Shown here: positions 1 to 3,747 of the stretch, in pieces | Position numbering within the stretch: position 1 is the first letter of the stretch | How the letters are laid out: the number at the start of each line of letters is the position of its first letter | Assembly (NCBI RefSeq): GCF_003334255.1 | Contig: NZ_QOWU01000116.1 | Origin: Escherichia coli | Lineage (GTDB): Bacteria; Pseudomonadota; Gammaproteobacteria; Enterobacterales; Enterobacteriaceae | Direction: 5' to 3' (one strand) | DNA: 3,747 nucleotides | Program-made: the position numbers and the translations under genes | The notes under the pieces: generated by a model | The model's input: only the letters and a program-made list of their open reading frames with translations | Database searches by the model: none | What the model was told of the DNA's origin: nothing

Positions 1-134
1 GTGAAGACAGCGACCTCCGTCTGGCCGGTTCGGATTCGTACCTCGCAGAGGTCTTTCCTCGTTACCAGTGCCGTCACTATGACGGTTAAACAGATGACGA
101 TCAGGGCGATTAACATCGCCTTTTGCTGCTTCAT
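1..134 (-). CDS. hokD: Hok-family type I membrane toxin HokD/RelF, 3'-truncated by the window edge (first 44 codons present)
   Basis: Minus-strand ATG at 134-132 with AGGAG 9 nt upstream (complement of 144-148). My manual translation is MKQQKAMLIALIVICLTVIVTALVTRKDLCEVRIRTGQTEVAVF, which I recognise as the Hok/Gef-family toxin encoded downstream of relE in E. coli. It is below the size cutoff of the ORF track and runs off the window at position 1. Confidence 0.85.
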   Translation of the reverse strand, partial: MKQQKAMLIALIVICLTVIVTALVTRKDLCEVRIRTGQTEVAVF

Positions 135-205
135 AGCCTGCTTCTCCTGTCAACGCAAAGCAGAAGTGTCACCTTCGGTGCGAAACAGAGATGTCATGCT
201 TTGGT

Positions 206-493
206 TCAGAGAATGCGTTTGACCGCCTCGCTATATACTTCCGAGCGTTCTCTTTTCCCAACAGAAATCACGAAAACGACAACTTTCTCGTCTATAACCT
301 GGTATACAAGGCGATAGCCTGAAGACCGGAGCTTAATCTTGTAACAATCAGGCATACCACGGAGCTTGTTTGCTTCAATCCGGGGTGACTCAAGTACTTC
401 AACCAGCTTCTTTTTCAACTGTTCACGTACCGTCGAGCCCAGCTTTCGCCATTCCTTTAGTGCCCGCTCGTCAAAATCCAGAAAATACGCCAT
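206..493 (-). CDS. relE: RelE type II toxin (ribosome-dependent mRNA endonuclease)
   Basis: 95-aa ORF MAYFLDFDERALKEWRKLGSTVREQLKKKL...VISVGKRERSEVYSEAVKRIL, recognised from memory as E. coli RelE. Its ATG (493-491) overlaps the relB stop codon by 1 nt (TGATG on the minus strand), the canonical coupled arrangement. Confidence 0.96.
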   Translation of the reverse strand: MAYFLDFDERALKEWRKLGSTVREQLKKKLVEVLESPRIEANKLRGMPDCYKIKLRSSGYRLVYQVIDEKVVVFVISVGKRERSEVYSEAVKRIL

Positions 494-732
494 CAGAGTT
501 CATCCAGCGTCACACGTACTGGCTTAGGATTACGAAGCCGTTCTTTCACTATCTCCACAAGTTCAGCATCTTCATCACTCAGGAGTGTCTGTTTGAACGG
601 CAAGCGTTCATTGTCAGCGATATACTCGAGCATGAGACGAAGCGCTTCAGAAGGAGTTACACCCATTTTTTCAAGCGCGGCGTAAGAACGCGCTTTAAGT
701 TCATCGTCAATACGCAGGTTAATGCTACCCAT
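493..732 (-). CDS. relB: RelB type II antitoxin (ribbon-helix-helix autorepressor)
   Basis: 79-aa ORF MGSINLRIDDELKARSYAALEKMGVTPSEALRLMLEYIADNERLPFKQTLLSDEDAELVEIVKERLRNPKPVRVTLDEL, recognised as RelB. GAGGTG Shine-Dalgarno sits 6 nt upstream of the ATG (complement of 739-744). The gene lies immediately upstream of relE in the same orientation. Confidence 0.96.
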   Translation of the reverse strand: MGSINLRIDDELKARSYAALEKMGVTPSEALRLMLEYIADNERLPFKQTLLSDEDAELVEIVKERLRNPKPVRVTLDEL

Positions 733-742
733 GTCTTACACC

Positions 743-796
743 TCTTGTAATTACAAATGTCATTACAAGTATCGCACTACAACATGCTTAGGGCAA
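743..796 (-). promoter_or_regulatory. relBE promoter with relO operator
   Basis: Minus strand reads TTGCCC (791-796) - 17 nt - GATACT (768-773), followed by CTTGTAATGACATTTGTAATTACAAG, which holds two TTGTAAT repeats and a perfect 12-bp palindrome TTGTAATTACAA (745-756). This matches the known RelB/RelB-RelE autoregulatory operator architecture. Exact -35/-10 assignment is by eye. Confidence 0.7.
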
Positions 797-1062
797 GTCA
801 CGAAGGAAGTCAGAAAGTAGTCGTAAGAACGGTGATCACTGTCCGCTTTGTGCCAGGAGCAGCCATTGCTAAGTCCATCCTGTATTGTGCAGGTCAGCTC
901 GTTTTTAAAGAGTCCGGCCATCATCTTACTGGTACAGACACCATATACTTTGTGACGGTCAGGCTACATATGCACAACTCAACTTATTCATCTATTTTTT
1001 GCTTTAGCATGTCAGTGTTGCTTTCTCGTCGGCGGGTGAGCGGTGACCTGACCTGTCGATAA
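757..1062 (+). CDS. ydfV: Hypothetical 101-aa ORF divergent from relB; position and length correspond to the annotated E. coli prophage ORF ydfV; coding status doubtful
   Basis: It is the only ORF of 60 aa or more in the relB-flxA gap that does not overlap a confident gene. Its ATG lies inside the relO operator, it has no Shine-Dalgarno, and the product is S/T/V/R-rich with no motif I recognise. The symbol is assigned from synteny (hokD-relE-relB-ydfV-flxA) and length as I recall them, not from sequence identity. Confidence 0.3.
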   Translation: MSLQVSHYNMLRASHEGSQKVVVRTVITVRFVPGAAIAKSILYCAGQLVFKESGHHLTGTDTIYFVTVRLHMHNSTYSSIFCFSMSVLLSRRRVSGDLTCR

Positions 1063-1214
1063 AGGAACGTAACACGTTTTATGCAACACCCGCATGCGGC
1101 AGAAAATTATTGCCGAACGTTTACCCCTGTCAACAAGCTTTACTTTCTGAGGCGCGCCAGCCCGCGAGGAAAACAATCTGAACATCAAACAATTAATGAC
1201 ACAAGAAATACGAT

Positions 1215-1241
1215 TAAAGATTTTTTTGTGCATGCCGATAG
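1215..1241 (+). promoter_or_regulatory. Sigma-28 (FliA) class 3 flagellar promoter driving flxA
   Basis: TAAAGATT (1215-1222) - 11 nt - GCCGATAG (1234-1241) against the consensus TAAAGTTT-N11-GCCGATAA, a 7/8 match in each element. It sits 24 nt upstream of the flxA start codon. Confidence 0.8.
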
Positions 1242-1264
1242 TGCTTTTTTAAAAGGAGAAATCT

Positions 1265-1597
1265 ATGTCTGTCACAATTCAGGGAAATACCTCAACCGTT
1301 ATTTCAAACAACTCCGCCCCGGAAGGAACATCAGAAATAGCCAAAATCACAAGACAAATTCAGGTGCTGACTGAAAAGCTTGGGAAAATCTCATCGGAAG
1401 AGGGGATGACGACACAGCAGAAAAAAGAAATGGCTGCATTGGTACAGAAGCAAATTGAAAGCCTCTGGGCTCAACTGGAGCAGTTGTTAAGGCAGCAGGC
1501 AGAGAAAAAGAATGAAGACGCGACAGTTCAGCCTGATAAAAAAGAAGAGAAAAAAGACGATACAAATACCGCTGGCACCATTGATATTTACGTCTAA
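1265..1597 (+). CDS. flxA: FlxA, FliA-regulated protein (small hydrophilic, coiled-coil-like, K/E/Q-rich)
   Basis: 110-aa ORF with AAGGAG (1253-1258) 6 nt upstream of the ATG, a sigma-28 promoter directly upstream and an intrinsic terminator directly downstream. The product MSVTIQGNTSTVISNNSAPEGTSEIAKITRQIQVLTEKL... is recognised as FlxA of the E. coli Qin prophage. Confidence 0.9.
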   Translation: MSVTIQGNTSTVISNNSAPEGTSEIAKITRQIQVLTEKLGKISSEEGMTTQQKKEMAALVQKQIESLWAQLEQLLRQQAEKKNEDATVQPDKKEEKKDDTNTAGTIDIYV

Positions 1598-1611
1598 GTG
1601 ACAGCCGTATT

Positions 1612-1634
1612 GTGGCCCTCATCGGGCCACTTTT
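1612..1634 (+). terminator. Rho-independent terminator of flxA
   Basis: GTGGCCC (1612-1618) - TCATC loop - GGGCCAC (1624-1630) followed by TTTT (1631-1634), starting 15 nt after the flxA stop codon. Confidence 0.75.
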
Positions 1635-2033
1635 CGCCATCAGCCTTTTCTTTAAAGACATATTATCTTTGTATCATTTCTGATAGTTAACATTACAAGA
1701 TATAAGTAATGGACGCACTCCCAATTAGTCTATTTAAATCGCCACGAGTTTAACTGACAACCCATGATCAATTATGAATTGCAACTATTTCTGTAGTCAC
1801 TTTTGTGGGGACAGTCCACAAAACTGCCAACTTCCGCTTCTTGCTCTTAGCGGACATTAGCATAGGCTATTTACCATAACGCCTCATTACGCGCACCGCC
1901 CAGACTGACTCAGCGCGTTTCTGGCATATCCCCGGTAAAACAAGTAACAAACCACCCGAAAATGAACACCAGAAACGCGACTTAAGAATCTACCCTATGA
2001 ATGGATATGCACTCAACCGAATCGATCTTGGTT

Positions 2034-3347
2034 TCAATCTTTTTTATCGGGATCAGGCTTCTTTTTAGGTAACTTCGGGGGCTTAACTTGCTGATGACTT
2101 TGCGTTCGGCGCGTAAGCCAGGGATGGTCAGCTTTAGGTTTAACATAGTATTTTGAGCGTAAATCAATACGGGCATTATCCACTCGTTCATGGACACTCT
2201 TTTCATCATCCAGTGGTATAGGCTCCGGGCCATCAACATACTTTTCCCAGCCCAGCGCTTTCCCGTCATACAGAACGTTAATTTCACCGTCAAAGTTCTC
2301 GCATACAGTAACAACCGAATGCCTAAGTCGATATCCCCGGCCCTCACTGCGTACCTGAAACGCACTGCTTTTGTACTGGAAAGTGAGATTTTTAGACAGA
2401 ACGCGCTTCGCCTGTAGGCTGAAGATATAACCCAGTTCCTCTTCAGAATGGTGCACATCAAGATGAGCATTATCAGTAGTACGAGGCGACGTAGCGAACC
2501 GGTTGTTATAGGCTTCAATAAAGGTCGGCAACCATGCATTTGCTGTTTCAATATCACTGATATTCTGAAGCCGCATTTCTTTGACCAGCCTGTCCTGTAG
2601 TGTCTGATTGGCGCGCTCTACCCGCCCTTTTGCCTGCGGGCTGTTGGCATGGATTGGCTCGATGCCCAGTGTCTTTATCGCACGAGTGAACTGGGTCAGC
2701 TCACCTTCCCGCTCTGGGTTATTTACCCTGAATATACTGTGTCTATCAGAGTAGAGAGCGAGCGATACGCCATGATCATTAAGGTAACCCCGGAGGGTTT
2801 CCATGTAAGCCCGGGTTGTTTCAGCAGGCACAAAACGCAACGCCATCAACGCACTGGTGGCATCATCAATGAAAACGATCAGTGTACATCTGGGGCCTCG
2901 ATTTTCAAACCAGTCATGAGGTGAGCCATCAATCTGGATCAGTTCACCGTAAGATGGTCGTCGCATGCGGCGTTGATATATACGGGCAATTTTACGACGG
3001 CGTTCACGCCATAACCCCTCTTCTATCATCCACTTTCTGAGAGTTTCAACGGATAAAGATAAACCGTGTATCTCGCGCAATTTTTCGCACGCAAACGTAG
3101 GTCCAAAATCAGCGTAACGGCCTTTGAGGAGTGAAATTACTGTTGCTCTGAATTCAGTAGAAAAGGAATTATTAGGACGCTTTCCACGTCGGTGGGAAAC
3201 CAGACCAGAAGGCCCTTCATTTCTATACCGTTGCACCAGACGTTTAACCTGCCGAATAGAAATGCCAATGCGTGCCGCAGCTTGTTCCTGAATAATCTGA
3301 AGTCGGTGGAGTTCCTTATGACTCATCGTAACAGTCTCTTTGATCAT
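2034..3347 (-). CDS. DDE transposase with N-terminal helix-turn-helix and integrase-core (rve-like) catalytic domain; IS481/ISNCY(IS1202-group)-like
   Basis: 437-aa ORF. The N-terminus (ELHRLQIIQEQAAARIGISIRQVKRLVQRYR) looks like a helix-turn-helix. Candidate catalytic triad in typical rve context and spacing: D in LIQIDGSPHDW, D in LALYSDRHSIF, E in AKGRVERANQTLQD. The C-terminus is basic and proline-rich (KPPKLPKKKPDPDKKD). GGGGGA Shine-Dalgarno sits 6 nt upstream of the ATG. Family placement is by motif recall, not alignment. Confidence 0.9.
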   Translation of the reverse strand: MIKETVTMSHKELHRLQIIQEQAAARIGISIRQVKRLVQRYRNEGPSGLVSHRRGKRPNNSFSTEFRATVISLLKGRYADFGPTFACEKLREIHGLSLSVETLRKWMIEEGLWRERRRKIARIYQRRMRRPSYGELIQIDGSPHDWFENRGPRCTLIVFIDDATSALMALRFVPAETTRAYMETLRGYLNDHGVSLALYSDRHSIFRVNNPEREGELTQFTRAIKTLGIEPIHANSPQAKGRVERANQTLQDRLVKEMRLQNISDIETANAWLPTFIEAYNNRFATSPRTTDNAHLDVHHSEEELGYIFSLQAKRVLSKNLTFQYKSSAFQVRSEGRGYRLRHSVVTVCENFDGEINVLYDGKALGWEKYVDGPEPIPLDDEKSVHERVDNARIDLRSKYYVKPKADHPWLTRRTQSHQQVKPPKLPKKKPDPDKKD

Positions 3348-3355
3348 GAAAAATC

Positions 3356-3375
3356 CCCCAGAGAATTGTCTGGGG
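3356..3375 (-). promoter_or_regulatory. Stem-loop in the transposase 5' leader that would sequester the Shine-Dalgarno
   Basis: The minus-strand RNA would read CCCCAGA-CAAUUC-UCUGGGG, 7-bp arms with a 6-nt loop. The 3' arm overlaps 4 of the 6 nt of the GGGGGA Shine-Dalgarno (3354-3359), which lies 6 nt before the ATG at 3347. Confidence 0.4.
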
Positions 3376-3524
3376 ACATTTTAGAATGGTTCAAAGGGGA
3401 CATTACAGCTTGGTGTTAACAATAGCCTGCTTCTCCGTGCCTTTCGGCACGTAAGAGGCTAACCTACATGTGTCTAGCATGAAATTGGCCTCAGATTAAT
3501 GTTAAGCGTCTTGCAGGACGCGTA

Positions 3525-3707
3525 ATGTTAACTGGGGCTTTTCTCTATCTGCCGTTGGTGTCCATGCCCGAGGCAGATAGCCTCAAGCACCCGCAGTCAT
3601 TCTACTTAACTAAGATTTCCCCGCAAACCGTTTTTGTCCAGCACAGTAAATATCCAACTAAACCAATGGAGTTCGCTGTATTTACCGCCAGTATTCAATG
3701 CACATGA
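3525..3707 (+). CDS. Hypothetical 60-aa protein, unknown function
   Basis: ORF with AGGA (3515-3518) 6 nt upstream of the ATG. Its TGA stop (3705-3707) overlaps the ATG (3704-3706) of a following in-frame-shifted ORF, the ATGA arrangement typical of translationally coupled genes. I do not recognise the product. Confidence 0.3.
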   Translation: MLTGAFLYLPLVSMPEADSLKHPQSFYLTKISPQTVFVQHSKYPTKPMEFAVFTASIQCT

Positions 3708-3747
3708 CCGCCATGAACACCCCTAAAAAAAGGGCATTTATATATCC
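3704..3747 (+). CDS. 5' end of a hypothetical ORF continuing beyond the window (MTAMNTPKKRAFIY...)
   Basis: ATG at 3704 overlaps the stop of the preceding ORF, with a second in-frame ATG at 3713. The reading frame is open to the window edge. Only 14 codons are visible, so the call rests on the coupling geometry alone. Confidence 0.25.
   Translation, partial: MTAMNTPKKRAFIY

Follow-up and report, generated by a model that had tools for sequence, protein, structure and literature searches.

The relBE genes of Escherichia coli are a founding model of toxin-antitoxin systems, and their genomic context has been used in debates on the roles of 'chromosomal' toxin-antitoxin systems and on polar effects of relBE deletions on hokD, the toxin gene that follows them. 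The question raised by the locus is whether relB, relE and hokD form a composite operon that evolved as a unit or were joined in another way, and where the Sok-controlled leader of hokD has gone. It is addressed here with a stretch of 3,747 nucleotides of E. coli (assembly GCF_003334255.1, contig NZ_QOWU01000116.1), which is called the window below and the features of which are collected in Table 1.

Table 1. Features of the window, ordered from its left end, with the observations on which they are based.
Feature	Position	Strand	Remarks
hokD	1-134	-	codons 1-44, start ATG 134-132, 3' end beyond the window edge; ORF list, profile match
Target-site duplication, left copy, 15 bp	133-147		ATAGCCTGCTTCTCC; exact direct repeat with 3422-3436
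Left terminal inverted repeat (TIR-L)	148-173	+	TGTCAACGCAAAGCAGAAGTGTCACC; 19/26 against the reverse complement of 3396-3421
Second, subterminal copy of the inner part of TIR-L	174-199	+	L1 versus L2 alignment; the weaker of the two subterminal repeats
Conserved left arm	148-860		713 bp; TIR-L, relE, relB, promoter region
relE	206-493	-	mRNA-interferase toxin, 95 aa; ORF, NCBIfam, K-12 identity
relB	493-732	-	antitoxin and autorepressor, 79 aa; ORF, NCBIfam, K-12 identity
Palindrome directly upstream of relB	744-769		CTTGTAATTACA / TGTCATTACAAG; arms of 12 nt (744-755 and 758-769), 92% complementary
ydfV ORF	757-1062	+	3' part inside the cargo segment
Variable cargo segment	861-1842		here the 3' part of the ydfV ORF and flxA
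flxA	1265-1597	+	inside the cargo segment
Conserved right arm, the catalogued ISEsa1	1843-3421		98-99.7% identity to copies of 'IS1202-like element ISEsa1'
Transposase gene	2034-3347	-	intact ORF, 437 aa
Terminator-like hairpin and T run	3355-3376	-	between TIR-R and the transposase ATG
Second, subterminal copy of the inner part of TIR-R	3372-3395	-	79%; R1 versus R2 alignment
Right terminal inverted repeat (TIR-R)	3396-3421	-	GGGGACATTACAGCTTGGTGTTAACA on the plus strand; terminal inverted repeat of the right end
Truncated mokD' ORF	3403-3480	-	25 aa, begins in the leader and stops inside TIR-R; ORF list, alignment
Target-site duplication, right copy, 15 bp	3422-3436		direct-repeat search, empty-site alignment
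Orphaned hokD mRNA leader	3422-3592	-	tac, mok start, Sok target region with the antisense sok gene, hok SD

A sequence-only reading of the window had placed relB, relE and hokD consecutively on the minus strand, and the ORF positions and the NCBIfam profile searches agree with it on order and spacing, with a stop-start overlap of 1 nt between relB and relE (TGATG at 495-491) and a spacer of 71 nt between relE and hokD (135-205). RelB matches the equivalog NF008412 with 133 bits (cutoff 96) and RelE matches TIGR02385 with 54.7 bits (cutoff 27.9), that is, a RelB/DinJ-family antitoxin gene is followed by a RelE-family toxin gene, and both proteins are the same as those studied by experiment in K-12. 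For the Hok-family toxin ORF, 44 of the 51 hokD codons lie inside the window, and the match to NF007279 (E=1e-10) stays below the cutoff because the ORF is truncated at the window edge; the DNA of 1-134 is 100% identical to annotated hokD. The three gene identities are borne out by the profile matches and by positions 1-800, which are 100% identical in K-12 MG1655 and in numerous further E. coli with annotated relB, relE and hokD; none of the three frames is disrupted. Over all 3747 bases the window is matched by W5-6, G1/2 and like strains. As in relBE modules, an inverted repeat lies upstream of the antitoxin gene, and from its position and the established autoregulation of relBE the palindrome at 744-769 is a candidate operator in the promoter region. 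Between relB and hokD no promoter-like or terminator-like site was found. The proposal that hokD depends on the relBE promoter is likewise supported, with northern blots showing relBEF as one transcript that is gone once PrelBEF is deleted (PMC3598666).

What lies in the relE-hokD spacer is, first, 13 bases of a 15-bp direct repeat (135-147) and then TIR-L with its second repeat (148-199). A sok/mok homologue, for which the sequence-only reading had proposed a search of 135-205, is rejected for that stretch, Rfam giving no match even at E<=10. Since the spacer is composed of a target-site duplication and a transposon end, the module is an insertion junction and not an operon that evolved as a unit, a cause that the word 'fused' in the earlier description conceals. 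The transposon extends over 148-3421 (3274 bp), between hokD and a leader described below, begins with TGTCAACGCAAAGCAG... and finishes with ...GGTGTTAACA, and has the termini TGT...ACA. A match as good as that of TIR-L and TIR-R was reached by one of 200,000 random 26-mer pairs, giving a chance of about 5e-6, and the element starts abruptly at 148 next to 13 different flanks, among which there are 1-nt variants of one another. The imperfect inverted repeats, their inner second copies and the duplication with a matching empty site are those of an IS1202-family element (PMC10132070), and the inner copy at 174-199 is a candidate second transposase-binding site. Read in the hok sense, the duplication is GGAGAAGCAGGCTAT, running from the hok SD (GGAG) through the AT of the ATG.

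In the sequence-only reading no Sok-like region had been seen in the window, which is contradicted by a complete hok-mRNA leader on the same strand as hokD, at 3422-3592, which matches Rfam RF01794 (sok) over its full length with 104.1 bits against a gathering score of 59 (E=9e-24). This leader terminates with ...GGAGAAGCAGGCTAT and then continues into the transposon. The empty site is seen in two intact loci where the leader is contiguous with hokD. In the first (L004, strain MIN14), whose leader is ~98% identical to that of the window, HokD (WP_000813254) is identical to K-12 HokD, rem lies downstream, and mokD/hokD form an in-frame ORF of 70 codons of which hokD is the distal part; the second (L003) has a variant HokD (WP_000813256) and is without rem. 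The 15-mer of the duplication is present once in both intact loci and twice in the window, and a query of the hokD-type junction has a contiguous match in 4036 genomes. The window thus shares with hok/sok of plasmid R1 and with chromosomal hok loci a Hok-family ORF and a full-length RF01794 leader; it differs in that the element of 3274 bp separates the two, and the leader is not directly upstream of hokD on the same mRNA. That the leader belongs to a second, IS-disrupted hok gene, whose ORF would lie beyond the transposase, was considered and rejected, as the intact-locus alignment joins it to hokD. In the ORF list no Hok-like ORF was found in 1600-2034.

Inside the element, the left arm has 98.9-99.6% identity, and the same inner end at 860, in five copies with differing cargo (L006, L007, L059, L060 and L084), and RelE (WP_000323025) is identical in every element copy examined. 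The segment 861-1842 is swapped for other DNA in plasmid copies and travels with the element in a further copy, L014, and homology among copies with different cargo begins again at 1829-1843. The transposase matches NF033594 (ISNCY_2) with 452 bits (cutoff 250) over profile positions 7-365 of 368 and has the Pfam domains HTH_32/29/28 and rve_3. Compared with the 446-aa transposase of L014, it has an in-frame 27-bp deletion near 3286-3296 that removes ESINRHITQ (21-29) from the N-terminal HTH region, and, 9 residues short there, the transposase of the window may be inactive. From this layout the transposon would consist of a left arm with an outward-reading, terminator-free relBE, an exchangeable cargo, and a right arm with the transposase and TIR-R. 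The idea that the hok promoter now drives the transposase is weakened by the terminator-like hairpin that lies in between.

Prophages and plasmids of the types IncF, IncHI2 and IncHI1B have at least six further hok loci with the same architecture of a relBE left arm, a variable cargo and a transposase right arm, and every copy has a duplication of its own of 13-16 bp. The hok locus of K. pneumoniae p44-1 has a 15-bp duplication (ATAGCCTTTTTCTCC) around an element of 4661 bp, the IncHI2 plasmid pCE1537-A a 15-bp duplication around 6093 bp, and an E. hormaechei IncFII/IncR plasmid a 13-bp duplication around 12,843 bp with ncrABCY and chrBA; duplications of 16 bp are found in metagenome L084, in L074 (hokD) and in a second E. 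coli hok (L016/L049). Elsewhere the cargo comprises nickel, cobalt and chromate resistance and a cation transporter, with element lengths of 3.3-12.8 kb. In most copies TIR-L directly meets the hok SD (GGAG) at its first G, L016 and L107 being offset by 1 nt, and from the left repeat to the Hok ATG there are 13 nt for 8 of the 9 distinct Hok proteins, against 10 nt in L016 and 12 nt in L107. In all hok-site copies relE is oriented toward hok, and Rfam sok leaders adjoin TIR-R in L049, L074, L084, L059 and L010. The copies would represent independent insertions of the same element type into other hok loci, with other cargo, and their agreement in nucleotide position and orientation makes the hok initiation region a preferred target, presumably chosen by the transposase. 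The apparent preference could be inflated if insertions elsewhere were selected against, and nearly all E. coli copies occupy one and the same hokD site and have probably come down together with the prophage. Two right ends (L008 and L012) and one left end (L007) adjoin non-hok DNA and have no matching partner end among the sequences compared, and therefore rearrangements also occur. Note also that the length of the duplication varies, being 13, 15 or 16 bp at hok sites and 6 bp at a non-hok site, which is unusual for a single DDE transposase.

With the element boundaries, the duplications, the empty sites and the recurrence documented here, we consider it very probable that 148-3421 is one IS1202-family transposon that inserted in hokD and split it from its Sok leader, and that the K-12 Qin locus is a deletion derivative of this arrangement. 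The sequence-only reading had taken the locus simply for the K-12 arrangement. It is true that bases 1-2218 are identical in the two, with the same genes, spacing and promoter, but the match ends there: K-12 is without the N-terminal two thirds of the transposase, TIR-R, the right copy of the duplication and the sok leader, whereas the window has the complete element, and the K-12 gene 'ydfW' is a C-terminal transposase remnant. Judged by this comparison, K-12 Qin is a truncated derivative that kept bases 1-2218 only. The relBEF operon itself is already known, and an integration of relBE into the hokD ORF has been stated before (PMC6379469, with reference to Ramisetty and Santhosh 2016). In the literature that could be searched, where the 2016 account of the junction was available second-hand, we found no account of the relBE vehicle as a transposon with inverted repeats and a duplication.

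The best-surviving alternative is that only the 1.6-kb ISEsa1 (about 1840-3421) is mobile, relBE having come separately and the two having been paired by hitch-hiking or plasmid recombination. According to the survey that cites ISfinder (PMC10132070), ISEsa1 is an insertion sequence of 1609 bp with inverted repeats of 15/22, no duplication and no known target, and 1840-3421 plus the 27 bp absent here gives just this length. Many plasmid matches span the right arm only, and among elements the right arm has 89-99% identity against at least 98.9% for the left arm, and thus there is some mosaicism. By contrast, no direct repeat surrounds 1843-3421 in the window or in L005 and L008, which share the DNA left of the 1843 boundary and differ on its right, and a 1.6-kb mobile unit with inverted repeats of its own was not found. 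The survey, too, found no ISEsa1 duplication (PMC10132070), while the matched duplications always bound the end pair 148 and 3421 whatever the cargo size (3.3-12.8 kb). Moreover, the end at 148 has the IS1202 TGT terminus and repeat architecture, and in L014 an entire element of 3301 bp, 99.7% identical, is present at a new, non-hok site with its own 6-bp duplication. We therefore regard the separate arrival of relBE as improbable. The left end of the catalogued ISEsa1 coincides with the boundary of cargo and right arm, where there is no duplication, whereas the functional left end appears at 148. It is noted that these boundaries conflict with the catalogue and with the 2023 survey, where ISEsa1 is a 1609-bp insertion sequence without duplication (PMC10132070).

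Alternatively, a single ancestral insertion might have spread to other hok loci by homologous recombination through the conserved hok leader and coding flanks, in which case the common position and orientation would be uninformative on target choice. The hok loci of prophages and plasmids are indeed 85-95% alike, and the two copies in one genome, L016/L049, have clearly exchanged flanks. Recombination in the flanks would, however, import the duplication of the donor, whereas every duplication agrees between its two copies and with the hok sequence around it. Moreover, among the near-identical targets of L059, L060 and L084 the duplication differs in length (13, 15 and 16 bp), which recombination cannot bring about, and we reject this origin of the shared position as very improbable. 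The view of relB-relE-hokD as a composite toxin operon of three genes, ancestral or selected, with a 15-bp repeat that arose by coincidence, is hardly credible. The genes are co-transcribed (PMC3598666), and of 5426 complete E. coli genomes about 1200 have them so arranged, but intact hokD/sokD loci with an identical HokD exist without relBE, the relE-hokD spacer is transposon-end sequence, and the missing leader sits exactly one element-length away, and the empty-site alignment contradicts this view.

Based on the single-transposon explanation, the present state of hokD can be pictured as follows. The transposon would have entered the translation-initiation region of hokD/sokD in a Qin-like prophage, where hokD would retain its SD and ATG because the 15-bp duplication copied both, and would be stripped of its own promoter, tac element, mok reading frame and Sok target, which would now lie 3.3 kb upstream in 3422-3592. 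The only transcription of hokD would then come by read-through from the relBE promoter, which RelB and RelE autoregulate, with hokD as third cistron of relBEF, a dependence due to targeted transposition. Unlike the mRNA of hok/sok, the hokD mRNA from PrelBE is without tac, mok start and Sok target, and Sok RNA would no longer be able to pair with it; we infer from this arrangement both the loss of Sok control of hokD and the level of its translation. As to whether the new upstream sequence sequesters the hokD SD, folding of the relE-hokD junction RNA gave z=-1.2, a value that shuffled sequences reach as well. In a sigma-70 consensus scan of 3300-3747 neither the hok nor the sok promoter was found; TTGCGG-17-TAGAAT, spotted by eye upstream of the leader, is under the scan threshold. 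In their study of 1999, Pedersen and Gerdes reportedly found hokA, hokC and hokE of K-12 inactivated by IS150/IS186 near the gene and not at the start codon, and are said to have ascribed the state of hokD to a 'major rearrangement'. The insertion would give a concrete molecular account of the rearrangement at hokD.

A close likeness is with the ISAjo2/ISAba71 group of the IS1202 family, the 'site hunters' of pdif/dif (PMC10132070), which have in common with the window element a large DDE transposase, imperfect repeats of 24-26 bp with ~19/26 matches, the termini TGT...ACA, inner repeat copies, and an insertion that is orientation-specific and keeps a constant distance to a short conserved site. 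They differ in that their target is dif, with a 5-bp duplication and a length of 1.5 kb, whereas here the target is the hok initiation region, with 13-16 bp and 3.3-12.8 kb, and in that the window element carries cargo and a toxin-antitoxin operon. The element would thereby become the second member type of the IS1202 family known to choose its target precisely and in one orientation, with the target itself being an addiction module on mobile replicons. Among other transposons, those of the Tn3 family carry toxin-antitoxin modules, and Tn7 is a targeted cargo transposon. We take the window element to resemble these in its addiction module inside a transposon, its TnsB-related transposase, its site preference and its cargo, and to differ from them in that the module occupies the outermost end, from where it reads out of the element and into the target gene; to our knowledge it has no TnsC/D/E-like genes.

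A wider claim, which seems to us a little likelier to hold than to fail, is that relBE of K-12, instead of being a free-standing chromosomal toxin-antitoxin locus, belongs as an integral left arm to IS1202-family transposons with cargo, a class not recognised before, with ISEsa1 being the right arm only. Such transposons would specifically seek the hok SD/start on prophages and conjugative plasmids, disconnect hok from Sok/mok, put it under their own relBE promoter, and move heavy-metal-resistance and other cargo between replicons. If true, relBE as a terminal transposon module would explain its patchy distribution, the identical copies on IncF, IncHI2 and IncHI1B plasmids, and a hokD without Sok control, and it suggests that ISEsa1, with 'no duplication, no target', is wrongly delimited in the catalogue. 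With genes for resistance to nickel, cobalt and chromate in its plasmid versions, the element is also relevant to the spread of metal resistance.

The sequence-only reading had placed relB, relE and hokD consecutively on the minus strand, and this is borne out by the open reading frames, by the NCBIfam matches in the table and by 100% identity of bases 1-800 to K-12 MG1655 and many other E. coli, where the genes bear these names; the relE start and the relB stop share one base (TGATG), and the relE-hokD spacer (135-205) is 71 nt long. In the scan of the stretch from relB to hokD, no promoter-like and no terminator-like sites were found, and the proposed dependence of hokD on read-through from the relBE promoter agrees with published data showing that relB, relE and relF (hokD) lie on a single full-length transcript, with the induction being abolished by deletion of the promoter PrelBEF (PMC3598666). 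It is noted that the strongest sigma-70-like match within 1-1300 (1106-1133, minus strand, TTGACA-16-AATAAT, 11/12) lies between ydfV and flxA and is directed at ydfV/relB. As written, that reading of the cluster is correct but ordinary, the relBEF operon itself being textbook knowledge. Judging from the sequence comparisons described here, we consider it very likely that relBE-hokD represents the left junction of a cargo-carrying transposon of the IS1202 family, with the window holding the entire element plus a displaced sok leader.

Genes and open reading frames in the window
Feature	Coordinates	Strand	Remarks
hokD	ATG 134-132	-	NCBIfam Hok family; window edge cuts after codon 44
relE	206-493	-	95 aa; NCBIfam RelE TIGR02385
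relB	493-732	-	79 aa; NCBIfam RelB NF008412, 133 bits
ydfV ORF	757-1062	+
flxA	1265-1597	+
transposase gene	2034-3347	-	intact, 437 aa; ISNCY_2 model, 452 bits

It had also been claimed that no Sok-like region is apparent upstream of hokD in the window. An Rfam scan of the whole window indeed gave no sok or mok match in the relE-hokD spacer, but the claim is contradicted by a hit at 3421-3592 on the hokD strand that covers the full length of the sok model RF01794 and scores 104 bits (E=9e-24; gathering score 59). This model begins at the 5' end of the hok mRNA leader (tac) and runs to the hok start codon. The window leader terminates in ...GGAGAAGCAGGCTAT, followed by unrelated DNA, and immediately upstream of hokD is GGAGAAGCAGGCTATG; the 15-mer occurs in two exact copies, 133-147 and 3422-3436, in direct orientation. 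In many E. coli the leader is contiguous with a gene annotated hokD. In one of them, strain MIN14 (L004), the HokD protein is that of K-12 and rem is next, as in K-12, with the locus having no relBE and having phage replication-region genes upstream. In the alignment to the intact locus, the window leader and the window hokD are its two halves; the intact locus holds the 15-mer once, and the 3274 bp from 148 to 3421 are missing from it. There, mok and hok form a single in-frame ORF of 70 codons; the window version of mok is shortened to 25 codons, with the stop within the inserted DNA. Among the 5426 complete E. coli genomes, 4036 have contiguous coverage of a 200-bp query across the intact junction; about 1200 genomes carry the relBE-hokD junction and 789 the full right arm (1843-3421). 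Note also that a second, weak sok-family match (3534-3715, plus strand, 18.9 bits, E=0.37), which overlaps the real leader in part, is not significant and is probably an effect of the long hairpins of the leader.

Between the copies of the 15-mer lie relE, relB, ydfV, flxA and the transposase gene. The left end (148-173, TGTCAACGCAAAGCAGAAGTGTCACC) and the reverse complement of the right end (3396-3421, TGTTAACACCAAGCTGTAATGTCCCC) agree at 19/26 positions, with termini TGT and ACA, an agreement reached by 1 in 200,000 random 26-mer pairs drawn from the window. The inner part of the right end is repeated at 3372-3395 (79%) and, more weakly, that of the left end at 174-199. In its imperfect repeats, TGT...ACA termini, inner copies and transposase the element has the features of the IS1202 family, which is characterized by imperfect 24-26-bp repeats with these termini, a second internal repeat copy and, as transposase, a large TnsB-like DDE enzyme (PMC10132070). 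The 713-bp left arm (148-860) has at least 98.9% identity and the same end base in five elements of differing cargo. The ydfV ORF spans the boundary of left arm and cargo at 860, with its first 104 nt within the relBE promoter arm of all elements; it has no family match and may be a chimeric ORF, not a gene. Bases 1806-1830 (GGGGACAGTCCACAAAACTGCCAAC), which directly precede the right arm and form a small palindrome with 1793-1808, are similar to the right terminal repeat at about 15/25 positions when compared by eye, in direct and not inverted orientation, and could be the leftover of a nested end.

The transposase part shares 98-99.7% identity with elements annotated 'IS1202-like element ISEsa1' on many enterobacterial plasmids. 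In a 2023 survey of the IS1202 family, ISEsa1 has 1609 bp and a 15/22 repeat, and neither a duplication nor a target could be recognised for it (PMC10132070). We infer that the catalogued ISEsa1 is the conserved right arm, because 1840-3421 plus 27 missing bases gives the same 1609 bp and the homology of copies with differing cargo starts at 1829-1843. Its 'left end' would then be the cargo boundary, which would account for the survey seeing no duplication. The right arm may also be mobile by itself. In the window transposase, an in-frame 27-bp deletion (3286-3296) has removed nine residues from the HTH region at the N terminus, the full-length elements being 3301-3302 bp. At the deletion site the intact sequence (overlapping BLAST segments) has an 11-nt stretch twice in direct orientation, spaced by 27 bp, which suggests slippage or recombination between short repeats. 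Both the deleted (3274 bp) and the intact versions are widespread.

The arrangement had been taken as that of K-12, which holds for 1-800 but not for the whole window: K-12 identity stops at base 2218, with unrelated Qin DNA beyond, and the leader was not found in the 10.8 kb around the K-12 locus (L001). Strains such as W5-6 match across all 3747 bases. The K-12 'ydfW' (49 aa; L001 7034-7183; window 2034-2218) is the C-terminal remnant of an ISEsa1-type transposase, and RefSeq splits the intact 437-aa ORF into 'ydfW' and a pseudogene, 'ISNCY family transposase, missing C-terminus'.

Both ends were sought in three public collections, with plasmid records added, and every flank was read. Thirteen different flank sequences, some differing from others by a single nucleotide, all meet the left end sharply at base 148. 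In most hok cases the hok SD adjoins the left repeat with its first G (in loci L016 and L107 the junction is shifted by 1 nt), and the Hok ATG lies 13 nt from the repeat for 8/9 distinct Hok proteins, the distances in L016 and L107 being 10 nt and 12 nt. In every hok case relE is oriented into hok, and Rfam sok leaders adjoin the right repeat in L049, L074, L084, L059 and L010. These junctions suggest that the transposon probably has a true preference for hok initiation regions as target. A caveat for the transposon reading is that the duplication length is variable. Homologous recombination between hok loci cannot account for the pattern: within each pair, the two duplication copies agree with one another and with the hok sequence at that site, and near-identical targets have duplications of differing length (13, 15, 16 bp).

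Complete elements with matching duplications, at hok loci and at one non-hok site
Locus	Target	Duplication	Element	Cargo or remarks
window type	hokD	15 bp	3274 / 3301 bp	ydfV', flxA
L074	hokD	16 bp	3304 bp
L006, K. pneumoniae p44-1	plasmid hok	15 bp (ATAGCCTTTTTCTCC)	4661 bp
L059, E. hormaechei IncFII/IncR plasmid	plasmid hok	13 bp	12,843 bp	ncrABCY, chrBA, others between relB and transposase
L084	hok	16 bp	4600 bp
L060, IncHI2 pCE1537-A	plasmid hok	15 bp	6093 bp	cation transporter, cytochrome b
L016 / L049	second E. coli hok	16 bp		flanks exchanged between two copies
L014	non-hok site beside tRNA genes	6 bp	3301 bp	99.7% identity to window element

The hokD SD and ATG are kept by the duplication, and no terminator-like site was found from relE to the element end. 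The relBEF mRNA is without tac, the mok start and the Sok target, because all three sit across the element. We propose that hokD would be freed from Sok and mok control and would come under transcriptional control by RelB/RelE autoregulation, with its translation, lacking mok coupling, probably being inefficient; the orphaned leader and the sok gene would probably be relics. A terminator-like hairpin (3355-3376) lies between the leader/sok gene and the transposase start, and folding the RNA across the new junction produced no significant result.

Pedersen and Gerdes, in 1999, are said to have ascribed the lack of regulation of hokD to a major rearrangement. That a plasmid-derived relBE is 'integrated' into the hokD ORF was stated earlier, in the passage of PMC6379469 citing Ramisetty and Santhosh 2016. 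In a full-text literature search, with two key subscription papers lying outside it, we found neither a link of ISEsa1 or IS1202 to hok or relBE nor a description of inverted repeats and a duplication at relBE-hokD. The transposon reading of relBE-hokD is well supported and apparently undescribed, with earlier priority being possible.

Several loci show further features. In L059 (NZ_CP058161.1, 58.9-71.8 kb), the 12.8-kb element lies between a hok leader on the psiB-psiA side and the Hok ORF, with ncrABCY (nickel/cobalt) and chrBA (chromate) among its cargo, along with a HupE/UreJ gene and one for a methyltransferase; in L008 (Enterobacter sp. Ag1), L059-type cargo adjoins the transposase and the right flank is non-hok. 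In L073, L082, L096, L098, L100 and L081, another DDE-type IS (ORF end ...NCNMWWTHT, terminus ...GGACCCATACA, site (T)CTCC) is inserted directly beside the left repeat, which hokD no longer adjoins, with the right side of L081 remaining the hokD leader. In L006, about 1.1 kb of extra DNA (7180-8285, start TGTGTAAGTTCAC) between the right duplication copy and the sok leader (Rfam 8285-8455) probably reflects another insertion at the same position. The IMG/VR genome 2534681836 has two element copies, L016 and L049, with swapped flanks: L049 is flanked by hokD on the left and by the leader of a different hok on the right, and the Hok ORF of the latter (MMPQRTF...) forms the left flank of L016, so that recombination between the copies is indicated. 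Finally, L009 (JAIJJM010000167.1), a 5.5-kb contig of a metagenome-assembled 'Collinsella sp.', holds the hokD-type insertion of E. coli, the flanks being identical, and is most likely a mis-binned Escherichia contig.

Follow-up and report, generated by a model that had tools for sequence, protein, structure and literature searches.

The control of relBE has been described at the level of individual operator hexads. RelB recognizes four hexads of the form [A/T]TGT[A/C]A, which make up two abutting 12-bp half-sites (Overgaard et al. 2009, PMC2812701). The operator, relO, extends over the -10 box and the start site of relBE transcription, and the RelB footprint extends from -10 to about +17/+20 of the transcript (PMC2812701). 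The overlap of the divergent reading frame ydfV with the relBE promoter, including the 24-bp spacing between relB and ydfV, has already been published.

Divergent transcription of the pair has been reported as well. In the ExcludonFinder study (PMC12288877), relBE-ydfV was presented as an 'excludon', and strand-specific RNA-seq revealed an increase of the plus-strand ydfV transcript together with a decrease of relBE. Reciprocal changes were observed under erythromycin, ciprofloxacin, chloramphenicol, and ceftazidime, and ydfV was treated as a functional gene of the TA system. Prophages are further known to carry moron or cargo cassettes in hotspots, such as the Z/fun hotspot of P2 (Rousset et al. 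2022, PMC9122126).

Here, the ydfV region of an E. coli prophage is compared with these systems. We conclude that ydfV is most probably not a protein-coding gene and represents a chance open frame that spans the point where two cassettes, each mobile on its own, meet in Qin-type prophages. The anatomy of the region, its mosaic distribution, and the absence of coding constraint are direct observations; that no YdfV protein is made seems likely on these grounds.

Gene content of the prophage segment

The analysed stretch of 3747 bases, referred to as the window, is a segment of an E. coli lambdoid prophage of the Qin type with the order hokD-relE-relB-ydfV-flxA. Only the 5′ part of hokD is present; it lies on the minus strand and precedes relE (206..493, 95 aa) and relB (493..732, 79 aa), which are minus-strand genes recognized from ORF and annotation. 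On the plus strand follow the ORF of ydfV (757..1062, 101 codons), which RefSeq labels 'protein YdfV' and which we judge to be a chance ORF, and flxA (1265..1597, 110 aa), identified from ORF, annotation, and PHROG 11044 at 1.8e-71. A putative class-3 (sigma-28-like) promoter of flxA, TAAAG-N15-GCCGATAG, was located by eye on the plus strand at 1213..1242, using the FliA consensus. The remainder of the window contains a minus-strand ISNCY-family transposase ORF (2034-3347) and a sok-like antisense RNA on the same strand (3421-3592). The latter (Rfam, 104 bits) was the sole convincing match when the window was scanned against Rfam at E up to 1, and no match fell inside 733-1264.

The interval 733-1264 is 100% identical to K-12 MG1655, so the literature on K-12 is valid for this locus. 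Used as a query of 532 bases, it was matched in 1282 of 5426 complete E. coli genomes, and in 1158 of them the match covers 80% or more of the query. Nearly all of these copies are at least 99% identical.

The start of ydfV within the relBE operator

The four-hexad, two-half-site architecture of relO is present at 745..768 as TTGTAA (745-750, plus), TTACAA (751-756, minus), ATGTCA (757-762, plus), and TTACAA (763-768, minus). These inverted repeats form a perfect palindrome (745-756) and a pseudo-palindrome (757-768). They agree with the published hexad definition (PMC2812701) without any difference, and 745-768 is relO itself. A relaxed consensus scan placed the relBE promoter at 768..796 on the minus strand, with a TG-extended -10 element GATACT (773..768), a spacer of 17 nt, and a -35 element TTGCCC (796..791). 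The -10 element abuts the hexad at 763-768, in line with the overlap described for relO (PMC2812701). Both promoter elements fall within ydfV codons 4-14, and together the hexad and promoter coordinates place the whole relBE promoter/operator inside codons 1-14.

The initial annotation had noted that the ATG at 757 lies within relO, and this was borne out exactly: the start codon is the first three bases, and thus the first half, of the RelB hexad ATGTCA (757-762). The distance of 11 nt given there between the relBE -10 element and A757 is likewise correct, as is the lack of a Shine–Dalgarno sequence, since the 16 nt 5′ of the ATG (cctcttgtaattacaa) contain a single G. Its description of the product as low-complexity does not hold. 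YdfV uses 19 residue types with an entropy of 3.99 bits, although its composition is skewed, being rich in S, V, and H with four acidic residues.

A steric clash between relBE and ydfV expression had also been proposed. The geometry is sound, and it is relevant only if plus-strand initiation occurs upstream of 757. No sigma-70-like plus-strand promoter with a -10 element in 700-756 was found at relaxed thresholds by a consensus scan that may miss weak or alternative-sigma promoters. The nearest weak plus-strand candidates have predicted starts inside the ORF, at ~895 and ~1005. On the opposite strand, a strong promoter-like site, TTGACA-16-AATAAT, is located at 1106..1133 and directed antisense across the ydfV ORF to relBE; its spacing is changed in one compared locus (L064).

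A joint of two mobile cassettes

The ydfV frame is put together from pieces of different history. In total, 838 plasmid records from Klebsiella, Enterobacter, Citrobacter, Salmonella, Pantoea, and other genera match relB and its upstream DNA. In nearly all of the plasmid matches listed, homology ends at query positions 361-383, which correspond to 853-875 of the window, that is, at about 860, and only 18 of the 838 run on into the flxA side. Past this end, the plasmids carry unrelated neighbours such as a CDF transporter, a LysR-type regulator, betT, and malT, and the ORFs that open there from the ATG of ydfV are 46-64 aa long and differ in their tails from ydfV. These match ends define 733..860 as the promoter-side end of a mobile hok-relE-relB cassette that includes ydfV codons 1-35.

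The flxA side moves separately. Approximately 20 loci that carry flxA and the 400 nt 5′ of it without relBE were compared, and their homology to the window starts at 832-869. The settings include P2-like prophages, where the cassette lies between genes for tail-fibre assembly and tail sheath, as well as a site beside an integrative-element GTPase gene and one after an IS21-family element. In a diverged flxA locus (89% DNA identity), which directly follows umuC, 866-1101 is wholly missing. Occurrence with flxA where relBE is absent assigns 865..1264, with ydfV codons 37-101, to the flxA cassette leader; its first ~350 nt (865-1213) accompany flxA with no role assigned to them. Based on these separate distributions, the relBE cassette contributes codons 1-35 of ydfV, and the flxA cassette codons about 29-101. 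No other DNA relatives were found in phages or plasmids.

The stretch 797-840 is a spacer that always accompanies relBE. The homologies of the two sides overlap in a 24-bp element at 841-864, recognized from alignments and folding as a degenerate hairpin copy. This element is a natural candidate for the short homology or site by which the two cassettes were joined.

Tests of the ydfV frame for coding

The length of the frame might be taken as a sign of a gene, and it is not beyond chance: when the window was shuffled, ORFs of at least 101 aa appeared in 51% of cases (mean 0.73). Six ORFs of this size are present in the real window, and three of them are non-genic, namely one antisense to relB, one antisense to flxA, and one out of frame in the transposase. 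The ORF is called consistently by gene callers and PGAP, and this consistency reflects its length and is silent on function.

Homology searches were performed in two very large protein collections. A word-indexed search of 5.8 billion proteins gave 31 matches, all from Enterobacterales and all near-identical Escherichia/Shigella copies or fragments, with full-length matches at 84-99% identity. Exhaustive scanning of 1.84 billion cluster representatives with HMMER gave 21 matches, comprising 15 Enterobacterales fragments and six giant repeat proteins (P0032 and others). The latter were considered as homologues and rejected. Their scores are sums of 6-17 weak, mutually homologous repeats of ~20-32 bits each, and the aligned stretch, YdfV residues 13-69, crosses the joint of the independently distributed cassettes. 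Neither search found a YdfV homologue beyond near-identical copies and fragments. Pfam (precomputed), NCBIfam, and PHROGs assign no family to YdfV, the only match being one to a PHROG with an E value of 0.28.

Polymorphism was assessed from a catalogue of variant sites over about 70 related loci, from which pN/pS was calculated. The genes relB (36 synonymous and 4 non-synonymous sites, pN/pS 0.03), relE (40 and 9, 0.07), and flxA (17 and 22, 0.35) yielded values below that of ydfV, and relBE contains no indels in the catalogue. The ydfV frame has 10 synonymous and 24 non-synonymous variant sites and three indels. Its pN/pS of 0.76 is indistinguishable from that of the other five frames of the same DNA (0.81-1.23) and gives no sign of purifying selection, although the sample is small, with 34 substitutions, and would accommodate weak constraint on a very young gene. 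The part derived from flxA is available solely in copies of 99% identity or more and therefore accounts for only five of these substitutions. The N-terminal part alone has a pN/pS of 0.51.

Conservation of the frame in distant relatives had been named as a mark of a real gene. In diverged DNA, however, the frame is broken. In a relBE module at 92% identity, a 1-nt insertion shifts it after codon 20, and a stop ends it after 18 codons in a Pantoea module at 88% identity. The ATG of ydfV opens ORFs of 46-74 aa with unrelated tails in five further relBE contexts. Natural disruptions are also common, including IS5 and IS2-like insertions and a deletion that fuses the ORF to dicC, and 585 contigs carry a Shigella variant whose C-terminus has been replaced.

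Codon usage is not gene-like either. With a manually entered codon table, ydfV scored -0.20 bits per codon in log-likelihood, a value equalled by 33% of its own shuffles and similar to the scores of those ORFs of the window that are not genes; relB, relE, and flxA exceeded at least 99.9% of their shuffles with the same table. A single-sequence AlphaFold2 model of YdfV is all-beta with a mean pLDDT of 52 and no residue above 70, which is weak evidence when taken alone.

The hairpin family at the joint

The element at the joint belongs to a hairpin family of the form GTCCGCT-NN-GTGCCA-RR-AGCGGAC, with a fixed stem and a fixed loop. Plasmid relBE modules carry the intact hairpin GTCCGCT-TTGTGCCAGG-AGCGGAC (-13 to -15 kcal/mol, z -2.2 to -4.5). 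In the copy at 841-864, the right arm is of the flxA type, AGCAGCC; five of seven stem pairs are retained, and the predicted energy of -6.4 kcal/mol (z +0.73) is no better than that of shuffles.

The pattern GTCYGCT-NN-GTGCCA-RR-AGCRGMC was found in at least 120 viral contigs, and the stricter hairpin pattern in at least 120 stretches of species-representative genomes, where about 0.14 are expected by chance. Over the loci compared there are 240 distinct flank combinations, and in 73 of them a further hairpin, which shares the stem and differs in the loop, is located 12-27 nt upstream. Of 95 other contexts, 80% have the hairpin outside any ORF of at least 100 aa, compared with 25% for random positions in the same loci, so that an ORF reading straight through it, as in ydfV, is the exception. 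It is also a dispersed repeat in Erwiniaceae and Hyphomicrobiaceae, with up to four copies per 6-8 kb in Hyphomicrobium. In hotspots of P2-like prophages, cargo such as a NERD-domain gene is flanked on both sides by these hairpins, and one is located upstream of a RES NAD+ phosphorylase gene.

Several known element types were considered for this family. After the stem, the usual continuation is RTTG or RTTA, and TTTTT occurs in one locus only (L005); since a U-tract is missing as a rule, the hairpin is not a canonical terminator, and the copy at 841-864 has no stable stem in any case. On inspection, neither the Tn3/gamma-delta res half-site (TGTCYR) nor the shufflon sfx core (GTGCCAA), the sigma-54 element (TGGCAC), or the integron attC R′ site (GTTRRRY) fits. 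At stem position 4, the combinations C:G, C:A, T:G, and rarely T:A look independent in the core counts, and therefore offer no covariation argument for an RNA structure. A column-information profile revealed no conserved tetranucleotide 5′ of the stem, such as the GTAG type expected of REP/BIME elements. Rfam searches of six loci with good hairpins (E up to 0.1) had no match at the hairpin positions, and a sequence-string search of the literature did not find the hairpin. The family is apparently undescribed. We tentatively suggest that it may mark points of cargo exchange (relBE-hok, flxA, defence genes) among P2-like and lambdoid prophages and plasmids, perhaps acting, beyond shared micro-homology, as a specific recombination or mobility site or as a protein- or RNA-recognized element that drives cassette shuffling across phyla.

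Origin of the ydfV frame

The initial annotation had offered, as one of two possibilities, that ydfV is an annotation artefact in a regulatory region. At the protein level, this possibility is supported by the lack of homologues, the lack of purifying selection, the broken frame, the missing ribosome-binding site, and the position of the ORF over a recombination joint. The other possibility, a gene whose expression is inversely tied to the toxin–antitoxin state, has already been published as an idea of inverse expression, at the transcript level only. What is new here is that the ydfV frame is a by-product of a cassette junction without a coding signature.

The frame can be divided accordingly into segments of different origin. 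Codons 1-14 are the relBE promoter and relO read from the opposite strand, and the ATG would be conserved because it is part of a RelB-binding hexad. Codons 15-35 correspond to the spacer that accompanies relBE, and codons 29-36 to the small palindromic boundary element at which the cassettes may have recombined. The remaining codons are the probably non-coding leader of the flxA cassette. On this model, the DNA controls relBE (741-796) and forms a cassette boundary. Insertions and mutations attributed to 'ydfV' would act through altered relBE transcription, and any plus-strand RNA over the stretch would stay untranslated.

Published expression data and alternative explanations

ydfV is listed as differentially expressed in other studies as well. 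In a microaerobic/aerobic study, its transcript increased by log2 4.79, and the protein column holds an X, whose legend covers undetected products (PMC8910356). Literature searches with YdfV peptide strings returned nothing relevant. According to the summary given in the ExcludonFinder paper (PMC12288877), a Tn10 insertion in or near ydfV suppresses RNase E lethality, and this effect is reversed by overexpression of relB and not by overexpression of ydfV. The suppression presumably results from lowered RelB expression. In general, the reported 'ydfV' phenotypes are best read as effects on the relBE promoter.

A rather doubtful alternative assigns the locus a non-coding divergent transcript. 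Plus-strand initiation in or beside relO would collide or compete with relBE initiation, the overlapping 5′ ends would lead to mutual exclusion, and the ORF would be incidental. The overlapping transcription and the opposite changes under four antibiotics (PMC12288877) speak for such an arrangement, and its geometry is real, with relBE from -35 to about +20 falling within 741-796. Moreover, the boundary hairpin of the Qin arrangement is degenerate, so that a plus-strand RNA would not meet an intact stem. However, the published unit ends were set by coverage thresholds rather than by mapped 5′ ends (PMC12288877), and the scan described above detected no sigma-70-like promoter for the plus strand in 700-756. 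Translation inhibitors usually induce relBE transcription, beside which the reported repression of relBE is odd. As regards the protein, a divergent transcript is compatible with ydfV being a chance frame.

Two further explanations would require a protein, past or present. That ydfV is a very young, chimeric gene, born de novo when relBE and flxA were joined, translated without a Shine–Dalgarno sequence, and switched on only once RelB2E leaves relO, is very unlikely. Its RNA is detectable, and about 1158 of 5426 complete E. coli genomes carry an intact copy with at least 99% identity, but the 99% identity is equal in the flanking non-coding DNA and thus reflects recent spread rather than constraint. 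The N-terminal pN/pS is below 1, yet that part also forms the promoter and operator and is constrained as such. All of the evidence for a chance ORF speaks against this explanation, and frequent IS disruptions and truncations are tolerated. Furthermore, the protein was not detected in one proteome (PMC8910356), and the failure of ydfV overexpression to reverse the Tn10 phenotype, in the form in which it is summarized, points the same way. A decayed remnant of an older gene between relB and flxA is likewise very unlikely. It would account for the 350 nt (865-1213) that move with flxA, and the weak similarity of residues 13-69 to the repeat units of giant proteins might be read as a trace of ancestry. 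That similarity spans the joint of independently distributed cassettes and therefore cannot be inherited, quite apart from its composite score, and the DNA has no other relatives in phages or plasmids. On the minus strand, the 73-aa ORF at 1012-1233 carries two deletions in the diverged flxA locus, which gives no support to a former gene there either.

Significance for annotation

The significance of a chance origin for ydfV lies mainly in annotation and interpretation. More than 1000 complete E. coli genomes carry ydfV under a protein name, and transcriptomic, Tn-seq, and evolution experiments treat it as a gene. If the frame is the relBE promoter and a cassette leader on the other strand, what has been recorded as mutation or altered expression of 'ydfV' should be reinterpreted in terms of the relBE promoter or of read-through. 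The locus also provides a clean and dated case in which the joining of two mobile cassettes yields a 100-codon ORF from nothing, and may serve as a negative control in studies of de novo genes. The hairpin family at the joint is an unexplained by-product of the analysis and deserves a separate study.

Comparison with known systems

ydfV is most probably an ordinary annotation legacy. Like other 'y' ORFs of K-12 cryptic prophages that were annotated by length alone, it has no homologues, function, or detected product and overlaps regulatory DNA, and its name has likewise been spread by similarity to K-12. It differs from them in that its origin can be demonstrated directly, as the frame lies across a datable cassette joint. 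With the published excludon (PMC12288877), it shares divergent units with overlapping 5′ regions and, as reported, reciprocal expression. There, ydfV is a functional gene, whereas here a protein finds no support and no plus-strand promoter was found.

The flxA cassette is comparable to the cargo of P2 hotspots. In some strains, flxA and its leader occupy such a hotspot, and other cargo, including the RES NAD+ phosphorylase and the NERD protein, is bounded by the same hairpin, which is not mentioned in the literature found on P2-like hotspots. Here, in contrast, the cassette resides in a lambdoid (Qin) prophage and adjoins relBE.

The hairpin family itself resembles REP/BIME palindromes. It is multi-copy, short, palindromic, predominantly intergenic, and sometimes tandem, and IS insertions and recombination joints likewise fall at its copies. 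Its sequence is not known to be related to the REP consensus of E. coli. Unlike REP/BIME palindromes, the hairpins have a loop, GTGCCA, that is conserved from Alpha- to Gammaproteobacteria, their tandem copies are direct rather than alternating, and in E. coli they are confined to mobile elements.

Hairpin family and its flanking sequences

The hairpin GTCCGCT-NN-GTGCCA-RR-AGCGGAC belongs to a widespread family in which both the stem and the loop are fixed, and among the collected loci it was found in 240 distinct contexts, for the most part intergenic. The copy in the window lies at 841-864, and another occupies 3109-3132 of L001, one of the related loci collected from other genomes, phages, and plasmids. 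Several copies can be present at a single locus, such as those at 2245, 3168, and 4067 in L084, those at 4046, 4965, and 7347 in L192, and the four per locus in L233 and L234. Hairpins flank cargo cassettes in plasmids and in P2-like and lambdoid prophages, and dispersed copies were found in Hyphomicrobium, Pantoea, Mixta, and Erwinia. Often, a second hairpin with an identical stem is located about 20 nt upstream of the family hairpin; its loop is TTCGCTCA in enterics and ACCCCCGA in Alphaproteobacteria. Scanning of six loci with good hairpins against Rfam matched no family at the hairpin positions, and a literature search for the hairpin sequence found no paper containing it.

In several contigs of the Erwiniaceae genera Mixta and Pantoea (L222, L224, L225, L257-L259, and L269), the DNA immediately 5' of the hairpin also holds a recurring G+C-rich stretch about 60 nt long, CCGGTTAGCGCAGTGGGGCTGACGACCCGGCAACGCCGGGGAGCCGGAGG...GCCATCAGG.

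Insertions and cargo at the hairpin

Independent IS insertions fall within a few bases of one another just 3' of the hairpin, after ATTGCTAA(G), at about 2412 in L011 and at about 1373 in L012, the site corresponding to 873-875 of the window, which suggests that the palindrome is adjoined by an insertion hotspot. One inserted end, TGGATTTGCCCC..., is presumably IS2-like, and another, GGAAGGTGCGAATAAG..., we take to be IS5.

Among P2-like prophages, the cargo between the tail-fibre-assembly and tail-sheath genes varies (4001-7231 in L191, 4001-7563 in L192, and 4001-5128 in L193) and includes a RES-family NAD+ phosphorylase, a NERD-domain protein, and hypothetical proteins. The cargo stretch starts in each case with the same conserved 45-nt flank and the family hairpin. 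In L008, the cargo at this site is flxA with the leader that carries the ydfV C-terminal codons.

Polymorphism of flxA and an antisense promoter-like site

The flxA gene (1265-1597) is under relaxed constraint (pN/pS 0.35). Its W68R polymorphism is common (37 loci), E84K was found in 24 loci, and the nonsense allele W68* in 2; two indels were also present. A near-consensus sigma-70 promoter-like site, TTGACA-16-AATAAT (1106-1133, minus strand, 11/12 consensus matches), is directed leftward, antisense through the ydfV ORF and toward the relBE promoter. Since an insertion in L064, a diverged flxA locus, alters its spacing, this site is not conserved as a promoter.

Transposase ORF and sok-like RNA

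A single, uninterrupted ISNCY-type transposase ORF of 437 aa occupies 2034-3347 on the minus strand, with HTH and rve_3 domains according to the gene table of L011. RefSeq splits this DNA into "protein YdfW" and a transposase pseudogene "missing C-terminus". "Protein YdfW" corresponds to the last 49 codons of the ORF, sharing its frame and stop, and seems to be another legacy name from K-12, the second in the window, placed on a piece of a larger ORF. Just beyond the transposase ORF, a strong match to the sok antitoxin RNA (Rfam RF01794, 104 bits, E 9e-24) at 3421-3592 on the minus strand is the second hok/sok-type locus of the window, alongside hokD.

What the first reader, a model, noticed from the sequence alone, without database searches (positions are those of the whole stretch)
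1215..1597. Flagellar sigma-28 promoter embedded in the prophage next to the toxin module
The near-consensus FliA promoter TAAAGATT-N11-GCCGATAG places flxA in the class 3 flagellar regulon although it sits in prophage DNA between a toxin-antitoxin operon and a transposase. This is known for flxA, but the motif quality is unusually clear here and gives a motility-linked transcriptional input into this region.
Basis: partly seen in the sequence, partly recalled or inferred. Interest (0 to 1): 0.25.

Follow-up and report, generated by a model that had tools for sequence, protein, structure and literature searches.

The report
Known FliA promoter of flxA
The motif is real and is the already-published flagellar sigma-28 promoter of E. 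coli flxA; what I add is that the promoter accompanies this gene family across enteric bacteria and reached the Qin prophage as cargo of a transposon.

Summary
Observation confirmed. TAAAGATT-N11-GCCGATAG lies at 1215-1241 (+), 23 nt before the flxA ATG. It is the only such site in the window. It scores 19-21 bits on a FliA matrix built without it; the next best site scores about 10, and 0 of 300 random windows reach it.

Interpretation supported, and already known. The identical 28-mer is listed for flxA in the E. coli K-12 FliA ChIP-seq/RNA-seq study (expression 280 in wild type, 2 in a fliA deletion). Microarray and genomic SELEX data agree. The motif is good but ordinary for a class 3 promoter (rank 9-13 of 52).

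Added here:
1. In 51 of 56 loci encoding FlxA-like proteins (about 30-66% identity; chromosomes of many Enterobacteriaceae, plasmids), the best sigma-28 hit in the whole locus lies no more than 40 nt upstream of the gene. The promoter belongs to the gene family, not to the prophage.
2. flxA is cargo in a 3,274-bp transposon (148-3421). It carries relBE and an ISEsa1-type transposase and is flanked by an exact 15-bp duplication. It is inserted between hokD and its sok leader. Empty sites occur in 266 genomes.
3. A hairpin terminator (1612-1634) probably limits the motility-linked transcription to flxA.

FlxA function remains unknown.

The parts
1215..1222 (+). -35 element TAAAGATT of the sigma-28 promoter (7 of 8 matches to TAAAGTTT)
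   Evidence: identical to the flxA motif in PMC4183435 Table 2
1234..1241 (+). -10 element GCCGATAG (7 of 8 matches to GCCGATAA), 11 nt after the -35 element
   Evidence: GCCGATA is exact in 47 of 50 distinct promoter sites of flxA-like genes
1247..1250 (+). Inferred transcription start (not measured here), giving a leader of about 15-18 nt
   Evidence: Inference from the usual distance of sigma-28 starts from the -10 element. The ChIP-seq peak centre 1644411 corresponds to about window 1247, by my conversion assuming the NC_000913.2 position of flxA recalled from memory; this is consistent with the published motif centre
1254..1258 (+). Shine-Dalgarno sequence AGGAG, 6 nt before the ATG
   Evidence: sequence
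1265..1597 (+). flxA coding sequence, 110 aa, FlxA-like family PF14282. Predicted disordered N- and C-termini and a helical hairpin (helices 24-42 and 50-86)
1612..1634 (+). Intrinsic terminator: stem GTGGCCC/GGGCCAC, loop TCATC, then TTTT
   Evidence: -17.3 kcal/mol, z = -2.9; 1 of 200 shuffles folds as well
860..1828 (.). Variable cargo segment of the transposon. It holds the 3' part of the ydfV ORF, the sigma-28 promoter, flxA and its terminator. In two plasmids about 11.7 and 10.5 kb of other DNA (metal-resistance genes, with IS insertions) occupies this slot
   Evidence: (backbone homology covers 143/144-859 and 1829 onward)
148..3421 (.). 3,274-bp transposon: terminal repeat, relE, relB, cargo (ydfV/flxA), ISEsa1-type transposase, terminal repeat. 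The ends read TGTCAACGC... and ...GGTGTTAACA
   Evidence: (22 of 30 inverted-repeat match; next best in the window is 18)
133..147 (.). Left copy of the 15-bp target-site duplication ATAGCCTGCTTCTCC; it overlaps the hokD start codon
   Evidence: two copies in the window, one copy in the empty-site locus L074
3422..3436 (.). Right copy of the 15-bp target-site duplication
1..134 (-). hokD coding sequence, 5' part (the 3' end lies beyond the window's left edge)
206..732 (-). relB (493-732) and relE (206-493) type II toxin-antitoxin operon; part of the transposon backbone
2034..3347 (-). Intact 437-aa IS1202-family (ISNCY, ISEsa1-like) transposase ORF. K-12 keeps only its last 185 nt (ydfW)
   Evidence: (NF033594, 452 bits against a cut-off of 250)
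3422..3604 (-). hok mRNA leader / sok region, cut off from hokD by the insertion
   Evidence: (Rfam RF01794, 104 bits against a gathering score of 59)

Best explanation
Positions 1215-1241 are the functional sigma-28 (FliA) class 3 promoter of flxA. FliA holoenzyme binds the two octamers. It starts transcription a few bases after 1241 (inferred at about 1247-1250). The product is a short-leader, probably monocistronic flxA mRNA that ends at the hairpin at 1612-1634. flxA is therefore expressed only when the flagellar cascade has released FliA from FlgM. The promoter is an ancestral, conserved part of the flxA-like gene cassette throughout Enterobacteriaceae. It did not evolve in the prophage. 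The cassette sits in the cargo slot (860-1828) of a relBE-bearing IS1202-family (ISEsa1-type) transposon (148-3421). That transposon inserted, with a 15-bp target duplication, between the hok leader and the hokD start codon of a Qin-like prophage. Shown: the motif and its statistics, identity to the K-12 site, published FliA binding and FliA dependence, family-wide positional conservation, and the transposon boundaries with empty sites. Inferred: the exact start site, the efficiency of the terminator, and the function of FlxA.
For: Motif and statistics. Identity to K-12 across 1-2218. Published in-vivo evidence on the identical sequence: FliA ChIP-seq plus RNA-seq, 280 against 2 (PMC4183435); microarray -28.4-fold and +8.2-fold (PMC1935009); sigma-28 holoenzyme SELEX peak (PMC5493296); flxA rises 35-fold together with class 3 genes in hyper-motile flhDC-upstream mutants (PMC11237407). 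The original report is Ide and Kutsukake 1997, Gene 199:19 (reference list). No sigma-70-like promoter was found on the + strand upstream of flxA. Family-wide conservation: in 51 of 56 loci encoding FlxA-like proteins, the best matrix hit in the whole locus (both strands, about 1-6 kb) lies no more than 40 nt upstream of an in-frame ATG, mostly 23-32 nt. Chance predicts 0.26 such loci. Mean pairwise identity is 0.91 for the -10 block and 0.34 for the spacer, and GCCGATA is exact in 47 of 50 distinct sites. DNA homology between the window and a 66%-identical homologue begins at 1205, 10 nt before the -35 element. Terminator. Transposon.
Against: No experiment was done on this strain; the in-vivo evidence comes from K-12 and is applied here because the sequence is identical. 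The start site is inferred. The terminator tail has only four T residues and the simple terminator scan missed it, so some read-through antisense to the transposase is possible. In the comparative scan the conserved -10 block is partly a result of choosing best matrix hits, and the loci are phylogenetically related; only the position and rank of the hit are free of that bias. Five of 56 loci fail the criterion: the upstream sites in L042, L067 and L063 rank 2nd-3rd in their loci, the L059 site ranks 11th, and L062 (a Burkholderiaceae MAG) has its best hit 137 nt upstream.
Confidence: 0.92

Rival explanations
1. The motif is a chance match in AT-rich prophage DNA and does not drive transcription.
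For: Short consensus patterns do occur by chance: 14 of 200 shuffles of the window gave at least one match at up to 3 mismatches.
Against: The matrix score is 19-21 bits against a maximum of 16-17 in 300 random windows. Published FliA ChIP-seq and a 140-fold loss of expression in the fliA deletion apply to the identical sequence. The site is conserved in position in 51 of 56 homologous loci.
Confidence: 0.01
2. The promoter arose in the Qin prophage, as a phage 'moron' promoter that newly connected a phage gene to the host flagellar regulon.
For: flxA lies in prophage DNA in E. coli and matches a phage protein family of unknown function (phrog_11044). One sequenced induced phage, PhiR42_1, carries it.
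Against: Only 1 of 50,697 phage records encodes it. Chromosomal flxA-like genes in the conserved gltX-flxA-yfeR-yfeH-ypeB-ligA neighbourhood, and in many Enterobacteriaceae genera, carry the same promoter at the same distance. The gene entered Qin inside a transposon, and Qin-like prophages with the uninterrupted site lack flxA.
Confidence: 0.04
3. flxA is driven mainly by another input (a sigma-70 promoter or direct FlhDC activation), and FliA only contributes.
For: One paper calls flxA 'a gene of the FlhDC regulon' (PMC6551532). Several flagellar operons have dual class 2 and class 3 promoters (general knowledge).
Against: Expression falls to 2 of 280 units in the fliA deletion, so little FliA-independent transcription remains. 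No sigma-70-like site lies on the + strand upstream. FlhDC dependence follows indirectly because fliA is a class 2 gene.
Confidence: 0.03

Closest known systems
flxA promoter of E. coli K-12 MG1655 (Ide and Kutsukake 1997; Fitzgerald et al. 2014)
   Same: The sequence is identical over window 1-2218, including the 28-mer TAAAGATTTTTTTGTGCATGCCGATAGT, the leader, the coding sequence and the terminator.
   Different: Nothing differs in the promoter itself. Downstream, K-12 has lost everything to the right of 2218: most of the transposase, the right terminal repeat, the right copy of the target duplication and the hok leader. The transposon structure therefore cannot be seen in K-12.
Canonical class 3 flagellar promoters (fliC, tar, motA, flgM, tsr, yhjH)
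   Same: Two octamers with an 11-nt spacer, FliA binding, and near-complete loss of expression in a fliA deletion. Matrix score and fold change fall in the same range.
   Different: The gene product is dispensable for motility (title of Ide and Kutsukake 1997), has no known function, and lies on mobile DNA.
IS1202-family elements; ISEsa1 as defined in ISfinder (1,609 bp, inverted repeats 15/22, no target duplication detected)
   Same: The transposase matches the ISNCY_2 model. The ends start with TGT. The 15-16-bp target duplication falls in or next to the published ranges for one family subgroup: 15-17 bp in the abstract and 16-17 bp in the results of the bioRxiv survey, and 16-28 bp for the 'long' subgroups in PMC10132070..
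   Different: The unit bounded by the duplication is 3.3 kb here and 14.1 kb in plasmid pEcl1-1. It carries relBE plus variable cargo, and both insertions lie at the same place in hok/sok loci. ISfinder's 1.6-kb ISEsa1 seems to be only the transposase end, which would explain why no duplication was found for it. I could not find a matching inverted repeat at the presumed inner end near 1829.
relBE-hokD ('relBEF') operon of Qin (Gotfredsen and Gerdes 1998; Ramisetty and Santhosh 2016, as cited in PMC6379469 and PMC5120126)
   Same: The published view is that relBE was acquired horizontally from plasmids and integrated next to hokD, which is then co-transcribed with it.
   Different: In those papers the mobile unit is taken to be the toxin-antitoxin pair itself. 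Here the unit is delimited: terminal repeats, a 15-bp duplication, a transposase, and flxA as co-cargo. I found no description of this in the papers searched.

Membership tests
Sigma-28 (FliA) class 3 promoter | -35 TAAAGTTT and -10 GCCGATAA octamers separated by 11 nt | tested here: met
   14 of 16 matches with exact spacing. 19-21 bits on a matrix built without this site; 0 of 300 random windows reach it.
Sigma-28 (FliA) class 3 promoter | Correct position and orientation upstream of a gene, with a ribosome-binding site | tested here: met
   The 28-mer ends 23 nt before the ATG. AGGAG lies at 1254-1258. The same geometry (23-32 nt) holds in homologous loci.
Sigma-28 (FliA) class 3 promoter | FliA-RNA polymerase occupies the site in vivo or in vitro | not testable with these tools
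   Published for the identical K-12 sequence: ChIP-seq FAT 16 (PMC4183435) and a holoenzyme SELEX peak (PMC5493296).
Sigma-28 (FliA) class 3 promoter | Transcription depends on fliA | not testable with these tools
   Published: 280 against 2 by RNA-seq; -28.4-fold and +8.2-fold by microarray.
FlxA-like protein family (Pfam PF14282) | Significant match to the family profile over most of its length | tested here: met
   E = 2.9e-14, residues 7-101 against model positions 2-96 of 101. The alignment with 17 relatives shows a shared Ser/Gly-rich N-terminus, a central coiled coil and a C-terminal IDIY(I/V) motif.
IS1202-family transposon | DDE transposase of the family | tested here: met
   NF033594 ISNCY_2, 452 bits against a cut-off of 250. 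The near-identical (99.65%) transposase gene on plasmid pYK16-mcr-10 is annotated 'IS1202-like element ISEsa1 family transposase'.
IS1202-family transposon | Terminal inverted repeats beginning 5'-TGT | tested here: met
   Positions 148-177 against the reverse complement of 3392-3421 match at 22 of 30; both begin TGT; the next best match in the window is 18 of 30.
IS1202-family transposon | Long target-site duplication (15-17 bp in the ISTde1 subgroup) | tested here: met
   An exact 15-bp repeat flanks 148-3421. A different exact 15-16-bp repeat flanks the 14.1-kb relative in pEcl1-1.
IS1202-family transposon | Uninterrupted (empty) target sites exist | tested here: met
   266 complete E. coli genomes carry the reconstructed empty site (those listed match in one piece). 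Locus L074 has a single copy of the 15-mer and no relE, flxA or terminal repeat.
IS1202-family transposon | The unit transposes | not testable with these tools
   Only inferred, from two insertions with different duplications.
[quoted passage not shown] | hok mRNA leader / sok structure contiguous with a hok coding sequence | tested here: not met
   The leader (3422-3604; Rfam RF01794, 104 bits) and the hokD coding sequence (1-134) are both present, but 3,274 bp of insert separates them.
Flagellar type III late export substrate (considered for FlxA) | Export into the medium that depends on the flagellar export apparatus | not testable with these tools
   Hints only. FlxA rose in an E. coli exoproteome together with FlgK, FliD, FliC, FlgL and FlgM, but cytoplasmic CheY rose too (PMC6391000). 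FlxA protein and mRNA changed in opposite directions at 42 C, a condition in which FlgM secretion is impaired (PMC6551532).
Flagellar type III late export substrate (considered for FlxA) | Disordered N-terminal export signal | tested here: inconclusive
   Residues 1-21 have pLDDT below 50 in a mediocre model (mean pLDDT 63.5). This is compatible but not specific.

The most novel reading that the evidence does not exclude
FlxA-like proteins are an ancestral, conserved member of the sigma-28 regulon of Enterobacteriaceae, and they are late substrates of the flagellar type III export apparatus (like FlgM or the hook-associated proteins). The Qin copy is a captured cassette. It was delivered by a previously undelimited relBE-bearing ISEsa1-type transposon that targets the junction between the hok leader and the hok start codon, and the same insertion created the K-12 relBE-hokD operon.
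Probability: 0.2. Interest if true: 0.55.

Novelty: already known. Interest (0 to 1): 0.2.

Why it matters
The promoter adds nothing new: flxA has been a textbook non-flagellar member of the FliA regulon since 1997 and was re-confirmed genome-wide in 2014.

Two by-products are modestly useful.

1. The sigma-28 promoter sits at a fixed distance upstream of flxA-like genes in many genera and in chromosomal, plasmid and prophage contexts. This marks FlxA as a conserved late-flagellar protein of unknown function, not a prophage oddity, and makes it a reasonable candidate for functional study, for example for export through the flagellum.

2. The window preserves what K-12 has lost: the right end and target duplication of a transposon carrying relBE, flxA and an ISEsa1 transposase, inserted into a hok/sok locus. 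This explains three things: why hokD has no sok or leader of its own and is co-transcribed with relBE, why flxA lies next to a toxin module, and possibly why ISfinder records no target duplication for ISEsa1.

Tried and rejected
1. Comparison within E. coli to test promoter conservation was uninformative. All but one of the 1,206 matching records (1,203 genomes) are at least 99% identical over 1100-1640.
2. The search for related loci with the 18-sequence alignment failed because no stretch was conserved enough. A 5-sequence sub-alignment worked.
3. FlxA function could not be inferred. NCBIfam gave no hit. PHROGs gave only families of unknown function. A PDB profile search gave generic and designed coiled coils. 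The AlphaFold model is mediocre (mean pLDDT 63.5, a helical hairpin), and Foldseek against the PDB gave nothing at E <= 0.001.
4. The supplementary tables of PMC6551532, needed for the direction of the FlxA protein and mRNA changes at 42 C, are not held.
5. I looked for an inverted repeat at the ISfinder-style inner end of ISEsa1 (near 1811-1840). The best match was 12 of 20, which is not convincing. I therefore rejected the reading that a 1.6-kb IS simply landed beside flxA, in favour of the 148-3421 unit.
6. I first used two plasmid copies of the IS to define its right end. Both are truncated at about 3397-3399 by other IS insertions, so they were misleading.
7. Literature searches for FlxA secretion found only the one exoproteome paper.
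8. The simple terminator scan did not list the flxA terminator, which has four T residues where the scan needs five. Folding was used instead.

Full report
OBSERVATION

The window reads TAAAGATT at 1215-1222, an 11-nt spacer at 1223-1233 and GCCGATAG at 1234-1241, on the + strand. AGGAG follows at 1254-1258 and the ATG of a 110-codon ORF at 1265 (ORF 1265-1597). The motif matches the sigma-28 consensus TAAAGTTT-N11-GCCGATAA at 14 of 16 positions. It is the only site in the window, on either strand, within 3 mismatches; shuffles give a mean of 0.07 matches.

I built a weight matrix from the FliA sites of Fitzgerald et al. 2014 (PMC4183435, Table 2), leaving out flxA. The site scores 19.1 bits with all 51 other sites and 21.2 bits with the 24 strong ones. 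The runner-up in the window scores 9.4-10.2 bits. None of 300 random windows reaches the observed score; their maxima are 15.9 and 16.8. 'Unusually clear' is too strong: the site ranks 9th-13th of the 52 in-vivo sites.

WHAT THE REGION IS

The window is 100% identical to many E. coli chromosomes and lies in the Qin prophage. The gene order is:
- hokD (runs off the left edge), relE (206-493) and relB (493-732), on the minus strand;
- the annotated ORF ydfV (757-1062) and flxA (1265-1597), on the plus strand;
- an intact 437-aa ISNCY/IS1202-type transposase (2034-3347), on the minus strand (NF033594, 452 bits).

FlxA matches Pfam PF14282 at E = 2.9e-14. E. coli K-12 is identical to the window over 1-2218 and then diverges. 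It keeps only the last 185 nt of the transposase gene, annotated ydfW.

IS THE PROMOTER FUNCTIONAL?

This is already settled in the literature for the identical K-12 sequence.
- Fitzgerald et al. list exactly TAAAGATTTTTTTGTGCATGCCGATAGT for flxA. They report a FliA ChIP-seq peak (FAT 16) and expression of 280 in motile MG1655 against 2 in the fliA deletion, marked significant.
- Zhao et al. 2007 found -28.4-fold in a fliA deletion and +8.2-fold five minutes after FliA induction.
- Shimada et al. 2017 recovered the ydfV-flxA spacer by genomic SELEX with sigma-28 holoenzyme.
- flxA rises 35-fold with other class 3 genes in hyper-motile mutants.

The sigma-70 scan finds no + strand promoter upstream of flxA. 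Directly after the stop codon there is a hairpin, GTGGCCC-TCATC-GGGCCAC (1612-1630), followed by TTTT. It folds at -17.3 kcal/mol with z = -2.9. No same-strand gene follows, so the FliA-dependent transcript is most likely monocistronic. The start site (about 1247-1250) is inferred, not measured.

DOES THE PROMOTER BELONG TO THE PROPHAGE OR TO THE GENE?

Within E. coli, flxA and its promoter occur in 1,203 of 5,426 complete genomes, essentially without variation. I therefore looked outside E. coli.

A search of 1.84 billion representative proteins found a small family (48 hits). I retrieved DNA for nine relatives at about 30-66% identity and for 47 loci from named genomes. Of those 47, 46 could be scanned; L064 lacks upstream sequence. 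With the window, that makes 56 loci. The named genomes include Enterobacter, Leclercia, Lelliottia, Kluyvera, Kosakonia, Citrobacter, Cedecea, Yokenella, Trabulsiella, Buttiauxella, Siccibacter, Pluralibacter and Phytobacter.

Several loci whose gene content was listed show a conserved chromosomal neighbourhood, gltX - flxA-like - yfeR (LysR) - yfeH - ypeB - ligA. One relative lies next to traI on a conjugative element.

In 51 of the 56 loci, the best sigma-28 matrix hit in the entire locus (both strands, about 1-6 kb) lies on the coding strand no more than 40 nt before an in-frame ATG, mostly 23-32 nt. Chance predicts 0.26 such loci. In four of the remaining five loci a weaker site sits at the same position (ranks 2, 2, 3 and 11). 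The fifth is a doubtful Burkholderiaceae match.

Across 50 distinct sites GCCGATA is exact in 47. Mean pairwise identity is 0.91 for the -10 block, 0.54 for the -35 block and 0.34 for the spacer. The high -10 identity is partly a result of picking best hits; the rank and position of the hit are not. DNA homology between the window and a 66%-identical homologue starts at 1205, ten bases before the -35 element.

The promoter is therefore an inherited part of the gene cassette. FlxA-like proteins look like a conserved sigma-28 regulon member of Enterobacteriaceae. Only 1 of 50,697 phage records encodes FlxA.

HOW IT CAME TO LIE NEXT TO THE TOXIN MODULE

Rfam reports a strong 'sok' match at 3421-3592 on the minus strand (104 bits). 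This corresponds to the leader of hok mRNA.

An intact plasmid hok/sok locus aligns to the window in two pieces. The hok coding sequence plus 14 nt aligns to window -83..148. The leader aligns to window 3422-3604. The two pieces overlap in the 15-mer ATAGCCTGCTTCTCC. That 15-mer occurs twice in the window, at 133-147 and 3422-3436. It flanks a 3,274-bp segment that begins TGTCAACGC and ends GGTGTTAACA. The two ends form a 22 of 30 inverted repeat; the next best match in the window is 18.

A reconstructed empty site (rem-hokD-leader, one copy of the 15-mer) is present in 266 complete E. coli genomes. Locus L074 shows it base by base and lacks relE, flxA and the terminal repeat.

In Enterobacter hormaechei plasmid pEcl1-1 the same ends bound a 14.1-kb unit: relE, relB, an ISSen4 insertion, chromate and nickel resistance genes, and the transposase. 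It is flanked by a different exact 15-16-mer, GGACCCATACATCTC(C), and its right flank is again a hok leader variant. This is an independent insertion at the equivalent place.

The backbone shared by the variants covers window 148-859 and 1829-3421. Positions 860-1828 form the cargo slot, which here holds the flxA cassette. The same block, at 99.65% identity over window 130-3296 by megablast (98.4% over 130-3492 with a more permissive alignment), lies on IncFII plasmid pYK16-mcr-10.

Published work on the IS1202 family says the terminal repeats start with TGT. One subgroup makes 15-17-bp duplications. ISEsa1 is recorded as 1,609 bp with no detectable duplication. That would follow if the true mobile unit is the larger one.

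Earlier papers say relBE integrated next to hokD from plasmids. In the papers I could search, the transposon, its duplication and flxA as co-cargo are not described. This is a literature gap within my reach, not proof of novelty.

FLXA FUNCTION

Function is unknown. The predicted structure has disordered ends and a helical hairpin, with mean pLDDT 63.5. There are no informative fold or sequence relatives.

Two published hints fit export through the flagellum. FlxA rose in an E. coli exoproteome together with FlgK, FliD, FliC, FlgL and FlgM, although CheY rose too. FlxA protein and mRNA moved in opposite directions at 42 C, where FlgM secretion is impaired; the direction could not be checked. 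I rate this idea at about 0.2.

VERDICT

The finding is correct, and it is already known. The added context is solid computationally: a family-wide promoter, transposon cargo and a terminator. It is of moderate specialist interest only.

Noticed in passing
window 133-3436 (transposon 148-3421; 15-bp repeats at 133-147 and 3422-3436): relE-relB-ydfV-flxA-transposase forms one 3,274-bp transposon with TGT...ACA ends and an exact 15-bp target duplication. It is inserted between the hok leader and the hokD start codon. Empty sites exist in 266 E. coli genomes. An independent 14.1-kb relative with metal-resistance cargo and a different 15-16-bp duplication sits at the equivalent site in plasmid pEcl1-1.
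   Followed up: yes
window 3421-3604, minus strand: Orphan hok mRNA leader / sok region (Rfam RF01794, 104 bits; match at 3421-3592). It is cut off from the hokD coding sequence by the insertion and is deleted in K-12. This explains why hokD is known as a hok gene without sok that is co-transcribed with relBE.
   Followed up: yes
window 757-1062 (+), junction at 859/860: The annotated ORF ydfV straddles the boundary between the conserved transposon backbone (up to 859) and the variable cargo (from 860). It has no NCBIfam or PHROG match. It may be a chimeric, non-functional reading frame.
   Followed up: partly
window 1133-1106, minus strand: Near-consensus sigma-70-like promoter TTGACA-16 nt-AATAAT (11 of 12) in the ydfV-flxA spacer. 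It points leftward, antisense to ydfV and towards relB. No known transcript is assigned.
   Followed up: no
window 2034-3347, minus strand: The transposase ORF is intact here (437 aa) but 27 nt shorter than the 446-aa ISEsa1 transposases on plasmids. A near-identical chromosome is annotated as a pseudogene plus ydfW, although its ORF looks uninterrupted. K-12 keeps only the ydfW remnant.
   Followed up: partly
L069 at about 3098 and L070 at about 3086-3088 (equivalent to window about 3397-3399): In two Klebsiella plasmids homology to the window ends at almost the same point inside the transposase-proximal end of the element. In L069 an ISKpn38 (IS3-like) transposase gene follows immediately. 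In L070 the adjoining sequence resembles the same kind of IS end, but no gene is annotated there. This may be a small insertion hot spot.
   Followed up: no
L003 3249-3276 and L016 3252-3279 (inside the flxA-like coding sequence); window counterpart 1513-1540: A second sigma-28-like site lies inside the 3' part of some flxA-like genes: 17.7 bits in L003, 10.6 bits in L016, and about 8 bits in the window. Its significance is unknown.
   Followed up: no
FlxA protein (window 1265-1597): Published proteomics places FlxA in a culture exoproteome beside the flagellar late export substrates FlgK, FlgL, FliD, FliC and FlgM. Another study reports opposite protein and mRNA changes at 42 C, when FlgM export is impaired. 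This hints that FlxA may be exported by the flagellar apparatus.
   Followed up: partly
L007, L008, L012, L014 and L015: In the loci whose genes were listed, the flxA-like gene sits in a fixed chromosomal slot, between gltX and a divergent LysR regulator (yfeR), followed by yfeH, ypeB and ligA. From memory of the K-12 map, E. coli has other genes at that position and carries flxA only on mobile DNA.
   Followed up: partly

What the first reader, a model, noticed from the sequence alone, without database searches (positions are those of the whole stretch)
1635..2033. About 400 bp non-coding stretch between the flxA terminator and the transposase 3' end
No ORF of 60 aa or more with a ribosome-binding site occupies this region; I found only peptides of 7-23 codons. 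The stretch is AT-rich at its left end and contains the palindrome and the candidate inverted repeat described above. It may be element-internal non-coding DNA, a remnant of deleted prophage genes, or a small RNA locus.
Basis: inference. Interest (0 to 1): 0.25.

Follow-up and report, generated by a model that had tools for sequence, protein, structure and literature searches.

The report
Plasmid-type cer site inside a transposon
The 400-base "empty" stretch is internal DNA of a 3.3-kb cargo-carrying transposon: the half next to the transposase gene is an unannotated relative of the ColE1 cer site, which plasmids use to resolve multimers, and the other half is the non-coding end of the swappable flxA gene cassette.

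Summary
The stretch is real and non-coding, but it is not an IS end, a prophage remnant or random spacer. Window 148-3421 is one 3,274-bp ISEsa1-type (IS1202-family) transposon. It has a 22/30 terminal inverted repeat (IRR 148-177, IRL 3392-3421) and a 15-bp target duplication (133-147, 3422-3436). Two plasmids carry independent insertions with different duplications, and other E. coli have the exact empty site. The finding lies inside this element and has three parts. (1) 1869-~2033, read on the minus strand, is a cer-type Xer site: XerC arm GGTGCGCGTAA, 7-nt centre, XerD arm TTATGGTAAAT (11/11 to ColE1 cer), an ArgR-box-like motif 107 nt upstream (ColE1: 106), accessory-sequence homology to ColE1 cer (z=8.1 with the core excluded), and an Rcd-like stem-loop with compensatory changes. 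(2) 1829-1858 is a 30-bp palindromic unit that, with a partner at 838-867, bounds a cassette that differs between copies. (3) 1635-1828 is the AT-rich tail of the flxA cassette, found only with flxA; its function is unknown. No inverted repeat here exceeds chance. An independent sRNA is possible (Rcd-like) but unproven. Interest is moderate: known kinds of element in a context not found described.

The parts
1612..1630 (+). flxA intrinsic-terminator-like hairpin (GTGGCCC-TCATC-GGGCCAC, then TTTTCGCC). It lies just left of the finding and defines its left border.
   Evidence: Sequence; RNAfold of 1598-1830; coordinates.
1635..1828 (.). AT-rich non-coding tail of the flxA cassette (GC 0.36). It is cassette-specific DNA and is absent from ISEsa1 copies that carry other cargo. 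Function unknown.
   Evidence: Homology of other ISEsa1 copies starts at 1829-1839. The stretch occurs in about 1,196 E. coli genomes, nearly always at 99% identity or more, in single copy, always next to flxA. One phage record carries it and no diverged homologue was found.
1676..1700 (.). 25-bp segment that is tandemly duplicated in some strains (ATCC 8739, ETEC6333). It is the only polymorphism seen in the stretch.
   Evidence: Alignment.
1801..1823 (.). Palindrome TTTTGTGG-GGACAGT-CCACAAAA, 5 nt from the cassette junction. Function unknown.
   Evidence: (I19).
1829..1858 (.). 'Unit A': 30-bp imperfect palindrome (minus strand AATGTCCGCT-aagagcaaga-AGCGGAAGTT) that marks the border between the conserved transposase/cer core and the variable cassette.
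   Evidence: Units with exactly 10-nt spacers recur in all related loci: 28 hits in 335 kb against 0.55 in shuffles (many hits are homologous copies). Homology breakpoints fall at its edge.
1869..1897 (-). Xer recombination core. XerC arm GGTGCGCGTAA (1897->1887), 7-nt central region TGAGGCG (1886->1880), XerD arm TTATGGTAAAT (1879->1869).
   Evidence: The XerD arm is 11/11 to ColE1 cer; the XerC arm is 10/11 to dif and to psi (reference sites in PMC2410131 Table 2). An identical 34-nt core occurs in the Rop-encoding ColE1-type plasmid pKFu019_3. In diverged ISEsa1 copies the arms are conserved and the central region varies.
1914..1979 (-). Rcd-like long stem-loop (GCGTTTCTGG at 1978->1969 pairs with CCAGAAACGC at 1924->1915). 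Its loop carries the block GGGTGGTTTGTTAC (1957->1944), shared with ColE1 cer.
   Evidence: Folds at -30 to -36 kcal/mol on the minus strand against -19 on the plus strand. The consensus structure including ColE1 has 29 pairs, 5 of them with compensatory changes.
1998..2011 (-). ArgR-box-like motif TGCATATCCATTCA. Its centre is 107 nt from the XerC arm.
   Evidence: The corresponding spacing is 106 nt in ColE1 cer and 107 nt in pKFu019_3.
1987..2012 (-). Position homologous to ColE1 Pcer (my reading of ColE1: TTGCAT-15 bp-TAAAAT). Here it is GTGCAT-14 bp-TAGATT, a weak promoter at best.
   Evidence: Alignment. The 15-bp Pcer spacer is stated in PMC5935869. The assignment of the hexamers is my inference.
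2034..3347 (-). ISEsa1 / IS1202-family transposase, 437 aa. It lacks 9 residues (SINRHITQE) in the N-terminal HTH region relative to the 446-aa plasmid copies.
   Evidence: NCBIfam NF033594, 452 bits (cut-off 250); BLASTP against the L006 copy.
3392..3421 (-). IRL of the transposon (TGTTAACACCAAGCTGTAATGTCCCCTTTG).
   Evidence: All copies share this end and diverge immediately outside it.
148..177 (+). IRR of the transposon (TGTCAACGCAAAGCAGAAGTGTCACCTTCG).
   Evidence: 22/30 identical to IRL, against a maximum of 20 in 300 shuffled windows. It is the best match on the whole plus strand.
133..147 (.). 15-bp target-site duplication ATAGCCTGCTTCTCC (hok Shine-Dalgarno plus AT of the start codon). 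The second copy is at 3422-3436.
   Evidence: (D11). L006 and L009 have different 15-bp duplications. The empty site carries one copy.
838..867 (.). 'Unit B', the partner palindrome of unit A, upstream of the relB promoter and inside the ydfV ORF. The flxA cassette lies between units B and A.
   Evidence: (I4).
3421..3592 (-). Orphaned 5' half of the hok/sok locus (sok, mok start), separated from the hokD coding sequence (1-133, minus strand) by the insertion.
   Evidence: Rfam RF01794 sok, 104 bits, E=9e-24.

Best explanation
The stretch is internal non-coding DNA of a 3,274-bp ISEsa1-type (IS1202-family) cargo transposon inserted into the Shine-Dalgarno/start-codon region of a prophage hok gene. 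Read in the direction of the transposase gene, the order is: transposase stop, then a cer-type Xer site, then a 30-bp palindromic junction unit, then the non-coding tail of the flxA cassette. Shown by sequence and comparison: the cer-type site has an ArgR box, an Rcd-like stem-loop and XerC and XerD arms. Inferred: when the element sits on a plasmid, host XerC/XerD with ArgR and PepA would act on this site to resolve plasmid multimers. The transposon would then carry a plasmid-maintenance kit (cer-like site plus the relBE addiction module). In the chromosome, including E. coli K-12, a single copy has no partner site and is probably an inert passenger. Unit A and its partner unit B delimit the slot in which different copies carry different cassettes; how cassettes are exchanged is unknown. 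The 194 bp on the flxA side has no recognisable function. Most likely it is the flxA 3' flank that travelled with that cassette.
For: Transposon: a 22/30 inverted repeat at 148-177 and 3392-3421 (shuffle maximum 20) and a 15-bp direct repeat flanking it. The same 3.3-kb element sits in an Enterobacter IncF plasmid and a Salmonella IncI plasmid, each in a different hok-family locus with a different 15-bp duplication. A compact 2,575-bp derivative (L028) has a 13/15 duplication. The predicted empty site is found contiguously in other E. coli in the same prophage context (H147: 458-nt span, 99.8% identity; about 1,071 genomes with at least 80% coverage in one place). cer-type site: the core matches the published XerC/XerD arms. 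An identical 34-nt core occurs in a ColE1-type plasmid. The ArgR-box-like motif is 107 nt from the core, against 106 in ColE1. The 190 nt upstream of the core aligns to ColE1 cer with z=8.1 (window) and z=15 (diverged copy L014b), core excluded. A shared stem-loop has 5 compensatory pairs and is strand-asymmetric in stability. The tail is conserved in ISEsa1 copies whose transposase DNA is only 70-76% identical. Cassette border: homology with copies carrying other cargo starts at 1829-1839 and stops at 859. Two plasmids with the same backbone differ only between the two units.
Against: No experiment: Xer, ArgR or PepA binding and recombination are inferred from sequence alone. The central region is 7 nt (cer 8, dif 6), and I do not know whether that length has been tested. 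The Pcer-equivalent hexamers are poor with a 14-bp spacer, so the Rcd-like RNA may not be made. The window's accessory region shows no significant similarity to that of pKFu019_3 (z=1.4), so the family is diverse and the alignment rests mainly on ColE1 and on L014b. The covariation set is small: 6 sequences, several closely related. The ISfinder definition of ISEsa1 (1609 bp, TIR 15/22, no TSD; PMC10132070) differs from my boundaries, and I could not inspect that reference sequence. The window's transposase has a 9-aa deletion, so this copy may be immobile.
Confidence: 0.78

Rival explanations
1. The stretch contains the right end of a 1.6-kb ISEsa1 (its 3' untranslated region plus terminal inverted repeat), and flxA lies outside the IS.
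For: ISfinder lists ISEsa1 as 1609 bp (PMC10132070 Table 7). Measured from IRL in an intact copy, that length ends inside unit A. Many plasmid copies share homology only from window 1829 onward.
Against: No inverted match to IRL exists at or near that position: best 10-11/22, and nothing in 1635-2033 beats shuffles. No target duplication is reported for that definition. The 148/3421 boundaries, by contrast, give a 22/30 repeat, 15-bp duplications in three independent insertions and a matching empty site. Copies with other cargo still end in relBE plus the same IRR.
Confidence: 0.07
2. The stretch is an independent small-RNA gene: an Rcd-like regulatory RNA transcribed on the minus strand from about 1980 to about 1910, possibly active in E. 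coli K-12.
For: The stretch is homologous to the part of ColE1 cer that encodes Rcd. The stem-loop is conserved with compensatory changes and is much more stable on the minus strand. Rcd is a roughly 70-nt single stem-loop (PMC5935869). RNA from 'ydfW.flxA.IGR' is captured on Hfq in K-12 RIL-seq (124 and 80 chimeric fragments).
Against: The promoter-equivalent hexamers are GTGCAT-14-TAGATT, and the consensus scan found no promoter-like site there. No terminator-like site lies in the stretch. There is no Rfam match. The RIL-seq sRNA score is 0.0013 and 0.0008, and the RNA is mostly first in the chimera, as targets are. ArcZ pairing to the minus-strand XerC arm is not beyond chance (23/300). In ColE1, Rcd is induced only in plasmid multimers (PMC2831885), a state a single chromosomal copy cannot reach.
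Confidence: 0.2
3. The stretch is a decayed remnant of deleted prophage genes or of the hok locus, with no present function; the resemblance to cer is a relic or coincidence.
For: The left half (1635-1828) has no recognisable feature and no homologue outside this element. The chromosomal copy has no partner site to recombine with.
Against: The insertion-free prophage joins hokD directly to its sok region, so nothing was deleted at this position. The block also travels on plasmids. The cer-like part is conserved about as well as the transposase gene across copies with 70-90% DNA identity, with arms conserved and centre variable. The spacing of its parts matches ColE1 to within 1 nt. A chance match to a 22-nt two-arm pattern in 7.5 kb is negligible.
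Confidence: 0.1

Closest known systems
ColE1 cer (and related multimer-resolution sites of ColE1-type plasmids), including the Rcd RNA
   Same: The core is XerC arm / central region / XerD arm, with a XerD arm identical to cer. The ArgR-box-like motif sits at the same distance (107 vs 106 nt). The accessory region is homologous, with the shared block GGGTGGTTTGTT. A long stem-loop occupies the Rcd position.
   Different: The central region is 7 nt rather than 8. The Pcer-equivalent hexamers are weaker, with a 14-bp spacer. The site lies directly after a transposase gene inside a transposon, and in many strains in a chromosomal prophage, not on a small multicopy plasmid.
IS1202-family insertion sequences that target Xer sites (ISAjo2/ISAba32 group) and 'transporter IS' such as ISKpn21
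   Same: Same transposase family (NF033594). The ends begin 5'-TGT. The family is known for target specificity, for association with Xer sites, for long duplications in some subgroups (15-17 bp) and for passenger genes.
   Different: In the ISAjo2 group the IS sits 5-6 bp outside the XerC arm of a pdif or dif site with a 5-bp duplication. Here the Xer site is inside the element, downstream of the transposase. The target is the start-codon region of hok-family (in one diverged copy, ldr) toxin genes, and the duplication is 15 bp. The published description of ISEsa1 gives no duplication and no target.
Acinetobacter dif modules (gene modules bounded by pdif Xer sites)
   Same: Short palindromic sites of about 28-30 bp bracket discrete accessory-gene modules that differ between otherwise identical backbones.
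   Different: The arms of units A and B (AATGTCCGCT / AGCGGACATT, 10-nt spacer) do not resemble XerC or XerD arms. Their spacers differ between the two ends. No recombinase is implicated.
relBEF (relB-relE-hokD) operon of the E. coli K-12 Qin prophage
   Same: This is the same locus: K-12 is 100% identical to window 1-2218. Earlier work proposed that relBE integrated into the hokD locus (Ramisetty & Santhosh 2016, as cited in PMC6379469).
   Different: That proposal, as far as I could read it second-hand, names no vehicle. Here the vehicle (transposase, ends, 15-bp duplication, empty site) is identified, and it also brought flxA, ydfV and the cer-like site.

Membership tests
cer-type Xer multimer-resolution site | Core of two 11-bp arms (XerC, XerD) around a 6-8-bp central region | tested here: met
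   GGTGCGCGTAA-TGAGGCG-TTATGGTAAAT at 1897->1869. The XerD arm is 11/11 to cer; the XerC arm is 10/11 to dif and psi.
cer-type Xer multimer-resolution site | About 180 bp of accessory sequence on the XerC side, homologous within the family | tested here: met
   190 nt upstream of the core against ColE1 cer: z=8.1 (window) and z=15 (L014b), above all 500 shuffles. Against pKFu019_3 z is only 1.4.
cer-type Xer multimer-resolution site | ArgR box about 100 bp from the core | tested here: met
   TGCATATCCATTCA, centre 107 nt from the XerC arm; ColE1 106, pKFu019_3 107. ArgR binding itself was not tested.
cer-type Xer multimer-resolution site | Rcd coding region (single stem-loop RNA) | tested here: met
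   A stem-loop at the homologous columns is shared with ColE1: 29 pairs, 5 with compensatory change, in a small sample. It is more stable on the minus strand.
cer-type Xer multimer-resolution site | Pcer promoter (15-bp spacer) driving Rcd | tested here: inconclusive
   The homologous position reads GTGCAT-14 bp-TAGATT and was not found by the consensus scan. The ColE1 hexamer assignment is my inference from the stated 15-bp spacer.
cer-type Xer multimer-resolution site | XerCD-, ArgR- and PepA-dependent resolution of directly repeated sites | not testable with these tools
   Needs a genetic or biochemical assay.
IS1202-family IS end (terminal region of ISEsa1) | Terminal inverted repeat beginning 5'-TGT that matches the other end | tested here: not met
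   Nothing in 1635-2033 matches IRL or IRR beyond chance. The matching repeat is at 148-177.
IS1202-family IS end (terminal region of ISEsa1) | Target-site duplication immediately outside the end | tested here: not met
   No repeat of the IRL flank occurs near 1829-1842. The 15-bp duplication is at 133-147 and 3422-3436.
IS1202-family transposon (whole element 148-3421) | IS1202/ISNCY-type DDE transposase, TGT ends, target duplication, empty site | tested here: met
   NF033594 at 452 bits; 22/30 repeat; three different 15-bp duplications; empty site.
Trans-acting small RNA gene | Own promoter, intrinsic terminator, discrete transcript | tested here: inconclusive
   No promoter-like or terminator-like site on the consensus scan within the stretch, apart from two weak minus-strand promoter-like sites in the AT-rich part, and the total number of hits is not above shuffles. 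No Rfam hit. RIL-seq shows RNA from the region, but it is target-like.

The most novel reading that the evidence does not exclude
ISEsa1-type elements are a family of cargo transposons that home to the start codon of type I toxin genes (hok, ldr) and carry their own plasmid-stability kit (cer/Rcd-like site plus relBE). They also contain a cassette slot bounded by 30-bp palindromes (AATGTCCGCT-N10-AGCGGACATT). These palindromes would be recombination sites of a mechanism not yet described, perhaps the transposase itself acting on internal sites, that exchanges accessory-gene cassettes. The left half of the finding would then be one end of such a mobile cassette.
Probability: 0.2. Interest if true: 0.7.

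Novelty: new member of a known kind. Interest (0 to 1): 0.45.

Why it matters
First, it gives a concrete identity to an unannotated 400-bp gap in the best-studied bacterial genome. E. coli K-12 carries this sequence unchanged between flxA and 'ydfW', and half of it is a cer-family recombination site with an Rcd-like hairpin. A chromosomal cer-like site could act as a docking point for plasmids with a compatible site, and that can be tested. Second, it revises the description of ISEsa1. The published record gives 1609 bp, no target duplication and no target. The comparative data here show a unit of at least 3.3 kb with a 15-bp duplication, which places it with the long-duplication IS1202 subgroups. 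They also show repeated insertion at the Shine-Dalgarno/start codon of hok-family toxin genes. Third, it supplies the vehicle for the long-noted oddity that hokD lacks its sok/mok control region and is co-transcribed with relBE: relBE, ydfV, flxA and the cer-like site arrived together on this transposon. 'YdfW' is a transposase fragment, and ydfV straddles a cassette junction. Fourth, an IS1202-family element that carries an Xer site inside it, while relatives insert next to Xer sites, hints at an evolutionary link worth following.

Tried and rejected
1. I looked for the remainder of the hok gene on the minus strand of the stretch, expecting a simple insertion with hok continuing at about 1829. 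No hok-like ORF is there; the hok coding sequence is at the far end (1-133).
2. I searched for an inverted repeat of IRL near 1829-1842, at 1684-1720 (GTTAACATTACAAG...GTAATG) and at 1906-1933. None is better than chance.
3. An Rfam scan at E<=10 found nothing in the stretch.
4. The consensus promoter/terminator scan gave totals not above shuffles.
5. I looked for homologues of 1635-1828 in phages and, at low stringency, in E. coli genomes. It is found only in this element.
6. I considered that the unit A/B arms are transposase-binding sites because they resemble the inner IRL motif (TAATGTCCCC). The match alone is not significant (68/500), so it remains a hypothesis.
7. I considered units A and B as att-type or Xer-type sites. 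Their spacers differ from each other and their arms are unlike Xer arms.
8. I checked whether the alternative cassettes encode a recombinase. They have no Pfam, NCBIfam or PADLOC match.
9. ArcZ pairing with the region is complementary at the XerC arm on the minus strand, but the energy is not significant.
10. I could not obtain Ramisetty & Santhosh 2016 or the ISfinder reference sequence.
11. For copies L012-L016, no far end or duplication was found within the 6 kb of flank held, so their full extent is unknown.

Full report
**Observation.** The window is the relBE-flxA part of a Qin-type lambdoid prophage of E. coli. Its genes are hokD (1-133, minus strand, cut by the window edge), relE (206-493, minus), relB (493-732, minus), ydfV (757-1062, plus), flxA (1265-1597, plus) and a 437-aa transposase ORF (2034-3347, minus).

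The finding, 1635-2033, is the gap between the flxA terminator hairpin (1612-1630) and the transposase stop codon. No ORF of 60 aa or more lies within it. The left part is AT-rich (GC 0.36 against 0.47) and a palindrome sits at 1801-1823. The stretch is 100% identical in E. coli K-12 MG1655, where nothing is annotated in it.

**The stretch lies inside a larger transposon.** NCBI annotation names the transposase 'IS1202-like element ISEsa1', and it matches NCBIfam NF033594 at 452 bits. All copies share one end...GGTGTTAACA at window 3421, which on the transposase strand reads 5'-TGTTAACACC. They diverge immediately beyond it.

The other end is not in the finding. Nothing in 1635-2033 matches the end repeat better than shuffled sequence. 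The best match to IRL on the whole plus strand is at 148-177: TGTCAACGCAAAGCAGAAGTGTCACCTTCG, 22/30 identical, against a maximum of 20 in 300 shuffles. The 15 bp outside it (ATAGCCTGCTTCTCC, 133-147) recur exactly outside IRL at 3422-3436.

- The same 3.3-kb unit sits in an Enterobacter IncF plasmid (duplication ATGGCCTTCTTCTCC) and in a Salmonella IncI plasmid (duplication ATCATAGCCCCTCCA), each in a different hok-family locus.
- A compact derivative, L028, has a 13/15 duplication.
- I built the predicted uninterrupted locus (window 1-147 joined to 3437-3747). It occurs as one contiguous piece in other E. coli, in the same prophage neighbourhood (H147: 99.8% over a 458-nt span; about 1,071 genomes with at least 80% coverage in one place).

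So window 148-3421 is a 3,274-bp transposon that brought relBE, ydfV, flxA and the finding with it. Its insertion split a hok/sok locus. The sok/mok half (Rfam RF01794, 104 bits) is at 3421-3592 and the hokD coding sequence is at the other end. Harmer and Hall list ISEsa1 as 1609 bp with no target duplication and no target (PMC10132070). A 1609-bp unit measured from IRL would end inside the palindromic unit described below.

**Two evolutionary halves.** ISEsa1 copies with other cargo are homologous to the window only from 1829-1839 rightward. A Klebsiella plasmid copy carries about 10.5 kb of nickel and chromate resistance genes in place of ydfV'-flxA. It shares window 158-859 (relE, relB) and 1829-3492 with the window.

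Hence 1829-2033 belongs to a conserved core with the transposase, and 1635-1828 belongs to the flxA-specific cargo. The latter occurs in about 1,196 E. coli genomes and one phage record, nearly always at 99% identity or more and always next to flxA. It has no diverged homologue elsewhere. Its only polymorphism is a 25-bp tandem duplication of 1676-1700.

**The conserved half is a cer-type Xer site.** Across copies whose transposase DNA is only 70-90% identical, the tail after the stop codon stays conserved. On the minus strand it contains GGTGCGCGTAA-TGAGGCG-TTATGGTAAAT (1897->1869).

The published reference sites are dif GGTGCGCATAA-TGTATA-TTATGTTAAAT, ColE1 cer GGTGCGTACAA-TTAAGGGA-TTATGGTAAAT and psi GGTGCGCGCAA-...-TTATGTTAAAC (PMC2410131 Table 2). 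The XerD arm is therefore identical to cer, and the XerC arm is one base from dif and from psi. In diverged copies the arms are kept while the centre varies.

- A Rop-encoding ColE1-type plasmid (pKFu019_3) has the identical 34-nt core.
- cer-type sites also need accessory sequence with an ArgR box (PMC2831885). The window has TGCATATCCATTCA with its centre 107 nt from the XerC arm. ColE1 has TGCATAGGTATTCA at 106 nt, and pKFu019_3 has TGCATAATCATTCA at 107 nt.
- With the core excluded, the 190 nt upstream align to ColE1 cer with z=8.1. A more diverged ISEsa1 tail (L014b) aligns with z=15.
- The alignment shares the block GGGTGGTTTGTT, flanked in both sequences by a long-range stem. The stem sequence differs: ColE1 has GCGCGATC...GATCGCGC and the window has GCGTTTCTGG...CCAGAAACGC. 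A consensus fold including ColE1 has 29 pairs, 5 of them with compensatory changes.
- The stem is far more stable on the minus strand: -36.5 against -19.4 kcal/mol.

This is the position of Rcd, the roughly 70-nt single-stem-loop RNA made from Pcer inside cer (PMC4393325, PMC5935869). In ColE1, the hexamers that fit the published 15-bp spacer are TTGCAT and TAAAAT; that assignment is my inference. The window has GTGCAT-14 bp-TAGATT, a poor promoter.

**The junction unit.** Ten bases beyond the XerD arm lies a 30-bp imperfect palindrome at 1829-1858 (minus strand AATGTCCGCT-aagagcaaga-AGCGGAAGTT). A partner lies at 838-867, upstream of the relB promoter. Such units always have a 10-nt spacer and come in two spacer types. 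They recur in all related loci: 28 hits in 335 kb against 0.55 in shuffles, many of them homologous copies.

They bracket the variable DNA. Two plasmids with 99.8% identical backbones differ only between the units, one carrying the flxA cassette and the other an 810-nt ORF. The nickel-resistance variant breaks at the same positions, and L028 carries a third cassette.

The outer arm and spacer stay with the backbone, and the inner arms travel with the cassette. The arms resemble the inner part of IRL (TAATGTCCCC), but that match is not significant on its own. The alternative cassettes encode no recognisable recombinase. The mechanism of exchange is unexplained.

**Transcripts.** Rfam finds nothing in the stretch, and the consensus scan gives no enrichment of promoters or terminators. 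Published K-12 RIL-seq data list an RNA 'ydfW.flxA.IGR' with 124 and 80 chimeric fragments. It has an sRNA score of 0.0013 and 0.0008 and is mostly first in the chimera, as targets are. Its single partner in exponential phase has the values of ArcZ (PMC8175672 Table S1). ArcZ's CGCGCACC is complementary to the minus-strand XerC arm, but the duplex energy is matched by 23 of 300 shuffles. So the region is transcribed to some extent, and an independent sRNA is not shown.

**Interpretation.**
- Shown: the stretch is internal to a transposon; its transposase-proximal half is a member of the cer family by core, spacing, accessory homology and stem-loop; its distal half is the tail of one of several alternative cassettes.
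- Inferred: on plasmids the site would let host XerCD, ArgR and PepA resolve multimers. The element would then carry two plasmid-stability functions, the cer-like site and relBE, while it inserts into a third (hok/sok).
- Inferred: in the chromosome the single copy is probably inert. The window's transposase also lacks 9 residues of its HTH region, and in K-12 it is reduced to the 49-codon 'YdfW'.
- Not known: the function of 1635-1828 and of the 1801-1823 palindrome.

**Novelty.** I found no description of a cer-like site in ISEsa1 or in the Qin prophage. This Xer core does not occur in the searchable literature. Earlier work proposed that relBE integrated into hokD (cited in PMC6379469; the original paper was not available). 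The recent Hok survey does not mention IS1202 or ISNCY elements. The components are of known kinds, and what I found undescribed is their combination and context. I rate interest at 0.45.

Noticed in passing
window 148-3421 (IRR 148-177, IRL 3392-3421, duplication 133-147 and 3422-3436): The whole relE-relB-ydfV-flxA-transposase block is one 3,274-bp transposon with a 15-bp target duplication. The exact empty site exists in other E. coli. This differs from the published description of ISEsa1 (1609 bp, no duplication).
   Followed up: yes
window 3421-3592 (minus strand) and 1-133 (minus strand): A complete sok/mok 5' region (Rfam sok, 104 bits) is separated from the hokD coding sequence by the insertion. 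This explains why hokD lacks its antisense control region and is co-transcribed with relBE.
   Followed up: yes
IRL flanks in window, L006, L009, L013, L020, L007 and L014: IRL abuts the Shine-Dalgarno/start codon of a hok-family gene in several independent contexts (Rfam sok hits adjoin IRL). In a diverged Citrobacter copy it abuts an ldr/rdlD type I toxin locus (...TTATATG|TGTTAAG). This suggests homing to type I toxin start sites. Three other copies (L012, L015, L016) have flanks I could not identify.
   Followed up: partly
window 838-867 and 1829-1858; L005 1989-2018 and 2997-3026; L016 7523-7552 and 8111-8140: 30-bp palindromic units (AATGTCCGCT-N10-AGCGGACATT) with two conserved spacer types bracket cassettes that differ between otherwise identical backbones. 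The mechanism is unknown.
   Followed up: partly
window 757-1062 (ydfV): The ydfV ORF runs across unit B and the backbone/cassette junction at 859/860. Its first third and the rest therefore have different histories, and it has no family match. It is probably not a real gene.
   Followed up: partly
window 2034-2183, and L001 (K-12): K-12 'YdfW' is the last 49 codons of the ISEsa1 transposase. K-12 is identical to the window up to 2218, where a deletion joins it to ydfX-dicC.
   Followed up: yes
window about 3285 (transposase codons 21/22): This copy's transposase lacks 9 residues (SINRHITQE) in the N-terminal helix-turn-helix region and has one substitution relative to the 446-aa plasmid copies. 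It may be unable to bind its ends.
   Followed up: yes
window 1676-1700; L039, L040: A 25-bp segment is tandemly duplicated in E. coli ATCC 8739 and ETEC6333.
   Followed up: yes
L004 about 3001; L003 and L005 about 3160/3358 (window 1992): Other insertion sequences have hit this region. ISEsa2 (IS110 family) sits inside unit A in one plasmid. IS26 cuts the cer-like site at the same position (window 1992) in two plasmids.
   Followed up: no
window 1887-1901 (minus-strand RNA): K-12 RIL-seq lists RNA from the flxA-ydfW gap as a partner of an sRNA whose values match ArcZ. ArcZ's CGCGCACC is complementary to the XerC arm on the minus strand, but the predicted duplex is not better than shuffles (23/300).
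   Followed up: partly
window 1215-1241: A near-consensus sigma-28 (FliA) promoter, TAAAGATT-N11-GCCGATAG, lies upstream of flxA, inside the cassette.
   Followed up: no
L010 16290-17395: In the Klebsiella nickel-resistance variant, a 1.1-kb IS481-like element replaces the outer 11 nt of IRR. The 15 bp next to IRL are replaced by a sequence that matches that element's end, which points to a secondary rearrangement.
   Followed up: no

What the first reader, a model, noticed from the sequence alone, without database searches (positions are those of the whole stretch)
2034..3347. Intact 437-aa DDE transposase downstream of flxA, possible synteny break
A complete HTH plus rve-like transposase with a lysine/proline-rich C-terminal tail follows flxA. 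From memory, the K-12 Qin prophage has only short pseudogene fragments between flxA and dicC, one of them annotated as an integrase fragment; if so, this window may show the intact ancestral or inserted gene those fragments derive from. This comparison is recall only and unverified. The basic, proline-rich tail resembles a nuclear-localisation or DNA-clamp-like extension and is not something I can assign to a family.
Basis: partly seen in the sequence, partly recalled or inferred. Interest (0 to 1): 0.45.

Follow-up and report, generated by a model that had tools for sequence, protein, structure and literature searches.

The report
relBE-carrying transposon inserted in hokD
The open reading frame is the known ISEsa1 (IS1202-family) transposase, but it belongs to a previously unrecognised 3.3-kb transposon that carries the classic E. 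coli relBE toxin-antitoxin genes and has inserted exactly at the start codon of the hokD toxin gene, a target that its relatives hit repeatedly.

Summary
The 437-aa ORF at 2034-3347 (minus strand) is real. It is an ISNCY/IS1202-family ISEsa1 transposase with two HTH regions, the catalytic residues D140/D201/E244 and a TnsB/MuA/IstA-like fold.

It is open but not canonical. A 27-bp in-frame deletion removes 9 residues of the first HTH that all 73 aligned homologues keep.

K-12 is identical to window 1-2218 and then has a 4.8-kb deletion:
- YdfW is the last 49 residues of this transposase.
- YdfX is an unrelated YdaT-family fragment.

Window 148-3421 (relE, relB, ydfV, flxA, a cer-like Xer site and tnp) is one transposon:
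- It has 26-bp TGT…ACA terminal inverted repeats (19/26) and subterminal repeats.
- It is flanked by a perfect 15-bp target duplication.
- Other E. coli carry the empty site, with hokD joined to its hok/sok leader.

The same ends bound 3.3-12.8-kb elements with other cargo on plasmids and chromosomes. Each has its own target duplication covering the Shine-Dalgarno sequence and ATG of a hok-family gene, at 8 distinct hok loci. A 1448-bp Salmonella relative sits the same way on an ldr toxin gene.

ISfinder's 1609-bp ISEsa1, reported to have no target duplication, therefore appears to be mis-delimited. I found no paper describing any of this.

The parts
1..134 (-). 5' part of the hokD coding sequence (ATG at 134-132); the window starts inside the gene
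   Evidence: RefSeq annotation of genomes 100% identical to the window. It is contiguous with the hok leader in the empty-site strains.
133..147 (.). Left copy of the 15-bp target site duplication ATAGCCTGCTTCTCC (on the hok strand: Shine-Dalgarno sequence plus the AT of the hokD ATG)
   Evidence: Exact repeat of 3422-3436 (family D11). The empty sites L009 and L010 carry a single copy.
148..173 (+). relE-proximal terminal inverted repeat, TGTCAACGCAAAGCAGAAGTGTCACC
   Evidence: Matches the other end at 19/26; 0 of 200,000 random window pairs reach that. The identical end bounds the elements in L005, L007, L016, L017 and L021. A near-identical end bounds the 1448-bp Salmonella IS.
180..196 (+). 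Subterminal repeat of the inner part of the terminal repeat; putative second transposase-binding site
   Evidence: 13/17 match to the inner part of the terminal repeat. The same arrangement is described for the IS1202 family in PMC10132070.
206..493 (-). relE (95 aa)
   Evidence: TIGR02385 hit; RefSeq WP_000323025.1. It belongs to the conserved module 148-860 that is shared by the cargo variants.
493..732 (-). relB (79 aa)
   Evidence: NF008412, 133 bits.
861..1828 (.). Variable cargo segment; here it holds ydfV (757-1062, +) and flxA (1265-1597, +)
   Evidence: Other elements replace this segment with ncr and chr genes, an hsdR fragment or BCCT-transporter genes, and the junctions are the same in each case.
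1869..1962 (-). cer-like Xer recombination site. XerD half-site 1869-1879 (ATTTACCATAA), 7-bp spacer 1880-1886, XerC half-site 1887-1897 (TTACGCGCACC), then accessory-type sequence.
   Evidence: Aligns to ColE1 cer (NC_001371 3938-3844), 69% identity, E 1e-5; the XerD half-site is identical. Window 1869-1979 is 75-80% identical to the small ColE1-type plasmids listed among 3,572 plasmid records that match window 1640-1990.
2034..3347 (-). tnp: ISEsa1-type IS1202-family DDE transposase, 437 aa. It is an allele with a 27-bp in-frame deletion at 3285/3286. K-12 ydfW corresponds to 2034-2183, and the K-12 deletion breakpoint lies at 2218/2219.
3355..3376 (-). Hairpin whose stem contains the GGGGG Shine-Dalgarno sequence just upstream of the tnp ATG
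   Evidence: Consensus terminator/hairpin scan. The function is inferred.
3372..3390 (-). Subterminal repeat of the inner part of the tnp-proximal terminal repeat
   Evidence: family D7, 79%; 15/19.
3396..3421 (-). tnp-proximal terminal inverted repeat; on the minus strand it reads TGTTAACACCAAGCTGTAATGTCCCC
   Evidence: Homology to every other copy stops exactly at 3421.
3422..3436 (.). Right copy of the 15-bp target site duplication
3422..3747 (-). Orphaned hok/sok leader (mok/sok region), cut off from the hokD coding sequence by the insertion
   Evidence: Rfam RF01794 (sok), 104 bits, full-length model at 3421-3592. It is 98.5% identical to the leader that is contiguous with hokD in E. coli LR-45.

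Best explanation
The ORF is the transposase of a 3,274-bp cargo-carrying IS1202-family transposon of the ISEsa1 lineage, spanning window 148-3421. Its layout is: terminal repeat, relE, relB, variable cargo (here ydfV and flxA), a cer-like Xer site, tnp, terminal repeat.

Shown:
- The element inserted into the hokD locus of a Qin-like prophage, between the hok/sok leader and the hokD coding sequence.
- The insertion duplicated 15 bp that contain the hokD Shine-Dalgarno sequence and the AT of its ATG.
- This arrangement is the K-12 'relB-relE-hokD(relF)' gene order.
- K-12 later lost the tnp-proximal 1.2 kb of the element plus 3.6 kb of prophage. That left the last 185 nt of tnp, which is annotated as ydfW.

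Inferred mechanism:
- A TnsB/MuA-like DDE transposase binds the terminal and subterminal repeats at both ends and makes cuts staggered by 15 bp in the target.
- In the enterobacterial lineage it prefers the translation-start region of type I toxin genes (hok family, and ldr once), always in one orientation.
- The insertion point lies a fixed distance downstream of a small conserved palindrome (TGCC-N4-GGCA) that precedes the Shine-Dalgarno sequence.
- No partner protein for target selection is encoded, so selectivity would reside in the transposase or in a host factor.

The window's own copy lacks 9 residues of HTH1. It is probably defective in binding its ends and therefore immobile unless complemented; this too is an inference.
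For: Boundaries and target duplication:
- Perfect 15-bp direct repeats lie at 133-147 and 3422-3436.
- The terminal repeats match at 19/26, both start with TGT, and each end has a subterminal repeat.

Empty site:
- In E. coli LR-45 and strain 219, window 1-148 and window 3422-3747 are adjacent and overlap by the single 15-bp copy.
- There hokD is joined to its leader.

Independent insertions with their own perfect 15-bp duplications:
- L005, ATGGCCTTCTTCTCC.
- L007, an IncI plasmid, ATCATAGCCCCTCCA.
- L016, a 12,843-bp element with ncr and chr cargo, ATAGCTGACTTCTCC.
- L021, a 10,210-bp element whose transposase is 79% identical.
- L032, a 9,922-bp element with ars cargo in a Kosakonia contig, where the duplication is imperfect and at least 12 bp match.

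Target preference:
- The flank of the tnp-proximal end is the hok Shine-Dalgarno region in 8 sequence-distinct hok loci.

Ancestral short form:
- Salmonella L024 holds a 1448-bp IS with both types of terminal repeat.
- Its 15-bp duplication, CAAGGCGGCTATATG, is the Shine-Dalgarno sequence plus ATG of an Ldr toxin gene.

Transposase identity and fold.

K-12 relationship.

The right flank is a genuine hok/sok leader.
Against: - No transposition was observed; everything rests on comparative sequence.
- In E. coli complete genomes the element sits at one site, with a median of one tnp-region match per genome that has any. That fits a single old insertion carried along with the prophage.
- Some copies have flanks that are not hok-like (L011, L012, L017). 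Relatives with about 60% identity in Hahella insert at unrelated sites with 16-bp duplications. Targeting is therefore a preference of one lineage, not an absolute rule.
- The ldr case is a single site.
- Selection or sampling bias could inflate the apparent preference. Hok loci are common in the leading regions of IncF and IncI plasmids.
- I could not read the ISfinder ISEsa1 entry to see exactly where its 1609 bp end.
- The role proposed for the palindrome is my own reading of nine flanks.
Confidence: 0.85

Rival explanations
1. An ordinary 1.6-kb ISEsa1 (as listed in ISfinder, about window 1829/1840-3421) inserted downstream of flxA. On this view relBE, ydfV and flxA are native Qin genes unconnected to the IS.
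For: Harmer and Hall list ISEsa1 as 1609 bp with 15/22 terminal repeats. Homology to many plasmid copies starts at window 1829.
Against: - No inverted repeat of at least 14/22 exists at a spacing compatible with 1609 bp.
- There is no target duplication at that boundary; the published analysis found none either.
- The empty site lacks relBE, ydfV and flxA as well as tnp.
- Copies that 'start at 1829' simply carry different cargo and end at the same relE-proximal repeat with a matching duplication.
Confidence: 0.05
2. The relBE-to-tnp block moves between hok loci by homologous recombination in the flanking hok sequences (cassette exchange), not by transposition. The 15-bp repeats would then merely reflect hok paralogy.
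For: The block is always bracketed by hok-family sequence. Hok paralogues share enough similarity to recombine.
Against: - The 15-bp repeats differ between loci but are identical on the two sides of each element, matching the local hok variant. Recombination in the flanks would carry one fixed junction sequence everywhere.
- The ends are TGT…ACA inverted repeats with subterminal repeats.
- The same ends and a 15-bp duplication occur at a non-hok (ldr) site.
- A 60%-identical relative with its own TGT terminal repeats makes 16-bp duplications at unrelated Hahella sites.
Confidence: 0.05
3. The ORF is a degenerate prophage integrase remnant, following the old 'intK' annotation, and has no mobile-element role.
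For: By recall only, older K-12 annotation called the fragment an integrase. Pfam's rve_3 family is named 'integrase core domain'.
Against: - No tyrosine-recombinase domain was found.
- The protein passes an equivalog-level transposase model.
- It has the DDE triad and a TnsB/IstA/MuA-like fold.
- It lies inside an element with terminal repeats and a target duplication.
Confidence: 0.01

Closest known systems
ISEsa1 (ISfinder; ISNCY category, IS1202 group; 'IS1202 family' of Harmer & Hall 2023, PMC10132070)
   Same: The tnp module (window 1829-3421) is 97.5-98.6% identical in DNA to plasmid copies that RefSeq labels 'IS1202-like element ISEsa1 family transposase'. It has the DDE triad with Q at E+7, TGT…ACA ends and subterminal repeats, as described for the family.
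   Different: - The published entry is 1609 bp with 15/22 terminal repeats, no target duplication and no target preference.
- Here the mobile unit runs to a distal end beyond relE, so it is 3.3-12.8 kb long.
- It makes 15-bp duplications, carries relBE, a cer-like site and variable cargo, and prefers hok start regions.
- The window allele also lacks 9 HTH residues.
ISAjo2-type IS1202-family elements ('dif site hunters')
   Same: A single-protein element with a TnsB-like transposase that inserts in one orientation at a fixed distance from a conserved short site.
   Different: Those elements insert 5 bp from the XerC side of pdif/dif sites, make 3-5-bp duplications and carry no cargo. Here the target is the Shine-Dalgarno/ATG region of type I toxin genes and the duplication is 15 bp. 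The Xer-type site lies inside the element rather than at the target.
Tn7 / CAST TnsB, phage Mu MuA and IS21 IstA transposases
   Same: These are the best structural matches: 8rdu_R TnsB at E 5e-14, 8b4h IstA, 4fcy MuA and 7pik Tn7 TnsB. They share TGT ends and multiple end-binding sites.
   Different: No TnsA, TnsC, TnsD, MuB or IstB partner is encoded within 148-3421. Sequence similarity to TnsB is marginal (E 0.005).
K-12 'relBEF' operon and the hokD (relF) locus of cryptic prophage Qin
   Same: Window 1-2218 is identical to MG1655, covering hokD, relE, relB, ydfV, flxA and ydfW.
   Different: From my own recollection of Pedersen & Gerdes 1999, not checked here, K-12 hokD is said to lack its mok/sok leader because of a 'major rearrangement'. 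This window shows that the rearrangement is a transposon insertion. It still holds the leader and the full transposase, both of which K-12 has deleted.

Membership tests
IS1202 family (ISNCY) transposase | Matches the curated family HMM above its cut-off | tested here: met
   NF033594: 452 bits against a cut-off of 250, covering profile positions 7-365 of 368.
IS1202 family (ISNCY) transposase | DDE triad with Q, rather than K or R, seven residues after the E (PMC10132070) | tested here: met
   D140, D201, E244 and Q251 are all invariant in 74 sequences.
IS1202 family (ISNCY) transposase | [quoted passage not shown] | tested here: met
   AlphaFold2 model: pLDDT 76, pTM 0.66. The top Foldseek hits are TnsB, IstA and MuA. 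HTH1 is shortened by 9 residues in this allele.
IS1202 family element | Imperfect terminal inverted repeats of 22-29 bp beginning 5'-TGT and ending ACA-3', with an internal second copy of the inner repeat | tested here: met
   The repeats at 148-173 and 3396-3421 match at 19/26. Subterminal copies lie at 180-196 and 3372-3390.
IS1202 family element | Target site duplication of a length characteristic for the subgroup | tested here: met
   Five complete elements have perfect 15-bp duplications (window, L005, L007, L016, L021), and the short Salmonella IS (L024) has a sixth. A 60%-identical Hahella relative makes 16-bp duplications. This contradicts the published 'no TSD' for ISEsa1.
ISEsa1 (same IS as the ISfinder entry) | Near-identity to the ISfinder reference sequence and the same ends | not testable with these tools
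The label rests on RefSeq/PGAP naming of plasmid copies that are about 98% identical. No ends compatible with 1609 bp could be found.
Phage tyrosine integrase (old 'intK' reading) | Phage_integrase catalytic domain | tested here: not met
   Only HTH and rve_3 domains were found. The fold is of the DDE type.
Tn7-like transposon | TnsB together with TnsA, the TnsC AAA+ regulator and a target selector | tested here: not met
   The element encodes only relE, relB, ydfV, flxA and tnp.
hok/sok type I toxin-antitoxin locus (the target) | Sok/hok-leader RNA signature contiguous with a Hok coding sequence | tested here: met
   RF01794 scores 104 bits at 3421-3592. The leader is contiguous with hokD in the empty-site strains and split by the element here.
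cer-type Xer site | XerC and XerD half-sites separated by a 6-8-bp spacer, plus accessory sequence on the XerC side | tested here: inconclusive
   The half-sites and a 7-bp spacer are present, and about 65 bp of accessory-type sequence is homologous to ColE1 cer. Recombination activity was not tested, and homology to small plasmids stops at about 1979.

The most novel reading that the evidence does not exclude
ISEsa1-lineage elements are cargo transposons that specifically hunt the ribosome-binding site and start codon of type I toxin genes (hok family, and ldr). They uncouple the toxin from its leader and antisense control and bring in their own type II addiction module (relBE or parE-type). 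On this reading the textbook K-12 relBE-hokD operon is the scar of one such event. The variable cargo (nickel, chromate and arsenic resistance genes, among others) would be swapped at fixed internal junctions next to a cer-like Xer site. Target choice would be made by a lone TnsB-like transposase that reads a short palindrome and inserts at a fixed distance downstream of it.
Probability: 0.5. Interest if true: 0.75.

Novelty: new variant of a known kind. Interest (0 to 1): 0.6.

Why it matters
- **The gene itself is ordinary.** It is a known, annotated transposase.
- **relBE origin.** Its context changes how a much-studied locus is read. The K-12 relBE genes, the paradigm type II toxin-antitoxin system, together with ydfV and flxA, are passengers of a transposon. 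The odd leaderless state of hokD (relF) is explained by that insertion.
- **ISEsa1 boundaries.** The result corrects the boundaries of ISEsa1 and its reported lack of a target duplication.
- **A second targeting mode.** It adds another targeted-insertion mode to the IS1202 family, which was previously known only for hunting dif sites.
- **Cargo transposons.** It identifies a family of cargo transposons that moves metal-resistance and stability genes among enterobacterial plasmids.
- **Testable question.** It makes one question directly testable: how does a TnsB-like transposase with no AAA+ partner choose a specific site?
- **Annotation error.** It exposes a recurring RefSeq annotation artefact, in which one continuous ORF is split into 'ydfW' and a 'pseudogene missing its C-terminus'.

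Tried and rejected
1. **Ends for a 1609-bp ISEsa1.** I searched for inverted repeats compatible with that length in the window and in L006/L008. Nothing reached more than 13-15/22, and nothing lay at a sensible spacing. I abandoned this in favour of the distal end at 148.
2. **A relic target at the inner boundary.** I tested whether window 1829-1870 is a diverged hok-leader copy. The local alignment score equalled the mean of shuffled sequences (12 against 12.2 ± 2.1), so I rejected it.
3. **A relic inner end at 1908-1933.** This stretch matches the terminal repeat at 14/26 by hand count. It lies within sequence homologous to ColE1 cer, so I treated the match as chance.
4. **Xer-mediated cargo exchange at the cer core.** The cargo junction lies about 35 bp to the XerD side of the core, not in the spacer. 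The idea is not supported as stated and the question remains open.
5. **First AlphaFold2 run.** With a 12-sequence alignment it gave pLDDT 53 and was unusable. I repeated it with 74 sequences.
6. **Sequence search of the PDB.** It gave only a marginal TnsB HTH hit (E 0.005). The fold search was needed.
7. **Literature.** Searches for ISEsa1, relBE + hokD + transposon, IS1202 + hok, relBE + ISNCY, 'IS1202 family', and hokD + 'major genetic rearrangement' found no description of this element or its target.
8. **Genome-wide scan for the tnp-proximal end.** The exact pattern gave only 5 loci, because that collection holds one genome per species. It was useful but small.
Full report
**1. The observation**

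The window holds an uninterrupted 437-codon ORF on the minus strand, from ATG at 3347 to the stop at 2034-2036. It is convergent with flxA at 1265-1597 (+).
- It scores 452 bits against NCBIfam NF033594, 'ISNCY family transposase' (cut-off 250).
- Pfam finds HTH_32, HTH_29, HTH_28 and HTH_23 at the N-terminus and rve_3 at residues 229-282.

**2. Where the window comes from**

The whole window is 100% identical to the cryptic prophage Qin region of many E. coli chromosomes. 757 of 5,426 complete genomes hold at least 80% of it.

In genomes identical to the window, RefSeq splits the continuous ORF in two:
- 'ydfW', at window 2034-2183.
- An 'ISNCY family transposase' pseudogene marked 'missing C-terminus', at window 2304-3326.

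**3. Relationship to K-12**

- MG1655 is identical to window 1-2218 and then continues 4,799 bp further along Qin. K-12 therefore carries a deletion.
- YdfW (49 aa) is residues 389-437 of the ORF, read from an internal GTG.
- YdfX is the first 93 residues of a YdaT-family protein and is unrelated to the transposase.

**4. The protein**

- Plasmid copies annotated 'IS1202-like element ISEsa1 family transposase' are 446 aa.
- The window allele lacks 27 bp between 3285 and 3286. The deleted segment is bounded by the near-repeat TCCTGA(G/A)TAAT, which suggests slippage.
- The deletion removes 9 residues between I19 and Q20, in the first HTH. All 73 aligned homologues keep these residues.
- Among E. 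coli records that hold this region, about 255 carry the canonical form and about 543 the deletion allele.
- One strain has the same Qin insertion without the deletion: its element is 3,301 bp (L004). The deletion therefore arose after insertion.
- The catalytic residues D140, D201 and E244 are invariant, as is Q251 seven residues after the E. That Q is the signature Harmer and Hall give for the IS1202 family.
- An AlphaFold2 model built on 74 sequences (pLDDT 76, pTM 0.66) shows HTH regions, an RNaseH fold and a beta-barrel.
- Its best matches among solved structures are TnsB of type V-K CAST (E 5e-14), IstA, MuA and Tn7 TnsB.

The C-terminal region:
- Up to W410 it is conserved, with the motifs PLDDEKS and KPxxDHPW.
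- The last ~27 lysine/proline-rich residues vary in length and sequence.
- They are modelled with low confidence.

The tail is therefore a native, probably disordered extension and not a foreign addition.

**5. The element is larger than the listed IS**

Harmer and Hall list ISEsa1 as 1609 bp, with 15/22 terminal repeats, no target duplication and no detectable target preference. I could find no acceptable inverted repeat at that size.

What the sequence shows instead:
- An exact 15-bp direct repeat, ATAGCCTGCTTCTCC, lies at 133-147 and at 3422-3436.
- Immediately inside the two copies are TGTCAACGCAAAGCAGAAGTGTCACC (148-173) and, on the other strand, TGTTAACACCAAGCTGTAATGTCCCC (3421-3396).
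- These match at 19/26. None of 200,000 random pairs from the window reaches that.
- Each end has a subterminal copy of the inner repeat, as described for this family.

**6. The empty site**

E. coli LR-45 and strain 219 carry Qin-like prophages in which window 1-148 and window 3422-3747 are adjacent. They share a single copy of the 15-mer, and hokD is joined to its leader. Rfam's sok model matches window 3421-3592 at 104 bits.

So window 148-3421 is a discrete 3,274-bp insertion. It contains relE, relB, ydfV, flxA, a cer-like site and tnp. It split the hokD locus between the leader and the coding sequence.

**7. Independent insertions**

The same two ends bound other elements, each flanked by its own 15-bp duplication:

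| Locus | Host record | Element size | Cargo | Duplication |
|---|---|---|---|---|
| L005 | Enterobacter IncF plasmid | 3,307 bp | as in the window | ATGGCCTTCTTCTCC |
| L007 | Salmonella IncI plasmid | 3,301 bp | as in the window | ATCATAGCCCCTCCA |
| L016 | Phytobacter plasmid | 12,843 bp | ncr and chr metal-resistance genes | ATAGCTGACTTCTCC |
| L021 | Citrobacter plasmid (transposase 79% identical) | 10,210 bp | parE-type pair, other IS | perfect 15 bp |
| L032 | Kosakonia contig, between liv- and ugpB-like genes | 9,922 bp | ars operon | imperfect, at least 12 bp |

- In every case the duplication covers the Shine-Dalgarno sequence and start codon of a hok-family gene.
- The tnp-proximal end always faces the leader.
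- Counting also the flanks from Kluyvera, Pseudocitrobacter and Klebsiella, eight sequence-distinct hok loci are hit at the same position, within 1-3 nt.
- The duplications differ between loci but match on the two sides of each element. That rules out spread by homologous recombination.

**8. The short ancestral form and more distant relatives**

- In Salmonella enterica a relative with 75% identity is a plain 1,448-bp IS (L024).
  - It carries both types of terminal repeat.
  - Its 15-bp duplication, CAAGGCGGCTATATG, is the Shine-Dalgarno sequence plus ATG of an Ldr type I toxin gene.
- Relatives with 60% identity in Hahella are 1,449-bp IS with 16-bp duplications at two unrelated sites.

The subgroup therefore makes 15-16-bp duplications. 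Preference for toxin start sites is a trait of the enterobacterial lineage.

**9. Internal organisation**

- The relE-relB module (window 148-860) and the tnp module (window 1829-3421) are conserved between variants.
- The segment between them varies, with the same junctions in four variants.
- At the cargo-proximal edge of the tnp module lies a cer-like Xer site.
  - Its XerD half-site is identical to that of ColE1 cer.
  - It has a 7-bp spacer and about 65 bp of accessory-type homology.
  - Window 1869-1979 resembles the corresponding region of small ColE1-type plasmids, which are listed among 3,572 plasmid records matching window 1640-1990.
- I could not show what this site does.

**10. Mechanism**

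Shown:
- The element's boundaries, its target duplication and the empty site.
- Recurrent, orientation-specific insertion at toxin start regions.
- An intact catalytic triad and a TnsB-like fold.

Inferred:
- Cut or copy transposition by a lone TnsB-like transposase that binds two sites at each end.
- A 15-bp staggered cut in the target.
- Recognition of a short palindrome (TGCC-N4-GGCA in hok, TGCCATTGCA in ldr) that ends 0-1 nt before the duplicated segment. This is my reading of the flanks.
- Loss of end binding in the 437-aa allele.

Caveats:
- Three copies have non-toxin flanks (L011, L012, L017).
- Only one ldr site is known.
- There is no experimental evidence.
- I had no access to the ISfinder entry.

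**11. Novelty**

The transposase and the IS name are known. The following were not found in the searchable literature:
- the true extent of the element;
- its 15-bp duplication;
- its relBE and variable cargo;
- its preference for type I toxin start sites;
- the resulting explanation of the K-12 relBE-hokD arrangement and of ydfW.

The duplication and the target preference contradict the published description. I class this as a new variant of a known kind. Interest is moderate to high for people working on mobile elements and toxin-antitoxin systems, and low for the ORF taken alone.

Noticed in passing
window 1869-1962 (core 1869-1897): A cer-like XerC/XerD site lies inside the element, between the cargo and the 3' end of tnp. 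Its XerD half-site is identical to that of ColE1 cer, the spacer is 7 bp, and there is homology to the cer accessory region. Window 1866-1899 is a 34-bp exact match to a 4.3-kb plasmid (NZ_CP091701.1).
   Followed up: partly
window ~860 and ~1829; loci L016, L017, L018, L032: Different elements swap the cargo between two fixed internal junctions. The cargoes seen are ydfV-flxA, ncrABCY plus chrBA, an hsdR fragment, and BCCT transporter/chaperonin genes; L032 carries an ars operon, but its junctions were not checked. How the cargo is exchanged is unknown. The right-hand junction lies about 35 bp from the Xer core, not within it.
   Followed up: partly
window 2034-3347; L001 and L003 annotation: In genomes 100% identical to the window, RefSeq/PGAP annotates the single continuous ORF as two features: 'protein YdfW' and an 'ISNCY family transposase' pseudogene marked 'missing C-terminus'. 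This appears to be an artefact of carrying over the K-12 ydfW name.
   Followed up: yes
window 3355-3376 (minus strand): An 8-bp-stem hairpin (TCCCCAGA…TCTGGGGG) ends 7 nt before the tnp ATG and contains the GGGGG Shine-Dalgarno sequence. It overlaps the subterminal repeat. It may damp translation of tnp from read-through transcripts that enter from the hok promoter.
   Followed up: no
window 3422-3747: The orphaned hok/sok leader is retained next to the element, with a full-length match to the Rfam sok model. K-12 has lost it in the 4.8-kb deletion. Whether Sok RNA is still made here is unknown.
   Followed up: partly
L024 8927-10374 (Salmonella enterica CP019410.1): A 1,448-bp cargo-free relative is inserted with a 15-bp duplication that ends in the ATG of an Ldr-family type I toxin gene next to bcsG. 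Only this one site was seen.
   Followed up: partly
L029 and L030 (Thiorhodospira sibirica); L027 and L028 (Hahella): Relatives with 60% identity are multicopy ~1.45-kb IS. The Hahella copies have clean 16-bp duplications at unrelated sites. The Thiorhodospira copies have swapped flanks, which suggests rearrangements between IS copies.
   Followed up: no
L013 (JAIJJM010000167.1, labelled 'MAG: Collinsella sp.'): This 5.5-kb contig is 99.9% identical to the E. coli Qin region of the window. It is most likely E. coli contamination or mis-binning in that metagenome-assembled genome.
   Followed up: no
window 1106-1133 (minus strand): A near-consensus sigma-70 promoter-like site (TTGACA, 16 nt, AATAAT; 11/12) lies in the ydfV-flxA spacer and points away from flxA. 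The total number of promoter-like sites in the window is no higher than in shuffled sequence.
   Followed up: no

Follow-up and report, generated by a model that had tools for sequence, protein, structure and literature searches.

Hairpins that hide the ribosome-binding site are a classic means by which insertion sequences keep transposase levels low and insensitive to outside promoters. In IS10 and IS50, end-proximal sequence of read-through RNA pairs with the translation initiation region, and both the internal promoter and its start have been mapped. This protection from outside activation was reportedly worked out by Davis, Simons and Kleckner in 1985, by Krebs and Reznikoff in 1986 and by Schulz and Reznikoff in 1991. 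The left end of IS200, as summarized in PMC4513863, combines a bidirectional terminator with a stem-loop that sequesters the Shine-Dalgarno (SD) sequence (Beuzon et al. 1999). In ends of the IS1202 family the inner part of the inverted repeat recurs internally, and this second copy is taken as an extra transposase-binding site by analogy with Tn7 TnsB (PMC10132070). Leader RNA structure is not discussed in PMC10132070, and the words 'translation', 'terminator' and 'promoter' do not occur there.

Here we analyzed a stretch of 3,747 nucleotides from a Qin-type prophage of E. coli (the window), in which the leader of an ISEsa1-type transposase gene can fold into a hairpin over the SD. We put at roughly 55% the probability that this hairpin acts as a cis-acting brake in the 5' leader of ISEsa1-family transposase mRNA, working on translation and perhaps also on transcription. 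If so, it probably joins the kind of transposase brake seen in IS10, IS50 and IS200, here in the IS1202 family. The SD-hiding principle would thereby extend to a family whose expression is unstudied, with a hairpin arm that is probably a transposase-binding repeat, and the locus would provide a simple test system.

The locus resembles IS10 and IS50 in the end-proximal pairing over the initiation region, from which RNA starting inside the structure would in principle escape. It differs in that no credible internal promoter was found in ISEsa1 and in that the 5' arm is a putative transposase-binding repeat. With IS200 (PMC4513863) it shares a weak or undefined transposase promoter, a terminator-like hairpin near the end facing impinging transcription, and an SD paired with an upstream anti-SD. 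However, IS200 has two separate inverted repeats and employs an antisense RNA together with Hfq, whereas ISEsa1 has one hairpin with both shapes and an unrelated DDE, TnsB-like transposase; a consensus scan of 3200-3747 found no antisense promoter in the ISEsa1 end. Like ISAjo2 of the IS1202 family (PMC10132070), ISEsa1 ends in TGT, encodes a TnsB-like transposase, repeats the inner 19 bp of its inverted repeat internally and inserts beside one specific site in a single orientation, but ISAjo2 uses dif sites with 5-bp duplications, whereas ISEsa1 units lie between the SD and the start of hok with 15-16-bp duplications and carry cargo. Site- and orientation-specific insertion, asymmetric ends with several TnsB-type repeats, and cargo are also features of Tn7. 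Unlike Tn7, the 3.27-kb unit in the window has no TnsA, TnsC or TnsD genes, and its target is the ribosome-binding region of a small toxin gene rather than a site downstream of glmS.

The mobile unit and its insertion site

132-134, minus strand: ATG of hokD, which runs from 134 downwards
206-493, minus strand: relE
493-732, minus strand: relB
Plus strand: ydfV and flxA
2034-3347, minus strand: ISEsa1-type transposase ORF of 437 aa, lacking in frame 27 bp that plasmid copies have
3387-3421, minus strand: IRL, the transposase-proximal terminal inverted repeat, with TGT at 3421, placed by flank divergence
148-200, plus strand: IRR, the distal terminal inverted repeat, with TGT at 148, outer GTGTCAC at 167-173 and inner ATGTCAT at 191-197
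3422-3436: target-site duplication beside IRL, ATAGCCTGCTTCTCC on the plus strand, from the hok SD through AT of the ATG
133-147: target-site duplication beside the distal end, just before the hokD ATG

The transposase ORF is of the IS1202-family type, scoring 452 bits against the NF033594 (ISNCY) profile (cut-off 250), and shares 99% DNA identity with plasmid copies annotated 'IS1202-like element ISEsa1 family transposase'. The plasmid copies are 446 aa long, an intact copy being carried for instance by plasmid NZ_AP028049.1, and the ISfinder entry has a 439-aa transposase (PMC10132070). The 27 bp missing from the window copy, with the frame kept, fall in the N-terminal DNA-binding region, and the K-12 gene ydfW, as placed by RefSeq, corresponds to the final 49 codons of the ORF. 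Across about 800 E. coli genomes the element is single-copy and fixed at one chromosomal site. Because of the deletion and this fixture, the element in the window is probably no longer active but a relic, a circumstance that also counts against a brake operating in this copy.

Plasmids, genomes and metagenomes were searched for relatives through the invariant end motif; these yielded 8 distinct leader variants and allowed the limits of the element to be redrawn. A scan of genome contigs with a 17-mer gave mostly chance matches, the only relatives among them being L012, L016, L035 and L037. In L010, L012, L016, L054 and others, the flanks diverge completely up to TGTTAAC (3421), and IRL matches window positions 148-182 in inverted orientation at 23 of 35 positions, including the terminal TGT. 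The repeats are 24 bp apart at both ends, IRL and IRR, and the outer TGT...ACA ends with a second internal repeat copy that typify IS1202 elements are present. The mobile unit is the 3274 bp from 148 to 3421, comprising the transposase gene, flxA, ydfV and relBE, with exact 15-bp direct repeats on either side, which on the hok strand have the sequence GGAGAAGCAGGCTAT and span the hokD SD through AT of the ATG. The reconstructed empty site occurs without interruption in many E. coli, REL606 and BL21 among them, at 99-99.7% identity; the REL606 site has the same prophage context without relBE, flxA and the transposase.

Other units share this architecture. Two metagenome contigs carry units of 4237 and 4600 bp with the same ends, different cargo and an intact hok after each, and a Phytobacter plasmid carries a unit of 12,843 bp with nickel (ncr) and chromate (chr) resistance and with relB-relE at the distal end. 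Each of the 3274-, 4237-, 4600- and 12,843-bp units has an exact 15-16-bp duplication, and the module of relBE plus distal end occurs in 784 plasmids.

ISEsa1 was published as 1609 bp long with inverted repeats matching at 15 of 22 positions and no target duplication, and Harmer and Hall reported neither a duplication nor a target for it. The published limits do not hold up here: the conserved left end reaches 14 bp beyond the 1609-bp unit, and those limits look like the transposase module alone. The redefined limits would explain the reported absence of a target duplication. A search for the rest of hok just past the border of the 1.6-kb 'ISEsa1', at window position 1829, found none there; it lies beyond the distal end at 148.

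Taken together, these observations allow a broader reading, which we hold only tentatively. ISEsa1 would be the transposase module of 3-13-kb cargo transposons (IRL, transposase gene, variable cargo, relB-relE, IRR) that enter hok genes in a single orientation, between SD and start codon, with 15-16-bp duplications. The transposase gene would always lie behind the hok promoter and leader, with the SD-hiding hairpin (terminator-like in ISEsa1) as a gate on it, and K-12 relBE-hokD ('relBEF') and ydfW would be the decayed remains of one insertion. Integration of relBE into an ancestral hokD/mokD has already been published (Ramisetty and Santhosh 2016, as cited in PMC6379469). Within the literature covered, which was incomplete, we met no description of the vehicle and its ends, of the duplication or of the hok targeting. 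Such transposons suggest a route by which relBE and nickel and chromate resistance genes could pass between plasmids and prophages. This setting, a hok-targeting cargo transposon landing behind a promoter, may matter more than the hairpin mechanism.

A predicted hok promoter facing the transposase gene

3422-3592, minus strand: hok/sok-type mRNA leader directly outside IRL, reading into the element (Rfam RF01794)
3599-3626, minus strand: predicted hok promoter, by consensus match only, with -35 TTGCGG (3626-3621), a 16-bp spacer and -10 TAGAAT (3604-3599)

The RF01794 match covers model positions 1-157 and window positions 3592-3421 on the minus strand with 104.1 bits, against a gathering score of 59, and the first base of the element interrupts the final AUG of the model. 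The predicted hok start at about 3592 coincides with model position 1. Located some 170 nt upstream of the element end, the promoter is directed toward the transposase gene. Since the hok leader and its predicted promoter abut the element, outside read-through would here be specific and constitutive. An RF01794 leader abuts the element end also in L002, L003, L007 and L037, and in plasmids and metagenomes the same arrangement and orientation recur at over 20 distinct, diverged hok leaders. The element seems to choose the hok start region and to lie always behind an active promoter, in which case a brake would not be optional.

A mok-like ORF of the hok leader, starting with ATG at 3480 and in frame with hokD in REL606, extends in the window over six codons of IRL before its stop, TAA 3406-3404. 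We considered translational coupling from this ORF and rejected it, as the stop is too far upstream for melting the SD hairpin. A dif-like site at the element end, as in ISAjo2, was also considered; its resemblance to XerC/XerD sites was about 7 of 11 positions by eye, and the hok leader is the preferred identification.

The start codon of the transposase gene

3345-3347, minus strand: ATG1, start codon of the transposase gene, with the conserved extension MxKETxTM
3354-3359, minus strand: SD of the transposase gene, GGGGGA, by its duplex with 16S rRNA (paired with probability 0.93 in the folds below)

One RefSeq record places the gene start at the second ATG, 3326; with that start, the hairpin would sit 30 nt upstream of the ribosome site. 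We prefer ATG 3347 because of its conserved extension, its start-codon variants and its stronger SD duplex. The seven codons ahead of the second Met are kept as protein (MIKETVTM against MTKETISM, MVKETITM, VAKETITM, VTKEHITM and LNKGTITM), the changes between lineages in this extension include synonymous ones, and relatives have ATG, GTG or TTG at exactly the position of ATG 3347. The predicted duplex between the SD and the anti-SD at the 16S 3' end amounts to -8.4 kcal/mol before ATG 3347 versus -2.9 before ATG 3326. The spacing from SD to AUG is six bases, UUUUUC (3353-3348). On sequence comparison, then, ATG 3347 is the true start and GGGGGA the working SD, which the hairpin would cover.

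A hairpin over the Shine-Dalgarno sequence

3355-3376, minus strand: hairpin, from sequence and folding, with 5' arm UCCCCAGA (3376-3369), loop CAAUUC (3368-3363) and 3' arm UCUGGGGG (3362-3355)
3345-3383, minus strand: leader, in the order TAAAAT (3383-3378), G, UCCCCAGA, CAAUUC, UCUGGGGG, A, UUUUU (3353-3349), C, AUG (3347-3345)
3327-3407, minus strand: longer irregular hairpin enclosing the SD hairpin, from minimum free energy folds and the consensus fold of the 8 variants

The 7-bp stem CCCCAGA/UCUGGGG with a 6-nt loop, described in an initial reading made from the sequence alone (the sequence-only reading), matches the sequence exactly and reaches 8 bp with an added U-G pair. The stem takes up four of the five G's of the SD, and the fifth is the G of this U-G pair. 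The leader folding proposed in that reading as a check gives -12.8 kcal/mol for the hairpin alone, far from zero, and -13.7 kcal/mol with the flanking AAAAU/AUUUU pairs. In 38-nt and 101-nt contexts the energies are -14.5 kcal/mol (z = -2.35) and -26.6 kcal/mol (z = -2.56), each equalled by 3 of 200 dinucleotide shuffles. The hairpin recurs in every fold computed; in a search of Rfam, no family covered the hairpin itself.

The bare inverted repeat is within chance expectation. The window has three perfect stems of at least 7 bp with short loops against 1.5 +/- 1.5 in shuffles, and about 1% of minus-strand 30-nt windows reach -12 kcal/mol or lower. That chance alone would provide such a raw stem in 3.7 kb speaks against a brake and fits an alternative in which the hairpin has no function and simply follows from a C-rich binding repeat being placed 10-20 nt ahead of a G-rich SD: about 1.5 such stems are expected per window by chance, and the z-scores are only about -2. 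We nonetheless take the hairpin for more than chance because it is placed exactly over the SD and because it is retained in diverged relatives. Pairing of the SD is 0.92 as against 0.65 +/- 0.10 with the 5' leader shuffled, a value reached by none of 60 shuffles.

In longer RNAs the hairpin forms the tip of one irregular hairpin that spans from the element terminus to codon 7. Its helices join UGUAAUGUC (3407-3399) to GAC/GUUACG (3336-3327) and CUUUGA (3396-3391) to UCAAAG (3343-3338), the AUG is paired with CAU (3388-3386), and AAAAU pairs with AUUUU. The SD is paired with probability 0.93 in RNAs from each of three starts, the hok +1 (3592), a point 60 nt outside the element and the element terminus, in agreement with the burial of most of the GGGGGA ribosome-binding site claimed at the outset. 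Opening 3365-3336 costs 19-23 kcal/mol in RNAs carrying the 5' arm, as against about 9.5 kcal/mol, with an SD pairing probability of 0.46, if the RNA is assumed to start at 3371-3370. In thermodynamic terms, therefore, the idea that RNAs lacking the upstream arm would escape holds. In silico, the locus shows both the occlusion of SD and AUG in read-through RNA that marks IS10 and IS50 and the 5'-UTR stem-loop pairing the SD with an upstream anti-SD that marks IS200.

As a brake, the hairpin would work as follows. In RNA containing the last ~50 nt of the left end, UCCCC AGA of the inner end repeat would pair with the G-rich SD region UCU GGGGG, as the computed folds show. The AUG and the first six codons would be drawn into further helices, so that 30S subunits would be unable to load, and AUUUUU after the stem, two bases before the AUG, might stop part of the incoming transcription. 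The targets would chiefly be transcripts entering from outside, here from the inward-pointing hok promoter. As a net effect, transposase synthesis would be kept low and insulated from the strength of outside transcription.

Retention of the hairpin in relatives

The leader is identical in the E. coli copies and in most plasmid copies. Among E. coli copies, 730 of 806 records reach 99% identity or more, too little variation to inform structure. A hairpin enclosing the SD is present in every variant of the ISEsa1 clade (L005, L006, L015, L016, L054, L070 and L074), with energies of -9.3 to -17.4 kcal/mol. L054 has two loop changes and one 5'-arm change of A to G that makes a G-U pair, and in L016 a 5'-arm C to U likewise makes a G-U pair; both fit RNA pairing on the sense strand only. 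L005 has one loop base changed and the U-run lost, and in L015 AGA/UCU is swapped for UUU/AGA. In L074, GUCCCU pairs with AGGGAC. L070 is without the inner repeat, and CCCCU of its outer repeat pairs with AGGGG, while L006 uses another register, in which AUGUCC pairs with GGAUAU.

In the consensus structure of the 8-variant alignment, 91% of cells are paired versus 46-54% with the partners slid. Cells changed on both sides number 8 as against 3.2 in shuffles (reached by none of 500), and the covariation score was reached by 1 of 500 shuffles. As the set comprises 8 sequences, several of them close kin, and the tested structure was derived from the same set, these numbers are supportive, not decisive, and the thinness of true covariation weighs against a brake.

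We also compared six distant IS1202-family elements with 45-48% protein identity. The SD is strongly paired in four of the six leaders (L089, L090, L091 and L092). Its partner is the outer or inner end repeat or adjoining bases in L089, L090 and L092, and lies elsewhere in the leader in L091. L093 and L094 show no excess SD pairing over shuffled leaders, so that, counting ISEsa1 and the six distant elements, five of seven family leaders exceed the shuffled-leader controls. The two exceptions count against the brake and agree with a hairpin without function. The remaining five oppose a functionless hairpin, as do the retention of the stem while the loop varies and the SDs themselves, which are unusually G-rich and match the local repeat lineage by lineage (GGGGG, GGGGCA, AGGGAC, GGAGACAUCA and AGCGGAC). 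On balance we consider a mere by-product improbable.

End repeats and the question of an internal promoter

3372-3390, minus strand: inner copy of the 19-nt end repeat, ACCATTCTAAAATGTCCCC, a direct repeat that holds TAAAAT and the start of the 5' arm
3396-3414, minus strand: outer copy of the end repeat, ACCAAGCTGTAATGTCCCC, within the left inverted repeat, invariant in all relatives

The 24-bp spacing between inner and outer repeat is kept in L015 and L074. By analogy with other IS1202-family ends, we infer that the inner repeat is a putative internal transposase-binding site, and the anti-SD arm would then lie in a DNA site bound by protein. Part of the conservation of the 5' arm would follow from the constraint on the end repeat as DNA. 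This tempers the case for a brake, since the arm is constrained anyway and any G-rich SD pairs with a C-rich motif.

It could also be that the symmetry itself matters as DNA. The 3' arm would then be an inverted partial end motif (TGTCCCC / GGGGxCA), a site at which the transposase or a host factor represses or organizes the end, and the RNA hairpin would be incidental. Consistent with this, inverted copies of the end motif stand at the SD position in L089 (GAGACATCA) and L092 (AGCGGAC), the border of the conserved module distal to the transposase gene also has an inverted pair, GTCCGC...GCGGAC, and ends in the family have several binding sites (PMC10132070). However, the ISEsa1 3' arm, GGGGGAT, resembles GGGGACA poorly, the A to G of L054 and the C to U of L016 pair only as G-U in sense RNA and break the DNA palindrome, and the helix register differs between relatives with the SD always covered. 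We regard a role of the symmetry at the DNA level as highly improbable.

The sequence-only reading had further taken TAAAAT (3383-3378) as the -10 of an internal promoter. Transcription would begin within the 5' arm at about 3371, so that native mRNA would be translated and read-through RNA silenced. TAAAAT matches the -10 consensus at 5 of 6 positions, a start at 3371-3370 would remove the arm with the drop in opening cost given above, and a -10-like hexamer precedes the C-rich arm in most relatives (TAAAAT in L005, L015, L054 and L074; TGTAAT in L070). Nonetheless, a consensus promoter scan of both strands of 3200-3747 found none, and in a laxer scan the best -35 for TAAAAT matched 2-3 of 6 positions, with no TG extension. 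In the L006 lineage the hexamer is TGAAAT, with G at the critical second base, and TAAAAT itself is absent in L070. The hexamer lies inside the inner end repeat, in the end motif CTnnAATGTCCCC, whose conservation is explained without a promoter, and the same bases can be read as the A-tract of a terminator-like hairpin. In wider IS1202-family members the equivalent bases are not -10-like; in L093 a good TGTATAAT stands further downstream instead, past the repeat. TAAAAT is therefore an unsupported promoter candidate; a weak start near 3371 has nothing beyond the hexamer in its favor, and we rate a native promoter here as distinctly unlikely. The logic of IS10 and IS50 stands for one half, in that read-through RNA is predicted to be occluded, and lacks support for the other, the internal promoter for escaping transcripts. 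A junction promoter in a circular intermediate, with the -35 at the distal end and -10 TGTAAT in IRL, was rejected; its -35 matched about 3 of 6 positions by eye.

Terminator-like features

3349-3353, minus strand: five-U run after the stem, from a terminator scan

With 8 pairs (5 G-C), a 6-nt loop and the tail AUUUUUC, the hairpin has the G+C-rich stem, short loop and U-run of an intrinsic terminator. The scan flagged no other such site in 3200-3747, although one site against 0.5 expected by chance is not significant. It might thus be mainly an intrinsic, possibly bidirectional terminator that stops transcription from the hok side two bases before the AUG, with the SD pairing secondary. An A-tract upstream and a U-tract downstream flank it, the plus strand folds equally well (-13.7 kcal/mol) and continues with CAUUUU, an outside promoter is aimed at it, and the left end of IS200 has such a terminator (PMC4513863). 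Yet the stem is short, an A separates it from the U-run, and a terminator at this place would also stop the element's own mRNA from any internal promoter.

Among relatives that keep the SD hairpin, the U-run is not retained throughout: it is present in L054 and L016, partial in L006 and absent in L005, L015, L070 and L074. Since these last four lack it, termination is not the conserved role, and we consider a hairpin that serves mainly as a terminator unlikely. In ISEsa1 proper, termination may add to the effect of the translational brake. The terminator-like stem with its U-run, the enclosing fold that pairs the AUG and the identifiable hok promoter outside had all been missed in the sequence-only reading.

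Limits of the mobile unit

The mobile unit in the window spans 3274 bp, as opposed to ~1.6 kb, and ends at positions 148 and 3421. Its inverted ends, IRL next to the transposase gene (tnp) and IRR at the distal side, match at 23 of 35 positions and have TGT termini. The unit and the target duplication that brackets it are laid out as follows:

148-3421: mobile unit, in the order IRL, tnp, flxA, ydfV, relB, relE, IRR
133-147 and 3422-3436: 15-bp target duplication with identical copies, each running from the hokD Shine-Dalgarno (SD) sequence to the AT of the ATG

REL606 and BL21 have the unoccupied site uninterrupted, and the prophage context there is that of the window. The relBE-hokD arrangement of K-12 would be a remnant of insertion of the 3274-bp unit.

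Insertion into hok leaders

More than 20 diverged hok leaders have the element end adjoining their start-codon region (left flanks of ~40 loci, together with window positions 3422-3592). The element has the identical orientation relative to the hok leader every time in these ~40 left flanks, and the junctions differ by only 1-2 nt (CAT|, CATG|, CTG| and TTG|). Recurrence of one-orientation junctions at so many diverged start-codon regions implies that insertion is both site-specific and orientation-specific. A second recurrent flank type, GGAG(A/T)TGTATGGGTCC, was seen at loci L008, L010, L045, L048, L069 and L072/73. At one further locus (L047) the flanks are mismatched, which suggests recombination between element copies.

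The hok leader in the window also carries a reading frame:

3404-3480, minus strand: mok-like ORF that starts in the hok leader (ATG 3480) and runs on for six codons into the element end

Its stop codon (TAA, 3406-3404) lies within the outer of the two 19-nt repeats of the element end; in the uninterrupted REL606 locus, the mok-like ORF shares its frame with hokD.

Larger units with matching ends

Ends like those of the window unit also enclose longer segments. On a Phytobacter plasmid (L096, NZ_AP028049.1 84469-97311) they delimit a unit of 12,843 bp whose cargo includes resistance genes for nickel (ncr) and chromate (chr), and on two metagenome contigs (L044 and L057) units of 4237 and 4600 bp with other cargo. 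All three larger units have relB-relE at the distal end, are bounded by exact duplications of 15-16 bp and are directly followed by an intact Hok gene. The module consisting of relBE plus the end is present on 784 plasmids.

The conserved tnp module has its inner border at ~1829-1833 in all contexts. In the window, the border region (1829-1890) contains the end motif as an inverted pair, GTCCGC...GCGGAC, and it is probably this border that was taken for the right-hand inverted repeat when 'ISEsa1' was described. L044 has two copies of a 58-nt segment of this border, at unit positions 1523-1580 and 2801-2858, one on each side of a single cargo block; the segment may be a place where cargo is recombined or exchanged.

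Immediately outside the border there is a perfect 7-bp hairpin (1802-1822; arms TTTGTGG and CCACAAA, loop GGACAGT). Read on the minus strand, it includes a further TGTCCCC, and it is similar to 3366-3378 (repeat D13). The hairpin is absent from L044 and L057 and may be due to chance.

A second hairpin follows flxA:

1612-1630: GTGGCCC and GGGCCAC arms around TCATC, then TTTTCG, 15 nt past the flxA stop codon

By its sequence, this hairpin is an intrinsic terminator of textbook form, serving flxA.

The transposase gene

Compared with plasmid ISEsa1, the tnp gene of the window has a 27-bp in-frame deletion (junction at 3286-3291), bracketed by two TCCTGA direct repeats, through which the N-terminal DNA-binding region loses SINRHITQE. 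The gene is present as a single copy at one shared chromosomal site in ~800 E. coli genomes, so this copy is probably inactive. Conservation supports ATG 3347 as the start codon over the second ATG (3326-3324), the start of both the ISfinder 439-aa product and one RefSeq pseudogene. RefSeq cuts the intact ORF in two: one piece is labelled a 'partial' transposase, and the other, entered separately as 'YdfW' (2034-2183), is the last 49 codons of tnp.

Probable hiding of the Shine-Dalgarno sequence in the IS1202 family

The distant IS1202-family elements L089, L090 and L092 (and L091) are inserted next to dif-like sites. The bases at their SD position are complementary to an end repeat, either the outer or the inner one; L089 and L092 have an inverted copy of the end repeat there. 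Given this complementarity, SD hiding by the element's own putative binding repeats looks like a trait of the IS1202 family.
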